Source: Candidatus Krumholzibacteriia bacterium (GTDB taxonomy: Bacteria; Krumholzibacteriota; Krumholzibacteriia; JAJRXK01). From it: a stretch of DNA of 64,000 nt. The translations under genes were made by a program, and so were the position numbers. The notes beneath the pieces are model-generated. The model saw only the letters and a program-made list of their open reading frames with translations. It was not told where the DNA came from and made no database searches. Shown here in pieces: positions 1-64,000 of the stretch (positions are counted from its first letter, which is position 1; each line of letters begins with the position of its first letter). Where the stretch lies: positions 32,001 through 96,000 of the forward strand of contig JBGPIA010000004.1 of the NCBI GenBank assembly GCA_041484665.1, read 5' to 3'.

Positions 1-1199
<1,199 letters not shown>

Positions 1200-1222
1200 A
1201 GCTGCCCTCCATCGTGTCGAAC

Positions 1223-1274
1223 GCTTGAAGGCAAGTGTCCCACCGTCAGGCTTGAAGGCAAGAGTGCCGCCGTC
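1223..1274. repeat. Two 25-bp direct repeats (22/25 identical, period 27) in the prkA leader
   Basis: gcttgaaggcaagtgtcccaccgtc (1223-1247) and gcttgaaggcaagagtgccgccgtc (1250-1274). Confidence 0.85.
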
Positions 1275-1280
1275 CAGACG

Positions 1281-1296
1281 TGCAAGCCCCATACCA
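1281..1296 (-). promoter_or_regulatory. sigma54 (-24/-12) promoter of prkA
   Basis: Minus strand TGGTATggggcTTGCA, exact GG-N10-GC spacing, ~80 bp upstream of the start; E. coli yeaG is known to be sigma54/NtrC-dependent. Confidence 0.7.
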
Positions 1297-1504
1297 GGCA
1301 GCGGCGTGCCCGCTCGCTGCCCCGCCAAGCCGCAGGGGGCGCGAGAAGAAGGTAATCGGGGCGCGGATGCGGGGCCAAGCGGGCAGCCGGTGGGGCGTCA
1401 CGGCGGACGTATGCCCGCCGGCACGCAGTGGGAGGACCCGTCCCGCCGCGCCGCCGGCGCGGCGGCACGAAGCCGGCCAGAATCCTGTCACGCAACGCTG
1501 GAGA

Positions 1505-2305
1505 TCAGTGCCCGAGCTCGATGCGCACGGCCTGCGAGTCGTCGGCGGCCACGGCCCAGAGCCCGCCGCGGTCCCACGCCAGCGAGACGAACCGGCCGGG
1601 GAAATCGAACGCGTCCGCTGCGACCACACCGTCAGGCTCGGCGTTGAAACCCTTCAGGCGATAGAGTCTTCCGGTGCTCGCGTCGGCGCACCAGAAGCGC
1701 GAGCCGTCGTGGGTGAGGCCGGTGGGATAGAAGCCGGGCGCGGGGAGCTTGCGGGAGACCTTTCCCTCCTGCATGTCCAGCCGGTAGAGCTTGCGGGAGT
1801 CGGCGTCGGCCTGCCACAGGTAGCCGCCGGCCACGGTCAGGCCTGCGGGATGGTAGCCAGGGCTGGGGAGCGTCACGACGACGGTGCCGAGGTCGGTGGC
1901 GATGCGGAACAAACCGGCGTGATCACCCAACAAGCTGCCGCCGCTCCAGAGGAATGCCCCGTCGTAGGCCAACCCCGTTTCGTAGCCGTCCGCCTCCGTG
2001 GACAGCGTGTCGACCGCGCCGGTGGCCAGTTCCAGCGAGAGGATCCGGCTCTGGAAGTGGGTCTCCGGCGCCGCGAGCCCACGGTTGCCGGTGGCCAGCA
2101 GCCAGAGCGTGCCGCCCGACACCGCGATGCCCCGCACGCCGTCGCAGGGCAGGTGAACGACGCTGGCGCGGCTGGCCTTGATCTCGGACAGGCTGTTGAG
2201 CGCTGCGGCGGCACCGCCTGCGCACCACCCGATGACCGCCAGGCTCGCGCTCGCGTGGCGCGCGGCCCGGCGCAGACGCCGCAGGCATGCCGGCGGTCGG
2301 CGCAT
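1505..2305 (-). CDS. Secreted beta-propeller protein (glutaminyl-cyclase-like repeats)
   Basis: ATG directly after the upstream stop; signal-like N-terminus; repeats GLAYDGAFLW, GLTVAGGYLW, GLTHDGSRFW, SLAWDRGGLW. Confidence 0.65.
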   Translation of the reverse strand: MRRPPACLRRLRRAARHASASLAVIGWCAGGAAAALNSLSEIKASRASVVHLPCDGVRGIAVSGGTLWLLATGNRGLAAPETHFQSRILSLELATGAVDTLSTEADGYETGLAYDGAFLWSGGSLLGDHAGLFRIATDLGTVVVTLPSPGYHPAGLTVAGGYLWQADADSRKLYRLDMQEGKVSRKLPAPGFYPTGLTHDGSRFWCADASTGRLYRLKGFNAEPDGVVAADAFDFPGRFVSLAWDRGGLWAVAADDSQAVRIELGH

Positions 2306-2306
2306 C

Positions 2307-3521
2307 CTAGGCGCGCGCGCGCAGACCCGGCGCGGGGGATTGCGGACCGCGGTCGAGGCGACGGGCGCGCTGCTGCTGCAGCGCGAACGCCGAGTCGAGC
2401 AGGGCGACGAATCGGTCGTACCCGATGGGCTTGCCGGCCTGCAGATCGACGACGCGGCGCGCGGGAGCGGCCAGCGCCTCGTCTTGCCAGCCGGTGAGCA
2501 GCACGATCGCGACGGAGGGGTCCCGCTCGCGGATCCGCGCGGCGGCCCACAGCCCCGTCTCATCGGGCAGCCCCAGATCGAGCACCACCACGTGATGGAC
2601 GGCAGGATCGAACGCCGCCACGCCTGCGCGTGCCTCGTGGGCGAGCGTAGCCGGCAGGCCCTCCAGCGCGCACATCTCGCCCAGGACATTCGCCACGTCG
2701 ATCTCGTCATCGACGATCAGGACCCCCAGGCCTTCCCCGCGCGGCGCCGCGGCGCGCCGCACGGGCATCGCCGCGCGCGCCCGCGCCGGCTCGTCGGCCG
2801 TCCGCAGCAGGATGCGCACGCGCGTGCCCGCGCCCGGCTGGCTCTCGACGGTGAGCTCCCCGCCCTGGCGCCTCACCATGGCGAGGGCGTTGGACAGGCC
2901 CAGGCCCGATCCGACGCCTCCCTTGGTCGTGAATTCGGGCTCGAGGCAGCGCGCCAACGTCGGCGCGTCCATCCCGCAGCCGTTGTCTAGCACCTCGAAC
3001 ACCACCCAGGCGTCCCGGCGGCTGGCCACCAGGTCGATGCGTCCCCACTCGCGCAGCGCGTCCAGTGCGTTGCTGATCAGGTTGTTGAGCACGTGTCGCA
3101 GGTCGTCGGCTCGTCCCCAGACCCAGAGCGGCCCGTCCAGGTGTGGGAGGATCTCCACGTGTCGGCCATCGGCCTTCATCCGCCCCACCTTGGCGGCCCA
3201 CAGCTCCACGGTCTCGCACACGACCAGGGCCAGATCGAGGGGCTCGCGCGGGGAGCCTTCGGCGGGTCCGGTGGCGCGCATCTGGTCCAGCACCCTCTGG
3301 CTCAGCGAAGCGCACGCGCCGGCCGCCTTCTGGATCAGCTCGGCACGATGGCGCAGCGAGGGGTCGGCCGCCTCGCGCAACAGCGACTCCGTCTGCCAGA
3401 GGATGATCTGCAGCATCTGCGCGTAGTCGTGGACCAGGCCGTGGGAGAGCTCGCCGAGGAGGCGCAGGCGGACGTCGCGCGGCTGGAGCCCGCCAGGCAG
3501 GTTGGGGTCGATCACGCGCAC
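2307..3521 (-). CDS. Cytoplasmic hybrid histidine kinase (HisKA-HATPase-REC), no sensor domain
   Basis: H-box GELSHGLVHDY, N-box NNLISNALDA, DNGCGM, FTTKGGVGSGLGL, receiver LIVDDE...VLDLGLPDETG. Confidence 0.85.
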   Translation of the reverse strand: MRVIDPNLPGGLQPRDVRLRLLGELSHGLVHDYAQMLQIILWQTESLLREAADPSLRHRAELIQKAAGACASLSQRVLDQMRATGPAEGSPREPLDLALVVCETVELWAAKVGRMKADGRHVEILPHLDGPLWVWGRADDLRHVLNNLISNALDALREWGRIDLVASRRDAWVVFEVLDNGCGMDAPTLARCLEPEFTTKGGVGSGLGLSNALAMVRRQGGELTVESQPGAGTRVRILLRTADEPARARAAMPVRRAAAPRGEGLGVLIVDDEIDVANVLGEMCALEGLPATLAHEARAGVAAFDPAVHHVVVLDLGLPDETGLWAAARIRERDPSVAIVLLTGWQDEALAAPARRVVDLQAGKPIGYDRFVALLDSAFALQQQRARRLDRGPQSPAPGLRARA

Positions 3522-3536
3522 ATCCCGCAGCCAGCG

Positions 3537-3571
3537 AAGAAAACGCCGGACCCACTAGCGTGGGTCCGGCG
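3537..3571 (-). terminator. Rho-independent terminator
   Basis: Perfect 12-bp stem cgccggacccac/gtgggtccggcg, 4-nt loop, followed by TTTTCTT on the minus strand. Confidence 0.8.
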
Positions 3572-3720
3572 ATTCCGGGCACTCATCCTTGCCTTCGCGA
3601 TCGTACGGACGAGGTAGCGATGAGTCAGATCTTGCGGGCCGAGCGGCGGAAGCCCCTCGTATTCCTGACACACTTCCGACCGCCCGGTCCCAGCAAGACG
3701 GCTTGTCTGCCTATCCGAGC
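3537..3720 (-). ncRNA. Candidate sigma54-dependent small RNA (~185 nt)
   Basis: Bounded by a -24/-12 promoter and an intrinsic terminator; internal stems (actcatc/gatgagt, gcagac/gtcttgc); no ORF with an RBS that ends before the terminator. Confidence 0.55.
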
Positions 3721-3730
3721 TGATCAACCT

Positions 3731-3746
3731 CGCATTGAGCGTGCCA
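3731..3746 (-). promoter_or_regulatory. sigma54 (-24/-12) promoter
   Basis: Minus strand TGGCACgctcaATGCG: perfect -24 box and GG-N10-GC spacing. Confidence 0.7.
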
Positions 3747-3853
3747 GTTGCACAGGATCGCGTGCACGCGGGACACATTCGCCCAACCCATTCAAGTATA
3801 ACAGGTTATGCGCAACATGCGATCGAGGGCTCTTCGGGCATTTCCGGCCTACA

Positions 3854-3888
3854 GTAAGAAAAATTTACGTTTCGTAAAATCTCTTTAC
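3854..3888. promoter_or_regulatory. Tandem palindromic enhancer (UAS) sites GTAA-N7-TTAC x2
   Basis: GTAAgaaaaatTTAC (3854-3868) and GTAAaatctctTTAC (3874-3888), 20 bp apart, in an AT-rich island ~110-140 bp upstream of the -24 box. Confidence 0.65.
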
Positions 3889-3906
3889 TGAGTAGGTGCG
3901 CAGCGC

Positions 3907-4275
3907 CTACATCTCACCGTGGCCGGTCTCATCCGGAGGGGTATGGTGGATCGGAGACTCGAACTCCGTGGGCCCGCTGATCTCGCCGCTCACGACGAGG
4001 ACATCCGGTGCGCCTTTCCACACGATCCTGGTGCGCACGGAAGACTCGTTCGGCCGCGCCAGGTCCAGCACGCCGTGGAGCACGCCAGACTCCACCGTGA
4101 CCGTCAGCGCGAGCTCGTCCGTGGACTGGATGATCAGAGTGCCGTCGCCAATCGGCACCTCCGTCGTGCCCGCCCCCAGGAAGATCCGCTGGGAAATGGC
4201 CGCGTGGAGGACGGCGGCGGTGAAGACCAACAGGACGGCCGCAAGCCACGCAGTCCAGTGCTTTCGGGTGGCCAT
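3907..4275 (-). CDS. Small secreted hypothetical protein
   Basis: AGGAGG RBS; MATRKHWTAWLAAVLLVFTAAVLHA signal peptide. Confidence 0.6.
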   Translation of the reverse strand: MATRKHWTAWLAAVLLVFTAAVLHAAISQRIFLGAGTTEVPIGDGTLIIQSTDELALTVTVESGVLHGVLDLARPNESSVRTRIVWKGAPDVLVVSGEISGPTEFESPIHHTPPDETGHGEM

Positions 4276-4456
4276 CGACCCTGCCTCCTGAACGGGGTGT
4301 ATCCCGTGGGACGCCCACGGCACGGCAGCGGCGGTGGCCGCCCCCAGCCGCAGGCTACGCGTATCAGTATAGCGCGAAATCGCCCTCTAGGGAAAGCCCG
4401 GCGTGGCGCCCCCAAAGCGGAGCCGGTAGGGGGCCGGCGGTCTCGCGCAGCGCTGA

Positions 4457-7400
4457 TCAGCCGGGCCCGGCCCGGCGGGCCCGCACCGCGCCCGGGGGCG
4501 CCTCGTCGTCCGCCTCAGGGTCGGCGTGCTCGAGCGGGCGGCTTCCGAACAGCGCGTAGAAGCGCCGCAGACGATTGTAGAGCGTGGGCTTGGTGATGCC
4601 CAAGAGCCGTGCGGCGCGCGCCTTGTTGCGCACAGCGAGCACGACCTCGTGCGCCATGAGGATCTCGAGCTGCGGCATGAGGGGCCGCTCCTCGGAGTAG
4701 TCCTCCGCATCCACCATCGCGCGCACCGCATCCGACACGCTCTGGCGTGTCGGCGCGCCGCTGGTCCCCAGCACCGTGGCGGGCAAGTCCTCCACGCGGA
4801 TGACATCCCTCCCGGCGAACACCATGGCGTTCTTCACCACGTTCTCCAGCTCGCGTACGTTGCCGGGCCAGCGGTACTCCATCAAGCGCGCGATGGCCTC
4901 CTCACTCATGGTGCGCTCGGGGCTGCGAAACTCCTCGGCATACCGCCTCAAGAAATGCTCCACGAGCGGCTTGATGTCCTGCGGACGATCGCGCAGCGGT
5001 GGGATCTGAATGGAGATCACGTTCAGCCGATAGAACAGGTCCATGCGGAAGCGTCCCGCCTCAACTTCCCCTTCCAGATCGCGGTTGGTGGCCGCGATCA
5101 CGCGGGCGTTGGTGCGGACGGTGCGCACGCCGCCCACGCGCGTGAAGCTCTTCTCCTGCAGCACGCGCAACAGCTTCGCCTGCATCGCCATGGGCATCTC
5201 GGCGATCTCGTCCAGGAAGATCGTCCCGCCGTCGGCCCGCTCGAACATCCCGACGTGGCGGTCGATGGCGTCGGTGAACGCCCCTTTCTCGTGCCCGAAC
5301 AGCTCGCTCTCGAGCAAGTTGGCCGGGATCGAGGCGCAGTTCACGGCGACGAACTCGCCCTTGCGGCGCGCGCTCGCTTCGTGGATCGCGCGGGCCACCA
5401 GGTCCTTGCCCGTGCCGTTCTCGCCCAACAGCAGGAGCGTGATGTCGTTGTCCTTCACCAGGTCGACCATGCGCAGCACGGCGTCGGTGGCCGTGCTCGT
5501 GCCGATGATGCCGTAGCGCGCCCCGGGTGAGGGAGCGGCCTGCGTGGCGGTGGCGTGACCGGAGAGCGGTGCGGACAGCCCGGTGGCCAGGCTCACCGCG
5601 CCCGCGACGGCCTGCAGGAAGACGAGCTCACCCTCCTCGAGTGGGCGGTCGCGCAGCAGGGCCAGCCACCCCGGATCGGACCCCCGCGTGCGCACGGCCG
5701 TCCACGGACCCTGCTGCAGGACGTCGGCGGCGCGCTCGGCTTCCGCGCGCGCCAGCGCCGTCGCCAGATCCCCCGGCGGCGGGCTGGTGCGGATCTCGCC
5801 TCGCACCAGGCCGAGCGTGCGCGCGGCGCGGACCCAGCGCACCTCCTCGCAGCCCAGACCAGCGGCGAGCGCGCGCAGCGCGCCTTCGAAGCGCCGCGCC
5901 TCGAGGTCTCCGCCGGCTCCCAGCAGGTCGGCCAGCGCCGTGAGCTGCTGCTCGGCACCCACGCGCGCCAGGCCGGGCGCCGGGATCTGTTCGCCGATGC
6001 GCTGCTCCAGATCGCCCAGCGCGGCGGGGAAGCGGTAGACCTCGTGGCGCGCCATGAGGTCGCGCGCCTCGATCAGGCTGGCACGGGCTTCGGCCTGCCG
6101 GCCAGCGGCGAGCTCGAGCGTCCCGCGCCGCGCCAGCGACTCCAGCTGCAGGTCGAAGCGCCGCAGCGCCGCGAGCGTGCGCGCAGCCGATCGCAACAGC
6201 TCGACCGCCCGCTCGCTCTGTCCGGCACCACCCAGCAGCTCCGCTTCCAGGGTCTCGAGCATGGCGCTCTCGAAGCGCGACGGCACCTGCTCCAGGACCT
6301 CCTTCGCCTCGGCCAGGCGCGAGGCAGCCTCCTTGTGCTCGCCCAATCGGAGCAGCAATGCGACGAACCGGCGCAAGGTCGCCAGGCGCTCGGTCTCGTG
6401 GTTGGTCGCGCGGCAGATCTCGAGGTCGCGGATGAGCAGGTCGCGCGCCTCGTCCAGGCGCCCCTCACCCATCGCCGCCTCGCCCAGCAGCCCGTGGGCT
6501 TCCGCCTCCATCTGGCGGTGGCGCAGGCGCCGCGCCAGGTGGAGGCACTCCAGGCCGCAACGGTTAGCCTGCCCGAAATTGCTCTGGTCGATGGCGAGGT
6601 AGCCCAGGTTGAGCTGCGTGGCGGCCACGCCGAGGGTGTCGCCCAGCTTGGTCTTGAGCTCGAGGCTGCGCTTGAGACAGCGCTCCGCCTCCTCCAGGCG
6701 GCCCAGCCCGCGGTAGGCCAGCGAGAGGTTGTTGTAGCTGCGCGCCACCTCCTGCACCAGGCCGGCCTGCTCGCGCAGCACGAGGCCGCGCTGCAGGTTG
6801 ATCAGGCTCTGCGAGTAGTTGCTCTCCTCGTACTGGATCAGTCCCAGCGCGTTGTAGGCTCGTGCCACCTCCAGCGGATAGCGCTTGTCGTCGAGGATCT
6901 TGAGCGTCAGCTCGCAGTAGCTGGCCGCATCGCGCGTGCGGCCGAGCTTCAGCAGCGCCGACGCCAGATCGAGGTAGATGTGCCCGCGGTGGATCACCGG
7001 GAGCTGGTCTTCGTAACGCTCCAGCCCTTCGGCCAGCAGCCGGTGCGCGTCCCGGTAATTCGCGCGGTGCTGGGCCAAGAACGCGATCTTCAGCAACAGT
7101 TCGGCGGCCAGCGGCGCCAGGCGGCCTTGGGCCAACTCCGTGGACGACTCCACCGCCGCGAGCGCCTCGGAGAAGATGCGGTCGGCGCGGTCGAGGTCGC
7201 CGTGCAGGCGATGCTGCTCGCCCATGCTCTTGGCCGCCTGGCAGCGATCCTCCAACTTGGGACGCGCCACGTCGGCCGCCTGCAGCAGCCGCTCGTAGGC
7301 CGCGTATTCCAGCAGTGGCGCGTCCTCCTGGCGCGCGCGCGCGGCCAGCTTGCGCACGAGCGAGGGCGCCCGCAGCGGCGCGCGCAGCAGCGCGGCCTGC

Positions 7401-8863
7401 AGCCGCAGCCAGTCGCCGCCCAGGCCGGTGCGGGCGCTGAGCAACTCGAGCGTCCCGCCCAGCAAGGCGGAGATCTCCGCCGCGCGCTCCGGCGGCACCT
7501 CGACCGGTGCCCCTGGCGCGAGCGCCAGGATCAGCTGCGGGTGGGCGGGCGCCTCGTCCGCGCGCGCGTACAGCACGGTCGCGCGACGGGCGCGCCAGAG
7601 GTCGTCGGCGATGGCGGCCACGCTCTCTTCAGTCAGCGCGAACGTGCTGCGCAAGAGCGTCTCGCTCAGGGGGCGGCCGCAGACGGCCAAGGCCTCGAGC
7701 ACGCGCAGCGCGGCCCCCGCTGTGGCCGACGGCTGCTGTGGAGCGCGCGCGGCCGCGTGCCGGCGCTGCGGCGGCGCTGCGTCCTCGGGAAGCGTCACCT
7801 CGTGCAGCCGTTCGCTCCCGCGGTGCCGCAGCGACGCCAGGTAGAGATCCGCCGCGCCGTCCAGGGGCGAGGCGCTGGGCGCCACCACGACGATCTCGCG
7901 CCCGTCGAGCCAGCCGGCGGCCGCCAGCCGCGCCAGCCCCTCGGCGAACCCGGCGTAGCGCTCCAGCTGATCGAGCACCACGACGCGGCCCACGGGCTCC
8001 TCGGAGGGCGAGCTCAGGGTGTGGGTTGGGGGGCCCACGTGCGGGCGCAACGTCACGTACGACCGCTTCTGCTCCCGCGCCCAGGCGCGCACGCTGTCCA
8101 GGGCCCCGCGCACCGCCGCGCGTCCCCCCCGCAGCAGCAGCGCGCCGCCTTCTTGCTGCAGATGCGCCAGCGCTTGGCGGACGGGCCCGGGCAACGCATC
8201 GTCCGCAGCACCGCCGACGCGCGCCAACGTCAGTGCTTGCAGCACGCACTCCAGGTCCACCAGATCGCTTGCCGACAGCCGGGCGCCCGCCGCGCGCCGG
8301 TAGCGGCCGCAAGCCTCCGCGAGCTCCGCGAACAGCGCGCCGACCTCGGCGGCCCCGGCGACCGGGTCGTCGTGTTGGTCTGCAGCCGGATCCAAGCCGC
8401 GCAGGATCGGCGGGAGCGCGTACGAATCGGGCAAGAAATAGGGCCCCTGGTCATCGCGCCACATCGCCGAGATGTGCAACGCGCCGCCCGGGCAGCGGGC
8501 CCGCGCCAGCGCGCCCAGCCCGTCCATCAGGCACTCGATCTCGGCCAGCGCGGCGGCCGCGGGCAGCGACAGCAGGCGCGGCTCCCACGGCTCGCCGGCT
8601 GCCTCGGGCAGGAACAGATAGAGGCTCCCCTCGCCGCGCAGCACGACGCGCGGCGGGAACGGCCGGAACAGAGGTTGCGCGGCGAACGCCGCGAGCCGGA
8701 AACGGACCGCGACCTCGCTCTGGTCGGCGCCGGGGGTGCCGATCTGCAGCAGCGTACCCGGCGCGTCGGTCGCGACGTCGCGCGCCGAGTACAGGCAGGG
8801 CTCCTCCCCCGCGCCAAGGGGGTGGAGCCGCTGGAAGCGGTGGGCGATCACACTTTCGATCAA
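4457..8863 (-). CDS. Giant sigma54 enhancer-binding protein: degenerate kinase-like N-terminus, TPR array, AAA+ domain, Fis-type HTH
   Basis: GENGTGKD Walker [63 protein letters not shown] units such as [12 protein letters not shown] and [11 protein letters not shown]. Confidence 0.9.
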
Positions 8864-9002
8864 GGCGCGGCTCCAAGGCGATGCCGCGGGCCGGGCCGCG
8901 CAGGATCGCGGGGTCCGCGGCGTCTTCGCCGCTCATGATGGTAGTCGAGCGGGATGCGCAGCGACAAGCGCCCCGGACGGGGCCAGCACGCCGGGGGCTG
9001 GC

Positions 9003-10097
9003 TCAGCGCGGGGCGGGCGCAGCCGGCCGCAGTGCGAGGACTGGCAGCTCGAGGATGACGGCGGAGTCGGCCGGCCCATGCTCCCAGCGCAGCCGCGCGT
9101 TGAAGGCGCGTACCAGCCGGTCGCTGACCTCGTAGCGCAGCAACCGGTCGCGGGCCTCGGTCCGGTCGCCAGAGGCCTCGGGAACAGTCATGCCCTGCGC
9201 CGCGCCTGCCCCGATCCCGTGGGCGCAGCAGCGCAGCAGCGCCGTTCCATCCGAGCCCGGCACGAGCTGCAGGGTGGCCACCGTCGGGCGGCGGGCGTCG
9301 GCCATTCCGGTGGCAACGCCCAGGAATTGGGCCAACAGCTGCGCCAGCCTTGGCCCGTCGCACAGCATGCCCCCGCTGTGCGGGCGCACATCCAGCTCGA
9401 GGTGCGCGAGCTCCTCGCGACGCAAGCGGGCCATCCAACGGCGCAGGCGATCTGCGACGTCCGGCAGCGAGCTGGGCGCGGGCCGCAGCGCCACCTCGCC
9501 GTTCTCCAGCGCGACGAGCTCCTCGATGCGCTCGATGGTCTCAGAGAGCCTCTGCACGTTGCGGCGTCCGACCTCCAGGAAATGCTCGGTGGTCGTCCCG
9601 CGAGTCTCGGCTCCAGCCTCCTCGAGGATGGTCAGAGCGCTGGACAAGGACGTCACCGGCGTGCGCAGGCGATGGGAGAGGTACCCGAGGTAGCGGTGCA
9701 GCTCGGCGCGGGCCGCGACGGCTTGCGCACGGTCTCCACGCGCCCGCGCCTGCGCCAGCAGCTCGCGCAAGCGGGCGGCGTCCGGCGGGGCGGCGCACAT
9801 CCCGATGGCGCCCAGTCGCAGCGCGTCCCGGAACGCGGACGCACAGGCTTCGGGGCCGACCAGCAGCAGGGGCGCGCGGGTGGGGCGGCGCGCCAGCCCC
9901 CCGTCCAACCCGTCTTCCGCCCGCACGCGCGCCAGGGAGGCCACCAAGAGCGAGCTGTCGCCGCCCTCGAGCCAGGCGCTCAAGTCTTCTTGACCTTGCG
10001 CGCTGCGCACGCAGAGGCCCGCCGCCTCCAGCGCGCGCGCCCAGGTCTCCACGTGCGCAGGCTCCACCAGCAGCAACGCCTGCTCGCTCCTGGACAA
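9003..10097 (-). CDS. Pseudo-receiver + HisKA(DHp) protein with degenerate ATPase domain
   Basis: REC-like N-terminus without an obvious acceptor Asp; YLSHRLRTPVTSL H-box; no intact N or G boxes. Confidence 0.65.
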   Translation of the reverse strand: MSRSEQALLLVEPAHVETWARALEAAGLCVRSAQGQEDLSAWLEGGDSSLLVASLARVRAEDGLDGGLARRPTRAPLLLVGPEACASAFRDALRLGAIGMCAAPPDAARLRELLAQARARGDRAQAVAARAELHRYLGYLSHRLRTPVTSLSSALTILEEAGAETRGTTTEHFLEVGRRNVQRLSETIERIEELVALENGEVALRPAPSSLPDVADRLRRWMARLRREELAHLELDVRPHSGGMLCDGPRLAQLLAQFLGVATGMADARRPTVATLQLVPGSDGTALLRCCAHGIGAGAAQGMTVPEASGDRTEARDRLLRYEVSDRLVRAFNARLRWEHGPADSAVILELPVLALRPAAPAPR

Positions 10098-10191
10098 CGC
10101 TCGTCCTCCCCGTGCGGGAACCGCACACCGCGCGAATCCGTCGACGGCGCATCAGCTGAGGCCTGCGGCCGGACGGACCCGTGGCAGGAGG

Positions 10192-10207
10192 TACAAGGCA
10201 CATGCCA
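10192..10207 (-). promoter_or_regulatory. Possible sigma54 promoter
   Basis: Minus strand TGGCATgtgccTTGTA, correct spacing but GT instead of GC at -12; ~95 bp upstream of the 10097 start. Confidence 0.4.
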
Positions 10208-10433
10208 CCGTCCGCCGAAGGCTCACGGAGACTCACGGGGAAACATCGGGACGCATGCGCCGCGCGCGGGTGCCGGCGCGACCGCAGCGACGCGGCGGGA
10301 CAGCGTGCATCCTGCCACCCCCAACGCGTTGGCGCGCGGGTTCGGGCGGTGCCGGGGGCCGCGCCTGGGTCCGAGCCCGCCGGGAGCCGCGGGCGAGCAG
10401 GCGCGCCGTCGACGTCGCGCAGGTGGGGGGGCG

Positions 10434-11258
10434 TCAGGGCGCCCGGGTGGGCGGCGCCAAGCCCGCAGGGGCCGCAGCCGGGGGGCGCCACACGAGCCCG
10501 ATCGTCCAGCCCAGGTCGATCGGCCGGTCGGCGCGCGGGCCGATCGCGGTGGCCGCGCCCACGCGCAGCAGCACCTCGCCCATGAGCGGTGTGGCCGCTG
10601 AGGCTTGCAGCCACGCCGTGCGTGGCAGGCCGCCCAGGTCGGAGCGCGCCGTCGCGTCCCACAACAGACGCTGCGCGGCGCCGTGCGCCGCAGCCTCCAC
10701 TCCCCAACCCGAAGGGAAGTCGTCGGCGGGACGCGTGCGATCGTCGGGCGGAGAGACGCGCCGCGCCCAGGCACCGGCCCACACGCGCCAGCGCCGTCCG
10801 CTGAGCGGGGAGGCCCGCAAGCGCGCCGTGACGCTGGGAGCGCCGGTAGAGACGGGATAGAGGGAGCGGTCGCCCAGCGGCAGGACGACGCGCAGGTCGA
10901 ACGCGCCACGGCTGGTGGCGGGCTCACCCAGGTGACCGCTCCACTGCACCCACGGTGGACCACCGCCCCATTCAGCACGCTCGCTCGTATCGACGCCAAC
11001 GTAGTCGACCCCGCCCGCGACGGCGTGCCTGCCGGCGACCGTGAGCCAGCCGCTCGCCTCGTACACCTCCGCCCGCGCGTCGCCTGGGAGCTGGTAGGCC
11101 CACACGGCGGTCGATCCGCGCGCGGGCTGTGGCAGGTCGAGGGGATCCAGCGGCAAAGGTGGGAGCAGCAGCTGCGCGGAGGCGGCGCACACCGGCGGGA
11201 GCTGTGGCCGCATTCCCAGCGCGACGACCGCAGCGCAGGCAATCCAAACCGGCAGCAC
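10434..11258 (-). CDS. Hypothetical exported protein, possibly an outer-membrane beta-strand protein (start uncertain)
   Basis: 3' part of ORF 10434..11714; hydrophobic N-terminus VLPVWIACAAVVALG; alternating Trp/Gly-rich strands ending LGWTIGLVWR. Confidence 0.45.
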   Translation of the reverse strand: MLPVWIACAAVVALGMRPQLPPVCAASAQLLLPPLPLDPLDLPQPARGSTAVWAYQLPGDARAEVYEASGWLTVAGRHAVAGGVDYVGVDTSERAEWGGGPPWVQWSGHLGEPATSRGAFDLRVVLPLGDRSLYPVSTGAPSVTARLRASPLSGRRWRVWAGAWARRVSPPDDRTRPADDFPSGWGVEAAAHGAAQRLLWDATARSDLGGLPRTAWLQASAATPLMGEVLLRVGAATAIGPRADRPIDLGWTIGLVWRPPAAAPAGLAPPTRAP

Positions 11259-11362
11259 ACGGCTGCGCAGCGCGGCCGCAAGCCCTCGCGCAGGAGGCCA
11301 CGGACCGCACGGGGTGGCGCGCGTTGAGCGCGATCGGGCGCCACGGGCGCCGGCCAGCGGAC

Positions 11363-11758
11363 TCAGGAGGCCCCTTCGATCAGCTGCATCTCGCCGTGCT
11401 CCACGAAGCAGACCTTGATGACCAGCCGATTGCCCGGCAGCTTCGCCTTGGCCGTGACGGTGCCGTAATCGTCCCAGCCGCGATGGTGCAGCACGTCGCC
11501 GATCTCGTAGACCGTCTTGGGGTCGTAGGGTCGCGCGCGCGCGATGTCCAGTTCCTCGAGGGTGGGCGCGACCTGCTCGGCGCTCGTGGGCACCGGCGCG
11601 TCCTCCATCCTCGGCAGGATTCCCTTGCAGCGCGGGCACTTCAGCCAGATCACGCCATCCTCGTTGGTGTCGCTCACCACCGTCATCTCGAGGTGGTCCT
11701 TGCACACCGAACAATATTGGCGCATGGCACGTCCCGCAAAGGACAGCTCTGGCTTCAT
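11363..11758 (-). CDS. Zinc-ribbon protein with C-terminal Tudor-like domain
   Basis: CSVC...CPRC; YEIGDVLHHRGWDDYGTV resembles the GDxVxHxxFGxGxV motif of the UvrD/PcrA C-terminal domain. Confidence 0.7.
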   Translation of the reverse strand: MKPELSFAGRAMRQYCSVCKDHLEMTVVSDTNEDGVIWLKCPRCKGILPRMEDAPVPTSAEQVAPTLEELDIARARPYDPKTVYEIGDVLHHRGWDDYGTVTAKAKLPGNRLVIKVCFVEHGEMQLIEGAS

Positions 11759-11787
11759 CAGCGCCCCGTGGCTGCGGCCTTATGGGT

Positions 11788-11964
11788 TCAGGTGACGATC
11801 CTGCAGCACTCCTCGGCTTCGTCCTTCGAGTTGTAGCGCATCCCGCAGGTCAGGCAACGGTACCTGCCGTTGATCCTTCCTTCTAGCTCTGCTCTCTCGA
11901 TGAGTTGGTCGTATTTGACGTAGGGCTTTTCCTTCACGAGGGCCGGCTCTTCGATCTTCGCCAT
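11788..11964 (-). CDS. 58-aa zinc-finger-like small protein
   Basis: Manual translation MAKIEEPALVKEKPYVKYDQLIERAELEGRINGRYRCLTCGMRYNSKDEAEECCRIVT; purine-rich RBS; below the ORF-track cutoff. Confidence 0.7.
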   Translation of the reverse strand: MAKIEEPALVKEKPYVKYDQLIERAELEGRINGRYRCLTCGMRYNSKDEAEECCRIVT

Positions 11965-12065
11965 TTCCCTTCCCCCTGAGACACCATCCTTCTTCGGATA
12001 TTGTCCTCACCGCCTTCGCGATCACTCATGAAGTCGAAGCAGTCGAAGCAAGCGATGCACGCGGC

Positions 12066-12094
12066 ATCATATGCAACACCGGTGCGTGCGTCAA
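12066..12094 (-). promoter_or_regulatory. sigma70-type promoter for the zinc-finger genes
   Basis: Minus strand TTGACG-N17-TATGAT. Confidence 0.7.
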
Positions 12095-12146
12095 CCCCGC
12101 CCCAGCCCTTTCAGGATGTTCGGTGGCGGCGTGTGGGGATGGACGG

Positions 12147-13280
12147 CTACGCGAGCGCGGCGCGGAGGTCGTCGATCAGGTCCTCGACGTCCTCGATCCC
12201 CACGCTGAGGCGCACGAGCCCGTCGGTGATGCCCAGCGCAGCGCGCTCGGTGGCGGGGACGGAAGCATGGGTCATGACGGCGGGATGTGCGATGAGGCTC
12301 TCGACCCCACCGAGACTCTCGGCGAAGGTGAACAGCTTCACGCGCGTGACCGCTGCCTGCGCCGCCTCGAGGCTGCCGAGGTCGAAGGCGATCATGGCGC
12401 CAAAACCGGTCATCTGGCGCCTGGCTAGATCGTGGCCAGGGTGGTCGGGCAGGCCGGGGTAGTAGAGCTTGCGCACACGGGGGTGCCGGGCCAGCATCGC
12501 GGCGATCGCCCGCGCGTTCTCCTCGTGCTGGCGCATGCGCACCGCCAGCGTCTTGACCCCGCGCAGCGCCAGCCAGCAGTCCCAGGGGCCCGGAACGGCG
12601 CCGGCCGCGTTCTGCAGGAAGCGCAGCGCGGCATGGAGCTCGTCGTCGCCGGTGACCACGATCCCGCCCACCATGTCGCTGTGCCCGTTGAGGTACTTGG
12701 TCGTGGAGTGGACCACGGCGTCGGCGCCCAGCGCGAGCGGCCGCTGGAAGTAAGGGCTCATGAAGGTGTTGTCGACCACCAGGCGCGCTGCGCGCGCGTG
12801 GGCCAGGCGTGCCGCGGCGGCGATGTCGGTGATGGAGAGCACCGGGTTGGTCGGGGTCTCGACGTAGAGCATGCGGGTGCGCGGCGTCCACGCCCGCTCC
12901 ACGTTGGCCAGATCGCTGGTGTCCACGAAGGCGAACTCCAGGCCGAAGCGCCGCAGCACCTGCTCGAACAGGCGGTAGGTCCCGCCGTAGACGTTGTGCG
13001 TGCACACCACGTGGTCGCCCCCGCTGAGCGTCTGGACCAGGGCGTGGATGGCAGCCATGCCGCTGGCGTAGGCGATGCCGTGGCGCGCCCCCTCCAGCTT
13101 GGCCACGCAGGCCTCCAGCGCCTCGCGGGTGGGATTCTGCGTGCGCGCGTACTCGTAGCCCTTGTGGCGCCCGATCCCCTCCTGCCGGTAGGTGGAGGTC
13201 TGGAAGACCGGGACCGTCACCGCGCCGGTGGTAGGCTCGGGGTGCTGGCCGGCGTGGATGGCGTCGGTGGCGAAGCCCAC
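12147..13280 (-). CDS. Cystathionine gamma-lyase/synthase (PLP-dependent)
   Basis: FATDAIHAGQ, YARTQNPTR, ETPTNP, DNTF, HSTTKYLNGHSD, AESLGGVESL. Confidence 0.93.
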   Translation of the reverse strand: MGFATDAIHAGQHPEPTTGAVTVPVFQTSTYRQEGIGRHKGYEYARTQNPTREALEACVAKLEGARHGIAYASGMAAIHALVQTLSGGDHVVCTHNVYGGTYRLFEQVLRRFGLEFAFVDTSDLANVERAWTPRTRMLYVETPTNPVLSITDIAAAARLAHARAARLVVDNTFMSPYFQRPLALGADAVVHSTTKYLNGHSDMVGGIVVTGDDELHAALRFLQNAAGAVPGPWDCWLALRGVKTLAVRMRQHEENARAIAAMLARHPRVRKLYYPGLPDHPGHDLARRQMTGFGAMIAFDLGSLEAAQAAVTRVKLFTFAESLGGVESLIAHPAVMTHASVPATERAALGITDGLVRLSVGIEDVEDLIDDLRAALA

Positions 13281-13283
13281 GGC

Positions 13284-14678
13284 TCACTCCTCCCCATGGA
13301 TGTAGTCGATGAGGTCGTAGCGGGTCAGGATCCCCGCGATGCGGCCGTGCTCCCCCACCAGGACGGCCGCATCGCGGCCGCCGAGCAGCTTGAGCACTTC
13401 GAGCGTCGAGCGCGAGCCGTCGATCAAGGGCAGCGCTGGCTCCTGGAAGTCGGACACCCGCGCTCCCATCGCTTCGGTATGGTCCAGGACGGCTGCCATC
13501 AGCTTGCTGTCGGTCACCCGGCCCACCGGCTGGCCGTCGCGCATCACGGGCAGCTGGCTCACCTGGTAGCGGCGCATGAGCTCGATTGCCTCGCGCACGG
13601 GCGCTGCCGCGTCCACCGTGATCAACAGGGGCAGGCCACCGGGCTTGGCATGCACCACGTCGGCCGCGGTCACCACATCGGCGCCCAGGAAGCGGTTCTC
13701 GCGCATCCAGTCGTCGCTGTAGATCTTCGACAGGTAACGCGACCCGGAGTCCGGCAGCAGCACCACCACCAGCTGCGCGGGCGGCAGCTCGCGGGCCACC
13801 TCCAGCGCCACCACCACCGCCGCGCCGCAGCTGCCACCCACGAACAGGCCTTCCAGGCTGGCGAGCTTGCGCGTCGTAAGCATGGCACTGCGGTCGTCCA
13901 CCGTCCGCAGCTCGTCTACCCATTGCCGGTGGAAGCAGCCGGGGATGATGTCCTCGCCGATCCCCTCGATCTTGTAGGGCTCGGCCTCGGTCATCTCGCC
14001 GGTGTCGAACCAGTGCTTGAGGATGCTGCCCTTGGGATCAGCGCCGACGACGCGCACCCCCGGATTCTGCTCCTTGAGGTAGCGGCCCACGCCGCTGATC
14101 GTCCCACAGGTGCCGATCCCCGCCACGAACACGTCGAGCTTGCCCTCGGTCTGCTCCCAGATCTCCGGCCCGGTGGTATCGTAATGGGCCTGCGGGTTGG
14201 CGTCATTGTCGTATTGATTCATCCAGATGCAGTTGTCGTTCTCCTCCGCCAGGCGCCGCGCCACGGAGTAGTAGCTCTCGGGGCTGTCGGGCGGTACGGC
14301 GGTCGGCGTGACGATCACTTCCGCACCCATGGCGCGCAGCAGACGGATCTTCTCCTGGCTCATCTTATCGGGCATCGTGCAGACGAGCTTGTACCCCCGC
14401 ACCGCGCACACCAGGGCCAGCCCCATGCCCGTATTGCCGCTGGTGCACTCCACGACGGTGCCGCCCGCGCGGAGCTTCCCGCTGCGCTCGGCGGCGTCGA
14501 TCATGGTCGTGCCGATGCGGTCCTTCACGCTGCCGCCCGGATTGAAGTACTCGACCTTGGCGTACACCTTCGCGCCGCGCGGGTCGGGGAGGCGGCGCAG
14601 GCGCACCAGCGGCGTTCCGCCGATGGCTTCGGTGATGTCCTCGTAGACCGCGGGTGCGGGGCGGCGGCGTGGCTGCAT
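13284..14678 (-). CDS. Cystathionine beta-synthase with C-terminal CBS domains
   Basis: IGGTPLVRL, NPGGSVKDRI, TSGNTG, GIGTCGT, PDSGSRYLSK, then two CBS repeats. Confidence 0.92.
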   Translation of the reverse strand: MQPRRRPAPAVYEDITEAIGGTPLVRLRRLPDPRGAKVYAKVEYFNPGGSVKDRIGTTMIDAAERSGKLRAGGTVVECTSGNTGMGLALVCAVRGYKLVCTMPDKMSQEKIRLLRAMGAEVIVTPTAVPPDSPESYYSVARRLAEENDNCIWMNQYDNDANPQAHYDTTGPEIWEQTEGKLDVFVAGIGTCGTISGVGRYLKEQNPGVRVVGADPKGSILKHWFDTGEMTEAEPYKIEGIGEDIIPGCFHRQWVDELRTVDDRSAMLTTRKLASLEGLFVGGSCGAAVVVALEVARELPPAQLVVVLLPDSGSRYLSKIYSDDWMRENRFLGADVVTAADVVHAKPGGLPLLITVDAAAPVREAIELMRRYQVSQLPVMRDGQPVGRVTDSKLMAAVLDHTEAMGARVSDFQEPALPLIDGSRSTLEVLKLLGGRDAAVLVGEHGRIAGILTRYDLIDYIHGEE

Positions 14679-14795
14679 GGCGTCGCGAGGAGCGCGGCTC
14701 CCCTCTCCTTTCGTGGCGCGGGGTGGGTCGGTGGGGGTCGCCGCGAGGGCCGGGGCGGTCGCGGCAGGTGCCGTCCCGGGCGGCAAGCCCGGCGC

Positions 14796-14825
14796 AAACT
14801 AGCACCCTGGTTTCGCGTGTGTCAA
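14796..14825 (-). promoter_or_regulatory. sigma70-type promoter for the CBS-CGL operon
   Basis: Minus strand TTGACA-N18-TAGTTT with extended TG. Confidence 0.55.
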
Positions 14826-14968
14826 GGCGACGCCGCGCGGAGCATTGCGGTAACGTCCAGCAACAGAAAGACTTCGCGCTCTGCCCGCCACCGGGGCATC
14901 GCCCACACACCGCGCTCAGCCGCGCGACGGACGTGCCGGGGCACAGCGGCGCCGCGCGGGCGCCGCTG

Positions 14969-15781
14969 TCAGCGGCGACCGGCCTGAAACTCGAGCAGCC
15001 CGCCCACCGTCTCGATGCCAGCGGCGCGCAGCTCGTGCAGCAGACGCACGAGGACGCCCGCCGTTGCCCGGGCGTCATCGACGGCGCGATGACGGCGCAG
15101 CAGCGGCACCCCGTAGTGGGCCGCCACCGCGTCGAGGGCGCAGCTGCGCAGGAAGGGAAGGTGGCGCTGCACGAGTCGCAGCGTGCACACCCGGGGAGTG
15201 GGAGCGGGATGGACGTCGCAGGCGCGCAGCCGGCTGCGCAGGAACGCGTAGTCGAACTCGGCGTTGTGCGCGACGAACAATGCGTCGTCCAACAGCTCCA
15301 GCAGACGCGGAGCGACCGCCGGCAGCGCGGGGGCGCCCGCGAGCATCGAGTCCTCGATCCCGGTGAGCTGCTGGATGAGCGGCGGGACGGTGGTTCCGGA
15401 GGTGATCAGGCTCTGAAACTCCCCAGCGGGCCGCATGCCCTCCAGGCGCACGACGGCGATCTCGATGATGCGGTCCGTGGCAGGCAGGCTGCCGGTCGTC
15501 TCCAGATCGACCACCGCGAAGCTGGCGCTGGCGAGCGGCATGCGCTGGTACGCGCGGCTGGCGAGCTCCCACCGCCCGCGATGGCGCTGCCGGAAACGCT
15601 CGTCGCTGGAGAGCAGCGTACGAATCAGCAGCGGAGCCACACCGCTCGCACGGCCGGGATCGGGGAACAGCACGTCGGCGAGCTCGTTCACTGCCACCGG
15701 GCGGTCGGCCCGCTCGATGTACGCGATGGCGCGCCGGCGCATGCTGTCCAGGCTCTCGCCGCGCAGAGGATGGCTCGCCAC
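14969..15781 (-). CDS. DEDDh 3'-5' exonuclease (DNA pol III epsilon-like) with N-terminal winged-helix-like extension
   Basis: VVDLETTG, VAHNAEFD, HRAVDDA. Confidence 0.85.
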   Translation of the reverse strand: MASHPLRGESLDSMRRRAIAYIERADRPVAVNELADVLFPDPGRASGVAPLLIRTLLSSDERFRQRHRGRWELASRAYQRMPLASASFAVVDLETTGSLPATDRIIEIAVVRLEGMRPAGEFQSLITSGTTVPPLIQQLTGIEDSMLAGAPALPAVAPRLLELLDDALFVAHNAEFDYAFLRSRLRACDVHPAPTPRVCTLRLVQRHLPFLRSCALDAVAAHYGVPLLRRHRAVDDARATAGVLVRLLHELRAAGIETVGGLLEFQAGRR

Positions 15782-15946
15782 CGGGGGCTCCTGGCGTTCG
15801 TGGGTGGACCAAGCAAGCCCTTCCAGTCTAGCACGCGCACCGGTCGCTGCTCAACGCGGCGGGGCTCTGACAGAGCTCGTACGGCCCCAGCCCGCCCGGG
15901 AACGGTGCTGTGATCGGCGTGCGGGTGACCGCCGTGCGGCTGCGGC

Positions 15947-16723
15947 TCAGCGTTTGCCCGCGCGTGCTGCGAGCACGGCGCGTGGCAGCGCGGTCGCGCC
16001 GTCGGTCCCGAAGGCCAGGCAGCGCAGCTGCAGCAGCGCGATGAGCGGCGGCGGCGCACGCCGGTTGGGCTCGGGTGGATCGACGGCGGTCTCGACGCGC
16101 GTGGTGGTCGTGGCGCCGAGCAGGTGGAACACCGGGACCTGGGCGCTGATCTGCGCCTGGGAGCGGGCCACGGTGCGGTGGATGAGCGTGCGCCGCCCCA
16201 TGGGTACGCGCTGCTCTCGCGTCTCGCTGAGCACCACTTCCTCGCGGGCCAGGCGCCCGCCGCTCCAGGTGGTGTCCGGCAGCGTGGAGCGCGTCAGTTG
16301 CGGCGATGTGAAAATATCCTGGAAATGGCGGCGCACGAGGCGGTTGTTGCGCAGCTGCGCCAGATCCTGCGCCTGCGCGCTCCCGTCGCCGGGCAGCCGG
16401 TAGAGCTCGAGCACTGCGTCGAGCAGGTCGACATCGGCGCGCAGCCGGGAGGGATCCAGCTGGAAGATCCACGACTCGGTCTCGGAGCGCACGCGCAGCT
16501 CCACCCAGCGCGTTCCGTCCGGCTGTGCGGCCCGCACGGCGCAATCCAGCGTGTCGGTCTCGACACGCCCCTCGGCAGCCTCGAGACGTTCCAGCCGCAC
16601 CCATGCCCCCGGCGTCAGCTCGAGGGGGAGCAAACCTCGCCGCCACCAGCTGAACAGCTCCTGCGCGTGCGCGGGGCCCGGCAGCACCGCTGCAAAGCCC
16701 GCGGCCAGCGCGAGGCCACACAC
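15947..16723 (-). CDS. Secreted hypothetical protein (start uncertain)
   Basis: Signal-like VCGLALAAGFAAVLPGPAHA; directly downstream of the cytochrome gene. Confidence 0.5.
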   Translation of the reverse strand: MCGLALAAGFAAVLPGPAHAQELFSWWRRGLLPLELTPGAWVRLERLEAAEGRVETDTLDCAVRAAQPDGTRWVELRVRSETESWIFQLDPSRLRADVDLLDAVLELYRLPGDGSAQAQDLAQLRNNRLVRRHFQDIFTSPQLTRSTLPDTTWSGGRLAREEVVLSETREQRVPMGRRTLIHRTVARSQAQISAQVPVFHLLGATTTTRVETAVDPPEPNRRAPPPLIALLQLRCLAFGTDGATALPRAVLAARAGKR

Positions 16724-16802
16724 CAGCAGCCGGCCCCGCAGACGCGGCCGCCTGGAGAGGACCCTCCCCAGGCGGCGCCGGCGTGCTCGCTGCGCGGGCG
16801 CG

Positions 16803-18206
16803 CTAGTGCTTGATCTTGGCCCAGTAGCTCGCGTACTCAAAGTTCGGGCTGTTCTCCGCCGTGTGGCAGGTCGTGCAGGAGCTCTTGGCGGCGGCGACCC
16901 ACTGGCCGTCGCGCACGTGCTGCGTGCCGTACCCGTGGCACGCCTCGCACTGGACGTTGTACAGCGAATTGCGCCCGCTCTGGGAGTCGCCGCGGTCGTA
17001 GCCGTTGACGTGGTTGTAACCCACCACGTGGCACCCGACGCAGTCGGAGTTGGACTCCTGTCCCTTCTCGACCAGCGTCTGCCAGGCCCGCGCGTGGGCG
17101 CTGGAGGCGTAGGTCTGGTAGTCCTGCGAATGGCACTTGGCGCAGGCGCTGGCGCCCAGGAACTTTTCCGACGTGGACCCCAACGGCCGCGAGTGTGTAT
17201 CCGGCGGGATCTCCTTGGCTTTCTTGGCCGCCTCGGCCTCGAAGCTGGTCACGCGGTCGCGCACCGCGGTGGTCTCCGGGCTCTTCTCGTCGAGCTCGTA
17301 GATGGTGACCGGCTCCTCGCCGAACTGGATCTGGTGACTCTTCTTGTCCACCGTCATGTCCAGCTGGCCGACGTACTTGCCTTGATTGTTGGCCGCCAGC
17401 AGCGCCACGCTGCCGATCTTGTTCAGGCGGCGGTACTGGCGGATGTCCTGCCCCTCGACACAGATGTCGATCAGGGGGTTGTTCCCGTCCTTGTCCCCCA
17501 TGCCCACCAGCAGCTCCCGCGTCTCGGTGCTGGAGAGGTGGGCCAGCAGGACCACCACGTCGCTCTTCTTGCGCAGCTCGGGCAGATACTTGTCCAGGGC
17601 GTCGCGCGGCGAGTCGACTACGAACTGGTCGGGCGTGGCCGACATGGTCGTGATCTTCATCGCCGGGCTCAGCACCGAGATCACGCCGATCCTCAGCCCC
17701 TCCTGCTCGATCACCGTGTAGGGCGGGAACAGCAGCGGGCCGCCGGCGGTCTGGCGCACGTTGGCGTTGACGAAGAGGAACCCGTAGGTCTTCTCCGTCT
17801 CGCGCAGGTAGTCCAGGCCGTAGTTGAGGTCCATCTCGCCGACGCCGAAGACCTTGTAGCCCAGCGCGGCGGTCTCCTTGCACAGGAAGCTCGTCTGGTC
17901 CTTCTCGGACTGCGTGCGCTGACCGAACAGGTCGCCGCCGTCCAACGCCACGACGTTCTTGTGCTCGTGGCGGATCTTCTCGAAGAGGGCGGCCCTCCGG
18001 GCCAGCCCGCCCAGCTGCTTCGACTTTCACCCACAGGGAGAGATCTTGCCCTGCACCGCTGATTGGAACAGCAGCGTCAGGTCGACGCCCTGGTCGGCGC
18101 GGCTCTCGCGGCCGGCGACGACCAGGGCGGCGAGCAACAGGGCCAAGGCTGCGACGAGCGCGCTCCCGCGCCGTCCCAGCATGGAGCGGTTGGACTCCCG
18201 CGACAT
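16803..18206 (-). CDS. Probable selenoprotein: secreted UshA/5'-nucleotidase-like domain (PCG-U) fused to a tetraheme cytochrome c
   Basis: ORFs 18027..18230 and 16803..17951 are in the same frame, separated only by TGA at 18027-18029: QGKISPCG*KSKQLGGLARRAA...DGGDLF; AAGGAGG RBS; signal peptide; CAKCH, CVGCH, CEACH, CTTCH. Confidence 0.85.
17987..18012 (-). promoter_or_regulatory. Candidate bacterial SECIS hairpin
   Basis: GGGC-GGGCT-GGCCC-GGA-GGGCC-GCCC; G-containing apical loop 29-31 nt after the UGA. Confidence 0.6.
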
Positions 18207-18272
18207 CCGGCAACCTCCTTGGTGTGCCAACGCAGGCGGTGGGCGCCGGCCGGCGCCGCCGCACAGGGTGTC

Positions 18273-18302
18273 ATGCTAGCATCGGTAGTGCCGGGGTCGC
18301 AA
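18273..18302 (-). promoter_or_regulatory. sigma70-type promoter of the selenoprotein gene
   Basis: Minus strand TTGCGA-N18-TAGCAT with extended TG. Confidence 0.45.
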
Positions 18303-18356
18303 TCGGCCCGCCGGGCCGCCAGGTAAACGCTCCGTAAAAAGGTCGGTTCCCGCGCC

Positions 18357-21300
18357 TCAGTAGCCGAACACCTGGCCGTACCCTCCGCCGACTCCCTGGT
18401 GCCCGCGCGTGACCTTGAGGTCGGGGATCTGTTTGAGATAGAGGCGGAACCCGAACTCGCTGCCGCCGCCGTCGACGCTGCGATCGAACTCCAGCGCCCA
18501 GCAGTGGATGTCGCGGCGCAGGCTGTAGTACTGATTGGTGAACTGGCCGCGGCTCACGTCCAACTCGGTGCTGTAGTGCAACGACCACGCCCCCGGAAGG
18601 GCCACGTTGCCGTCGGCGTTGACGTGGGTCGGCGTGCTCGCGCCGGCCGAGCTCTGGAGATAGCTGTAGCGCAGGTCCACACTCCAGGGGAGCCGGTTGC
18701 GGTCGTGGGACCCGTGCACGCCAAAGCTGCCCGACTCCTCGTCCCCGCCCCACCCGGCGCCCTGCGGGTGCGAGCCTTCCCCCGCTGCCGCCTGCCCTTC
18801 GCGTGCGGAGTCGCCGCGGGCGGGGATGCGCTGCAGTACCGGGCTGAGGCGCTCTTTGCGCTGCAGCAGCGCGCCCCCCAGGTCCAGATCCCCGCCGAGG
18901 TGCAGGTTGCCCTGGATGGTGGACTGCGAGCTCAGCACGTGGAGGTCGTGGGGATCCAGCTGGTGGGAGACCACCAGGTTGACCAAGCGCCCGCCAATGG
19001 GCTGCACGGTGACGGTGCTGGTGATGGGGCTCCACTCGGCGCCCGCCGCAGCTTCCGGGTCGTAGCTCGCCGCCAGGCTCCACCGCACCAGCTGGTCCAG
19101 CTTGCGCGATGCCTCCTTGTCCGGCTGCGGGCCCGACCCTGAGGCGTCGGACGCGACACCTGCCGCCCCTGGGATGCGGGAGCTGCCGGTGGCGTCAGCG
19201 CGTTCGCTGGCGCCGGTACCCAGCGACGTGTCTGCACCGGCCCGCGCGCCGGCGCGGCCCGTGTCGGCCAAAGCGTGCGCCGCGCGCAGTTTGACGGACA
19301 GCTCGTTGTCCAAACCGAAGTTGAATCTCTGGCTGCGGCTCTGCTTGGCCCCCAGCTGGGGGCTGAAGCTGTGCCCCATGCTCCAGGTGACCTTGTGCTT
19401 GATCCCCGTGACCGGACCCAGGCGGGTGCGGAAGATCCCGTAGAGATCGGTGCGCAGCGAATTGGTGAAGGAGAGATTGGGGGTGACCTTGTCCCGCAGG
19501 TCATCGCGGTGCTCGCGCAGGCGCACGCTCTGGGTCACCACCAGGCTGTCGGGCAGCCCCGGACGCGGCACGAGCGTCGTATCGGAGAAGACCGCGTAGA
19601 GCGATTGATGCGTGCTGGTCCGGTTGTAGTCGAAGCCGAAGCCGGCGCTGCTGGTGAAGGCGAACAGCCACAACCGTCCCTTGGGCGCGTAGGCGAGGCG
19701 GTAGGCGCCTCCGGCGCCGATGGCGTCCTGCTGCGTGTTCTCGCTGCGAGTTTGGTCCAGTTGCCCGCGGTACGACTGGCTGAACTGGATGTCGCGCAGG
19801 ACGTTGGTGATGGGCGTACCGAGCTCGTCGCCGTGCAGCGGGGGCAGCAGCGGCCCAGTCTTGAACCCCAGCGTCGCCGCCGGGAGCGTCGTCCGCGAGA
19901 GCTGCTTGTCGGTCAGCGGATCGCCGTCGCCGGCGTTGACGAATTGATCGCGCGAGCCCGACAGGGACAGGTTTACCCCCGATCCGAACGTGCGCGAGAG
20001 CCGCCCCGTGCTGCGCAGCTGGGTGGGCAGCAGGTCGCGCCGGGCGTCGCTGTTCAAGTTGTTGCGCGTGAGGTTCTGGCTGCTGGCGGAGACGTCCGCC
20101 CCGGCGTTCCAGACCTCCCACAGATTCGGCTGGTTGTGGTGTGCGGTGAGGCGCCACTCGTCCCCGCGCGTCTCCCCCAGCTTGACGCCGAAGGCGCGCA
20201 GGTACGAGAAGCTCACCTGGCCGTCCATGCCGTAGCGCACGCGGTAACGGTTGCTCAGCGCGAGGGTGAAATCCTTGCGCTCGTTGTAGTCCAGCTGGAA
20301 GGTGAAGTCGGTGTAGTCGTTGGTGGCCCAGTAGTAGCCCAGGTCGCGGATGTAGCGCCCTTCGCGGCTGCTCACTCCGACGTCGACCCGCGGGAACAGG
20401 ATCCCCGAGTGCCTGCCCGAGTCGAGGCTCTTGAAATAGAACGGTAGCGGCAGCACCGGCAGGTCGCTCACGTAGAAGGTGACCTGGCGCGCCACCACCT
20501 GCTCGTTGAGCCGCAGTCTCATGCGCTTGGCGGTAAAGTGGTAGTGCGGCTCCGCCAGGTCGCAGCTGGTATAGGTTGCGTCGCGCACCAGCAGCGTCTT
20601 CTCATCCAGCCGGCGCACGTGCTTGCCGTAGTAGAAGCCGTCCTGGTAGCGCGTCCCCCCTTCGGCGACGGCACCGGTCTGGGGATCGAAGAGGTAACCC
20701 ATGCGGTCGCCCAGCAGCTCGCTCTCCTTGTCCTTGAGCAGGGGGTCCCCCTCCGCCAGCAGCTCCCGGGCGTTGGTGTCGAAGTGGATCTCCTGGCTGC
20801 CCAGGGTCAGAGTCCCGTGTTGCACCTCGGCGTCGCCGGAGATGAGGATCAGGCCGCGCGGAACGGCGAAGGACGCCCGCTTGCCCTTGTAGAGCACCTT
20901 CTCCGCGTGCGCGTCGAAGTCGATGCGCGCCGCCGTGGAGTCGCCGCCGGCGCCGCGAGTCCGGACTGCAGCCGTGTCCGCCACGGCGGTCGCCCGTGGG
21001 GCAGCCGGTGGTGCAGCCGAACTGCTGTCGGCGTGGGCAGCCGCATGGGGCTCGCCCCGGACAGCCGCGCTGCTGTCGGCGCTCGCGGCCGCCGCCATGC
21101 GCTTGCGCTCCAGGAAGCGGTAGGCCCCCTCGACCTGGCCGTGCACGTCGACACGATCGACGTGCCCGCTCAGGAAGCTGATGTCGATCGCCGAGCCGGA
21201 GACCTCGTTTACCGAGATGGTCGAGCTCTGGTCCTCCGGGAGGTAGGTGCTGCGGGCCGATCCGCGCACGCGGGTGTGGGTCACCTCGTCGTGCACGACG

Positions 21301-22472
21301 TCGATGCTCAGCGTGTCGCCGCGCAGCTGGTTGGCCAGCGGCACGGCGGTGAAGATGCGCCGCAGCGTGTCGGGGCTGCTATCCACCAGCTCGGTCTGCC
21401 CGAAGACGTCGATGCGCCGCAGTTCGCCGCCCTCGTAGAAGAAGCTGGCGCGTTCCCCCGTCAGCGCCTGGCGCCCCTGCTCTACGCGCGGCGTGCCGGT
21501 AAGCACGAGCAGGCTGTCGCCCTGGAAGTCCGCACTGTCGGCGGTGGCGCTCGTGGCACCCTGCCGGAAGCGCACCGCACCCACCGCCCGACGGCGCGAG
21601 CCGTCGCGTTGGAAGACCATGCGGCGGCTCTCCACTTCGGCCAGGCGCTGTCCCTGGCGGCGCGACGTGAGGTGCGGCAGCGAGTCGACCCAGGCCAGGC
21701 CGCTGCGCCGATCGAACCGCGCGCGCGCGCCGGTGATGAGAGTCTGATTGGCGCCATCGACGATGCGCACCGCTCCGAACGCCTGGAGCACTCCGGCGGC
21801 GCGGTCATAGGTCAGCGAGTCCGCATCCACGACGATCGCCCCGTCGATCATGCGGGCATCGCCGGCCAGCGCCAGCCACCGGTCGCTGCGCCGGAGGATG
21901 CCGCGCGCGCCCGTGCCCGTGGTGCCTTCCAGGGTCTGCAGCTTCACGCTGCCAAAGGCGCGGGCGAGGTCGGCGCGCTCGATCACCTCGACGCTGTCGG
22001 CCCAGACGGTGAGCGACTCGGAAACGGCGTGCACCGCGCCGACCAGAAAGGTCTCTTCGCGGTCCATGTCGCGGCGCGCGTGATCGGCAGTCAGCGTCAC
22101 GCCCGTACGGTGGGCGGAGACGTTGCCCGTCAAGACGAGGAAGCGGCGCTGCTCGACGGTAACGATGCGGCCATGGTCGCCATTGACGGTCCAGCGGCCG
22201 GCAACGACTGCGGGCGCCACCGCCGGAGCAGGCGCCGCGGCCGGGCCCGGCGGCGGGGCGGACGGAGCAGCCCCCGGAGCACGCGCGGCGGCGGGGCCGG
22301 GCGGCGGGGAGCCGCTCTGCGCCGCCGCGGCGCACGCCAGCGCAACCGAGACGAGCACCGCCAGCGGCCTGGCCGCCGTGGGCCCGCGCCGGGCGCGCGC
22401 TGCTCGCTCGTCCATGGGCGTCCTGCCGTTGGCGCCGACCGGGGGCGACGGTTGCGCGGACTCGCTATTCAA
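18357..22472 (-). CDS. lptD: Large LPS-assembly protein LptD with extended OstA/LptA-like N-terminus
   Basis: OstA-like beta repeats, YTSCDLAEPHYHFTA, PVLPLPFY, SGILFP, GYYWATNDY, LRRDIHCW; alternative start at 22415. Confidence 0.82.
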   Translation of the reverse strand: MNSESAQPSPPVGANGRTPMDERAARARRGPTAARPLAVLVSVALACAAAAQSGSPPPGPAAARAPGAAPSAPPPGPAAAPAPAVAPAVVAGRWTVNGDHGRIVTVEQRRFLVLTGNVSAHRTGVTLTADHARRDMDREETFLVGAVHAVSESLTVWADSVEVIERADLARAFGSVKLQTLEGTTGTGARGILRRSDRWLALAGDARMIDGAIVVDADSLTYDRAAGVLQAFGAVRIVDGANQTLITGARARFDRRSGLAWVDSLPHLTSRRQGQRLAEVESRRMVFQRDGSRRRAVGAVRFRQGATSATADSADFQGDSLLVLTGTPRVEQGRQALTGERASFFYEGGELRRIDVFGQTELVDSSPDTLRRIFTAVPLANQLRGDTLSIDVVHDEVTHTRVRGSARSTYLPEDQSSTISVNEVSGSAIDISFLSGHVDRVDVHGQVEGAYRFLERKRMAAAASADSSAAVRGEPHAAAHADSSSAAPPAAPRATAVADTAAVRTRGAGGDSTAARIDFDAHAEKVLYKGKRASFAVPRGLILISGDAEVQHGTLTLGSQEIHFDTNARELLAEGDPLLKDKESELLGDRMGYLFDPQTGAVAEGGTRYQDGFYYGKHVRRLDEKTLLVRDATYTSCDLAEPHYHFTAKRMRLRLNEQVVARQVTFYVSDLPVLPLPFYFKSLDSGRHSGILFPRVDVGVSSREGRYIRDLGYYWATNDYTDFTFQLDYNERKDFTLALSNRYRVRYGMDGQVSFSYLRAFGVKLGETRGDEWRLTAHHNQPNLWEVWNAGADVSASSQNLTRNNLNSDARRDLLPTQLRSTGRLSRTFGSGVNLSLSGSRDQFVNAGDGDPLTDKQLSRTTLPAATLGFKTGPLLPPLHGDELGTPITNVLRDIQFSQSYRGQLDQTRSENTQQDAIGAGGAYRLAYAPKGRLWLFAFTSSAGFGFDYNRTSTHQSLYAVFSDTTLVPRPGLPDSLVVTQSVRLREHRDDLRDKVTPNLSFTNSLRTDLYGIFRTRLGPVTGIKHKVTWSMGHSFSPQLGAKQSRSQRFNFGLDNELSVKLRAAHALADTGRAGARAGADTSLGTGASERADATGSSRIPGAAGVASDASGSGPQPDKEASRKLDQLVRWSLAASYDPEAAAGAEWSPITSTVTVQPIGGRLVNLVVSHQLDPHDLHVLSSQSTIQGNLHLGGDLDLGGALLQRKERLSPVLQRIPARGDSAREGQAAAGEGSHPQGAGWGGDEESGSFGVHGSHDRNRLPWSVDLRYSYLQSSAGASTPTHVNADGNVALPGAWSLHYSTELDVSRGQFTNQYYSLRRDIHCWALEFDRSVDGGGSEFGFRLYLKQIPDLKVTRGHQGVGGGYGQVFGY

Positions 22473-23443
22473 TGCGCGCGCGACCCGCCTCCGTCAAGGG
22501 GCGCGCGCGCCAGCAGCGCCGCACCGATCGCAGCCGCCTGGTTTCCCAGCTGTGCGGCCAACAGCTGCAGGTGCTCCGCCGTCGGCCGCATCGCCCAGGC
22601 CTTGAGCGCTTGGCCCGCCGGCTTCAGCAGGGGGTCCCCGGCCAAGGCGATTCCGCCGCCGATCACGATCGCTTCCGGATTGAGGGCGTTGGCCAGGTTG
22701 GCGCAAACCACGCCGAGCAGGCGGCCGACGTCGCCGAGGATGCCCACCGACAGCGGATCGCCGTCGGCGGCGGCCAACGCAAGCGCCCGCGGTGTCAGAC
22801 CGCCCTCCTCGCGGCAGCGGCGCAGCAGGGGCTGCTTCTGCTCGTCGCTCGCCGCATCGAAGCGCTGGCCCGCGTAGGTCACGATGCCCGTGGTCCCCAG
22901 ATAGGCCTCCACGTGCCCCTGGCGTCCGCAGCTGCAGTGCGGCCCGTCGATCTGCAGCGTCATGTGGCCGAACTCGCCGGCGACCCCGCGCGCCCCGCGA
23001 TAGAGCTCGCCATCGATCACCAGCCCCCCGCCAACCCCGGTGCCCAGCGCCAGCATCAGCACGTGGCGCAGTCCGCGCGCCGCGCCTACGCGGGTCTCGG
23101 CGTAGACCGCGGCGTTCACGTCGTTCTCCATGGCGACCGCCGCGCCCCCCAGCCGCGCCGAGAGCTCCGCCGCCAGCGGGAAGCCCTCGAACGCCTGGAG
23201 GTTGGGCGCCTCCTGCAGGCTGCCCTCCCCGGACACCAGTCCGGCCACCGCCAGCCCCACGGCAGCCTGGTCGCCGCGCGCCCCGATCCAGGGCGTAAGC
23301 GCCTGCGCCAAGCGCTCTACGAACCGCGCCGGTCCCAGCTCCCCCTCCGTCTTGAACTCCGCGTGCTCGGCCACGGCCAAGTCGTCGCCCAGCCGCACCA
23401 GCTTGGTGTTCGTCGCGCCCACATCGACGCCGATCCATCTCAT
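22469..23443 (-). CDS. ROK family sugar kinase (glucokinase-like)
   Basis: IGVDVGATN, ENDVNAA, GTGVGGG, GEFGH, CSCGRQGHVE. Confidence 0.9.
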   Translation of the reverse strand: MRWIGVDVGATNTKLVRLGDDLAVAEHAEFKTEGELGPARFVERLAQALTPWIGARGDQAAVGLAVAGLVSGEGSLQEAPNLQAFEGFPLAAELSARLGGAAVAMENDVNAAVYAETRVGAARGLRHVLMLALGTGVGGGLVIDGELYRGARGVAGEFGHMTLQIDGPHCSCGRQGHVEAYLGTTGIVTYAGQRFDAASDEQKQPLLRRCREEGGLTPRALALAAADGDPLSVGILGDVGRLLGVVCANLANALNPEAIVIGGGIALAGDPLLKPAGQALKAWAMRPTAEHLQLLAAQLGNQAAAIGAALLARAPLDGGGSRAH

Positions 23444-24903
23444 GGAGTGGCCACCTCCTGCTCCCGCTGCGGGCGCTCGCGCAGCGGGCTGCCGGCGTCC
23501 CACAGCGGAGCGTGCGGCGGCCCGACGAGATCGTCCACCCCGATGCGGTCCAGCACCTCGGCGACCAGGAAGTTCGATCCAGTCACGAGCACGCTTTGGC
23601 CCCGGCCGCCGGCGGTCGGCGCCATGGCCCGCCGCCGCGCCTCCTCCATCGCCGCCGTCACGGACTCGACCACCAACACCAAGGGCGGTGTCCCGCTCGC
23701 CGGCGTGGCAGCGCGCAGGCGCGCGGCCAGATCGCGCGGAGGCAGCGACCTCTCCCAGCACGGCGCGGTCAGCACCACACAGGCGGCGCACGCGGCGATC
23801 TCGCCGAGCACCGCATCGATCCGCTTGTCGCGCATGACGCCGAAGACGAGGACGCGCTCCGCGCGCGGCCGCTCCGCCGACCACTGTGCCAGCACCTGCT
23901 GCAGCGCCGGCGTGTTGTGCGCCGTGTCCAGCAGCAGCTCGGGAGCCGCACCGAAGCCCTCGTAGCGGCACGGCGCGCGCACCCCGCGCAACGCGCGTCC
24001 CGCGTCCCCGAGCGGCCACCCCTCGCGACGCGCCAGGTCCTCCCAGCACGCCCACGCCAGCGCCGCCATCTGGGCCTGCATCGCGCCGCGCTGGGGCAAG
24101 GTCACCACGGCCTCGCCGGCGGGCAGCCACAGCCGAACCCGTGCAGAGCGCCCGTCCCACGCCTCGACGGTGCCGCGCCCCAGGGAGAGATCCACGGCCT
24201 GGGCGCCGGCGGCCGCGAGCACCTCGGCCGCCAGGGCGTCGATGCCGGCCGGCAGCAGCCCCAGGTAGAAGGGGCGGCCGCGGCGGGCCAACCCCAGCTT
24301 CTCCCGGGCGATCTGCGCAAGGGAGTCACCGAGGATCTGGTGATGGTCATCCCCGACGGACGTGAGCAGCACGCCGCGCGCATCGACCGCGTTGGTCGCG
24401 TCCAACCGGCCGCCCAGCCCGGTCTCGAGCACCGCCAGCTGCACGTCCTGCTCGCGGAAGTGCAGCAACGCCATGGCGGTCATCGCCTCGAAAAAGGTGG
24501 CCTGCGCGGCCTCGATGTGCGGGCGGCAACGCTCGATGAGCGCTACCAGCGCGGACTCGGCCAGGGGGCGTCCATCCACGACGATGCGCTCGCCGGGGTG
24601 CAGCAGGTGGGGACTGGTGTACAGCGCCGTGCGCAGTCCGGCGGCGCTGCCCAGCGCGGCGAGGTAGGTGGCCGCGGAGCCCTTACCGTTGGTGCCGGCC
24701 ACCACGACGCAGGCCATGTTCCGTTGCGGATCGCCGAGCCTGCGCAGCAGCGCCTTGACGCGCACGAGACCCGGCCGCATGCCGCCGCGCGCCAGTCCGA
24801 ACAGCCAGCGTGCCGCGGGATGGGTTGGCGCGAAGGGCGGGAGGAGCTGGAGGAGTTCGAAGCCGCGGCTAGAGTCGCCGGTGCGACGTGGCCGCGAGCT
24901 CAT
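23440..24903 (-). CDS. folC: Folylpolyglutamate synthase/dihydrofolate synthase
   Basis: VAGTNGKGS, YTSPHL, TFFEAMTA, ETGLGGRLDATN, DTAHN. Confidence 0.92.
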   Translation of the reverse strand: MSSRPRRTGDSSRGFELLQLLPPFAPTHPAARWLFGLARGGMRPGLVRVKALLRRLGDPQRNMACVVVAGTNGKGSAATYLAALGSAAGLRTALYTSPHLLHPGERIVVDGRPLAESALVALIERCRPHIEAAQATFFEAMTAMALLHFREQDVQLAVLETGLGGRLDATNAVDARGVLLTSVGDDHHQILGDSLAQIAREKLGLARRGRPFYLGLLPAGIDALAAEVLAAAGAQAVDLSLGRGTVEAWDGRSARVRLWLPAGEAVVTLPQRGAMQAQMAALAWACWEDLARREGWPLGDAGRALRGVRAPCRYEGFGAAPELLLDTAHNTPALQQVLAQWSAERPRAERVLVFGVMRDKRIDAVLGEIAACAACVVLTAPCWERSLPPRDLAARLRAATPASGTPPLVLVVESVTAAMEEARRRAMAPTAGGRGQSVLVTGSNFLVAEVLDRIGVDDLVGPPHAPLWDAGSPLRERPQREQEVATP

Positions 24904-25792
24904 CGCTCTCCTCCTCCTCGAGTGGATGGACGCCGTCCACCAGGAAGCCCAGCAGCCCGTGGAGCTCGCGCCGGAGGTTCTTGCGCTCCACGATGCGATC
25001 GATCATGCCGTGCTCCAGCAGGAACTCGCTCTGCTGGAAGCCCTCGGGCAGCTCGGTGTTGATGGTCTGCTGGATCACCCGCGGGCCGGCAAAGCCGATC
25101 AGCGCCCGCGGCTCCGCGACGATGACGTCCCCCAGCATGGCGAAGCTCGCCGTCACGCCGCCAGTCGTGGGATGGGTGAGCACCGAGATGAACGGCAGCC
25201 GCTCCTCGCCCAAGCGCGCGAGCATGGCGCTGGTCTTGGCCATCTGCATCAGCGAGAGGATCGACTCCTGCATGCGTGCGCCGCCCGACTTGGAGATGAT
25301 GACCGTGGACAGCCGCTGCGCGATGGCGTCCTGGATGCAGCGCGTGATCTTCTCGCCGACCACCGATCCCATGCTGCCGCCCAAGAACGAGAAATCCATG
25401 ACCGCGATCGAGATGGGTACGCCGCCGATGCGCCCGAATCCGGTGATCACGGCTTCTTCGCGTCCGGTCTTGGCGCGGTTCTCCCGCAGCCGGTCGCGGT
25501 AGCGCTTGGTGTCGCGGAAGTTCAGGGGGTCGGAGCTGACCAGCCCCTTGTGCGTCTCCTGGAAGCTCTGCGGGTCCAGCAGCAGATCGAGGTACTGCTC
25601 GGCGGAGATCGGGAAGTGGTAGCCGCACTGGTAGCAGACCCAGAGGTTGCCGGCGAGCTCCTTGTTGTAGATGAGGTCGCCGCACGAGGTGCACTTGGTC
25701 CAGAGATTGTCCGGGACTTCCCGGCGTGGGCGCACCGCGCCGCTGGTGGCGAGCTGGTTGATCCCCTTGCGCGTGCGCTTGAGCCAGGACAT
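24869..25792 (-). CDS. accD: Acetyl-CoA carboxylase carboxyltransferase beta subunit
   Basis: LWTKCTSC...CYQC zinc finger, FLGGSMGSVVGEKI, SGGARMQE, GFAGPRVI. Confidence 0.96.
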   Translation of the reverse strand: MSWLKRTRKGINQLATSGAVRPRREVPDNLWTKCTSCGDLIYNKELAGNLWVCYQCGYHFPISAEQYLDLLLDPQSFQETHKGLVSSDPLNFRDTKRYRDRLRENRAKTGREEAVITGFGRIGGVPISIAVMDFSFLGGSMGSVVGEKITRCIQDAIAQRLSTVIISKSGGARMQESILSLMQMAKTSAMLARLGEERLPFISVLTHPTTGGVTASFAMLGDVIVAEPRALIGFAGPRVIQQTINTELPEGFQQSEFLLEHGMIDRIVERKNLRRELHGLLGFLVDGVHPLEEEESDELAATSHRRL

Positions 25793-25993
25793 GGTTCTCC
25801 CGCGGCGCCGCTGGCGCCACCCCCACAATCTAGGGGGGGAGGGCGGGCGCCGACAATCCAATTCCCCGCGGGCCCTGTCCCGGGGGCGCAGCATCGCCGC
25901 GCGCAGGGACGCCCTGCGCAGCCGCGGCGCGCGTGCCGGCAGCGGGCCTTGGCCGCCGGTCAAAGACGCGTGCGGCAGCGGCTGGGCGGACGC

Positions 25994-26503
25994 TCAGGAC
26001 TCCTTGCGTTGGTCGTGCGACCGCGGTGGCTGCGGTGCCTGCGGCGCAGATCCCTTCAGCAACTTCACCATGACCACCGCGTCCTCGCGATTGTCTGGAT
26101 AGTAGCCACGGCGGATCGCCACCTCGGCGAATCCGTGCCGCCGGTACAGGCTAAGCGCCGCCTCGTTGCTCGCGCGCACCTCGAGGGTCATCGCGCGCGT
26201 GTGTCGCGCGAACTCATGGCGCAACAGCGTGCGCAGCAAGCGGTCGGCGATCCCCTGGCGACGGTGACGATCGTCCACGGCCAGGCTGACCAGATGGATC
26301 TCATCGACGACGCGCCAGACGAAGGCGTACGCCACCACCTCATCGCCGATCTCGGCCACCAGCGCGAGCCGGCCGGGATCCACGATCAGCTCGGCGGCGA
26401 TGGCGGTGGGGCTCCAGGGCGCCGTGAAGATCGCGTTCTCCATCTCCACCAGCCGCGGCAGATCCGCGGGGCACGCGAAGCGGATGTGGCAGGCGGGCTT
26501 CAC
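25994..26503 (-). CDS. rimI: Ribosomal protein S18 N-acetyltransferase
   Basis: LAVDDRHRRQGIA, LEVRASNEAALSLYRRHGF, RRGYYPDNREDA; follows tsaB with a GTGA overlap. Confidence 0.9.
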   Translation of the reverse strand: MKPACHIRFACPADLPRLVEMENAIFTAPWSPTAIAAELIVDPGRLALVAEIGDEVVAYAFVWRVVDEIHLVSLAVDDRHRRQGIADRLLRTLLRHEFARHTRAMTLEVRASNEAALSLYRRHGFAEVAIRRGYYPDNREDAVVMVKLLKGSAPQAPQPPRSHDQRKES

Positions 26504-27279
26504 GGCCGTTCGCGGCGCGGCGAGACCGGGCGGTGCACCTGTGCCTCCAGGTCCACGCCGAGTTTGCGCTCGGCCTGGCTGGGGCTGATGTAGATGGGAA
26601 CGAGCGTGACCGGGTCGGCCGCGCGCGCCGGCGGTGCCCCGGCCGAAGCGCCGGCCGCCAGGCGGCGCGCGAGCCCGTCGGCGGCTACGGTCTGCGCACA
26701 GGCGCCGGCGGCCAACAGCTCCCCGCTGCGCCGCAGGCTCTCCTCGCCGCGCGCGGCCAGCACGACGGGCGGCGGCAGCCCGGCGAGCCACTCCGGCAGC
26801 CCCGCCAGCGCCACGCGCGCGGGCATGCGCAATGGCGACGACAGGAGCAGCGCGCGCCCGCGGTCGGCGCGTGCGTAGGCTGCGGCGAAGGCGTGGCCGG
26901 CGCCCGCGTCCAGCGCCGCCGCCACGCAGCCCGCCAACGACGTTGGCGCTGCGGCGGGCGCGTCACTCGCGGCCGCCGCCACCAGCTCCAGCGTGCCCGC
27001 GGCGAGCAAGGGGATCCCGCGCGCGAAGCTGAGCGTCTTGGCCGTCATGATGCCGATGCGCAACCCGGTGAAGCTGCCCGGGCCCACCACCACTGCCACC
27101 GCCTCCACCGCCTGCAGCGTCACAGCGGCTTGGCACAGCGCATCGTCCAGGAGCCCCGGCAGCGACTCGGCGAAGCTGCCGCGGCCGGCCAGCGCGACGG
27201 CGGCCAGCAGCTTTCCGTCGCACCCGACGGCGACCTCCGCCCCGTGGCCGGAGGTGTCCAGCGCGAGCACGACGCTCAC
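26500..27279 (-). CDS. tsaB: tRNA t6A biosynthesis protein TsaB
   Basis: LALDTS, GPGSFTGLRIG, PIYISPSQAE. Confidence 0.9.
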   Translation of the reverse strand: MSVVLALDTSGHGAEVAVGCDGKLLAAVALAGRGSFAESLPGLLDDALCQAAVTLQAVEAVAVVVGPGSFTGLRIGIMTAKTLSFARGIPLLAAGTLELVAAAASDAPAAAPTSLAGCVAAALDAGAGHAFAAAYARADRGRALLLSSPLRMPARVALAGLPEWLAGLPPPVVLAARGEESLRRSGELLAAGACAQTVAADGLARRLAAGASAGAPPARAADPVTLVPIYISPSQAERKLGVDLEAQVHRPVSPRRERP

Positions 27280-27815
27280 GGCCGCTCGCCGCCGGCACGC
27301 CCCCAGGCGGCGGCCAGCTCGTCCTGACGCGGCCAGGGTCTGCCGACGGCGCGCAGCGTCAGGTGGCGCGGCGCATCGCGGCCCGGCTGCGCGGTGAGCA
27401 GCTTGATGGACAGGCGCAGGCAGGGCGAGAGCCAGGGCAGCACCGCCTGCCCCCACTCCACGCACAGCAGCGCCCCTTCCTCACGCGCCTCGAGCATCAT
27501 CGCCAGCAGCTCCGGGTCGGCACGGTCGCCGAAGCGGTAGAGGTCGACGTGGACAACTTGCGGCGCGCAGCCCGGCGCCGGGGCCTCCACCGGATAGCGG
27601 TTCTCCAGCGTGAAGGTCGGGCTGACCACCGAGCTGCCGCCGCCCAAAGCCGCCACCAGCGCGGCCACGAAGGTCGTCTTGCCCGCGCCCAGGTCGCCCT
27701 CCAGGCAGAGCGCGCTGCCCGCGGGCAAGAACGGCGCGAGCGCCCGTGCGAGGGCGGCCGTCTGCGCCGGCGCGCCGGTTTCAGCCTGCAGTTCGAGGAT
27801 CTCCGGCGTTGCCAT
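27276..27815 (-). CDS. tsaE: tRNA t6A biosynthesis ATPase TsaE
   Basis: LEGDLGAGKTTFV, SPTFTL, HVDLYR, VEW. Confidence 0.92.
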   Translation of the reverse strand: MATPEILELQAETGAPAQTAALARALAPFLPAGSALCLEGDLGAGKTTFVAALVAALGGGSSVVSPTFTLENRYPVEAPAPGCAPQVVHVDLYRFGDRADPELLAMMLEAREEGALLCVEWGQAVLPWLSPCLRLSIKLLTAQPGRDAPRHLTLRAVGRPWPRQDELAAAWGRAGGERP

Positions 27816-27820
27816 CGCCC

Positions 27821-29374
27821 CTAGCGCGGCCGCAGGGTGACGCACGGCACGATCAGCTCCTCCAGCGAGATGCCCCCGTGCTGGAAGCTGTCGCGGTATT
27901 GGCGCTCGTACTCGTGGAAGTTCGTGGGATAGACGAAGTAGTTGTACTCCTTGGCGCAGATGTAGTTCTGGATGGGCGAGTCCGACGGCAGTCCGAAGTC
28001 GCGTGGGTTCTTCATCACGAACGCGTCCTTGGGGTCGACGCCCAGGTTGTCTCCGTATTTGTAGCGCAGGTTGGTGGAGGCCTCGCGGTTGGCCTTCACC
28101 AGACTCGAGCGCTTGGCCTGCACCGACCCGTGGTCGGTCGTCACGACCACGACCGACTGCGGCGCGGCAGCGATCTCCTTGAGGGTCTCCAGCAGCGCGG
28201 AATGCTCGAACCACGAGCGCATCACCGAGCGGAAAGCCGACTCGTCGGGCGCCAGCTCGCGTAGCAGCTCGTTCTGGCTGCGGCCGTGGGCCAGGATGTC
28301 GAGGAAGTTGATCACGCCCACCACGAGCTGGACATCGCGCAAGGTGGGAATCTGCTTGCGCATCGCCTCGGTCTCGCCGGCGTTGAACGTCTTGAAGTAC
28401 TTGAAGCGGACGTCCTTGAGCCCCAGGCGCGCCAGCTGCGTGCCCAGCAGATCCCGCTCGTTGGCGTTCTTGCTCTTCTCCTCGTTGGCCGCGCCACGCC
28501 ACCACCGCGGGTAGCGGGCGGCGATCTCGACCGGCAGCAGCCCCGCGAAGATGGCGTTGCGGGCGAAGGGCGTCGCCGAGGGGAGGATGCTGTAGTAGCT
28601 CTCCCGCTGCAGCGCGTACAGCGAGTCGAGGCTGGGCTCCAGCACGCGCCACTGGTCCAGGCGCATGCAGTCGATCACGAACAGAAAAACCCGCGTCCCC
28701 GCCCGCAGGTGCGGCGCGACCCAGTGCTCGAACACGTGGTGGCTCATCACCGGGGCGTCGTGGCCCTGCATCCAGTCGCGGTAGCTGCGCTCCACGAAGC
28801 GGCCGAACTCGGCGTTGGCGTCGCGCAGCTGCTCGCTGTGGGCGTTCCACAGCCCGGGGTCCTCCAGGCGCGTGAGCTCCAGCTCCCAGGTCACCATCGT
28901 TTCGTAGATGGAGATCCAGTCGCGCCAGTGGCGCGCCTCCAGGCGCATGCGCGCCAGCTCGGCGAAGCCCTTCAGGTAGTCCTGGGTCACCTGGCGCCGC
29001 CGGATGGTCTCCTCGTCGAGGGCGCGCTTGAGGGCCATGAGGATCTGGGTGGGCTGGACCGGCTTGACCAGGAAGTCGGTGATGCGCCGTCCCAGCGCCC
29101 GGTCCATCAGCTCCTCCTCCTCGCTCTTGGTGATCATGATCACCGGCACGAGGGGATCGAGGCGCCGGATCGACTGCAGCGTTTCCATGCCGCCGCGCCC
29201 GGGCATCATCTCGTCGAGCAGGATGGCGTCGAAGCGGCGGTCGCGCACCAGCGAGATGGCGTCCTCGCCGTTGCTGACGCCGACGACCTGGAAGCCCTTT
29301 CCCTCCAGGAACAGGATCTGGCTGCGGAGCTCCTCGATCTGGTCGTCGGCCCAGAGGATGGTGCGGGCTGTCAT
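27821..29374 (-). CDS. PorX-like response regulator (REC + PglZ phosphodiesterase domain)
   Basis: ILWADDQI, LLDEMMPG, ITKSEEEELM, IDCMRLDQW, SILPSATPFARNAIF, TTDHG, FQHGGISLEE. Confidence 0.88.
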   Translation of the reverse strand: MTARTILWADDQIEELRSQILFLEGKGFQVVGVSNGEDAISLVRDRRFDAILLDEMMPGRGGMETLQSIRRLDPLVPVIMITKSEEEELMDRALGRRITDFLVKPVQPTQILMALKRALDEETIRRRQVTQDYLKGFAELARMRLEARHWRDWISIYETMVTWELELTRLEDPGLWNAHSEQLRDANAEFGRFVERSYRDWMQGHDAPVMSHHVFEHWVAPHLRAGTRVFLFVIDCMRLDQWRVLEPSLDSLYALQRESYYSILPSATPFARNAIFAGLLPVEIAARYPRWWRGAANEEKSKNANERDLLGTQLARLGLKDVRFKYFKTFNAGETEAMRKQIPTLRDVQLVVGVINFLDILAHGRSQNELLRELAPDESAFRSVMRSWFEHSALLETLKEIAAAPQSVVVVTTDHGSVQAKRSSLVKANREASTNLRYKYGDNLGVDPKDAFVMKNPRDFGLPSDSPIQNYICAKEYNYFVYPTNFHEYERQYRDSFQHGGISLEELIVPCVTLRPR

Positions 29375-29504
29375 GGGTCCTCCCCGATCTGGAGGCGTGG
29401 CGATCGCCGCTGCGTGAGGGGAGCGGCGCAGGAGCACAGCCACGCCGCGGGCCATGCGCGGGAGGACGGCCAGGCGCCGGCCGCCGCTCCCCCAATATAG
29501 AGGA

Positions 29505-30848
29505 TCATCCCGCTTTCAGCGTGACCCGCATCGTCGTGCCGACTCCTGGAGCGCTGCGCGCGACGTCGACGTCGCCACCGTGGTACTCCTCCACGATGCG
29601 GCGCACCAGCACCAGCCCCATCCCCCAGCCCGCCTTGCGCGTGGAGAACCCGGGCTCGAAGATGCGCCGCTGCAGCGCCGGGGTCATCCCCTTGCCGTTG
29701 TCGGACACGAGGATCTCGACGCTCTGCAGCTCGGGGCGGTAGCGGCAGGTCACCTCGACGAGCCCCTGCGCCTTGTCGATGGCGTCCAGGGCGTTCTTGA
29801 TCAGGTTCTCCAGCACCCACTCCAGCAGCTCCTCGTTGAGCGGCGCCAGCGGGACCTCCTCGAGGTAGCTCTCGATGCGCACGTGGCTGCCCAGGTGGGG
29901 AAGGCGCCGGCGGAAGTACGCGCAGACGCGCTCGGCCACCTGGTCGGCGCGCCCCAGCGAGAGCTTGGGGCGCCTGCCGATCTGGCTGAATCGCTCGGTG
30001 ACCTTGGTCAGGCGTTGCAGGTCGCGCGCGAGCTCGCCCAGCACCTGTTCGCGATCGAGCACGGAGTCGGCCGCGCCGGCGCCGGTGGCTTGCGCCGCCT
30101 GCGGGCCGCCCGCCCCGGGGCGCACGGCGCCGGGCGCGCCGCCGGTCTCCGAGAGCAGCGCGAGCCAGCCATTCATGCTGGTGAGCGGCGTGCCGAGCTG
30201 GTGCGCCGTTTCCTTGGCCATGCCGACCCAGATGCTGCGTTGCTCGCTGCGCTTGATGTTGCGGAAGGCCAGCAGCGCCACGCTCATGAACACCAGGATC
30301 GCCGCCGCCTCCAGCCATGGCATCCAACGCACGCGCGCGCCGAGGCTGCTGGCGCCGTAGTGCAGGTGGCCGATGGGACGCTCCTCCCCCGGAACGAGCA
30401 CGGCGATGGGCTCGCGCCGCCGGTCGAAGCGCCGCACGAGCTCCAGCACTTGTCGCACGTGGGGATCGGACGGGTTGCGGGGATCCTGGGCGAGCAGGTC
30501 CGCGTAGCGCTCCGGCAGCGGCACGCCCACTCGCCACTCGTTCCAGAAGTGGGGACGCCCTTCCCGGTCCGTCAGCACGAACGGGAACGTGACGTCCTTG
30601 ATCGCCAACAGCGACGCGCGCAGGTCGTGCTCCTGTTGGGGCGTGAGGCCGTGCTGTGGCAAGAGCAGCGTTGGCGCCGCGAAACGGGCGATGAAACGCG
30701 TGGTGAGGCGGTCCTGGAGCGCCACCTCTTCGGTAACGCGCAGCGTGAAGAACGCGACGGCGGTGCCGATCAGGACTAGCCCGATGAGCAGGTAGCTCTT
30801 GATGAGCGCGCGGCCCGTGGGCCCCTGGAAGAAGAGCGCCGGCGACAT
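29505..30848 (-). CDS. Membrane sensor histidine kinase
   Basis: Two TM segments, WVGMAKETAHQLGTP, ENLIKNALDA, DNGKGM, GWGMGL. Confidence 0.9.
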   Translation of the reverse strand: MSPALFFQGPTGRALIKSYLLIGLVLIGTAVAFFTLRVTEEVALQDRLTTRFIARFAAPTLLLPQHGLTPQQEHDLRASLLAIKDVTFPFVLTDREGRPHFWNEWRVGVPLPERYADLLAQDPRNPSDPHVRQVLELVRRFDRRREPIAVLVPGEERPIGHLHYGASSLGARVRWMPWLEAAAILVFMSVALLAFRNIKRSEQRSIWVGMAKETAHQLGTPLTSMNGWLALLSETGGAPGAVRPGAGGPQAAQATGAGAADSVLDREQVLGELARDLQRLTKVTERFSQIGRRPKLSLGRADQVAERVCAYFRRRLPHLGSHVRIESYLEEVPLAPLNEELLEWVLENLIKNALDAIDKAQGLVEVTCRYRPELQSVEILVSDNGKGMTPALQRRIFEPGFSTRKAGWGMGLVLVRRIVEEYHGGDVDVARSAPGVGTTMRVTLKAG

Positions 30849-30857
30849 GGGCGCGAC

Positions 30858-32126
30858 CTAGCCGATCTGCCTCACACCACCCATGTAGGGGATCAGCGGC
30901 TCGGGGACGCGGATCGCCCCGTCCTTGGTCTGGTAGTTCTCCATCACGGCCACGAGCATGCGCGGCAGCGCGAGCCCGCTGCCATTGAGCGTGTGCACCC
31001 AGGCGGGTTTGGCTCCCTTCTGGGTGCGGTAGCGGATCTGAGCGCGGCGGGACTGGAAGTCGCGGAAATTGCTACAGCTGCTCACCTCCAGCCAGGTGTC
31101 GACGCCCGGGCTGAAGACCTCCAGGTCGTAGCACTTGGCAGCGGCGAAGCCCAGGTCGCCGCTGGCGAGCTTCACCACGCGGTAAGGAAGCTCCAGCCGC
31201 TCGAGCAGCACCGTGGCGTCGGCCACCAGCTCCTCCAGCTCGGCCTCGCTGCGCTGTGGCGTGGTGAAGCGCACCATCTCCACCTTGTGGAACTGGTGCA
31301 CGCGGAGCATTCCGCGCGTGTCCTTGCCCGCCGATCCTGCCTCGCGGCGGAAGCAGGGGGAGAACGCCACGAAGCGCACCGGGAGCTGGTCGCCCTCCAG
31401 TACCTGCTCGCGCAGGTAGTTCGTCACCGACACCTCGGCGGTGGGGATGAGCCACAGCTGGTCGGGCGCGGTCACGTACATGTCGTCGGCCAGCTTGGGG
31501 AGTTGGCCGGTTCCGAACAGCGCGTGGTCACGCACCAGATACGGCGCGCTCATCTCGAGGTAGCCCTGCTCGCGCACGTGCACGTCGAGAAACCAGTTGA
31601 TGAGTGCGCGCTCCAGCCGCGCGCCTTCGCCCTTGAGCAGAATGAACCCGCTGCCGCTCATGCGTGCGGCCGCTTCCAGGTCGAGGATCCCCAGGCGCTG
31701 GCCCAGCTCCCAGTGCGGCAGCAGCCCCGGCCCGCTCGAGCGGGGCGTCCCCCACGTGCGCACGACCTGGTTGTGGCGCTCGTCGCCGCGCGGGACGTCC
31801 TGGTCCGGAAGGTTGGGAATGCACGCCTCCAGCGCGTCCAGCTCGGCAACCAGCGCCGTGATGCGCTCATCGCCGGCCTTGATGCGCTCGCTCACGTCGC
31901 GCATCTCCGCAATCGCAGGGCCGGCGTCTTGGCCGGCCTGCTTGCGGCGGGCGATGTCCTCATTGGCGGCGTTGCGCCGCGCCTTGAGCTGCTCCACCTC
32001 GCCCAGCAGGCGGCGCCACTCCTCGTCGAGGGACAGCACCAGGTCGAGGTCGACGGCTCCACGCTTGTCGAGGATGGCCTGGCGCACCCGGTCGGGGTGC
32101 TCGCGGATCAGCTTGCGGTCGAGCAT
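30858..32126 (-). CDS. serS: Serine--tRNA ligase
   Basis: LIPTAEV, CFRREAG, RVHQFHKVE, EVSSCSN, HTLNGSGLA. Confidence 0.97.
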   Translation of the reverse strand: MLDRKLIREHPDRVRQAILDKRGAVDLDLVLSLDEEWRRLLGEVEQLKARRNAANEDIARRKQAGQDAGPAIAEMRDVSERIKAGDERITALVAELDALEACIPNLPDQDVPRGDERHNQVVRTWGTPRSSGPGLLPHWELGQRLGILDLEAAARMSGSGFILLKGEGARLERALINWFLDVHVREQGYLEMSAPYLVRDHALFGTGQLPKLADDMYVTAPDQLWLIPTAEVSVTNYLREQVLEGDQLPVRFVAFSPCFRREAGSAGKDTRGMLRVHQFHKVEMVRFTTPQRSEAELEELVADATVLLERLELPYRVVKLASGDLGFAAAKCYDLEVFSPGVDTWLEVSSCSNFRDFQSRRAQIRYRTQKGAKPAWVHTLNGSGLALPRMLVAVMENYQTKDGAIRVPEPLIPYMGGVRQIG

Positions 32127-32275
32127 GCACGCCTCTCCAGGGGTTGCGCGCGCCCCGCGGGTGGCGTAAGAAGGAGGCGCTCCCGCGCGGCCGGCGCCTG
32201 CGGTGGACGTTGAACCTAGTCGACGGTCCGTCGGCGCGGCAAGACCCGATCCCCGGAAGCTCCCGCGACCCGCTC

Positions 32276-33007
32276 GTGCCTGCCCCAGCCGATGCCTTCC
32301 GCGAGGCGGATCCCCGCCACCGCCTGATCGTGGCCCTCGACGTCGCGGGCGAGGACGCGGCGCTGCGCCTGGCCGATCAGCTGCGGCCTGAGCTCTGCTA
32401 CGTCAAGGTAGGCCTCGAGCTCTTCTCCGCCTGCGGGCCGGCGATCGTCCGCCGGCTGGCTGGCGCGGGCCTGCGGGTGTTCCTCGATCTGAAGTTGCAC
32501 GACATCCCCGCCACGGTCGCCGGCGCGGCGGCTGCCGCGGAGCGCATGGGCGCGCGCATGTGCACGGTCCACGCCGGCGGCGGCGTTGCCGTCGCCGCCG
32601 CGCTGGCCGGCGGTGCCACCACCGGCGCCATGGCCGTGCTGGCGGTCACCGTGCTCACCAGCCACGCCGAAGGGGAACTGCAACGACTGTACGGCACGCC
32701 GCTGTCCACGGCGGAGCTGGTGCTGGCGCTGGCGCGGGCAGCCCTGGGACAGGGCGCCACGGGGCTGGTCGCCAGCGCGCACGAGCTGCCCGCGCTGCGC
32801 GCCGCGAGCGGGCCGCGGCCGCTGCTGGTGATCCCCGGGATCAGGCCCAAGGGCGACGCGCAGGACGATCAGCAACGCACCGCCACGCCAGCGCGGGCGC
32901 TGCGCGACGGCGCCGACTTCCTCGTCATCGGGCGCCCGATCACCCAGGCCAAGCTGCCGCGCGATGCGGCGCGGCGCATTCTGGACGAGATGAGCACAGC
33001 GGTGTAG
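32276..33007 (+). CDS. pyrF: Orotidine-5'-phosphate decarboxylase
   Basis: LIVALD, KVGLEL, FLDLKLHDIPATV, PGIRP, GRPI. Confidence 0.93.
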   Translation: MPAPADAFREADPRHRLIVALDVAGEDAALRLADQLRPELCYVKVGLELFSACGPAIVRRLAGAGLRVFLDLKLHDIPATVAGAAAAAERMGARMCTVHAGGGVAVAAALAGGATTGAMAVLAVTVLTSHAEGELQRLYGTPLSTAELVLALARAALGQGATGLVASAHELPALRAASGPRPLLVIPGIRPKGDAQDDQQRTATPARALRDGADFLVIGRPITQAKLPRDAARRILDEMSTAV

Positions 33008-33087
33008 CGTGGGCAGCGCCGCGCGGCCGCGCGCGGCACCGTCCTCTACCGCCGCGCGAGGCCTGCTTGAGGGACGCCAGCGAGGGC

Positions 33088-33675
33088 ATGCAGCCCGTCC
33101 TCACACCCGCCGAGGTCGCCCAGCGGCTGCAGGAGCTGGGCGCCGTGCTGCAGGGGCATTTCCGCCTGAGCAGCGGGCTGCACAGCGACCGCTACTTCCA
33201 GTGCGCGCGTGTCCTGCAATATCCCGAGCTCGCGCGCGAGCTCGGCCGCCTGCTCGCCGAGCGCTTCAACGAGCTCGAGATCGACTTCGTCCTGTCCCCC
33301 GCCGTGGGCGGCGTGCTGCTGGGGCACGAGGTCGCGCGCGCGCTGGGCCGCCGTCACATCTTCTGCGAGCGCCGCGAGGACGCCCTGGTACTGCGGCGCG
33401 GCTTCGAAGTCCTCAAGGGCGAGACGGCGCTACTCGTGGACGACGTGCTCACGCGGGGAACCTCCTGCCACGAGATGACCGACCTGCTGGCGTCGCACCA
33501 GGCCACGGCCTGTGGCCTCGGCGTGATCGTTGACCGCCGCGACGCCGACGTGCGCCTCGACCTGCGGGTGGAGTCGCTGGTGACGGTCCCGGTAGCGGTG
33601 CATCCGCCGCAGGCATGCCCCCTCTGCGCGGCGGGGGTCCCCCTGGACTCGCCCGGCAGCCGCCACGCGCGCTGA
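33088..33675 (+). CDS. pyrE: Orotate phosphoribosyltransferase
   Basis: GHFRLSSGLHSDRYFQC, LLVDDVLTRGTS. Confidence 0.92.
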   Translation: MQPVLTPAEVAQRLQELGAVLQGHFRLSSGLHSDRYFQCARVLQYPELARELGRLLAERFNELEIDFVLSPAVGGVLLGHEVARALGRRHIFCERREDALVLRRGFEVLKGETALLVDDVLTRGTSCHEMTDLLASHQATACGLGVIVDRRDADVRLDLRVESLVTVPVAVHPPQACPLCAAGVPLDSPGSRHAR

Positions 33676-33676
33676 T

Positions 33677-35200
33677 GTGAGCGGCTCGTTCTCGCGCACG
33701 CTGCTGAGCGCAGCGCTGCTGACGCTCCTGCTCTCCGCCGTCTGGTCGCTGCGCACCGCGCCGGCACCCAACTCCGACCGCTACGACTATGCCGGACGCG
33801 CCCTACAAGCGGTGCGGGGCGAAGGACTGCGGCCGCTGGTGGTATACCCCGTACAGCTCGCCGCGCCCGGCGGCGAGCACTGGCCCGTGCGCAATGTCTC
33901 GCGTCCCCCGGCGTGGCCGGCGGCGCTGGTGCCGCTGGTGCGCGCAGGGCTCAGCGACCGCGCGGGCGTGGTGCTGGCGGCCATCTGCGCGGTGGTGTTG
34001 CTGCTGTTGCTGGCACTGGTGGGCGACCGCACGTTCGGGCCCGGCGCCGGCGGGATGGCGGCGCTGGCGCTCGCCAGCAGCTTCGCCGCCACGCGCGCGC
34101 TGTGGGGGGGTGGTCCAGAGCTGGCCCTGTCGCTGCTCACCTACGTGCTGTGGACCTGGAGCCCGCGCGGGCAGGGGCGGCTGGCCCATCTCGCGTGCGG
34201 GACGCTCTACGGGATGCTCCCTCTCTTGCACCCCATCGGCTGGCTGCTGGGACTTCTGGCCCTGCTTGCGCGCGGCGACCGTTACGATCGTGGCGCCTGG
34301 GCGCTGCTCGGCGCGGGCGCCACGCTGATCGCGATCCCTTGGCACGTGCACAGTTGGGCGGTGTGCGGGTCACCTCACTTCTACGTCCAGACATGGGCCG
34401 AGCTCGCCAAGTCCGTGGACGATCCTGCGGGCTTTGGCCCCTACCGCGGGCTGACGCCCGCCTCGACGCTCGCCGTGCTGGGAGCGGAGCCCGGACGCGT
34501 GGCGCGCGCCGCGCTGCACAATGCGGTGCAGCTGGTCACCCACCTCGATGGCTGGCTGGCGTGGCCGCTGCTCGCGCTGGCGCTCCTGGGAGCGCGCGAG
34601 TCCCGCGCGGCCGCGCTGCGCGACCTGGTCCTGATCGCGGCCGCGCTGCTGCTGCTTGCGCCGTGGACGCGCGAGGAGCGTCTGCTCGTGCCCCTGCTGC
34701 CGGTCGCGAGCACATGGGTTGGCGCGGGGCTGGCCGGCGTGGCGCCACGCCGCCGGCCGCGCTGGTGGGCGTGGGGTGCGATCGCCGTGGCGGCCGCGCC
34801 CTGGATCCTGCCGCTGGGATCGACGCTGCGCCCCGGCGCGGAGCTGCGCGGCCTGCCCGCGAGCGTGCGCCATCCGCCGGCGCGGCTCATCCAGGAGGTG
34901 CGCGACGCGGCCGAGCCGGCCTTCCCGTTCTTCACCGACTCGGCGGTGCTGGCCTGGAACGCAAGGCGCCCAGCGATCTTCCTGCCCGACCGGCCGTCCA
35001 CGCTCGAGGCGATTCGCCGGCGGCCGGGATTGCGTGGAGTGCGGCTGCTGGCTCTCACCCAGGGCCCATCCAGCCACTGGACCGCTCCAGCGCAGGCTCA
35101 GTGGGACACGCTTACGGCACGGGCGCAGGCCGTGGTGCGGCTGCAGGAGGGCGGGGTGCTGCTGCACCTTCCGCCTGTGGCCTTGGATCCCGCTCCCTAG
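33677..35200 (+). CDS. Polytopic membrane protein, GT-C/ArnT-like glycosyltransferase
   Basis: N-terminal TM followed by SDRYDY, many TM helices, ERLLVPLLP. Confidence 0.55.
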   Translation: MSGSFSRTLLSAALLTLLLSAVWSLRTAPAPNSDRYDYAGRALQAVRGEGLRPLVVYPVQLAAPGGEHWPVRNVSRPPAWPAALVPLVRAGLSDRAGVVLAAICAVVLLLLLALVGDRTFGPGAGGMAALALASSFAATRALWGGGPELALSLLTYVLWTWSPRGQGRLAHLACGTLYGMLPLLHPIGWLLGLLALLARGDRYDRGAWALLGAGATLIAIPWHVHSWAVCGSPHFYVQTWAELAKSVDDPAGFGPYRGLTPASTLAVLGAEPGRVARAALHNAVQLVTHLDGWLAWPLLALALLGARESRAAALRDLVLIAAALLLLAPWTREERLLVPLLPVASTWVGAGLAGVAPRRRPRWWAWGAIAVAAAPWILPLGSTLRPGAELRGLPASVRHPPARLIQEVRDAAEPAFPFFTDSAVLAWNARRPAIFLPDRPSTLEAIRRRPGLRGVRLLALTQGPSSHWTAPAQAQWDTLTARAQAVVRLQEGGVLLHLPPVALDPAP

Positions 35201-35273
35201 ACGCTGCGCAGGTCCCCGTGGCCCCCGCCCACGCTTCGCGCGTACTGTAGACGCGCCATCCCAGAGCGCCGCC

Positions 35274-36176
35274 ATGAAGACCGCCGATCTGCTCGACCTC
35301 CTGCGCATCCCCAATGTCACCACCGCCGCCAGCGACGTCATGGCGGCCGGCGCACTGGTGGCCGCTACGGGCCCGGTGCCGGCGGCGGCCTGGGCGCGTT
35401 GGGCGGCGGCGCTGCTGGGTAGCGCCGCGCTGTACTGTGCCGGCATGGCTCTCAACGACGTGGCGGATGCACCACTCGACCGCGCCCAGCGCCCGACGCG
35501 TCCCATCCCCTCCGGGCGGATCGCTCGGGCGACCGCGACGAGGGTGGCCATGGGCCTGTTGGCCGCGGGGCTGCTGCTCGTCGCGCTGGCCGGCCGGCCG
35601 GCGTTCGCCGCCGGGTTGCTGCTGGCCTGCGCGATCGTGCTCTACGATCTGGTGCTCAGCGGTCGCCCGCTGGCGGGGCCGTTGGGGATGGCAGCCTGCC
35701 GTGGCCTCAACATGCTGATGGGGCTGCTCGCGCTGGGTGGCGCTCCGCCGGCCGGGCTCGCCGCGATCGCGATCCTGGTCGTCTACCTGCTCGGTCTCAC
35801 GCACTTGAGCCTGGGCGAAGTGGAGGGCTCGCCGCGCGCGGCCGTGCGCTCGGCCGTGGCGAGCACACTGCTGGCCGCCGTGGCGATCGTGGCCATCGCA
35901 TTCTGGATGCGCGCTGCGCGGCCGTGGGCCGGCTGGGTCGCCCTGGGCGCGTGCCTGCTGCTGTGGCTGGCGCGCCCGCTGCGGCGCCTGGCCGCCGCGG
36001 CGGTATGCCCGCAGGGCAGCGTGGTCGGACCGGCCGTGGGCGCGTTGGTGAGCGGCATCCTGTGGCTGGACGCTTCGCTTGCCGCTGCCGCGTCATGCTC
36101 CTGGGCTTGGCTGGCGGCCTTCGCGGCGCTGGGGATCGCGCAGGAGCTCCTGCGGCGGTCCTTCCGCGTCACGTGA
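35274..36176 (+). CDS. UbiA-family prenyltransferase, EboC-like
   Basis: LLRIPNVTTAASDV, GMALNDVADAPLDRAQRPTRPIPSG, MAACRGLNMLMG. Confidence 0.82.
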   Translation: MKTADLLDLLRIPNVTTAASDVMAAGALVAATGPVPAAAWARWAAALLGSAALYCAGMALNDVADAPLDRAQRPTRPIPSGRIARATATRVAMGLLAAGLLLVALAGRPAFAAGLLLACAIVLYDLVLSGRPLAGPLGMAACRGLNMLMGLLALGGAPPAGLAAIAILVVYLLGLTHLSLGEVEGSPRAAVRSAVASTLLAAVAIVAIAFWMRAARPWAGWVALGACLLLWLARPLRRLAAAAVCPQGSVVGPAVGALVSGILWLDASLAAAASCSWAWLAAFAALGIAQELLRRSFRVT

Positions 36177-36221
36177 GCGCGGGCGCGCGAGCGGGCCGCG
36201 GCTGTCTGAGGCGATGAGGCG

Positions 36222-37286
36222 ATGATGCACTGCCTGCTCGTGTTCGTCCCAGGTCTGGCGCGACGCATGGCCGGCCCCGCCCTCATGCCACGTACGTGGC
36301 AGTGGCTGCACGGCGCTGCCGTCGCCAATCTGGCGGTCTCCTTTCCTTGCCTACCGGCGGTCGTGCGCGCCACCGTGCTGACGGGGCAGCGTCCGGCGCG
36401 TCATGGCGTGCTCGGCACTCGCTCCCTGCCGCCCTCGCCGTCGGCACCGTCCTGGACGGCGCCAGCGCCGCAGGGTGCCGCGTCCCCGCTGTGGCTGGCG
36501 CAGCGCCTGGCGCTTGCGCGCCCGCAGGCACGCCTTTGCGAGCTGGGCGCTTCGGTCGAGTGCGCGCCCGCGCACGACGGCGCGGTGTCGGCGCAAGACG
36601 CCGCGCTGATCGACGCGCGCCACGTCGACCACGTGCGGCGAGCGTGGGGGCGCGAGGCACCGCAGCTCCTGGTGCTGTCGCTGCGCTCGCTCGCCGCCGC
36701 GCTGCGCGCGGCGCCCCCGGACAGCACGCCTGTGCGCGAGGCGGCGAGCGCGTTGGACGTCACGCTGGATGGTCTGTTCGGGGCGCGTCCGCGCGGAACG
36801 GCCGCGATGCTGTGCGCGGCGCCGGGCTTCGGCGCGGTCGCGCGCCGGGTCAAGTGGCCGCAAACCGTGCGCGGCGTGGTGGAGGGGTGCAGCGTCGTCG
36901 AAGGCCCGCTGGCGCGCCTGCGTCCGCCCGCGGGCGCGCGCGAGCTTCTGCGCCGGGAGCTGCTGCTCACCCCGGGCATCGAGCGGATCCTCGAGGAAGA
37001 CGCGCTCGCGAGCTGGGGGATCGACCATCCGCAGGCCGGAGACTTGGTCGTGCTCGCCGAGCCCGACGCCATTCTCGAGGAGGGTCGGCCCGCGGACGCG
37101 CTCCCCAGGAGCGCGGCGGGACACCCCGACCCGTGCGCGGCGGGCGAGCCCTGGGCGGCATGGCTCGCCGACGGAGTAGCGGCGGCCTGGCCCGAGCAGG
37201 TGCACGACTACCGGCTGGGAGCAACGCTGGTCGCGGCGCTGGGGCTTCCCCTGACGTCGCTCGCCGACCAGCCGCTGCCGCTGTGA
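36222..37286 (+). CDS. Divergent alkaline phosphatase/NPP superfamily protein, EboF-like
   Basis: VPGL, ATVLTGQRPARHGV, GIDHPQAGDLVVLAEPDA; metal ligands appear lost. Confidence 0.55.
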   Translation: MMHCLLVFVPGLARRMAGPALMPRTWQWLHGAAVANLAVSFPCLPAVVRATVLTGQRPARHGVLGTRSLPPSPSAPSWTAPAPQGAASPLWLAQRLALARPQARLCELGASVECAPAHDGAVSAQDAALIDARHVDHVRRAWGREAPQLLVLSLRSLAAALRAAPPDSTPVREAASALDVTLDGLFGARPRGTAAMLCAAPGFGAVARRVKWPQTVRGVVEGCSVVEGPLARLRPPAGARELLRRELLLTPGIERILEEDALASWGIDHPQAGDLVVLAEPDAILEEGRPADALPRSAAGHPDPCAAGEPWAAWLADGVAAAWPEQVHDYRLGATLVAALGLPLTSLADQPLPL

Positions 37287-37311
37287 TCCGCCGCGGCGGC
37301 GCCTCCGCGCG

Positions 37312-37590
37312 TCAGCGGAACGCCAGCCCGATCAGCCCCCCCAGCAGCAGCAGGGGGAGCCCCAGGATCAGTAGCACCACGAGCAGCGGCAGCGCCAGGG
37401 ACAAGAGCGGCGCGAGCACCGCGATCGCCAGCGCCACGGCCACCAGCCCCACGACGAGCTTCAGCAGCACCAACCCCAGTTTGAAGGGAAGCAGCAAGAG
37501 CCACAGCAGCAGCTTGAGCAGCATCAGGCCGGCGACCACCACGCCGCCGATCACGACCACTGTCAGGAGGATTCCCAGAGGCTCCAGCAT
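37312..37590 (-). CDS. Small hydrophobic membrane protein
   Basis: AAGGAG RBS; 92 aa, almost entirely Leu/Val/Gly. Confidence 0.6.
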   Translation of the reverse strand: MLEPLGILLTVVVIGGVVVAGLMLLKLLLWLLLLPFKLGLVLLKLVVGLVAVALAIAVLAPLLSLALPLLVVLLILGLPLLLLGGLIGLAFR

Positions 37591-37724
37591 GGCAGCTCCT
37601 TATGGTCCCGCGCGGCTCGGTCGCGCCCGCGTGGATCGCTCGTTTCTACGCGATCGGGGCCACGGGGGTTACACCCACTCCCCCCGCCGACACGGGCGTG
37701 CGCGCGCGCGGCCTCGTGCACGCC

Positions 37725-39317
37725 TCAGGGCGCCGCGCCCGCGGCGCCGCCTCCCGCGGGCCACGTCAGTTGCAACGTCCACCCACCGACCGGTGTGAAG
37801 CGGACGGCGGGATCGCGGCGCAGCGCGCGGGCGACCTCGTCATGCCACGTGCGCAACTTTGCGCGGCCCTCGAAGGCTGCCACAGGGTCCGCGGCAACGT
37901 CCGCGGCTGGCGCGCTGCCGGGGATCGGATCGGTGCCGCCCGCCACCGTCGCGCCAGGGCCCGGTGCAGCGAGCGCCTCCTCCAGCCGCAGGTCCATCCA
38001 CCGCCCTCGCGCGCCGGCCCGCGGCGGGCGGATCTCCCAGCGCCGTTGTCCCGTGCCCGGCTCCCAACACCACACCTCCCAGGTGCGCGCCTGCGGGTGC
38101 GCCTCCGGCGGAAGCCACACCGGAGCCACCCATGCCGCGTCCGGCGCAGGCCACACCAGCGGTCGCGCGGGACCGGCGCCGCCGCGCAGATCGTAGACCG
38201 TCCACGTGCGCGCCGGCGCGGACGGGAACAGCTCGCGCAGGCGCAGTCGTGGGTGCAGGCGTGCTGCCGTCACGGGCGCGCCCAACGCCAACCAGGCTGC
38301 CGCCGCCGCGGCCAGCAGTAAGAGCGCGGCGCGGGGACCGCGACGTACGAGACCCCGTGCGGCGCCGGGCGCAGCGCCAGCGGTGCCCGCCGCAACGAGC
38401 GGGCGCAGCGCCAGCGGCAGCGCGAGCGTACCGGCGGCCAGCGCGGCGAGCGCCGGCCAGGCTGGCCACCGCAGCGGCGCGACCGCGGCCAGCGCGCCCG
38501 CGAGCGCCAGGTCCAACGTCAGGCCGCCCGTTGGGGGCTCGACCGGCACGCTCCAAGCAGGACCGTCGCGCGGCCCCAACGGCCGCCCGTAGCGAGCGGC
38601 CCACTGCTCCAGCGCGCAGGAGACGGCCGCCGACAGTCGCGGCGGGGCGTCGGCGGCCCAGGCGATCCGCTGCACGTCGTGGTAGGCCGCCACGCGCGCG
38701 GAGAGCGCGGGTGCGGGCAAACGAATCCAGGTGATCTCGCCCGGCCCGCCATCGCGCGCCGCGTCCGCCGGCCCCTCCTCCAGCACCCGGCGCACGCCGT
38801 GTTCGCCGCCCACGAACAAGGCGACCCGCGCGTACGGCGGCAGCGCCGTCAGCGGGCGATCGACGCTCGCCCACGACTCGCCCGCTGCGTCCTGCAAGGT
38901 CGCGGTGACCAGCACGTCCTGAGAGTGCAGCGGGAGCGCCGCGTCGACGATCTGCGGCGTGCCGGGCAGCAGCGAGAGAGGCAGCACGAGCGTCCAGGCC
39001 ACCGGCCCGCCCTTGGGGGTGAGGCGCAGCGTCCACGGCTGCGCCGACACGCCCACCGCGGCGTCGTCGGGCAGCCGCACGACCGCCCGCACGGGCACCA
39101 CGCCTCCACGCACGGCCAACCCGTCCCAGCCCACCTGCAGGGAGAGATAGACGTCCGCCTGCGCCGGCTCGGGCGCCAGCGCGGCGGACACGCCGACGGA
39201 GAAGATGCCCGCGGCGGAGACGCCTGCGGCGAGCGAACACCAGGCGATCGCTGCAGCGACCGCGGCGGCCGCCGCGCGGCGCGCGCGACGCGGGCTACTG
39301 CTTCTTGCCGTCCCCAT
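37725..39317 (-). CDS. Hypothetical exported/membrane protein
   Basis: Signal peptide, VGWDG...GGVVPVRAVV Ig-like segment, internal TM segments; overlaps the upstream stop. Confidence 0.5.
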   Translation of the reverse strand: MGTARSSSPRRARRAAAAAVAAAIAWCSLAAGVSAAGIFSVGVSAALAPEPAQADVYLSLQVGWDGLAVRGGVVPVRAVVRLPDDAAVGVSAQPWTLRLTPKGGPVAWTLVLPLSLLPGTPQIVDAALPLHSQDVLVTATLQDAAGESWASVDRPLTALPPYARVALFVGGEHGVRRVLEEGPADAARDGGPGEITWIRLPAPALSARVAAYHDVQRIAWAADAPPRLSAAVSCALEQWAARYGRPLGPRDGPAWSVPVEPPTGGLTLDLALAGALAAVAPLRWPAWPALAALAAGTLALPLALRPLVAAGTAGAAPGAARGLVRRGPRAALLLLAAAAAAWLALGAPVTAARLHPRLRLRELFPSAPARTWTVYDLRGGAGPARPLVWPAPDAAWVAPVWLPPEAHPQARTWEVWCWEPGTGQRRWEIRPPRAGARGRWMDLRLEEALAAPGPGATVAGGTDPIPGSAPAADVAADPVAAFEGRAKLRTWHDEVARALRRDPAVRFTPVGGWTLQLTWPAGGGAAGAAP

Positions 39318-40425
39318 CGCCGGCCTCGAGGGCCAGGACGGCGAACGCCGTCACGAGGCTGGGATCGCGCTCCCACCAGCGATCGTTGTCATTGACCCAG
39401 TAACCATCGGGCTTTTGCAGCGACGCGAGCTTGGTGACGAGCTCGGCGTACCAGTCGTGGGAGACGCCCTTCTCGTCGACGAAGGAGACGTCGCCAAGCG
39501 CCGCCAGGGCCTTGGCCATCGTGTGGTAGTAGTAGAAGAGCCCCTGCGTGCCCATACCCGGATTGTCGTCGACGGAATAATGCGACTTCAGCCAGCGCAC
39601 CGCCGCCTGCACCCGCGGGTCGTTCTTGTCCACGCCGGCGTAGAGGAAGCTCTTGAGCCCCGCGTAGGTCATGCTCCCGTAGCTGCGCCCGCCCGGCACC
39701 ATACTGTGCTCGGGGTCGGGCAGGTAGATGAACCCGCCGTCATTGCCCGCCCATGGCTGGTCGTTGGTCTCGCTGTAGTTCTGGCAGCGCTGCAGGAACA
39801 CGATGGCTTTCTGCCACATGGGATCGCTGCGGTCGTTGCTGGTCTCGGCCATGGCCTGCAGGGCCAGCTGCAGATTGCTCAGGTCGGGCCGCTCGTCGTT
39901 GCCGTAGCCGATCCCGCCGTAGAACTTGTCCTGCTTGCCGTACCCATCGCCCTCATCGGCCTGCTCCTTCGTGAGGAAGGTGCGCCCCTTCTGGATGGCG
40001 GCATCGTACTGCGCGTTGCCCGTGGCCTTCAGCGCCATGAGCGCCACGGCCGTGGTGTACACCGCCAGGTCTCCCTTGCTGATGCTGCCGTCCTCCTTCT
40101 GCAGGGACAGCAGATAGCTCACCGCGTGGCGGATAAAGGGACCGTCGGTCTCCCGGTACGCCCGTGGGCTGCGGCAGTAGGCTGTGAGCACCAGCGCCGT
40201 GACGCCGGGGTGGTCCGACCAGGAGCCGTCCTCGGCCTGCTTCGTGCGCAGCCACTTCAGACCCCGGTCGATGCTGTCCTTGGCCACGGCGCGCGGATCC
40301 TTGTCGGCGCTGCGCGCGGGCGGCGCCGCTGCCGGAAAAGCGAAGGCGCACGCGACGGCGAGTGCGAGCAGCGCGGCTCGGTGGGGCGCGCGGCGGCGCC
40401 CTGAGCCAGCGATGGAGCACATCAT
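39295..40425 (-). CDS. Secreted prenyltransferase/squalene-cyclase-repeat (alpha/alpha toroid) protein
   Basis: QW-like repeats GLKWLRTKQAEDGSW, LLSLQKEDGSI, LASLQKPDGYW; DLSNLQLAL; YGSMTYAGL. Confidence 0.8.
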   Translation of the reverse strand: MMCSIAGSGRRRAPHRAALLALAVACAFAFPAAAPPARSADKDPRAVAKDSIDRGLKWLRTKQAEDGSWSDHPGVTALVLTAYCRSPRAYRETDGPFIRHAVSYLLSLQKEDGSISKGDLAVYTTAVALMALKATGNAQYDAAIQKGRTFLTKEQADEGDGYGKQDKFYGGIGYGNDERPDLSNLQLALQAMAETSNDRSDPMWQKAIVFLQRCQNYSETNDQPWAGNDGGFIYLPDPEHSMVPGGRSYGSMTYAGLKSFLYAGVDKNDPRVQAAVRWLKSHYSVDDNPGMGTQGLFYYYHTMAKALAALGDVSFVDEKGVSHDWYAELVTKLASLQKPDGYWVNDNDRWWERDPSLVTAFAVLALEAGDGDGKKQ

Positions 40426-40479
40426 GATCTCCTCTCCTTCGATGCGATCGATAGCGTCATGGTCGATCCAACTGGAGCG

Positions 40480-41301
40480 TCAGGCGGCGCGGTAGCGTCC
40501 CCAAGGGGGCAGTGCCCACGCCAGGAGCACGCCCAACAGCGGCAGCAACGCCGCCACCGCAGCAGGTGGATACTCGAATCGGGATAGACCCAGCGCGGAG
40601 CCGCCGTACCAGAGGCCGTGACGCAGGAGGTCCTGTCCGGCTGCGGTCGCGGCGGCGAGCACGGGGTTGAGCAGGATCAATGCCGGGGCGTAGGCGCGGC
40701 TGGGCAGGACCAAGTCGAGGGCCGGCGGGGCCCAGAACGCGCTGGTCATGAGCAGAGCGAGCGCGCCGAACAAGAGCGCCACCGCCGCGCGCGCGGCGCC
40801 CAGGCGCTCCTGCAGCCATAGGCGCACGGCGCCCAGGCCCAGGCCGAGGGAGAGCGCGTGGAGGTGCAGCCACATAATCGAAGCGGGGCGCGCCGGAGTG
40901 CTTGGCCCCACCAGCAGCCACAGTGCCGCGGCCGCGCTGAGCGGCGGCGCGAGGTCGCCAGCCAGCGCGGCGACGGCGCCGGCGAGGATGCGGCGTCCGG
41001 CACCGGGGATCAGGCAGGCCTGCTCCATCACGCCGACAGCGCGGCGGCGGGGCTGGTCCACGCGCGACAGCAGCAGCACGTATGCGCTGACGCCGGCCAC
41101 CAGAGCCCCCAGATACGCGGCGAACAGCGCCGTCCACCACCAGCGCGCAGCGGGCGCGCCCCGCGCGCTGAGCGCGTCGGCCGCCAGCAGCAACCACAGC
41201 AGCGCGACCACGCCCAAGACACCGGCGGCGCGCGCGATCCTGCGCGTCACGCGCGCGGTCGGGCCCGCCGTCGGGCTGGCTGCAAGGTCGAAGCGTCCCA
41301 C
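40480..41301 (-). CDS. Membrane protein, ABC-2 permease-like
   Basis: Multiple TM helices, LLNPVLA motif. Confidence 0.45.
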   Translation of the reverse strand: MGRFDLAASPTAGPTARVTRRIARAAGVLGVVALLWLLLAADALSARGAPAARWWWTALFAAYLGALVAGVSAYVLLLSRVDQPRRRAVGVMEQACLIPGAGRRILAGAVAALAGDLAPPLSAAAALWLLVGPSTPARPASIMWLHLHALSLGLGLGAVRLWLQERLGAARAAVALLFGALALLMTSAFWAPPALDLVLPSRAYAPALILLNPVLAAATAAGQDLLRHGLWYGGSALGLSRFEYPPAAVAALLPLLGVLLAWALPPWGRYRAA

Positions 41302-41302
41302 C

Positions 41303-42196
41303 CTACTCCCTGGCGCCGTGCTGGGTGCGTGCGTCCACGAGGATCAGTTCGACGGGAGTCCCGGGCGGGGGCATGCGGTCCTTGTACACCTCGTAGACGG
41401 TATCGTCGGCACCGTCCTCCAGCGGGTTGTCCAGGATCGAGAAGGGGTCGTGATAGGTCGTGATGATCTGGCCCTCGACCTGCGCCATGAACGATCCGTT
41501 GATCACCTGGCTGCCGGAGAAGACCCACTCCACGTGGCGCATGGGCTTGGCCTCGTGCACGTTCCACACGAGGTCCTCGGCGCGCCATTTCTGCGCGGAT
41601 TCCCCCTTGCCCCACCGCACCCAGGCCGTCACCGGATCGCCTTCGGGGCGGCGCGCCTCTCCCTGCTCCTTGAGGGCGCGGCCGTATTCCAGACCCAGCG
41701 CGAGCAGGGCCGTCTCCAGATGCAGCGGATCGACATCGATCTGCAGCGCGGACTCATGGAGCTTGCCGCGCGCGGTGCACGCGAAGACCTCGATCAGGCC
41801 CTCCTGCATGTTCACCTTTCCAGGGCAGGTGATGGAGCCCTCCTGCTTGTCGAGCACCAGGTTCCCCAGCCGGAAGCGGCCATCGGGCAGCTTCTCGAGC
41901 ACGGGGGGCGCGGAGGTCTGCGTTCGCGCCGGCGCTCCTGGAGTCAGGGGCGGGTTGGCCCGCGCCGGCGGCGCGGGGGACGGGGATGGCGCTGCCGCAG
42001 GCGGCTGGGCCGACGCGGGCCCCGTGGACAGCGCCAGCATCACCGCAAGCGCGGGCAGTACGGCACGCGCCGGCAGCGCGGCGAGCGCCAGTCGCGCGCG
42101 CAGGGCCAGCGCCCTGGTCCAGGGGACGCGGCCGGTCCGCACGGGCCGTCCCAGGGCCCAGGCGCAAAGGAGGATCGTGGCGCGGTGAGATTGCAC
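41303..42196 (-). CDS. YdjY-like exported protein (start uncertain)
   Basis: IEVFACTARGKLHES, HLETALLALG, WVFSGS, PPPGTPVELI. Confidence 0.65.
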   Translation of the reverse strand: MQSHRATILLCAWALGRPVRTGRVPWTRALALRARLALAALPARAVLPALAVMLALSTGPASAQPPAAAPSPSPAPPARANPPLTPGAPARTQTSAPPVLEKLPDGRFRLGNLVLDKQEGSITCPGKVNMQEGLIEVFACTARGKLHESALQIDVDPLHLETALLALGLEYGRALKEQGEARRPEGDPVTAWVRWGKGESAQKWRAEDLVWNVHEAKPMRHVEWVFSGSQVINGSFMAQVEGQIITTYHDPFSILDNPLEDGADDTVYEVYKDRMPPPGTPVELILVDARTQHGARE

Positions 42197-42401
42197 GGGG
42201 CTCTCCGTTGAAGCGGGGCAGGCTCACGTGGGCAGCGATGCGCGGAAGTCTAGGCCCACCGTGGCGCGCGGGCAAGCGGAGCGGCGCCGCCACGTGGATC
42301 GTGCTGTCGCCAACGCCGCGACATCCGGCCGCTGGTTGCGGTCGCGCGGCCTGGCGGCGCTTTGCACCGGCCGCAAGCCCGATGTAGGCTCGCGCGCGCC
42401 C

Positions 42402-43796
42402 ATGGCCCTGCCCACACCGTCGACGCTCGCCAGCCGGCTGGCGCTGGCCATCGCCGCGCTGCTCGCCGGCACCGCCATCGCGCTCGCGGCGGCGGTGAGC
42501 GCGTCCTTGCTACGCGAATACGATCGCAGCGTCGACGAGCGTCTGCTGCAGCTGGGCACGACGCTCTCGTCGAGCGGGTTGCGCCTGGACGACCGGCTGC
42601 TGGGCTGGGCCGGGCGGATGACGCGCGACGAGCTGGCCGTGGTCCAGCGCGACACGGTGCTCGCCTCGACCCTGGCGGGGCCCGCGCGCGCCGCGCTGCG
42701 AGCGACACTCGCCCGCCGCTTGGACGAGCCGGCGGGGCGCACGCCCGCGCCTTCGGCCGTCGCGCTCGCCGGGCGGGCCTATCGGGTCGCCGTGGTCCCA
42801 CTGCTGCGTACCGAGCTGCACGCCTCGACCTGGCTGGTCGCGCTGGCACCGCTGGATGCATTGGCGCGCACGCGGCGCGTGATCTGGGGCACGGCGGCGC
42901 TCGCCGCGCTGGCCACGGCAGCGCTGGCGGTGGCCGTCGCCCGGGGCATCGCCCGGTCGGTTGCGCGCCCCGTCGAGCAGCTGGTGGCAGCCACCGAGCG
43001 GCTGGCCGGCGGCGATCTCGCCGTACGCGTACCGGCGTCCGGGCCGGCGGAGGTCGCGCGCATCAGCTCGGCCTTCAACGCCATGGCGGAGGCGCTGCGC
43101 AGCTCGCGTGCCTCCCTGCTGGAAGCGGAGCGGCTGGCGGCGGTGGGCAAGATGGCGGCCAGCGTGGCCCACGAGGTGCGCAACCCGCTGTCGGGGATGC
43201 GGCTCTCGGCGCAGCTGGCCGCGGGCGCCCCGGGGCTCGACGCGCCGACCCGCGAAGCGCTGCAGGCGGTCATCGAAGAGATCGACCGGCTCGAGCTGGT
43301 GGTCGGGGGACTGCTCGACCGCGCGCGGCCGCGCCCCATCCAGCCCCGGATGGCCACCCTGTCCGAGCTGATCGATCCGATGCAGCGGCTGCTCACCCCA
43401 CGGCTCGCACACCAGGGAACGCCCCTGCGTGTGGAGGTCGACCCGCAGCTGCCGGCGCTGCCGCTGGACGTCGCTGCCCTCAAACAGGTCGTGTACAATC
43501 TCGTCCTCAATGCCGCGGAGGAGACGCGAGCGGGGGGCGAGATCGTGCTGCGCGCGGAGCGCAGCGGCGATTGGCTGCAGCTCACGGTGCTCGATCGCGG
43601 GCGCGGATTTACTGCGGAGGCCCTGCAGCGGGCCTTCGAGCCCTTCTTCACCACCAAGCCGGAGGGCTTCGGGCTGGGGCTCGCCAACGCACGATCCGTG
43701 ATCCAGGGGCACGGCGGCCGCGTCGAGATCGCCAACCGCGACGGAGGCGGCGCGCGGGTAACGACTTGGCTTCCGCTGCGGCCGCCGCCGGCGTGA
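42402..43796 (+). CDS. HAMP-domain sensor histidine kinase
   Basis: AFNAMAEAL, MAASVAHEVRNPL, NLVLNA, FFTTKPEGFGLGL. Confidence 0.9.
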   Translation: MALPTPSTLASRLALAIAALLAGTAIALAAAVSASLLREYDRSVDERLLQLGTTLSSSGLRLDDRLLGWAGRMTRDELAVVQRDTVLASTLAGPARAALRATLARRLDEPAGRTPAPSAVALAGRAYRVAVVPLLRTELHASTWLVALAPLDALARTRRVIWGTAALAALATAALAVAVARGIARSVARPVEQLVAATERLAGGDLAVRVPASGPAEVARISSAFNAMAEALRSSRASLLEAERLAAVGKMAASVAHEVRNPLSGMRLSAQLAAGAPGLDAPTREALQAVIEEIDRLELVVGGLLDRARPRPIQPRMATLSELIDPMQRLLTPRLAHQGTPLRVEVDPQLPALPLDVAALKQVVYNLVLNAAEETRAGGEIVLRAERSGDWLQLTVLDRGRGFTAEALQRAFEPFFTTKPEGFGLGLANARSVIQGHGGRVEIANRDGGGARVTTWLPLRPPPA

Positions 43797-43899
43797 CGGT
43801 GGTGCGCTCTCCAGAACTCGCCGCGACCCCGGCGGTCGCGCCCCGCTGGCCCGCCTGCCAAGTGCCGCGCTGGCCAAGGCAGCACACGCGGAGGAGCAC

Positions 43900-45390
43900 A
43901 TGGCCTCCATCCTGATCGTCGACGACGAGCCCAACATCTGCTCGGCGCTGCAGCGTTTCCTGGAGGGCCACGGGCACCGCTGCTCCGTGGCCGGCAACGG
44001 CGATCAGGCGCGAGCGCTGGCGCAGCGTGACCGGCCCGACGTCGTCCTGCTGGACGTGCGCCTGCCGGGCGAGTCCGGCCTGACCGTCCTGTCCGCGCTG
44101 CGCACCATCGTTCCGCAGGCGCAGGTGCTGGTGATGACCGCCTACGGGACGATGGAGACGGCCATCGCGGCGATGCGCGAGGGGGCCTTCGAGTACCTGC
44201 TCAAGCCACTGGAGCTCGAGCGCGTGGAGCAGGCGGTGCAGCACGCCCTCCAAGCGCGCGCCCCCGTGGAGCCCGCGCTGCGCGTGGCGTCCAAGCCGCC
44301 ACCGCACGGGGAGCTGGTGGGACGCAGCTCTGCCATGCAGGAGGTCTACAAGACGATCGGGGCGCTCACGCGCCACGACGTCACCGTGGTGATCACCGGT
44401 GAGAGCGGCACGGGCAAGGAGCTCGTGGCGCGGGCCATCCACGAGCACGGTGAGCGGGCCCGCGAGCCTTTCGTGGCGATCCACTGCGGCGCCATCCCGG
44501 TGACGCTGTTGGAAAGCGAGCTCTTCGGCCACGAGCGCGGCAGCTTCACCGACGCCTACGAGACGAAGATCGGCAAGTTCGAGCTGGCCGGCGCGGGGAC
44601 GATCTTCCTGGACGAGATCGCCGAGATGTCGCTGGCGCTGCAGGTGAAGATGCTGCGCGCGCTCCAGGAGCGCGAGATCGAGCGGATCGGGGGGCGCGGG
44701 CCCATCCCCATCAAGGCGCGCATCCTGACGGCGACCCACCGCGACCTCGCCACCCAGGTGGCCAGGGGGCTGTTCCGCGAGGACCTGCTCTACCGCCTGC
44801 AGGTGGCCAGCATTCACCTGCCGCCCTTGCGCGAGCGGCCCGAGGACATCGAGGAGCTGGCGGCGGTGTTCCTGGGGCGCTTCGGCGAGGAGCTCAACAA
44901 GCGCGTGATCGGCATGTCGCGTGCGGCGGTCGATCGGCTGCTGGCCTACAGCTGGCCCGGAAACGTCCGGGAGCTGGAGAACGTCCTCCAGCGAGCGGTG
45001 GTCATGTGCCGCGGGGACGTCATCGATGCGCAGGATCTCCCGCTCTTGATCGGTGCGGATGGCCCCGGGGCGCCCGATTCCGCGGCCGGCGTCGACTGGA
45101 GGCGCTCCCTGCGCCAGTACGCGCACCGGCGGCTCGACGCGCACGCGGGAGGCGAAGGGCTCTACGACGAGATGCTGCTGCGCGTGGAGCAGGTGCTGAT
45201 CGAGGCTGCGCTCGAGCGCCACCAGGGCAACCAGGTGGCAACGGCGCAGGCATTGGGAATCAGCCGTAATACCCTACGCAAGCGGCTGGTGCAGTTCGCC
45301 CTGCTTGCGCCCGAGCCGCACGCCGGCCCGGCGGTTGGAGGCGCGGCTCGCCCGGACACCGCCCGCCCAGGGCCTGGCCGGGGGCGCTGA
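43900..45390 (+). CDS. NtrC-family sigma54-dependent response regulator
   Basis: [57 protein letters not shown]. Confidence 0.93.
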   Translation: MASILIVDDEPNICSALQRFLEGHGHRCSVAGNGDQARALAQRDRPDVVLLDVRLPGESGLTVLSALRTIVPQAQVLVMTAYGTMETAIAAMREGAFEYLLKPLELERVEQAVQHALQARAPVEPALRVASKPPPHGELVGRSSAMQEVYKTIGALTRHDVTVVITGESGTGKELVARAIHEHGERAREPFVAIHCGAIPVTLLESELFGHERGSFTDAYETKIGKFELAGAGTIFLDEIAEMSLALQVKMLRALQEREIERIGGRGPIPIKARILTATHRDLATQVARGLFREDLLYRLQVASIHLPPLRERPEDIEELAAVFLGRFGEELNKRVIGMSRAAVDRLLAYSWPGNVRELENVLQRAVVMCRGDVIDAQDLPLLIGADGPGAPDSAAGVDWRRSLRQYAHRRLDAHAGGEGLYDEMLLRVEQVLIEAALERHQGNQVATAQALGISRNTLRKRLVQFALLAPEPHAGPAVGGAARPDTARPGPGRGR

Positions 45391-45482
45391 CGGCCCACGA
45401 TCACCTCGAGGGCGCCCCCGGCGGGGCGGGCAGTCGCTGGGACGGACCGCCAGGCGCGCCGAGAGCGGGTGGCCGCGCAGCG

Positions 45483-45673
45483 GCGGGAACCGTCCGGGGC
45501 CCTTGAGAACTTGGTCGAGGTAGCGGGGCCAGCTACCCTCTGGGGCAATTATTTTTGTCTAGCCAGCCCGGCCGGGGTTCCTCTATGCTCTGCGCTGCGG
45601 GCTGCCTCCCTTGGCCACTCGGTTCGGCTAACCACGTTCTCCAAAATCCGGGACAGCCTTCGAGGCGGCTCGC
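45483..45673 (+). ncRNA. Candidate structured ncRNA (~190 nt, possibly 6S RNA)
   Basis: Lies between convergent genes; 45492-45515 pairs with 45631-45654 and 45517-45524 with 45601-45608 (G-U pairs favour the + strand); hairpin downstream. Confidence 0.4.
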
Positions 45674-45679
45674 AATTGT

Positions 45680-45709
45680 GGAAGGCCCAGGGCACGCCCT
45701 GGGCCTTCC
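45680..45709. terminator. Strong hairpin, probable terminator
   Basis: ggaaggcccagggc-ac-gccctgggccttcc perfect inverted repeat. Confidence 0.7.
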
Positions 45710-45831
45710 GCCTTGTTGGCCTTGCCGGCCGCTGTGCCGGTCGTTCGTCAGGCCAGCCACCCCGCTGCGCCGTCGTTGCGCTTTTTCCTCACCCCGACGC
45801 CGGCGGGACGTCCTCGCGCGCGGCGAGCCTG

Positions 45832-48006
45832 CTACGACTGCGGGCGCACGAACAGGCTCGTCTCGATCTTGGGATTCACCTCGAATGATGTCACCTCACG
45901 GGACATCTGCTCCTGGCCGGCGTGCAGCGTACGGCTCTTGTGGGGCACGTTGAGCCCCCCCACGGCGCGCACGTCGGAGTAGAAGGTCTCCTCCAGCCCC
46001 GGACTGCGCGTCACCAGGTCCTTGCCCATGGTGGAGGTCTTGAGCAGGACCTTGCTCTGGGTATCGATGTACAGTTTGATCCACTTCTTGTCGCCCACGC
46101 GAGCCAGCACGACGTCGGCGGCGACATCGCCCACCTTCTCCCCTTGCAGGGCCTGGACCTGGAACTGGTCGTAGTGCCCCAGCAAGTACAGCGGATCGGT
46201 CAGGACGGCGTTGGTCAGGTCTTCGGCGTCGCCCCCCGTGACGTCCTGGATCCCCTGCGGCCCCTTGGCCCAGCCGGAGCTCCCGTTGAGCACCTGGATC
46301 ATTTCGCCGAACGGCAGCTTGATCGACGCGTGCATCTTGTCCGGGAAGATGATCGATTGGGTGGTCGAGGCCGACAGGGACATGCCCTGGATCGAGAGGC
46401 CCACCGACTCGGACACGCGCAGCGCCTTCAGGTCGCGCAGCGCCTTACCGCCCATCGCCGTCTGCGCCGACGCCAGGATCGCCCGCCCACGCTCGATGGT
46501 CTCGGTCGTCGGCGGTGGGAACTCCTCCCCCTTCGGCTCGGGGATGGTGATGTCGAGCTTCTCCACCGGCCCGAACTGGCTGAGGTCGTTGTCCCACTCG
46601 GCGGTCTTGCCCACGGCCACGATGGCGAACTCGTCGGGGTGGATGCGGCGCTTGGCCACGTCCTGCACGGCAGGGATGTCGACCTTCTTGATCCCCTCGA
46701 CGTACTTGTCGAGGAAATCGCTGGGATAGCCGTAGTACTCGTAGCTCAAGAGCCGTATCAGCACCTGCGAGCGCTGCGCGAAGTTGAAGACATGGCTGTT
46801 GAGGATGGCGTCCTTGGCGTTCTCCAGCTCCTTCTCGCTGACCGGCTGGCTGCGCATCTTCTCGATCTCGCCCAGCACCGCCTGCAGCGCGTCGTCGGTG
46901 GTGCTGCTCTTGGTGCCGCAGTAGGCCAGGAACGTCCCCTCGTGGTCCAGCGCCGTGCCGTCCGTGCTGCCCACCGCGTAGGCGTAGCCCAGTTTGCTGC
47001 GCACCTCGTTGAACAGGCGGTCCCCGAAGCCGCCGCCCAGGATGCGGTTCATGACCCTCATGGCGAAGTAGTCGGGGTCGTCTGCGCGCATTCCCACGTG
47101 GCCCGCGGCGAACCAGCTCTGCGTGACATCCTCCTTATTGGCGACCAGCACGCGGCGCGAGCCGCCCTTGGGCGCCTTGGGGAGCGGCGGCAGCGGATTG
47201 TCCGTCTTGGGCCAGTCGGCGAGTACGGCCTTGACCTGCTGCAGCATCGCCGGCGCGTCGAAGTCTCCCCATACCGCCATCATCATGCGGTTGGGGTGGT
47301 AGAAATAGTCGTAGAACGTCACCAGGTCGTTGCGCTTGACGGCGTCGATGGTGGCGTACTCGGCGTGGCGCGCGTAGGGATGGTCTGGACCCCACACCGC
47401 CTTGGACACCTCGCGCTGCAGCACGCTCTGCATCTCGTCATTGCGCCGGGCGATGGCCGCGCGCTGGGCGGTCTTGGTGACGTCGATCTTCTCCTGGTCG
47501 AAGGCCGGGTTGCGCAGCACGTCCCCCACCAGCTCCAGCCCGCGCTTGGCGTCCTTGCTCAGGAAGCTGAAGGAGACCGTCCCTTCGGTCTCGTCGATCC
47601 CGGACTCGATATAGGCGCCCATGCGCTCCAGCTGCTCGTCGAGCTCGTCGCCCGAGATGCTCTTCGTGCCGCCGCTGCGCAGCACCTCGGCTTCGATCTG
47701 TGCGAGCCCCACCTTGTCGGGCGGTTCGTAGGCCGAGCCGGTGCGGACGAGGACCTGGCCCTCCACCATGGGCCAGGTGTGGTCCGGCATGAGGTAGACG
47801 ACCAGCCCGTTCTCCAACACGTGGCGCTGGTAGTCGGGCTGATGGACCTGTCCCAGCTCCGGGAACTTGAAGCGCTCCCAGGTCTTCTTTGCGGCGAGCG
47901 CCGCGCGGGGCGCTGCGGTGGCGGAGCACCAGAGGACTGCCGCCAGCAGGACGGCCGTCCGCGCCATGGCGCGCCGGCGGGTGCGGGTGAAGCTGTCAGC
48001 TCGCAT
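45832..48006 (-). CDS. M16 peptidase non-catalytic subunit with extra C-terminal beta-rich domain
   Basis: LENGLVVYL, no HxxEH, ILGGGFGDRLFNEVRSKLGYAY; alternative start at 47967. Confidence 0.85.
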   Translation of the reverse strand: MRADSFTRTRRRAMARTAVLLAAVLWCSATAAPRAALAAKKTWERFKFPELGQVHQPDYQRHVLENGLVVYLMPDHTWPMVEGQVLVRTGSAYEPPDKVGLAQIEAEVLRSGGTKSISGDELDEQLERMGAYIESGIDETEGTVSFSFLSKDAKRGLELVGDVLRNPAFDQEKIDVTKTAQRAAIARRNDEMQSVLQREVSKAVWGPDHPYARHAEYATIDAVKRNDLVTFYDYFYHPNRMMMAVWGDFDAPAMLQQVKAVLADWPKTDNPLPPLPKAPKGGSRRVLVANKEDVTQSWFAAGHVGMRADDPDYFAMRVMNRILGGGFGDRLFNEVRSKLGYAYAVGSTDGTALDHEGTFLAYCGTKSSTTDDALQAVLGEIEKMRSQPVSEKELENAKDAILNSHVFNFAQRSQVLIRLLSYEYYGYPSDFLDKYVEGIKKVDIPAVQDVAKRRIHPDEFAIVAVGKTAEWDNDLSQFGPVEKLDITIPEPKGEEFPPPTTETIERGRAILASAQTAMGGKALRDLKALRVSESVGLSIQGMSLSASTTQSIIFPDKMHASIKLPFGEMIQVLNGSSGWAKGPQGIQDVTGGDAEDLTNAVLTDPLYLLGHYDQFQVQALQGEKVGDVAADVVLARVGDKKWIKLYIDTQSKVLLKTSTMGKDLVTRSPGLEETFYSDVRAVGGLNVPHKSRTLHAGQEQMSREVTSFEVNPKIETSLFVRPQS

Positions 48007-49510
48007 CGCGCTTGCCCTCCTCGGTGGTGATGATGAGCCCCACCGTCCGGTTGGTCTCTGTGAACATCTGCGTGGCGATCCGCTGGAGGTCCGCCGCGGT
48101 CACGGCGTCGATGCGCTTTGGATTGCGCAGGCCCTGGTGCCAATCACCCAGGATGACTTCGCTCGTGACCAACAGGCCAGCCATGCCCCCGTTGGTCTCC
48201 ACACTTCGGACCCAGTTGGCCTTCATGCGCGTCTTGAGCCCCTCGAGCTCCTCGGCGCGCACCGGTTCCTGCTGGACGCGCTGCAGTTCGTCGAGCACCT
48301 CCGCCTCGAGCTCCTTGGCGGTGACTCCCTTGGAGGGGACCACGAAGACGATGAACATCCCGGGGTAGAGCTCACCTGGGAATTCCGTGATGGCGCCCAC
48401 CGCCACCGCCTTCTTCTCCTCCTTGACCAGCCTCTGATGCAGGCGGCTGCTGCGGCCGTTGGCCAGCAGCTCGGTCAGCATGCTGTACGCGTCGTTGTCC
48501 GGGTGCCGCGCGCTGGGCTTGTGGAAGCCCATCACGAGGAAGGGCTGCCCCGGATCGCGAATCTCCACGCGGCGCTCGCCGATCTGCGGCGGCTCCTCGG
48601 TGCGCACAGGCTCGGGGACGGGCCCGGCCGCCCAGGCGCTGAAGTACTTCTCCGCGAGGACCTTGACCTGTGCTGGGTCCACGTCGCCCACCAGGCACAT
48701 CACCACGTTGCCCGGCACGTAGTGCTTCTTGAAGAACTCCAGTGCGTCCACGCGCGTGAAGGCCACGAGGTCGCTGTGGTGGCCCACGGTCGGCATCCCG
48801 TACGGGTGCGCCTTGTAGGCGATCGTGAGGAACTCCTCGATCAACCGGCCGATGGGGCTGCTCTCGGTGCGCATGCGCCGCTCCTCGAGCACCACGTCGC
48901 GCTCCTTGTAGAACTCGCGCAGCACGGGTCGCATGAAGCGGTCGCTCTCGAGGTAGGCCCACAGCTCCAGTTTGTTGCTCGGCAGATTGTAGAAGTAGGT
49001 CGTGACGTCGGGCGCGGTGCTGGCGTTGAGGCCGCTGCCGCCGGCCTGCTCGATGATCGAGCCGAACTCGTTGGTCTCCACGTACTGGCTCGCGTTCGTC
49101 TCGGCGTCCTTGAAGGCCTGCCACAGGGCGGCCACTGCGGTCTCGTCGCCGCCGCCGATCTTGGCCTTCCACCAGTCGGCGTAGCGCTGGTCCATGAGCT
49201 CCAGGGACTTCTTCTCCTTGGCGTAGTCCTTGGTGCCGATGGTCTCGGTGCCCTTGAACGCCATGTGCTCGAACATGTGTGCGAGGCCCGTGATGCCGGC
49301 CACCTCGTTCACCGATCCGACCCTGGCGATTGCGACGTAGCTGAAGATCGGGGCGTCGTGGCGCTCGGCGACGACGAACCGCAGCCCGTTGGGCAGCGTG
49401 AACATCGTGACCTGCTTCTCCAGCGCGGCGACGTCCTGGGCGGTGGCCGCGGCGGCCGCGAGCAGGGCGGCACCCAGCGCCAACCCTGCAAACGCACGTG
49501 CGCGCATCAT
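47996..49510 (-). CDS. M16 family zinc peptidase, catalytic subunit
   Basis: GLAHMFEHMAFKGT, NAST, ERDVVLEERRMR; signal peptide; AAGGAGG RBS. Confidence 0.92.
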   Translation of the reverse strand: MMRARAFAGLALGAALLAAAAATAQDVAALEKQVTMFTLPNGLRFVVAERHDAPIFSYVAIARVGSVNEVAGITGLAHMFEHMAFKGTETIGTKDYAKEKKSLELMDQRYADWWKAKIGGGDETAVAALWQAFKDAETNASQYVETNEFGSIIEQAGGSGLNASTAPDVTTYFYNLPSNKLELWAYLESDRFMRPVLREFYKERDVVLEERRMRTESSPIGRLIEEFLTIAYKAHPYGMPTVGHHSDLVAFTRVDALEFFKKHYVPGNVVMCLVGDVDPAQVKVLAEKYFSAWAAGPVPEPVRTEEPPQIGERRVEIRDPGQPFLVMGFHKPSARHPDNDAYSMLTELLANGRSSRLHQRLVKEEKKAVAVGAITEFPGELYPGMFIVFVVPSKGVTAKELEAEVLDELQRVQQEPVRAEELEGLKTRMKANWVRSVETNGGMAGLLVTSEVILGDWHQGLRNPKRIDAVTAADLQRIATQMFTETNRTVGLIITTEEGKRDAS

Positions 49511-49572
49511 CCCTCCTTGGAGCTTTGCGACGTTTCGAGGTTGGGTGGGGCGTCGGCGGAAACCAATGTACA

Positions 49573-49601
49573 AACCTAATCGCCCTCCGGGCGCCGGTCA
49601 A
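49573..49601 (-). promoter_or_regulatory. sigma70-type promoter for the M16 genes
   Basis: Minus strand TTGACC-N17-TAGGTT. Confidence 0.45.
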
Positions 49602-50212
49602 AGCGTCGCTGCCCGCGGCCTGCGCGAGAGGCCCGCGCTGTCCGGGTCGAAGTACCGCCACGGACGATCGGCGGCCTGGCGGATGCCGATCCGCGGTGAG
49701 CGCGAAAGCGCCCGCGGCCCAGGCCCCGGCCACAGGCCGATCGGTCCCCGCGTCAGGTCCGCCCCGTTGCACGCGCCGTCGATCCCCAGCGCCTGGCAGA
49801 GCTTCCCTGGGCCGTTGGCGATGGCGCGCCCGTGGCTCGCGCGCCGGCGCTCCATGAGACGCAGCCCTGCGACCGGCTCTGCGGCCCGCAGCAGGACGGC
49901 GCCGGCAACCCCCTTGCGCTCGCAGACGACGTTCATACACCAGTGCATGCCGTAGATGAAATACACGTAGAGCCGCCCCGGGGTTGCGTACATCACAGAA
50001 TTGCGTGGGGTGGGTCCGCGGTGGGCGTGGCTGGCGGGGTCCTCCCCCGTCCCCAGGTAGGCCTCCACCTCCACGAGCCGAACTGCGCAGGGACCGCCGA
50101 GCCCGCGCACCACCAACAGGCAGCCCACCAGGTCGCGGGCGACCTCGTGGGTGGGGCGGGCGAAGAACGGCCGACGCAGGCGGCTGCGTTGCGGGAAGGG
50201 GCGGGGCGCCAT
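49598..50212 (-). CDS. mpg: DNA-3-methyladenine glycosylase (MPG/AAG)
   Basis: VEVEAYLG, DPASHA, YVYFIYGMHWCMNVV, AVLLRA, NGPGKLCQALGI, PRIGI. Confidence 0.93.
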   Translation of the reverse strand: MAPRPFPQRSRLRRPFFARPTHEVARDLVGCLLVVRGLGGPCAVRLVEVEAYLGTGEDPASHAHRGPTPRNSVMYATPGRLYVYFIYGMHWCMNVVCERKGVAGAVLLRAAEPVAGLRLMERRRASHGRAIANGPGKLCQALGIDGACNGADLTRGPIGLWPGPGPRALSRSPRIGIRQAADRPWRYFDPDSAGLSRRPRAATL

Positions 50213-51084
50213 CAGGTGACGACGTACTCTTTGCGCGCGAACACCAGGCTGCCCACGGCCATCAGGCCGGCCAGGATCCCAAACAGGATCACCAGCGAGA
50301 CCAGCGGCTGCAGCCCCTGCTCCGGCGACAGCAGCCGGCGGACGGTGTCCATGAGGGAGTCGGCGGAGGCTGCGCGGCCCATCAGGAGGTTGCGCAGGTG
50401 GTAGTCGAGGGTCCAGTACCTGAACCGCCCCGGCAGCTGCGAGCCGATCAGCTCCCAGCCCAGCGCGTAGAGTACGCCCCACACCAGCGGCCGCACGAAG
50501 GCCGTGCCGATCACGGCGAACACCGCGCAGTAGCAGACGACCGCCAGCATCACCACCAGCACGTGGTTCACATAGAGCTTGAGGAAGTCGAGGCTGAGCA
50601 CGCCGAAGTTGCCCACGACCATGATCGCGAAGCACCCCATGAGCGAGGCCGCCAGCAGCCCTCCGGCCAACAGCTGCACGGCCATCAGCCGCCCCAGATA
50701 GATCGGCGGCTTGGCGATGGGACGCGTGAGCAGGTAGGTGATCGTCCGCCCTTCCACCTCATCGTTGATGGTGGGAACACCGAAGGCCAGCCCCACCAGC
50801 AGCACCAAGAGTTTCAGGTACAGCTCGCGCACCATGTTCGTAAAGAAACCCGGTCCGGTGAGGATCTCGGGTAACCGCAGCGAGTCGGCCGCCTGTTTGC
50901 CCCACACGCGCCACGCCAGGGTGAGCAGCACCGGGATCGCCACCACCAGCCCCAGGAACACCAACCGCCGCCGGCGCAGCAGCTCCGAGGCGGATGCCGC
51001 CATCACCAGCGCGATCACGCGGCGGGCCAGGACAGTCGCGGGCGCGGCACCGGTCGATGGCGTCAAGGGGCTGCGCTCCGTCAC
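50212..51084 (-). CDS. ABC-2 type permease
   Basis: DEVEGRTITYLLTRPI, TM helices. Confidence 0.85.
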   Translation of the reverse strand: MTERSPLTPSTGAAPATVLARRVIALVMAASASELLRRRRLVFLGLVVAIPVLLTLAWRVWGKQAADSLRLPEILTGPGFFTNMVRELYLKLLVLLVGLAFGVPTINDEVEGRTITYLLTRPIAKPPIYLGRLMAVQLLAGGLLAASLMGCFAIMVVGNFGVLSLDFLKLYVNHVLVVMLAVVCYCAVFAVIGTAFVRPLVWGVLYALGWELIGSQLPGRFRYWTLDYHLRNLLMGRAASADSLMDTVRRLLSPEQGLQPLVSLVILFGILAGLMAVGSLVFARKEYVVT

Positions 51085-52031
51085 GATCCCTCCTCCACCA
51101 GATACTCGAACAGGCTCTTGAGGTTGTCATCGAGGGTGACGTAGCCGCGGATCCGGCACGTCCCCTCCAGGGCCAGGCGCGGCAGCCGCTGGTAGAGCCG
51201 CCGCGGCAGGACCGACTCGACCACGATGGCGTCGCCGGCGTCGACACGCACGCCCAGCACGTCGTCGCTGCCGATCAAGCGCGCGGCCAGCTCGCGCGGA
51301 TGCTCGCACTCGATCCGGATCTGGTGCGGGTGGCGCTCGATCAGATCGCGGATCTCGCTGATGTTGCCCTCGGCGAGGATCTGGCCGTTGTGGATGAGCA
51401 GGATGGTGGAGGTCATGGCCTCCACCTCGTGCAGGATGTGGCTGCTCACCAGCACCGTCTTGCCCTCGGCGCCCAGCTGCCTCACCAGCGTCATGGACTC
51501 GTGCCGGCTGACGGGATCCATGCCGTTGAAGGGCTCGTCGAGGAAGAGCACGGTGGGATCGTGGGCCAACGCCTGTGCCAGCTTCACTTTCTGGCGCATC
51601 CCCTTGCTGTAGCCGGCGACCTTGCGGTCGGCCGCCTCGGTGAGGTTGCATCGCAGCAGGCTCGAGTCCGCCCGGCGGCCGGACTCCGAGCGGTCGAAGC
51701 CATGGAGCTGCAGCAGGTAGACCAGCATCTCGCGGCCGGTCATGGACTCGTAGAGCGCATCCTGCTCCGGGCAGAAGCCGATCCAGCGATAGAGGCCACG
51801 GTGGTGTTGGAGATCCTGGCCCAGCAGCAGGACGCGCCCCTTGCTGGGCGCCAGCTGGCCTGCCAGGACCTTGAAGAGGGTGCTCTTGCCGGCTCCATTG
51901 AGGCCCAGCAGTCCGGTGACGCCAGGCTGGACCCGCACACTGACGTTGTTGACGCCGACGACTTGCCCGTACCAGCGCGAGACGCCCAGCGCCTCCAGCA
52001 CCGCGGGCGCTGGCGCAGCCGCGCCGGTCAC
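51081..52031 (-). CDS. ABC transporter ATP-binding protein
   Basis: GLNGAGKST, YSKGMRQK, LDEP, SSH. Confidence 0.92.
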   Translation of the reverse strand: MTGAAAPAPAVLEALGVSRWYGQVVGVNNVSVRVQPGVTGLLGLNGAGKSTLFKVLAGQLAPSKGRVLLLGQDLQHHRGLYRWIGFCPEQDALYESMTGREMLVYLLQLHGFDRSESGRRADSSLLRCNLTEAADRKVAGYSKGMRQKVKLAQALAHDPTVLFLDEPFNGMDPVSRHESMTLVRQLGAEGKTVLVSSHILHEVEAMTSTILLIHNGQILAEGNISEIRDLIERHPHQIRIECEHPRELAARLIGSDDVLGVRVDAGDAIVVESVLPRRLYQRLPRLALEGTCRIRGYVTLDDNLKSLFEYLVEEGS

Positions 52032-52067
52032 GTCGTCACCGCGCCCGTCACAGCGCCACTCTGCCGG

Positions 52068-52940
52068 TCACAGCACGACCTCCACCGGCTGGATGCGCCG
52101 GCGGATGACCCAGACGCATAGCGCAGCTGTCCCCACCAGAGCCACCAGGCTGAGGGCGGGGTGGAAGCCGTGGGGAGGCGTGACCCCGAACCACCAGGCG
52201 CCCACCTGCGTCAGGTTGCCCGAGACGGTCAACAGTCCCAGGTACTCGTTGCGCGCCAGCATCTTCAGGAGCGAGATCAGGCCGTGCGCCGGCCCGTAGC
52301 CGTAGACCAGGATCCACGTGCCGGCGATGAAGACGCTGCGCCGACCCACGGCGCTGAGGGCGAGCATGAGCAGACCCGCCACCGCGACCCACAGCGCGCA
52401 GAACGCGGTGGCCAGCAGCGGCACGTACCACACCTTGGCGAAGTACCCCGCCTGCGTGTTCATGAACAGGGCGAACACCCACAGCAGCAGGCACGGCAAC
52501 CACGTGACCAACAGCAGGAAGGTGGCCACGATCCCCAGCTTGCCCAGCACGTAATCGGTGCGCGTGATCGGCTTGGAGAAGTAGATCTGCAGCGCGTTGT
52601 AACGGCGGTCGCGCGCAATCAGATCGGTGCCGACGAGCACGACGAAGACCAGCACCCACAAGCCCTGCTCCCACATGGCGAGGTAGCCCTGCGGACTGAT
52701 GAACTTGAAGAAGTAGCTCGGCTCGGCCGCTCCACCCGGGAGGATGTACCAGGTGCGTGAGTCGAAGTAGATGCGCACTCCGCGTACCACGGCGGGGATC
52801 CAGGCCAGCACGAGCAGGAGCAGGTGGTTGCGACGGGAGAGGTGCCGCATCACGCCGTGGCGCACGATGGGCCACCATCGCACCGGATGCGGGCTGAGCG
52901 TACCCTTCCACCGCTGGTAACCCTGGTCGTAGATCGGCAT
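52068..52940 (-). CDS. ABC-2 type permease
   Basis: MPIYDQGYQRW, IARDRRYNALQIYFSKPITRTDYVLGK. Confidence 0.85.
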   Translation of the reverse strand: MPIYDQGYQRWKGTLSPHPVRWWPIVRHGVMRHLSRRNHLLLLVLAWIPAVVRGVRIYFDSRTWYILPGGAAEPSYFFKFISPQGYLAMWEQGLWVLVFVVLVGTDLIARDRRYNALQIYFSKPITRTDYVLGKLGIVATFLLLVTWLPCLLLWVFALFMNTQAGYFAKVWYVPLLATAFCALWVAVAGLLMLALSAVGRRSVFIAGTWILVYGYGPAHGLISLLKMLARNEYLGLLTVSGNLTQVGAWWFGVTPPHGFHPALSLVALVGTAALCVWVIRRRIQPVEVVL

Positions 52941-53863
52941 CAGGAGACCGCCTGGAGGAACTCTTCCTCGATGGAGCGATGGGCCTTGACCAGGTGGCGG
53001 ATCTCCACCTCGCCCTTGACGCGCAGCACCGCCTCGAAGATCGGCTCGGGCCCGTCCCCACGCGAGAGCAGCACGCGCACACCGCCGTCGATCGGCACGG
53101 CATCGTGCCCGTCGGCGCGCAGCACCTGGGCCAGCTCGTCCAGCGCCCCGCGCCCACGCACGTCATACGCGATGCGCTCGCTGACGGCAGCGCGATCGAT
53201 GGGCCGGTGGTCCACCACGCGGCCGTCCTTGAGCACCAGCACCTCGCTGCAGGTCTCCTTGACGTCCGGAAGCAGGTGGCTGCTCAGGATCACCGAGACG
53301 CCTTTGGCCCGGCTGATGTCGCGGATGAGCTCCAGCATCGCCTCGCGGCCGGGCGGGTCCATGCCGTTGGTCGGCTCATCCAGGAGCAGCAGGTCGGGGT
53401 CGTGGACCATGGCCTGCGCCAGCTTGAGGCGCTGCTTCATCCCCTGGGAGTAGGTTCCCAGGTCGCGGTAGCGCGCCTCGCCCAGGCCCACGTAGTACAA
53501 CACCTGGTGGGCGCGCTCGCGGGCGTCCACGTGGCGCATCCCCACCAGCTCCCCGGCGTAGGTCGTCAGCTCGACCGCGGTCATCCCGGGAACCAGGCAC
53601 TCGCTCTCGGGCACCAGGCCGATGCGGCGCCTGACCTCCAGGGCGGAGGTCGCCACGTCCAACCCCAGCACCGTGGCCCGCCCCTGGCGTAAGGGCAACA
53701 GCCCCAACAAGGTACGCAGGAGAGTGCTCTTGCCCGACCCGTTGGGGCCCAGCAGGCCGATCGCCCCGGGCATCAGGCGGATCGACACGTCGTGGAGGAC
53801 CAGCTTGGGGCCGTAGGACTGGAACAGCCCTTCGGTCAGCAGGATGGGAACGGCTTGCGTCAC
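52940..53863 (-). CDS. ABC transporter ATP-binding protein
   Basis: GPNGSGKST, YSQGMKQR, LDEPTNG, SSH. Confidence 0.92.
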   Translation of the reverse strand: MTQAVPILLTEGLFQSYGPKLVLHDVSIRLMPGAIGLLGPNGSGKSTLLRTLLGLLPLRQGRATVLGLDVATSALEVRRRIGLVPESECLVPGMTAVELTTYAGELVGMRHVDARERAHQVLYYVGLGEARYRDLGTYSQGMKQRLKLAQAMVHDPDLLLLDEPTNGMDPPGREAMLELIRDISRAKGVSVILSSHLLPDVKETCSEVLVLKDGRVVDHRPIDRAAVSERIAYDVRGRGALDELAQVLRADGHDAVPIDGGVRVLLSRGDGPEPIFEAVLRVKGEVEIRHLVKAHRSIEEEFLQAVS

Positions 53864-53957
53864 GGCGGGTCTACGGGTGCCCCGTGGAATGGGTTGCGAG
53901 GGCCGGCCGCCTGCCCCGGGCAGCGTTGGCACGGACGGGGTGGCCCCAACGAGCCGG

Positions 53958-53987
53958 TTGCTCTGACCGGCGGCGGCATGGTACAAT
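53958..53987 (+). promoter_or_regulatory. sigma70-type promoter
   Basis: TTGCTC-N18-TACAAT with extended TG. Confidence 0.5.
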
Positions 53988-54091
53988 GTGAGCCTCGCGG
54001 ATGTCCACGCACCGACGGTCCTGATCCGAATCTGAGTCCGCGGGACCCAGACCGGCCAACCCTCACCCTCGATTCCTCAACGGAGGTCAAC

Positions 54092-54859
54092 ATGCTTCGT
54101 TGCGTACGCTTGGCGCCGGCGCTGGCGATTGCCCTGGGCTTGTCGCTGATCGCTGTTCCCGCCTTCGCAGCTTTCCCCGTCACCTTTGGTAGCTCGTGGG
54201 ACTCCGCGAGCCTGCAGAGCATCCTGGACGCCGAGTACGGAGTGGGCACGATCAACGCCGCCACTGACTACGTTGGCTACAACGCGGCCGACCCCGACCC
54301 GTATTACTGGCAGGACGTCGGGCTGGATGGCCTGATCCTTCGCGAGGTTGCCGGGTACCGCAACACCAACATCATGGGGTGGTACGAGGAGACCTTCGTG
54401 CAGCCCGTGATCGACGGTGTGGATGACGGGGTTGTGTTCACGGGCCCGATGGTGCAGGGGCAAAGCGTGAGCATCGCGTTTCCGTCGGGAACCACCCGCT
54501 TCGGCTTCTACCTGAATCCAAATGGCGCCGGAGATTCGACCAACGCGCCTGAGCCGGAGAAGTTCTTCACCAACCGGTTCTACAACGACATCGGCCCTGC
54601 CGGCTGCTGCCCGGTCCATCCGCCGTTCGACGGCGATCCGCAGGTGCTGGTCTACGACATCTCGCACCTGTTCGGCGGCAGGCCTACGTTCGTGCTGGCC
54701 TGGGAAGACATCGACTACGGCAGCCCGATCACCCCGGCCTTCACCCCCACGGGGACCGACGACGACTTCCAGGACTTGGTCGTGGAGATCCAGGCCTTCT
54801 CCCCCGTTCCCGACGTACAGACGTCGTGGGGTAAGGTGAAGTCCCTCTACGGGCACTAG
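54092..54859 (+). CDS. Secreted DUF4114-like protein with C-terminal SWGKVKSLY tail (paralog 1)
   Basis: GGAGG RBS, signal peptide, EVAGYRNTN, LAWEDI...DDDFQDLVV, QTSWGKVKSLYGH. Confidence 0.75.
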   Translation: MLRCVRLAPALAIALGLSLIAVPAFAAFPVTFGSSWDSASLQSILDAEYGVGTINAATDYVGYNAADPDPYYWQDVGLDGLILREVAGYRNTNIMGWYEETFVQPVIDGVDDGVVFTGPMVQGQSVSIAFPSGTTRFGFYLNPNGAGDSTNAPEPEKFFTNRFYNDIGPAGCCPVHPPFDGDPQVLVYDISHLFGGRPTFVLAWEDIDYGSPITPAFTPTGTDDDFQDLVVEIQAFSPVPDVQTSWGKVKSLYGH

Positions 54860-54920
54860 TCCTTGACGCGGTCCAGGGCCTTGCGCACTGGTCCCGCTGC
54901 TAGCGGCGACACTCGCTTGC

Positions 54921-54953
54921 GGAAGGCCTCTCCTGTGCTGGAGGGGCCTTTCC
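54921..54953 (+). terminator. Probable terminator
   Basis: ggaaggcctctcc-tgtgct-ggaggggcctttcc hairpin. Confidence 0.55.
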
Positions 54954-55167
54954 ATAGGTGGCGCAACGCGCCGGCGGAATCCCCCCGCGGGGGCGGCATC
55001 GGAGTTGCCACCGTGCGTGGCCACAGCTCGGCACTGCTGCGGGTCCGCGCCGTTGCGGGCCTGGTGCCTGGCGGACTCCCGCGCCATGCTCAGGGAAAGT
55101 GCCGAAGAAAAGGCGAAACTGGGCCGCGATGGCGTGTGGCAAGCCACCGATCGCCGGCCGTGCCGGA

Positions 55168-55197
55168 TTGCGATCCGGCCGGCAAGCGTGCTATCCT
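55168..55197 (+). promoter_or_regulatory. sigma70-type promoter
   Basis: TTGCGA-N18-TATCCT with extended TG. Confidence 0.45.
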
Positions 55198-55294
55198 AGA
55201 GGTCAAGGCGACTGCCCACGCACCATCGGCGCGGTGGGATCGACAACGCAACGTTTGAATCGAGCAGCTCACCACGGCAGCTTCGAAGGGCAGC

Positions 55295-56065
55295 ATGCAT
55301 CGCACGGCTTGCGTATCCGCGTTCGTCACAGCGACGCTCGTGGCGCTCAGTGCCGTTCCGGCCTCGGCGGCTTTCGGTGTCATCTTCGGCACGTCCTGGG
55401 ATGGAGTCTCGCTGCAGGAGGTCCTCGACGCCGAGTACGGCGTCAGCGCCATCAACGCGACGACGGATTACGAGGGCTATAGCCCCGCCGACGCGGATCC
55501 GCCGTTCTGGCTGGATCAGGGTCTGGACGGCGTCATCGTCCGCGAGATCGCGGGCTACCGTGACAACAACACCCTGGGCTGGTACGGGGAGACCTTCAGC
55601 AAGCCCACGATCGACGGGATCAACGACGGCGTGGTCTTCACCGGCCCGATGGTGCAGGGCGCCACCGCCACGGTGACCTTTCCCTCAGGCGTTACGCGCT
55701 TCGGTTTCTATCTCAATCCCAACGGCTCCGGGGATTCGACGAATGCCCCCGAACCGGAGATGTTCTTCACCAACCGGGCTTACAATGACATCGGGCCCAA
55801 CGGCACCAGCACCGTGCACGGCCCCACCGACGGCGACCCGCAGTGCCTGATCTACAACATCACGCGCCTGCGCGGCGGGGTTCCGACCTTCGTGCTCGCG
55901 TGGGAGGACCTCGACTCGGGCACGCAGATCACCCAGGCGTTCGACCCCAATGGGACCGACAACGATTTTCAGGACCTGGTGGTGGAGATCGCTGCGGCCT
56001 CGCCGGTGCCCAGCCAACAGACGAGCTGGGGCCGCGTAAAGTCGCTCTACGAGGCGGGCCGCTAG
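55295..56065 (+). CDS. Secreted DUF4114-like protein with C-terminal SWGRVKSLY tail (paralog 2)
   Basis: Signal peptide; co-linear with paralog 1; LAWEDL...DNDFQDLVV, QTSWGRVKSLYEAGR. Confidence 0.75.
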   Translation: MHRTACVSAFVTATLVALSAVPASAAFGVIFGTSWDGVSLQEVLDAEYGVSAINATTDYEGYSPADADPPFWLDQGLDGVIVREIAGYRDNNTLGWYGETFSKPTIDGINDGVVFTGPMVQGATATVTFPSGVTRFGFYLNPNGSGDSTNAPEPEMFFTNRAYNDIGPNGTSTVHGPTDGDPQCLIYNITRLRGGVPTFVLAWEDLDSGTQITQAFDPNGTDNDFQDLVVEIAAASPVPSQQTSWGRVKSLYEAGR

Positions 56066-56147
56066 CCAAGCTGCCGGCCGCGCCGACGCCATCGTCGCGT
56101 CGGGCGCAGTCCCGCCAGGCTGGTCGCGCGCTCTGGCCACGCTTCGA

Positions 56148-56185
56148 ACGAAGAAGGCCCCTGCAATGGCAGGGGCCTTCTTCGT
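56148..56185. terminator. Bidirectional terminator between convergent genes
   Basis: acgaagaaggcccctgc-aatg-gcaggggccttcttcgt perfect 17-bp stem. Confidence 0.8.
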
Positions 56186-56329
56186 AGCACGTCCGTCACG
56201 GCCTCACGTCGGTCACGCGTCGCGGGTCGCCGCAGTCCGGCACGACCCCGCCGCAGCTTGGGGCTGGCACGGCCCGCCGCCCGCCCGCAGTCCGGCCCGG
56301 TACCGGTGGCGCGCGACGCACTCGCGCGG

Positions 56330-58045
56330 CTAGTCCTTCTTCACCGTCGGCGCCCCCTTCACGGCCGGAGCCATGGGAGCTGCGGCGGTGGCGTCCGCGG
56401 CCTTGGCCAGCTGCTTCTGCCGCTCCGCCTCGGCGAGCTTCAGCAGCCCTTCGCGCGTCTTGGCCCGGGAGATCAGGTCGACGGCCTCCCAGATCTGGTT
56501 GTCCTTGTCGATGGAGACGCGGTAGGCCTGCGTGGGCCCGAAGACGCGCCGCATGATCTCGCGACGGATCCCTTCCTTCACATAGTCACCGTTCTGGTCG
56601 TACAGCTCGCGGCTGAGCTTGAGGTCGACCTCCTTGAGGAACTCGCCCAGCTTGGGCCGGCCGGAGGCCAGCGCGTAGAAGTCATCGACCAACTTCGAGC
56701 TGACTTGCAGATCGGTCGTAACGTTGGGGTTCTTCGCAGCAAACTCCGTGGCGTACACGAAGAAGGTCTGGTCGCGCTCCAGCGCCACGTCGAAGTCGTT
56801 GAGCAGGTTCGGCTTCACGTCCACGTCAGGGGTGATGCCGCCGCCGCCGTAGACTTCCCGGCCCATGTCCGTGTGGAACACCTCGGGCGAAGGCTGCTCG
56901 GGGTTGGGCGTCTTGGGCTTCGCGCTCGACTCATCAGGGTTCTCGACCGTCTCCTCTTCCTTGCGCGTGCGGTCCTTGTGGATGGAGCGGCCGCTGGGCG
57001 TGTAGTACTTGGCCGTGGTGAGCTTGAGGGCCTTGTTGGGCGCCAGCTCGAAAACGGTCTGCACCGAGCCCTTGCCGTACGACGTGGTGCCCAGGATCAC
57101 ACCGACGTCGTGATCCTGGATCGCGCCTGCGAGGATCTCGCTGGCACTGGCGCTGCTGCCGTTGACCAGCACCAGCAACGGCAGGGTCGGCCAGCGGGCC
57201 TTGTCCTCGCCGGAAGCGTAGTAGCTCATGTTTTGCTGCGAGAGGCGGCCCTTCGTGTAGACGATGAGCTGGCCCTTGTCGAGGAACAGCTCGCTGACCT
57301 CCTTGGCCGCCTGGAGCAGGCCGCCGGGATTCCAGCGTAGGTCGAGGATCAGGCTCTGCATGCCCTGCCCCTGCAGCGCGGTGATCTTCTCCTTGAGCTC
57401 GTCGGCGGTGGTGCGCGCAAAGTTGGCGATGCGCACGTAGCCGACGCCGTCCTTGAGCATGAAGGCGTAGGGAACGCTCTCCACGTGGATGATGTCGCGC
57501 ACGATGGTGAACGGCAGCACCCGCTCTTCGCCCACCCTGCGGATCCCGATGGTGACCTCGCTGCCCTTGGGCCCGCGCAGCTTCGCCACGGCGTCCTGGC
57601 TCTTCCACCCCTTGGTGCTCTCGCCCTCGATCTCCACGATCTGGTCGCCGCCCTGGATGCCCATGCGGAACGCTGGCGTGCCCTCGATGGGCGAGACCAC
57701 GGTTGGGTAGTCGTCGCGCACCGCGATCGTGATCCCCAGGCCCCCGAACTCGCCGGTGGTGCTGATCATGAGGTCGTCGTAGACCTCGTCGGTGAGCAGC
57801 TGGCTGTGCGGGTCCAGCTTGCTGAGCATGCCGTCGATCGCGGAGTCGATCAGCTCGTTGGGATCGATCTCGTCGACGTAATGGTTGGTGATCTTTTCGT
57901 AGACCTTCCCGAACAGCTCGAGACTCTCCATCCACTCGCTGTTGCGGGCACGCTTCTCGGCGGCCTGTCCACCCAGGACGAAGCCCACGCTGAGCAGCAG
58001 CGCAATTGAGATGATCAACAAGGACTTGCGTGGCGAAAAGCTCAT
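56330..58045 (-). CDS. ctpA: Carboxyl-terminal processing protease (S41, PDZ)
   Basis: LDPHS, GEFGGLGI, LDLRWNPGG, SASASEI, GKGSVQ, YYTPSGRSI, GGITPD. Confidence 0.93.
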   Translation of the reverse strand: MSFSPRKSLLIISIALLLSVGFVLGGQAAEKRARNSEWMESLELFGKVYEKITNHYVDEIDPNELIDSAIDGMLSKLDPHSQLLTDEVYDDLMISTTGEFGGLGITIAVRDDYPTVVSPIEGTPAFRMGIQGGDQIVEIEGESTKGWKSQDAVAKLRGPKGSEVTIGIRRVGEERVLPFTIVRDIIHVESVPYAFMLKDGVGYVRIANFARTTADELKEKITALQGQGMQSLILDLRWNPGGLLQAAKEVSELFLDKGQLIVYTKGRLSQQNMSYYASGEDKARWPTLPLLVLVNGSSASASEILAGAIQDHDVGVILGTTSYGKGSVQTVFELAPNKALKLTTAKYYTPSGRSIHKDRTRKEEETVENPDESSAKPKTPNPEQPSPEVFHTDMGREVYGGGGITPDVDVKPNLLNDFDVALERDQTFFVYATEFAAKNPNVTTDLQVSSKLVDDFYALASGRPKLGEFLKEVDLKLSRELYDQNGDYVKEGIRREIMRRVFGPTQAYRVSIDKDNQIWEAVDLISRAKTREGLLKLAEAERQKQLAKAADATAAAPMAPAVKGAPTVKKD

Positions 58046-58177
58046 GGAGCGATCCTCGCTCGATTGGGGGCCATGCCGGGGCTCGCGCAGGGAAACGGCG
58101 ACGTCGCCTGCAGCTTCGTCCAAAGCTGCTTGTGGGGGGCCACAAACAGCATAGGGGCATCTACGGCACGCAGCAAT

Positions 58178-58831
58178 CTATGTTCCACTGGCTGCGGGCA
58201 GTATGATGGGCAGCCCGGGCAAACGATCCCGCAACGCGGCCCATGCGCCCTCGGCCAGGACGTGCGGCGGGGCGCCGCCATCCAGGCGGACGATCCGGCC
58301 GGGCTCGGCGGTGGCAAGCTGCAGGTAGGCCACGCGCACCGCCCGATGGAACTCCATGCGCTCGCGCTCCATGCGGTCCAGGGGGCGCTGCATGCGGTGC
58401 CGGGCCTGCTCGGGATCGAGGTCCACCAGCAGCGTCAGATCCGGCGCCAGGCTGCCGGTGGCCAGCCGGTTGAGCTCGGCCACGCGCTTCTCGCCCAGCC
58501 CCCGCCCGGCTCCCTGGTAGGCCACCGAGGCGTCGGCGTAGCGGTCGCACAGCACGATTTCGCCAGCGGCCAGCGCGGGGCGGACGATCTGCTCCACGAG
58601 CTGGGCGCGGGCGGCGAGCATCAAGAACAGCTCGCTCCAGGGCGCAACCGGCCCGTGCTCGGGTGAGAGTACTAGCTGACGCACGGCCTCCCCCAGCGCG
58701 CTGCCGCCCGGCTCGCGAGTCTGGATCACACGGCGGCCGGCCTGGGCAAGGCCTGCGGCGAGCGTCGAGAGCAACGTCGACTTGCCCGAACCCTCCACCC
58801 CCTCGAACGTGACGAACAGTCCGCCTGGCAC
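58178..58831 (-). CDS. tmk: Thymidylate kinase
   Basis: FVTFEGVEGSGKST, TREPGG, LCDRY, AYQGAGRG. Confidence 0.93.
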   Translation of the reverse strand: MPGGLFVTFEGVEGSGKSTLLSTLAAGLAQAGRRVIQTREPGGSALGEAVRQLVLSPEHGPVAPWSELFLMLAARAQLVEQIVRPALAAGEIVLCDRYADASVAYQGAGRGLGEKRVAELNRLATGSLAPDLTLLVDLDPEQARHRMQRPLDRMERERMEFHRAVRVAYLQLATAEPGRIVRLDGGAPPHVLAEGAWAALRDRLPGLPIILPAASGT

Positions 58832-58944
58832 TGCTGGCGACCTCCCGTACAACCCGGCTCGCTGAGGCTGTGGCGGCAACTGCCGAAGCCGGCCGTCGGA
58901 GCGCGGTTGTGGCCGCGGTTGCCGGCGCGCGACGCCTCGCGCGC

Positions 58945-59553
58945 TCACGCCCGGTCCTGGTCCGAGCGCGCCAGCTTGCCCCACACGTGGGCGATCCGCT
59001 GCACGACCGTCAGCCAGGTCAGCGCCGCCAGCGCGAACAGCGCGAAGCCCAGCGCAGCACGGCCCAGGGCCAGCCCCAGCACCAGCAACACGACGCGCTC
59101 GGGGCGCTCCAACCAGCCGACCTTGCACTCCTCCCCCAGCCCTTCCGCCCGTGCGCGCACGTAGCTGACGGCCAGAGAGCCCGCCAGCGCGAGCAGCGTC
59201 ACCTCCGGCAGCCACCAGGGTCCCCACTGCGACGCGTTGATGTCGCGCAGGATCGCCACGAAGATGGCCGTCTCGCTGATGCGGTCGAAGGTCGAGTCGA
59301 GGAACGCTCCCAGTCGGCTGGCGCGGCCCTGACGGCGCGCCAGCCCTCCGTCGAGGGTATCCAGCAGGCTCGCCGCCAGCAGCCCCAGGGCGCCCCAGCG
59401 CGGGTGGCCCGCGGCGACCACGCCGGCCGCGGCCAGGTTGGCCACCAACCCCGTGAACGTCAACGCCATCGGCGACACCCGCGCCGTGTCCAGCCCGGCC
59501 ACCAACGGTGCGGTCCAAGCGCGCACCACGCGGTCGAGACCCTCGCGCCTCAC
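58945..59553 (-). CDS. CDP-alcohol phosphatidyltransferase
   Basis: DTLDGGLARRQGRASRLGAFLDSTFDR, SYVRARAE, ERPER. Confidence 0.9.
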   Translation of the reverse strand: MRREGLDRVVRAWTAPLVAGLDTARVSPMALTFTGLVANLAAAGVVAAGHPRWGALGLLAASLLDTLDGGLARRQGRASRLGAFLDSTFDRISETAIFVAILRDINASQWGPWWLPEVTLLALAGSLAVSYVRARAEGLGEECKVGWLERPERVVLLVLGLALGRAALGFALFALAALTWLTVVQRIAHVWGKLARSDQDRA

Positions 59554-60227
59554 TCCTGCGCCCCCTCCACGACCAACACCATCTCGCCGCGCGGGGGGTT
59601 CTGCTCGAAATGCCCGGCCAGCTCCGCCGCGAGGCCTCGCCGCACCTCCTCGAACACCTTGGTCAGCTCGCGGCAAACGGCCATGCGGCGTTGCGGCAGC
59701 GCCTGCGCGATGGTGCGCAGCGTCTTGACCAGCCGGTGGGTCGACTCCAGCGCGACGATCGTACGCGGCTCCCGCTCCCAGGCTTGTACTTGGCGCTGCA
59801 GCGGCCCGCTGCGCCGCGCCATCCAGCCGTCGAAGACGAAGCGATCGGTGGGCAGGCCGCTGAGCACCACCGCCATGACGATGCTGCTGGGGCCGGGAAT
59901 CATCGTCACGGCGAAGCCGCCCTCCAGCGCGCTGCGGACCACCCGGTAACCCGGATCGGCCAGACCCGGAGTGCCCGCATCGCTCACCAGCACCACCGAC
60001 GCGCCGCCGGCGAGCAGGCCGCGGATCTCTTCGGCCCGCTGGGCCTCGTTGTGATCGTGGCAGCTGCGCAGGCGTGCGTGGGCGCCGAGCTCGGCCAGAA
60101 GTCTGCCCGTGTGACGCGTGTCCTCCGCGTACACCAGCTCGGCCCCCAGAAGCGTGCGCCGCGCGCGGGCAGAGAGATCCTCCCGGTTGCCGATCGGCGT
60201 CGCCACCAGTGTGAGCGTTCCCTTCAC
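59550..60227 (-). CDS. rsmI: 16S rRNA C1402 2'-O-methyltransferase
   Basis: LVATPIGN, AEDTR, VSDAGTPGLADPG, RELTKVFEE. Confidence 0.93.
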   Translation of the reverse strand: MKGTLTLVATPIGNREDLSARARRTLLGAELVYAEDTRHTGRLLAELGAHARLRSCHDHNEAQRAEEIRGLLAGGASVVLVSDAGTPGLADPGYRVVRSALEGGFAVTMIPGPSSIVMAVVLSGLPTDRFVFDGWMARRSGPLQRQVQAWEREPRTIVALESTHRLVKTLRTIAQALPQRRMAVCRELTKVFEEVRRGLAAELAGHFEQNPPRGEMVLVVEGAQE

Positions 60228-61060
60228 CCCGTCCAGTCCCGCGGGTAGAGGAAGTCCTTGTCCACCGTGCGCGCGCTGAGCTTGAGGATCACCGGGAGCT
60301 TGCGCTTGAACTGGCTGCGCTGGATCATGCCGTGCACGCGGGACACCAGCTCGGGCGAGAACCCCAACGCCGGGAGGTCGTCGGCGCGGCGGCGGCAGTC
60401 CACCAGGTGATACAGCAGCCGGTCGACCTCCTCGTACGTGAAGCCCATCTCCCCCTCGTCGGTCTGCCCCGCCCAGAGGTCCGCGCTGGGCGGCTTGTCC
60501 AGGACCGGCTGCGGCACAGCCAGCCAACTCGCCAGCAGCCGCACCTGTGTCTTGTAGAGATCGCCGATGGGCATCACCGCGCAGGCGGAGTCCCCAAAGA
60601 GCGTACTGTAGCCCAGCAGCAGCTCGGTCTTGTTGCTGGTCCCGATCACCAGGCGACGCTCCGCGGCGCTCACGTCGTAGAGGATGCTCATGCGCTCGCG
60701 CGCCATCTTGTTGCCTCGGCGCAGCGCGCCGGCCTGCGGCCGGCCGGCGAAGTAGGCGTCCACCTGCGCGGTGATGGGCTCGACGCGGGCCGCGATTCCC
60801 AGCGCGCTCGCCACGAGCTGAGCGTGGGCAAGGCTATCGGGCGAACTCGTGGCATGGGGCAGCAGCAGGGCGAGCACGGCGTCGTGACCGAAAGCGCGGC
60901 AGCACAGATGGGCGACCACCGCGCTGTCCAGGCCTCCCGACAAGCCCAGCACCACGTGGGTGAACCCGGTCCGCTCCACCTCCCGCCGTAAGCCCCGGCC
61001 CAGCACGTCCGCCGCGGCGGCCAGGTTCAGCGCCGGCGGCGTGGAGGACCCTTCGCTCAT
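60224..61060 (-). CDS. nadE: NAD+ synthetase (synthetase subunit)
   Basis: GLSGGLDS, GNKMARERM, GTSNKTE, GDLYKTQV, PSADLW. Confidence 0.93.
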   Translation of the reverse strand: MSEGSSTPPALNLAAAADVLGRGLRREVERTGFTHVVLGLSGGLDSAVVAHLCCRAFGHDAVLALLLPHATSSPDSLAHAQLVASALGIAARVEPITAQVDAYFAGRPQAGALRRGNKMARERMSILYDVSAAERRLVIGTSNKTELLLGYSTLFGDSACAVMPIGDLYKTQVRLLASWLAVPQPVLDKPPSADLWAGQTDEGEMGFTYEEVDRLLYHLVDCRRRADDLPALGFSPELVSRVHGMIQRSQFKRKLPVILKLSARTVDKDFLYPRDWTG

Positions 61061-62013
61061 GGCGTGCCTGCCCGCGGCGCGGCGGGATCCGAGTCGGCGG
61101 AGGCGGCGGATTCGGGACCGGCGGCGGCAGCGGGATCGCGGCCGGCGGAGCCAGCGTCCTCGCCGCCGGAGCCGCCGCCCAGGATGCGCTGCAACTCGTG
61201 GATCGTCAGCTCGAGGCGCTCCTCGCGTAGCACCGGGTTGGCCAGACGCGCCTGGCGCACGTTGGCATCGTCGATCTCGCCGACCACGAGCTGCTCGTCG
61301 TAGAGGGGCCCGCTCGTCACCACCTCGCCGTCCGGGCCGAACACGGTGCTGCGGCCCCAGAACAGCAGGCCGTCCTCGCTTCCGACCCGGTTGCAGAATG
61401 CGATGTAGGCGCCGTAAAGCCGGGCGTAGCTGCGCAGCGTGTCCATCCAGATCTCTGCGTTGCGCGGCAGCTCGCCCTCGCGCAGATCGCGCACCGGGCT
61501 GGCCGTCTGCACGACGATCAAGTGCGCTCCGTCCAGCAGCAGCAGCCCGACCAGCGAAGGGTGCCAGCAGTCCTCGCAGATGGCGATCCCCAGGCGCCCG
61601 CGTCGCGTGTCGAACGCGGTGACGCGCGCGCCGGATCCGACGTAGCGCGCCTCGTCGAACACCCCGTAGCTGGCCAGGTAGACCTTGCGGTGGACGTGGA
61701 CGACGCGCCCGTCCTCCAGGTAGAACCCGGCGATGTACTGCGCCAAAAGCGGCGACTCCTCGATGCCTCCCACGCAGACGCCCATGGGCGCCGCTTCGCG
61801 TGCGAGCGCCAGCAGCACCGGGTCGTCGGCGCGCAGACTCACTTCGTGCACCAGATCCTGCAGCAGGTAGCCGGTCAGCGACAACTCGGGGAAGACCAGC
61901 AGATCCACGCCGCGCTCGCGCGCCTGCGCGATCCAGCGGCGATGGGCCGCCAGATTCTGCTGCAGGTCGCCCAGGACGGCGTCGCACTGCGCCAGTCCGA
62001 TCACGTACCGCAT
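61057..62013 (-). CDS. Carbon-nitrogen hydrolase, likely stand-alone glutaminase subunit of NAD synthetase
   Basis: FPELSLTGY, HRKVYL, ICEDCW triad; ATGA overlap with nadE. Confidence 0.85.
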   Translation of the reverse strand: MRYVIGLAQCDAVLGDLQQNLAAHRRWIAQARERGVDLLVFPELSLTGYLLQDLVHEVSLRADDPVLLALAREAAPMGVCVGGIEESPLLAQYIAGFYLEDGRVVHVHRKVYLASYGVFDEARYVGSGARVTAFDTRRGRLGIAICEDCWHPSLVGLLLLDGAHLIVVQTASPVRDLREGELPRNAEIWMDTLRSYARLYGAYIAFCNRVGSEDGLLFWGRSTVFGPDGEVVTSGPLYDEQLVVGEIDDANVRQARLANPVLREERLELTIHELQRILGGGSGGEDAGSAGRDPAAAAGPESAASADSDPAAPRAGTP

Positions 62014-62108
62014 GCGTCCTCTTCCACGGTGGCGGCCGGCCTGCGCCGCCGTGCCCGCCCGTCACCCCAGGCCCGCGCCCTCATGGCCACCGCCACCTGC
62101 CCGCCGCC

Positions 62109-63554
62109 TCAAACCCGCCGCCAGAAGTCCGGCGTCAGCAGCACCAGCAGCGTCAGCAGCTCGAGCCTGCCCAGCAGCATACAGAAGATCAGGATCCATT
62201 TCCCCATCGGGGAGACGGCTGCGAACCCCGCCGCCTGGCCGACGGCGCCAAACGCCGTCCCGGTGTTGCCGAGGGTGGCGGCGACCGCGCCGATGGCGGA
62301 GGGCAGGTCCAGCCCCGTGGCGGTCATGGCCAGCGTGCCCAGGGTGCCCGCGGCCAGCAGCAGCAGGAAAAGCCCCACCACGTGCGAGAAGGCGTCGGGG
62401 GTTACAGCGTGCCCGTTGTAGCGCAGCGCGTAGACCGCGTGCGGGTGCAGGAGCTTGCGCAGCTCGTTGCGGGCGTGGCGCAGCAGCAGGAGCACGCGCA
62501 CGATCTTCAGCCCACCCGCGGTGCTTCCGGCACAACCGCCGATCAGCATGAGCATCACCAGCATGGCCTGCACGAGCCCCGTGCGAGAGGCGGGGTCGGT
62601 GGCCGCGAACCCCGCGGTGGTGGTGGTCGAGACCGCCCGCAGCAGCCCCGTGCGCACCGCTTGCGCGGCCGCAGTCGGGGATGCGGCGAGGCCCATGGCG
62701 ACCATCACGAGCGCCACCGCGGCGGTCAGCGCCAGGTAGGTGCGCAGCTCCTGGTCGCGCAGCACCGTCCTCCACTGCCCGCGCGAGAGGAGCAGCAGCA
62801 GCGCGAAATTGGTGCCGCCCAGCAGCATGAACACGATGGTCACCAGCTCCACGGGCAGGCTCTGCAGAGCCGCGATCGAGCCCTCCCGCGTGGAGAAGCC
62901 GCCGGTGCTCACGGTGGAGAAGGCGTGGCAGATGGCATCGAACGGCGAGAGGCCGCACGCAAGCAGCGCCAGCACTGCCGCTGCCGAGATCAGCACGTAG
63001 ATGCCGGACAAGAGCCGCACGCTTTCCCGCACGCGCGGCGTGAGACGGTTGGCCGCGCTGCTCGCGCGCTGCGTGCTCAGCAGCTGTACGGCCCCCACGC
63101 CGACGCGGGGCAGCACCGCCACTGCCAGCAGCACCATGGCCATCCCCCCCAGCCATTGCATGAGACTGCGCCACAGCAGCACGCCGCGCGGCAGACGGGC
63201 GAGGCCCGGCAGCACCGACGCGCCGGTGGTGGTGAAGCCGCTCACCGCCTCGAACAGGGCATCCAAGAAGCGCGGCGCGGCCCCCGACAGCCACAGGGGC
63301 ATCGCGCCCACCAGACAGGCGACCGCCGCCCCGATGGCAACTGCCAGCACGGTCCCCTGCAGGTGCGGCTCCCGGTGCTCGCGCAGGAGCAGGTGCAGCG
63401 CCGCGCCGATGAGCAACGCCGCCAACTGCACCAGCAGGAACGCCGCCCAGGCACGCTCGCCGTAGTAGAGGGAGATCGAGAGCGGCAGCAGGAGAGCCGC
63501 ACCCAGCCCGATCAGGAGCAGTCCCACGCTGCGGCCCAACGCGTGGACGTCCAT
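62109..63554 (-). CDS. trkH: Trk potassium uptake membrane protein
   Basis: SGFTTTG, QWLGGM, STGGFS, GGCAGSTAGGLK, MLLGRLE. Confidence 0.93.
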   Translation of the reverse strand: MDVHALGRSVGLLLIGLGAALLLPLSISLYYGERAWAAFLLVQLAALLIGAALHLLLREHREPHLQGTVLAVAIGAAVACLVGAMPLWLSGAAPRFLDALFEAVSGFTTTGASVLPGLARLPRGVLLWRSLMQWLGGMAMVLLAVAVLPRVGVGAVQLLSTQRASSAANRLTPRVRESVRLLSGIYVLISAAAVLALLACGLSPFDAICHAFSTVSTGGFSTREGSIAALQSLPVELVTIVFMLLGGTNFALLLLLSRGQWRTVLRDQELRTYLALTAAVALVMVAMGLAASPTAAAQAVRTGLLRAVSTTTTAGFAATDPASRTGLVQAMLVMLMLIGGCAGSTAGGLKIVRVLLLLRHARNELRKLLHPHAVYALRYNGHAVTPDAFSHVVGLFLLLLAAGTLGTLAMTATGLDLPSAIGAVAATLGNTGTAFGAVGQAAGFAAVSPMGKWILIFCMLLGRLELLTLLVLLTPDFWRRV

Positions 63555-63580
63555 GCTGCGTCCCCGCCGCGCAGCCCCGG

Positions 63581-64000
63581 TCAGAACAGCCTCTGCACGG
63601 CGCGCTCGATCCCGGGCAGGGTGAACACCACGACACGGTCACCGGGCTCGATCACATCCCCACCGTGGGGGATGACGACCTCGTAGGGCTTGATGATGGC
63701 CCCCACCAGGGCATTGCGCGGGAACTCCAGCTGCGACAGGGGCACGCCCACCGCCTTGCTCTTGTCGGTGGCGGAAAGCTCGAGGATCTCCACCTGGTTC
63801 TCCCGCAGCGAGGTCATGCTGAGCACGTTGCCCTTGCGGAAGTAGCGCATGATGGCGTCGGCGGTGGAGATGCGTGGGCTGACGGCGGCGTCGATGCCGA
63901 TGACGGATGCCAGCGGCACGTAGTGCAGCCCCTTGATCACGGCGATCGTCTTGCGGGCGCCGTGATAACGCGCCACCAGGCTGGCGGTGATGTTGAGCTG
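63581..64000 (-). CDS. trkA: Trk potassium uptake protein TrkA, C-terminal part (5' truncated)
   Basis: GIDAAVSPR, RCK-C like LVGAIIK...VIPHGGDVIEPGDRVVVF; adjacent to trkH. Confidence 0.85.
   Translation of the reverse strand, partial: QLNITASLVARYHGARKTIAVIKGLHYVPLASVIGIDAAVSPRISTADAIMRYFRKGNVLSMTSLRENQVEILELSATDKSKAVGVPLSQLEFPRNALVGAIIKPYEVVIPHGGDVIEPGDRVVVFTLPGIERAVQRLF

Follow-up and report, generated by a model that had tools for sequence, protein, structure and literature searches.

A predicted sigma54-dependent RNA gene with a giant TPR-containing activator and an exported protein in Candidatus Krumholzibacteriota

The closest described systems combine a dedicated sigma54 activator with one RNA, or a TPR transcription factor with a secreted pro-peptide and an RNA output. 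In Vibrio, the bacterial enhancer-binding proteins (bEBPs) LuxO and SypG, together with two upstream activating sequences (UAS), drive sigma54 transcription of the regulatory RNA Qrr (PMC10162802). Pxr of Myxococcus, which acts with PxrK/PxrR, is a stem-loop sRNA with its promoter beside the gene of its own sigma54 activator (PMC10217877), and its targets are likewise reported as unknown (PMC11928866). Enterobacterial GlmY, which works with QseE/QseG/QseF and RapZ, is a sigma54 sRNA that serves as a protein decoy, and its activation requires the exported third protein QseG (PMC7073468). The arbitrium system aimR-aimP-aimX, a member of the RRNPP group, consists of a TPR transcription factor with a peptide-binding groove, a secreted pro-peptide and a small non-coding RNA as output (PMC6458997).

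Here we analysed a stretch of 64,000 nucleotides (the window) from Candidatus Krumholzibacteriia bacterium (GCA_041484665.1, contig JBGPIA010000004.1, positions 32,001 to 96,000), in which an original prediction had proposed a sigma54 transcription unit without a protein gene. All elements of the predicted RNA gene were found on the minus strand at the coordinates of that prediction (Table 1), in a genome of 5.45 Mb with a G+C content of 69.5% that also encodes rpoN. Conservation, covariation, synteny and co-occurrence support the central proposal of a predicted sRNA that is made from this unit, with the giant bEBP next to it as the probable activator. Based on these sequence comparisons, we conclude that the covariation-supported RNA family with its predicted transcript represents a real, conserved and so far undescribed sigma54 RNA gene, and that a discrete transcript very probably exists.

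Table 1 Predicted features of the RNA gene and its neighbourhood, given as positions within the window.
Feature	Position	Strand	Description
Sensor-less hybrid histidine kinase	2307..3521	-	Optional neighbour, reachable by read-through; five of the ten family genomes have it after the RNA
Predicted non-coding RNA	3537..3720	-	About 185 nt including terminator; based on fold, conservation and covariation; no Rfam match
Intrinsic terminator	3537..3571	-	12-bp hairpin and U-tract; double-sided changes in 6 of 10 pairs
7-mer GAUCGCG	3596..3602	-	Invariant
Long hairpin	3631..3697	-	Double-sided changes in 7 of 22 stem pairs
Apex	3654..3671	-	18 nt, weakly paired, purine-rich 3' bulge; 12 of 12 sequences agree at 17 positions
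5' element	3700..3716	-	Near-invariant, 3-bp hairpin; may pair with 3602-3596
Sigma54 -24/-12 promoter	3731..3746	-	TGGCAC-N5-ATGC; predicted start near 3720
IHF-like site	3784..3796	-	Weak in this genome: 3 mismatches to the IHF consensus
Enhancer site 2	3854..3868	-	GTAA-N7-TTAC, 20 bp from site 1
Enhancer site 1	3874..3888	-	GTAA-N7-TTAC; family consensus GTAAA-N5-TTTAC
Predicted exported protein gene	3907..4275	-	122 aa; N-terminus hydrophobic, followed by a beta domain of eight strands and a loose, conserved C-terminal tail
C-terminal tail codons	3910..3930	-	Motif E-x-G-x-x-[ED]-[KR], here ETGHGEM; candidate ligand
Sigma54 activator (bEBP)	4457..8863	-	1468 aa; TPR array, sigma54 AAA+, Fis-type HTH (Pfam)

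The module is laid out like Pxr, GlmY and Qrr, with a dedicated sigma54 activator and one RNA, but is a member of none of these systems. In contrast to Pxr, the predicted RNA has no Rfam match, the activator carries a TPR array and lacks a receiver domain, and a gene for an exported protein lies between activator and RNA. Compared to GlmY, there is again no Rfam match, RapZ was absent in all five genomes tested, no membrane kinase is part of the cassette, and the exported protein, a small beta protein, could not be assigned to any known family. Qrr needs Hfq, which was not found here; moreover, the UAS differ and the RNA is longer. The aimR-aimP-aimX genes are adjacent in arbitrium, and the gene order here is comparable: a TPR activator is followed by an exported protein with a conserved tail as candidate ligand, the operator and the RNA. 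A predicted cytoplasmic TPR transcription factor next to the gene of a secreted product, an operator and an RNA output are shared with RRNPP systems. The N-terminal HTH, C-terminal TPR and short pro-peptide of the latter are not, as the HTH is located C-terminally behind a sigma54 AAA+ domain. Furthermore, the system is chromosomal and belongs to a phylum outside Bacillota, the receptor would be a sigma54 AAA+ activator of 1.5 kaa, and the secreted product comprises about 120 aa with a folded 100-aa domain and a tail, compared to the 43-aa pro-peptide of arbitrium.

The two GTAA-N7-TTAC palindromes of the original prediction, two helical turns apart, are present at 3888-3874 and 3868-3854. This sequence occurs at four sites in the whole genome, two of which form the enhancer pair. 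Scanning the genome with an enhancer matrix, which contains this genome's own two sites (2 of 146), revealed one pair with 47.6 bits, while the next-best locus reached 22.7 bits; hence, the enhancer pair is unique in this genome. The TGGCAC-N5-ATGC sequence of the promoter lies at 3746-3732; the expression used to search for promoters had GG and TGC fixed beforehand. A -24/-12 promoter with a paired upstream enhancer at about -110 to -160, as found here, is characteristic of sigma54/bEBP-driven small RNAs, and so are the conserved structure, the terminator and the absence of a conserved ORF. The possible IHF site in the AT-rich tract held up in part: it lies at the usual family position and this class of site is enriched in homologues, whereas the match in this genome is weak. 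Sites with at most one mismatch to the IHF consensus were detected at 28 of 71 homologous loci compared to 3.6 expected, and they are also positioned. Over all cassette loci, the distances between enhancer and promoter cluster at ~92-96, 101-107, 109-114 and 117-119 bp, which corresponds roughly to helical-turn steps. In family f6 (L119-L127), a long inverted repeat with a T-run encloses enhancer site 1, and likely doubles as terminator of the exported-protein gene.

The ~185-nt body with internal stems folds at -99.1 kcal/mol (z = -5.54), a value that was not equalled by any of 200 shuffles; after removal of the terminator the z-score was -2.7 (40 shuffles). The 12-bp hairpin with a U-tract in front of the kinase start could be verified, with the U-tract ending at 3537, although this tract is weak in six of the ten genomes of the family (f1). 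A DNA search of 61 genomes detected the RNA in single copy in all nine Ca. Krumholzibacteriota genomes of the same family, with a core identity of 74-92%, and produced chance-level matches only in the 51 genomes outside the family. All ten f1 loci share the order activator, small ORF, enhancer pair, promoter, RNA and terminator hairpin, so that promoter and terminator are kept in relatives, and the conserved 5' GGAU of the RNA is located 13-15 nt past the -12 C in all of them. A metagenome search that was anchored on the activator yielded 21 loci, four of which contain the RNA at 130-170 bits; these four were found via the activator and not via the RNA, two being identical and one near-identical to G005. 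With an RNA model, matches were obtained in 8 of 8 f1 genomes and three chance-level ones in 142 others of the phylum, the negatives of this search being weak because the genome-wide family search missed 6S RNA. A search of sequencing runs listed no carrier of the RNA, which has no bearing on its expression. From named database records with the apex motif, the family is assigned to Ca. Krumholzibacteriota. Matches in two viral and four non-Krumholzibacteriota genomes were attributed to chance, as they covered the motif only; viral contigs contained two matches to the 18-mer and none to the motif of families f5 and f8.

Covariation was analysed in a structure-blind MAFFT alignment of 12 sequences, comprising the ten genomes and two of the four metagenome loci (the other two being duplicates or near-duplicates). 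In this alignment 96.8% of the cells pair, and compensatory, double-sided changes occur in 13 of 44 pairs, seven of them in the long hairpin and six in the terminator. None of 500 shuffles reached the observed value and slid controls gave 37-44%. Since the 12 sequences are kin, which inflates the shuffle test, we regard the covariation as support and not as a p-value. Three short helices show no double-sided change in any sequence; the short helices at the 5' end and in the apex do not vary, so that covariation cannot bear on them. An alternative 5' pairing fits worse (77.8% versus 96.8% paired). The best-conserved parts are the 18-nt apex, the 5' element and the 7-mer, and the apex is likely a recognition surface. 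A conserved ORF is absent from the interval in all 12 sequences, consistent with a unit without a protein gene.

Covariance models of Rfam 15, which include the described sigma54 sRNAs, left the RNA below the gathering score (best 13.8 bits, E 8.7) and gave nothing in the whole window. At the cassette loci, 20 loci were free of matches and 16 more contained two chance-level matches outside the RNAs, i.e. no match over the RNA at any of the 36 loci scanned. The predicted RNA is not matched by 6S RNA (RF00013), with its long closing stem and central bubble, and the genome has its own 6S elsewhere; likewise, a separate SRP RNA (RF00169) is located elsewhere with 79.4 bits. The canonical 6S RNA behind zapA (L060:1256-1439, G000:C2) scores 54.3 bits and was missed by the whole-genome family search. 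As a mimic of 16S rRNA the apex was rejected, since 129 and 143 of 500 shuffles scored equally well. hfq was not detected in any of the ten family genomes, nor RapZ in the five tested, so neither an Hfq-dependent sRNA nor a GlmY/GlmZ system is indicated. We found no description of the system or of a Krumholzibacteriota sRNA in the literature searched, although large RNA-motif surveys could contain these sequences in their supplements; the single match for the phylum together with sRNA concerns CsrA (PMC13443453).

The giant bEBP indeed ends 570 bp from the enhancer, but this interval is not empty: it holds the gene of the 122-aa exported protein (4275-3907), which the original prediction had missed. 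The TPR region of the activator (about residues 480-960) matches the peptide-binding protein LGN/GPSM2 (E 1.4e-22), with kinesin light chain arrays being similar as well, and has Asn, Arg and Lys positions that do not vary among 13 homologues. Its N-terminus appears kinase-like or NTPase-like, with an Atlas score of 0.85 that serves as a lead only. The canonical sigma54-contact loop of bEBPs is GAFTGA; it reads GAFTDA or GAFTSA here (11 of 13 sequences read). Most families contain one strong orthologue per genome. As the genome encodes about 26 full-score sigma54 activators, the activator was assigned to the RNA gene through synteny and co-occurrence only. Nevertheless, we consider it very probable that this bEBP activates the RNA gene, aided by a bend that IHF introduces into the DNA. 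The gene immediately upstream of the activator (9003-10097 of the window) encodes a HisKA protein without a Pfam ATPase domain, a possible input.

The exported protein is predicted to fold into an eight-stranded beta domain (pLDDT 86.8), while no secondary structure is predicted past residue 86 and the last ten residues have a pLDDT of 58. There was no match in Pfam, NCBIfam or Atlas and no Foldseek match in the PDB at E <= 0.001. The tail motif is the best-conserved part of the protein: among 114 homologues, selected by length from 148 hits, E is found in 92, G in 111, E/D in 110 and K/R in 95. The protein occurs in single copy in 82 of 208 genomes. It is present in this genome and its nine f1 relatives (9/9), in f3 (7/7), f6 (10/12), f5 (22/23) and f8 (13/13), is sparser in f4 (16/43) and f2 (4/91), and was not found in the activator-bearing families f7 (0/8) and f9 (0/1). 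In f2, a strong activator hit and the exported protein are found in the same 4 of 91 genomes, and both co-occur even when they are unlinked. The exported protein probably belongs to the input of this relay. A tail that itself binds the TPR array as ligand is our boldest proposal, and less likely than not.

Behind the exported-protein gene, 83 loci were examined (82 exported-protein genomes and G023, which was found by pattern). An enhancer pair with a sigma54 promoter is present at 71 of them in seven families; the remaining 12 comprise one contig that ends after the enhancer pair and 11 f4 loci without the unit. These 11, out of 16 exported-protein loci in f4, lack enhancer, promoter and RNA behind the gene (L186-L194, L196, L198; ten g37 genomes and G067). 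L190 and L191 had been dropped before the count of 71, as their promoter matches were spurious and the enhancer scored 9-10 of 20. The spacing of the enhancer sites was 19-20 bp in 62 of the first 73 loci scored. Activator, exported-protein gene, operator and RNA are adjacent in f1, f3, f6 and four f2 genomes and unlinked in f4, f5 and f8. In the latter three, the unit lies away from the activator gene with an unchanged enhancer, which ties enhancer and activator better than synteny alone would. A blind pattern of enhancer plus promoter matched in 33 of 208 genomes compared to seven control matches; it was through this pattern that the unlinked copies of f5 and f8 were discovered. Seven hits of this pattern (L164-L167, L169, L170, L181) turned out not to be cassettes, and one further hit was left out of the inspection. 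At L169 and L170 (G047, G135), a different sigma54 promoter, unrelated to the cassette, precedes a GC-rich stretch in which no ORF runs in that direction. A search for the f4-type motif over the phylum was discarded, as controls were nearly as frequent and eight inspected hits lacked a promoter unit. Taken together, genome comparison identifies a phylum-wide three-part module of activator, exported protein and sigma54 unit with a predicted RNA.

A terminator according to strict rules was detected at 52 of the 71 loci, at 129-337 nt. The RNA-like sequence of each family is family-specific and highly conserved inside its own family. A clear profile match between families was obtained for f5 with f8 only, and f1 and f2 match weakly (28.9 and 23.7 bits), having a bulged hairpin in common. 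Due to this scarcity of cross-family matches, a single RNA family is unproven by sequence. The RNA bodies of the other families fold modestly (z -2.0 to +0.2 at seven loci). The RNA of f5/f8 (L168-L185, L202-L222), with ~260-275 nt, a near-invariant hairpin and a C-rich 11-nt loop, represents a separate new RNA family. In f3 (L112-L118), the RNA comprises ~270-320 nt with two conserved domains and optional hairpin insertions.

With regard to the mechanism, we propose that the activator, once triggered, would bind the enhancer pair, that IHF would bend the DNA, and that sigma54 RNA polymerase would transcribe the 185-nt RNA, which could act in trans by offering the invariant hairpin apex to a protein. 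We give about even chances to this reading as a whole, i.e. a free-standing sigma54 RNA gene under the giant TPR activator with a predicted RNA that acts through its apex on a protein. Among the trans-acting readings, a protein-binding decoy or scaffold is slightly favoured over mRNA pairing. Three arguments favour protein binding: Hfq is absent, a rigid stem carries the invariant bases, and none of three scans for targets gave a result. A decoy or scaffold is suggested by the failure to detect Hfq and RapZ, and by the many carriers that have no CsrA. The RNA may instead be an Hfq-independent base-pairing sRNA, in which the apex (or the C-rich loop of f5/f8) seeds mRNA pairing and the family sequences co-evolve with their targets. 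Conservation that extends into the stems would fit such a function, as would the precedent of Qrr, likewise under sigma54, a bEBP and two UAS (PMC10162802). The f5/f8 RNAs point in the same direction with their invariant C-rich 11-nt loop and CCUUCCCC element. This loop and element resemble anti-Shine-Dalgarno seeds. However, hfq is missing from all ten family genomes, complementarity in this genome extends to no more than 13-17 nt, G-U pairs included, and is unremarkable in a comparison without a formal null, the f5/f8 loop has no shared target in five genomes with fewer matches than the reversed control, and the start region of the own exported-protein gene is not preferred (43 loci). Since the target scans are weak, pairing keeps a smaller yet appreciable share of the probability. 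Another candidate partner is CsrA, which is encoded in 120 of 208 genomes including this one. A sponge of the CsrB/RsmY type could be suggested by GGA at the RNA 5' end and in the apex loop, and by CAGGAA, which is the sole 6-mer in >=60% of the loci of four families. This is nonetheless very improbable: csrA was not detected in g2 (0/5), f5 (0/23) and f8 (0/13), all of which carry the cassette, GGC replaces the apex GGA in 4 of 12 sequences, and there are two conserved GGA only, compared to the many looped GGA of that RNA type.

The other alternatives concern the downstream gene and the coding capacity of the interval. The RNA could mainly be a 5' leader with a terminator, either leaky or regulated, that sets how much read-through reaches the hybrid kinase, with translation possibly starting in the 3' half of the RNA. 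The kinase starts 16-22 nt past the U-tract, which leaves no space for a promoter of its own, and its frame is in register with the invariant GAUCGCG at all six kinase-bearing f1 loci (window 2307-3602, L002-L005, L096). An in-frame AUG lies inside the RNA at four of these six loci, while one stop is found in the terminator loop here; a related kinase also follows the RNA at three f2 loci. The register of the frame and the weak U-tracts indicate that expression of the kinase by read-through may be a secondary function, and leaky read-through is possible in this genome. On the other hand, RNA and terminator hairpin are equally conserved in five kinase-less genomes and one kinase-less metagenome sequence, and a conserved antiterminator was looked for in the RNA and not seen. 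At 34 of the 58 loci that a heuristic could score (13 others were too short), a convergent gene comes next. With the kinase absent in half of the family and these convergent genes, the attenuator of the original prediction fails as the main function, and a leader as the core role is improbable. The downstream gene of f2 encodes a receiver-like domain first and then the related kinase. At all f1 loci, a predicted exported beta-propeller-like protein (weak DUF6923/Vgb hits; 1505-2287 in the window) is encoded behind the RNA or the kinase, and in three g2 genomes (L007-L009) a second short conserved element (GGGAGAATCGCGTCGACAC...GCTAGCGTG) lies between the terminator and the beta-propeller gene. 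Finally, the interval might encode a small peptide (VCQEYEGL...) from a GUG or AUG that is found at the apex foot in 12 of 12 sequences, in a frame whose stop overlaps a kinase start in this genome. The length of this frame varies from 13 codons to past the terminator, third positions are invariant, the sole variable apex base alters the amino acid, and the start codon is buried in a stem where its G/A change forms a compensatory pair. Variable lengths and the lack of a synonymous pattern therefore leave a peptide as little probable as the CsrA sponge.

Beyond a free-standing RNA gene that would act in trans, the arrangement allows for an arbitrium-like relay that would have been built independently. 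The tail heptapeptide would act on the TPR activator, with the structured RNA as its only target. The RNA would have been replaced or have diverged beyond recognition at least five times, while input parts and enhancer remained fixed. We regard this relay as speculative and rather doubtful at present.

Overall, the analysis adds a new RNA family with covariation support, along with about five sister groups of RNA sequences, from an uncultured phylum. For a giant orphan activator, it predicts where the protein binds and which single target it has, and each stage is accessible to experiments with purified components or in an E. coli reporter, with no need to grow the host. Hfq and RapZ are missing from the carriers that were tested for them, and CsrA from many, so the partner of the RNA should be new. 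If the tail is indeed the signal, this would be peptide-to-TPR signalling coupled to sigma54 transcription, a combination that we did not find in the literature.

Follow-up and report, generated by a model that had tools for sequence, protein, structure and literature searches.

What does a gene encode when its reading frame runs from ATG to TAG across a single TGA, and what would its product do? Positions 16803..18206 of the 64,000-nucleotide stretch of Candidatus Krumholzibacteriia DNA analyzed here (the window) raise this question; a preliminary description had proposed that they hide a selenoprotein, in which an UshA-like domain with a PCG-U motif is fused to a tetraheme cytochrome c. We find the coordinates to be right, although that description was silent on the strand: the gene lies on the minus strand, as do the features placed within it below, and the plus-strand frame of the interval is meaningless. 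The reverse complement is an ATG-to-TAG open reading frame whose only in-frame TGA is codon 60 (18027-18029), in the context GKISPCG-U-KSKQLGGLARRA; PCG-U occupies residues 57 to 60, the Cys58-Gly59-Sec60 motif corresponds to 18027..18035, and read-through yields the 467 aa that had been predicted. The other features described earlier are also seen, namely a strong ribosome-binding site (AAGGAGG, 18214..18220, minus strand, 7 nt ahead of the ATG), four CxxCH motifs, and an N-terminus that by eye, and by its likeness to the N-termini of homologs, is probably a signal peptide (residues ~1-37; 18096..18206).

Evidence for selenocysteine at codon 60

By every genomic criterion applied, UGA60 reads as a Sec codon, and we regard its read-through as nearly certain. 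The Sec machinery, which the preliminary description had named as a check on its claim, is present: selA, selB, selC, and selD all score over cut-off in the source genome (G000), where tRNA-Sec(TCA) is also found by ARAGORN, and all 41 genomes of the class have selA. Two side observations on this genome are that selD (contig C10, 74937-75869; L009) carries an in-frame TGA of its own and so represents a second selenoprotein gene, and that ARAGORN reports no tRNA gene on the largest contig, C1 (1.06 Mb).

The TGA itself is conserved. All 41 class genomes contain a homolog, and in 40 it bears a TGA (38 full-length genes with one TGA and 2 partial TGA-bearing matches), the remaining genome having the Cys form only; all 30 loci read have their TGA at one and the same codon, with four CxxCH motifs after it. 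A wider set of 80 loci from GTDB genomes, spanning Krumholzibacteriota, Eisenbacteria, Acidobacteriota, Planctomycetota, Poribacteria, Latescibacterota, Nitrospinota, Gammaproteobacteria, and others, comprises 47 TGA forms, 30 Cys forms, and 3 cut by contig ends, so that position 60 is Sec or Cys in all 77 loci whose N-terminus is on the contig. The Cys homologs that had been suggested as a further check thus exist in number, and two Cys-form database proteins (P0004 and P0006, seen as protein records and not as DNA) are 65-67% identical to the query. A FastTree phylogeny of 117 N-domains, rooted at the midpoint and used here without any claim about the direction of change, implies at least 11 switches between Sec and Cys; the query's two nearest neighbors in it are recorded as Cys.

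Because the first Cys is missing from 8 loci and the cytochrome from 8 of 113 homologs, we take position 60 to be the core of the family, and the first Cys and the hemes to be usual but not universal. The 8 loci in question (L070, L071, L072, L103, L106, L115, L118, and L126) carry AG-U or FG-U, with Ala or Phe where the first Cys would stand, and keep the TGA, the SECIS element, and the four hemes; a search for CxU motifs would overlook them. The complete conservation of C58 and U/C60 in our set of 113 distinct homologs holds by construction; 11 loci that the motif search had not picked up lie outside that set and were checked separately (one spurious motif match, L141, was excluded from both the set and the tree). 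On the sequences compared, the invariant of the family is Sec (or Cys) at position 60 and not the CxU pair.

A G-loop hairpin downstream of the TGA had also been noted, and this part of the claim holds, backed by covariation; stability alone lends it no support. The putative bacterial SECIS element (17988..18011; core stem 17990-18004, GGA loop 17996-17998) lies within the GGLARRA codons, and over three segments its stability relative to shuffled sequences (z values of -0.87, 0.52, and -0.36) was no better than chance, for which reason we dropped stability as evidence and used covariation instead. Across 32 distinct Sec genes, 99.0% of the cells of the 6-bp stem are paired, with 25 two-sided changes; none of 500 shuffles reached this value, and slid controls gave 39-59%. 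The 10 distinct Cys homologs, by comparison, are 63.3% paired, a level equaled by 320 of 500 shuffles, and they nonetheless keep the same GGx(A/G)RR-type peptide. We consider this contrast the stronger control, since the structure was derived from the same Sec sequences on which it was scored. The query hairpin also shows each of the features listed for bacterial SECIS elements in the consulted part of PMC13188914, namely a G-containing loop of 3-9 nt, a position 16-37 nt after the UGA, and conserved pairing.

Contigs from three of four other sequencing runs, none of them marked as a possible source of the assembly, span the TGA without a difference, so that it is not a sequencing error; the fourth run has almost no cover there. 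As anticipated in the preliminary description, gene callers handle the family poorly: full-length entries (~460 aa) make up just 4 of the best 120 database proteins listed; the remainder are shorter, most of them spanning 75-86% of the query, and the two shortened entries that we inspected start after the Sec codon.

A nucleotidase-like domain joined to a c554-like cytochrome

The gene encodes a member of the NCBIfam family NF041198 (UshA_like_PCGU). The query scores 293.2 bits against a cut-off of 275 (285.5 in the genome search) and has the family's CxU/CxC motif near the N-terminus of the UshA-like domain (PCG-U, residues 57-60); against another family profile, with a cut-off of 140 bits, it reaches only 48.6 bits. 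It matches positions 3-275 and 356-519 of the 519-position model and is without some 80 model positions between the two domains. Since the cytochrome half matches the same model (positions 356-519, E 1.9e-35), the fusion belongs to the catalogued family; thus, the joining of four hemes to an UshA-like domain, put forward in the preliminary description, is real but not new. The family, COG0737 UshA-like with CxU, is already catalogued and has been listed since at least 2008: it forms a table row in PMC2398784, PMC9312934, and PMC13188914, in whose consulted parts no function is given and hemes are unmentioned, and the table in PMC2398784 counts 76 Sec reads of the family in 20 GOS samples. In our literature search, with subscription papers and supplements outside its scope, we found no functional study of the UshA-like Sec/heme family.

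Residues ~38-331 (17214..18095) adopt, in fold searches and alignment, the 5'-nucleotidase (UshA/SoxB) fold followed by a long linker helix. The AlphaFold2 two-domain model is confident (pLDDT 93.2, pTM 0.89), and a search based on it assigns a metallophosphoesterase fold, the matches of the N-domain including 3ivd (Z 33.9, rmsd 2.6, 284 residues aligned), E. coli UshA (1ush, Z 32.8), and SoxB (2wdc, Z 30.5). The UshA-like assignment is therefore sound, by fold search and by the NF041198 match. With UshA, CD73, and SoxB the query shares the fold of the N-domain together with the linker helix (Z 30-34, rmsd 2.6-2.9), the GGxAR helix, and the GD and GxxE/D motifs; it differs from them in its metal ligands, in lacking the catalytic His, in the added Sec/Cys loop, and in having a cytochrome in place of the substrate domain.

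Aligned to the Thermus 5'-nucleotidase 2z1a, the query has A50, Q52, D92, E124, M125, H223, Q253, and I255 at the dimetal and catalytic columns, which we labeled by the E. coli UshA numbering. It keeps two of the seven metal ligands (D92 and H223) and has M125 for the catalytic His, so that the complete dimetal set and catalytic His of an active 5'-nucleotidase or SoxB are absent; the altered motifs QSAVQG and GEMD are as had been described. Judged by this alignment, the hydrolase active site is degraded. The CxU loop comes directly after the first metal-ligand strand. Among the 113 distinct homologs, the catalytic His occurs in 1, both first-metal ligands in 6, and the second-metal set (D, E/N, H, H) in 43, while R70 is kept in 113 and R71 in 109, partly by selection of the set.

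The C-terminal domain (residues 341-467; 16806..17186; PF13435) resembles cytochrome c554, whose structure 1bvb is matched with Z 10.6, rmsd 2.6, 120 aligned residues, and 29% identity (next match, Z 5.6). Its heme motifs are C355-x-x-C358-H359 (17130..17144), C389-x-x-C392-H393 (17028..17042), C420-x-x-C423-H424 (16935..16949), and C444-x-x-C447-H448 (16863..16877), for hemes 1 to 4, respectively. Exactly three other His residues are conserved, H371 (105 of 105 homologs), H430 (105 of 105), and H467 (101 of 105), and these align with distal ligands of c554; four CxxCH motifs, the c554 fold, and three distal His together identify the domain as c554 type. As only three distal His are conserved while there are four hemes, and given the alignment, the distal site of heme 2 is probably open, as in c554. 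Compared with c554 of Nitrosomonas europaea (PF13435; OcwA hemes 1-4 are a further close system), the domain has the same fold, the four CxxCH motifs, and the three distal His, but it is shorter (127 aa) and fused, and no link to hydroxylamine oxidation appears in the contexts seen. The cytochrome is absent in 8 of 113 homologs. The hydrolase ligands are dispensable and the heme ligands not, as judged by a catalytic His kept in 1 of 113 against near-complete retention of H371, H430, and H467.

UshA-like selenoproteins had been placed among anaerobes in the preliminary description; that they have been predicted is correct, but the limit to anaerobes is too narrow. The source genome contains two heme-copper oxidase subunit I genes as well as cytochrome c assembly genes, from which we conclude that the protein is not confined to anaerobes, and homologs of the family also occur in Blastocatellia, Nitrospina, Planctomycetota, and Gammaproteobacteria.

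Two further copies related to the gene were seen in the source genome. One is a heme-free Cys paralog of ~345 aa (L050; contig C11, 83018-84061), with 40% identity and with codons that form no SECIS hairpin any more; in the tree it joins L062 and L063, likewise heme-free Cys paralogs, in a group that is sister to the clade of the query. The other (L051; C11, 2113-2273) repeats the 3' end of the gene (window positions 16773-16934) over 162 bp at 93% identity and is fused in frame to a small ORF that is unrelated to it. Its variant letters and junctions recur in other samples, so it is more than an assembly slip and could be a relic of recombination or integration.

Gene neighborhood and disulfide-forming systems

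The upstream neighbor is lptD (18357..22472, minus strand), in a conserved accD-folC-lptD-Sec gene synteny. An LptD cluster is found in 31 of 101 loci, and the accD-folC-lptD order, seen in this class and in Eisenbacteria, represents a housekeeping position; of 30 LptD ORFs, 25 retain the Cys pair. A dedicated operon was considered and rejected, as the context is one of housekeeping synteny that differs by phylum, and most neighbors are unrelated housekeeping genes. Downstream, window positions 12147-14786 (minus strand) encode cystathionine beta-synthase-like and Cys/Met PLP-lyase proteins; a cystathionine beta-synthase-like gene accompanies the family gene at 12 of 101 loci. Two minus-strand ORFs (15947-16840 and 11363-11758) have no Pfam match; the one of 131 aa has paired Cys motifs and falls into a cluster with ORFs from 19 of 101 loci. 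Elsewhere in the source genome, crude gene calls give 29 ORFs with at least two CxxCH motifs, including very large multiheme cytochrome clusters (C2, 704000-737000; C11, 110000-115100) with ORFs of 42, 28, and 23 CxxCH motifs and another ORF with 19 on C10.

Links to thiol-redox proteins are found in 11 of 80 loci, from about 5 lineages. They take the form of a C-terminal fusion to a single-Cys DsbA/GILT-like thioredoxin domain in three loci (L137:5247-6773, L148:9288-10817, and L161:9309-9839), a DsbA-like gene 15-136 nt downstream in five (L128, L133, L138, L143, and L145), MauE directly upstream in two (L127 and L139), and an AhpC/TSA (peroxiredoxin) gene upstream in one (L135). The other 69 of the 80 loci showed no such link among the material scanned (48 of 89 extracted neighbor or fusion ORFs, plus 39 proteins).

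We considered whether the protein substitutes for DsbB. Searches of the 41 class genomes turned up DsbB in none and VKOR in 2, whereas MauE is present, as a single copy, in all 41; MauE was shown to replace DsbB, its CGC motif being a proven redox site, according to the consulted part of 10.64898/2026.03.05.709764. The scarcity of DsbB and VKOR in this class is therefore already explained by MauE. Of 50 other carrier genomes, DsbB is over cut-off in 2 and VKOR in 7, and 23 (completeness not given) have none of DsbB, VKOR, and MauE over cut-off. In Acidobacteriota, DsbB or VKOR occurs in 3 of 19 carriers of the heme form against 38 of 81 genomes without a family match (Fisher p 0.018, with kin that are not independent), the sample being 121 genomes from which 21 with ambiguous or heme-less matches were left out of the comparison; MauE occurs in 15 of the 19 carriers and in 87 of the 121 overall. 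(The tallies over 121 genomes, that is, the any-match and MauE counts, include the unpublished G113, which is not among the 19 carriers.) Moreover, two tests for an even-cysteine bias in exported proteins of the source genome, based on crude gene and signal-peptide calls and run with no positive control, gave null results (0.429 versus 0.438 for random; 0.442 versus 0.445), and no stand-alone DsbA-type gene (PF13462) was found in this genome, which is 93.65% complete. Given MauE in 41 of 41 genomes and the two null tests, we rejected a DsbB substitute as a general explanation and as the sole substitute in this class. As a separate observation, the source genome encodes on C2 (510522-511610) a MauE with its CGC motif fused to a CxxC-motif domain, probably thioredoxin-like, which is possibly a disulfide-forming system in one protein.

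Candidate functions

Tentatively, and a little short of calling it an even chance, we favor the view that the protein is a periplasmic selenol/thiol-to-cytochrome oxidoreductase, working in envelope thiol-redox chemistry in either the oxidizing or the reducing direction. After export and heme attachment it would be a soluble periplasmic protein, for which the genome has the assembly genes noted above. Sec60 would act as the nucleophile; its reaction with a thiol or disulfide partner would yield a mixed selenenyl-sulfide, which Cys58, where present, would resolve. The heme chain, entered at the open heme 2, would then break this two-electron chemistry down into single-electron transfers, with respiratory cytochromes as acceptors or donors. 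The cytochrome follows the same linker helix that in UshA leads to the C-terminal substrate domain and, by analogy with the domain that it replaces, may close over the old active-site face. The likeliest partners would be thioredoxin-fold envelope proteins, DsbA/GILT-like or MauE-linked, and the role would be the upkeep of envelope thiol redox. The openness of heme 2, the closeness of Sec to heme, the partners, and the direction are all points that we infer.

This oxidoreductase reading is supported by Sec or Cys at position 60 in 77 of 77 loci, the at least 11 switches between the two, the retention of the heme ligands, the 11 of 80 thiol-redox contexts, and the confident model. We also count in its favor the housekeeping-like retention of the gene (a homolog in 41 of 41 genomes, commonly right after lptD) and the precedent of the MauE CGC motif, as set out in the consulted part of 10.64898/2026.03.05.709764. 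MauE has a similar CGC-type redox motif, and a coupling of thiol chemistry to the respiratory chain is what we infer for the query; however, MauE, DsbB, and VKOR are four-helix membrane proteins that use quinone, while the query is predicted to be soluble and heme based. Against the oxidoreductase reading we count the lack of an even-cysteine bias and of a stand-alone DsbA, the presence of MauE in all 41 class genomes, the 69 of 80 loci that are unlinked (the 11 linked ones falling in about 5 lineages), and the existence of heme-free forms and of forms without the first Cys.

The main alternative, doubtful but possible, is that the protein is a small-molecule reductase resembling MccSep, in which Cys58 or Sec60 would sit on or beside heme 2, Sec would attack a polysulfide, selenite, peroxide, or S-oxide held by Arg70 and Arg71, and electrons would arrive via hemes 1, 3, and 4. 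MccSep/ExtKL (NF040886), as described in the consulted part of PMC13510729, supplies the logic: a His/Cys-ligated heme 2, Sec contributed by another domain, and an anion-binding Arg. The query family is like it in being periplasmic, in drawing Sec from a second domain, in having a non-His distal site at heme 2, and in existing as Sec and Cys forms; the missing distal His of heme 2, the constancy of R70 and R71 (113 and 109 of 113, partly by selection), the cystathionine beta-synthase-like genes in 12 of 101 loci, and a genome rich in multiheme ORFs would all fit. Nonetheless, five hemes, an Ig-like Sec domain, a DGUP loop, and a distribution among sulfur respirers are, in that part of PMC13510729, properties of MccSep and not of the query family; the query has four CxxCH motifs and no NF040886 match, and MccSep is absent from our sequence and fold search results (it may not be in the libraries searched). 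The resemblance is one of analogy and not of homology. Furthermore, no sulfur-respiration genes appear among the recurrent neighbors, Cys58 is lost in 8 loci, and the family occurs in organisms and samples of aerobic lifestyle, as indicated by the heme-copper oxidases and by the GOS reads tabulated in the consulted part of PMC2398784.

We think it improbable that the protein retains a metallo-hydrolase activity, as a SoxB-like thiosulfohydrolase or a phosphoesterase in which a one-metal site would remain, Sec would carry the substrate covalently, and the hemes would oxidize or gate it. The fold resembles that of SoxB (Z 30.5) no less than that of nucleotidases, and 43 of 113 homologs have the second-metal set, but the query itself keeps only D92 and H223, the catalytic His survives in a single homolog, whole clades have Sec and hemes without a metal site, and sox genes are not among the recurrent neighbors. 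Just as little credence, in our judgment, is due to the binding, sensing, or detoxification of soft metals or metalloids, whereby CxU would bind Cu, Hg, or As at the remodeled pocket and the hemes would change its redox state: the place of the CxU loop directly after the first metal-ligand strand and the heme-free forms are consistent with this, while the core-genome position, the dispensable first Cys, and recurrent neighbors that include no metal-resistance or transporter genes speak against it. Finally, a pseudogene, a sequencing error, or two separate ORFs, for which one could cite a hairpin no stabler than its shuffles, has practically no chance of being correct and is refuted by the recurrence of the TGA in three other samples, its unchanged codon position across all 30 loci read, the Cys homologs, the SECIS covariation, and selA in 41 of 41 genomes.

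Returning to the oxidoreductase reading, a bolder form of it, which we consider unlikely, is that the whole family constitutes a soluble, cytochrome-coupled envelope thiol oxidase or reductase, in which a dead nucleotidase scaffold would present Sec or Cys to an open c554-type heme. It would then add to DsbB, VKOR, and MauE a fourth route connecting disulfide chemistry in the periplasm with respiration, and this route would predominate in lineages (Planctomycetota and Poribacteria among them) in which our searches found none of those three. The gene itself adds little, in that the family is listed and a curated HMM covers the whole fusion. Its value lies in pointing to a very widespread periplasmic Sec/heme protein, near universal in this class and routinely shortened in databases, for which none of the papers found reports a tested function. 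The comparisons make function testable: they single out Sec as the indispensable residue and heme 2 as the likely site of reaction, they supply full-length Cys forms (e.g., L055-L060) whose expression needs no Sec machinery, and they name the DsbA-like fusions and neighbors as candidate partners. If a link between envelope disulfides and cytochromes proved true, it would fill part of a recognized gap in bacterial disulfide pathways.
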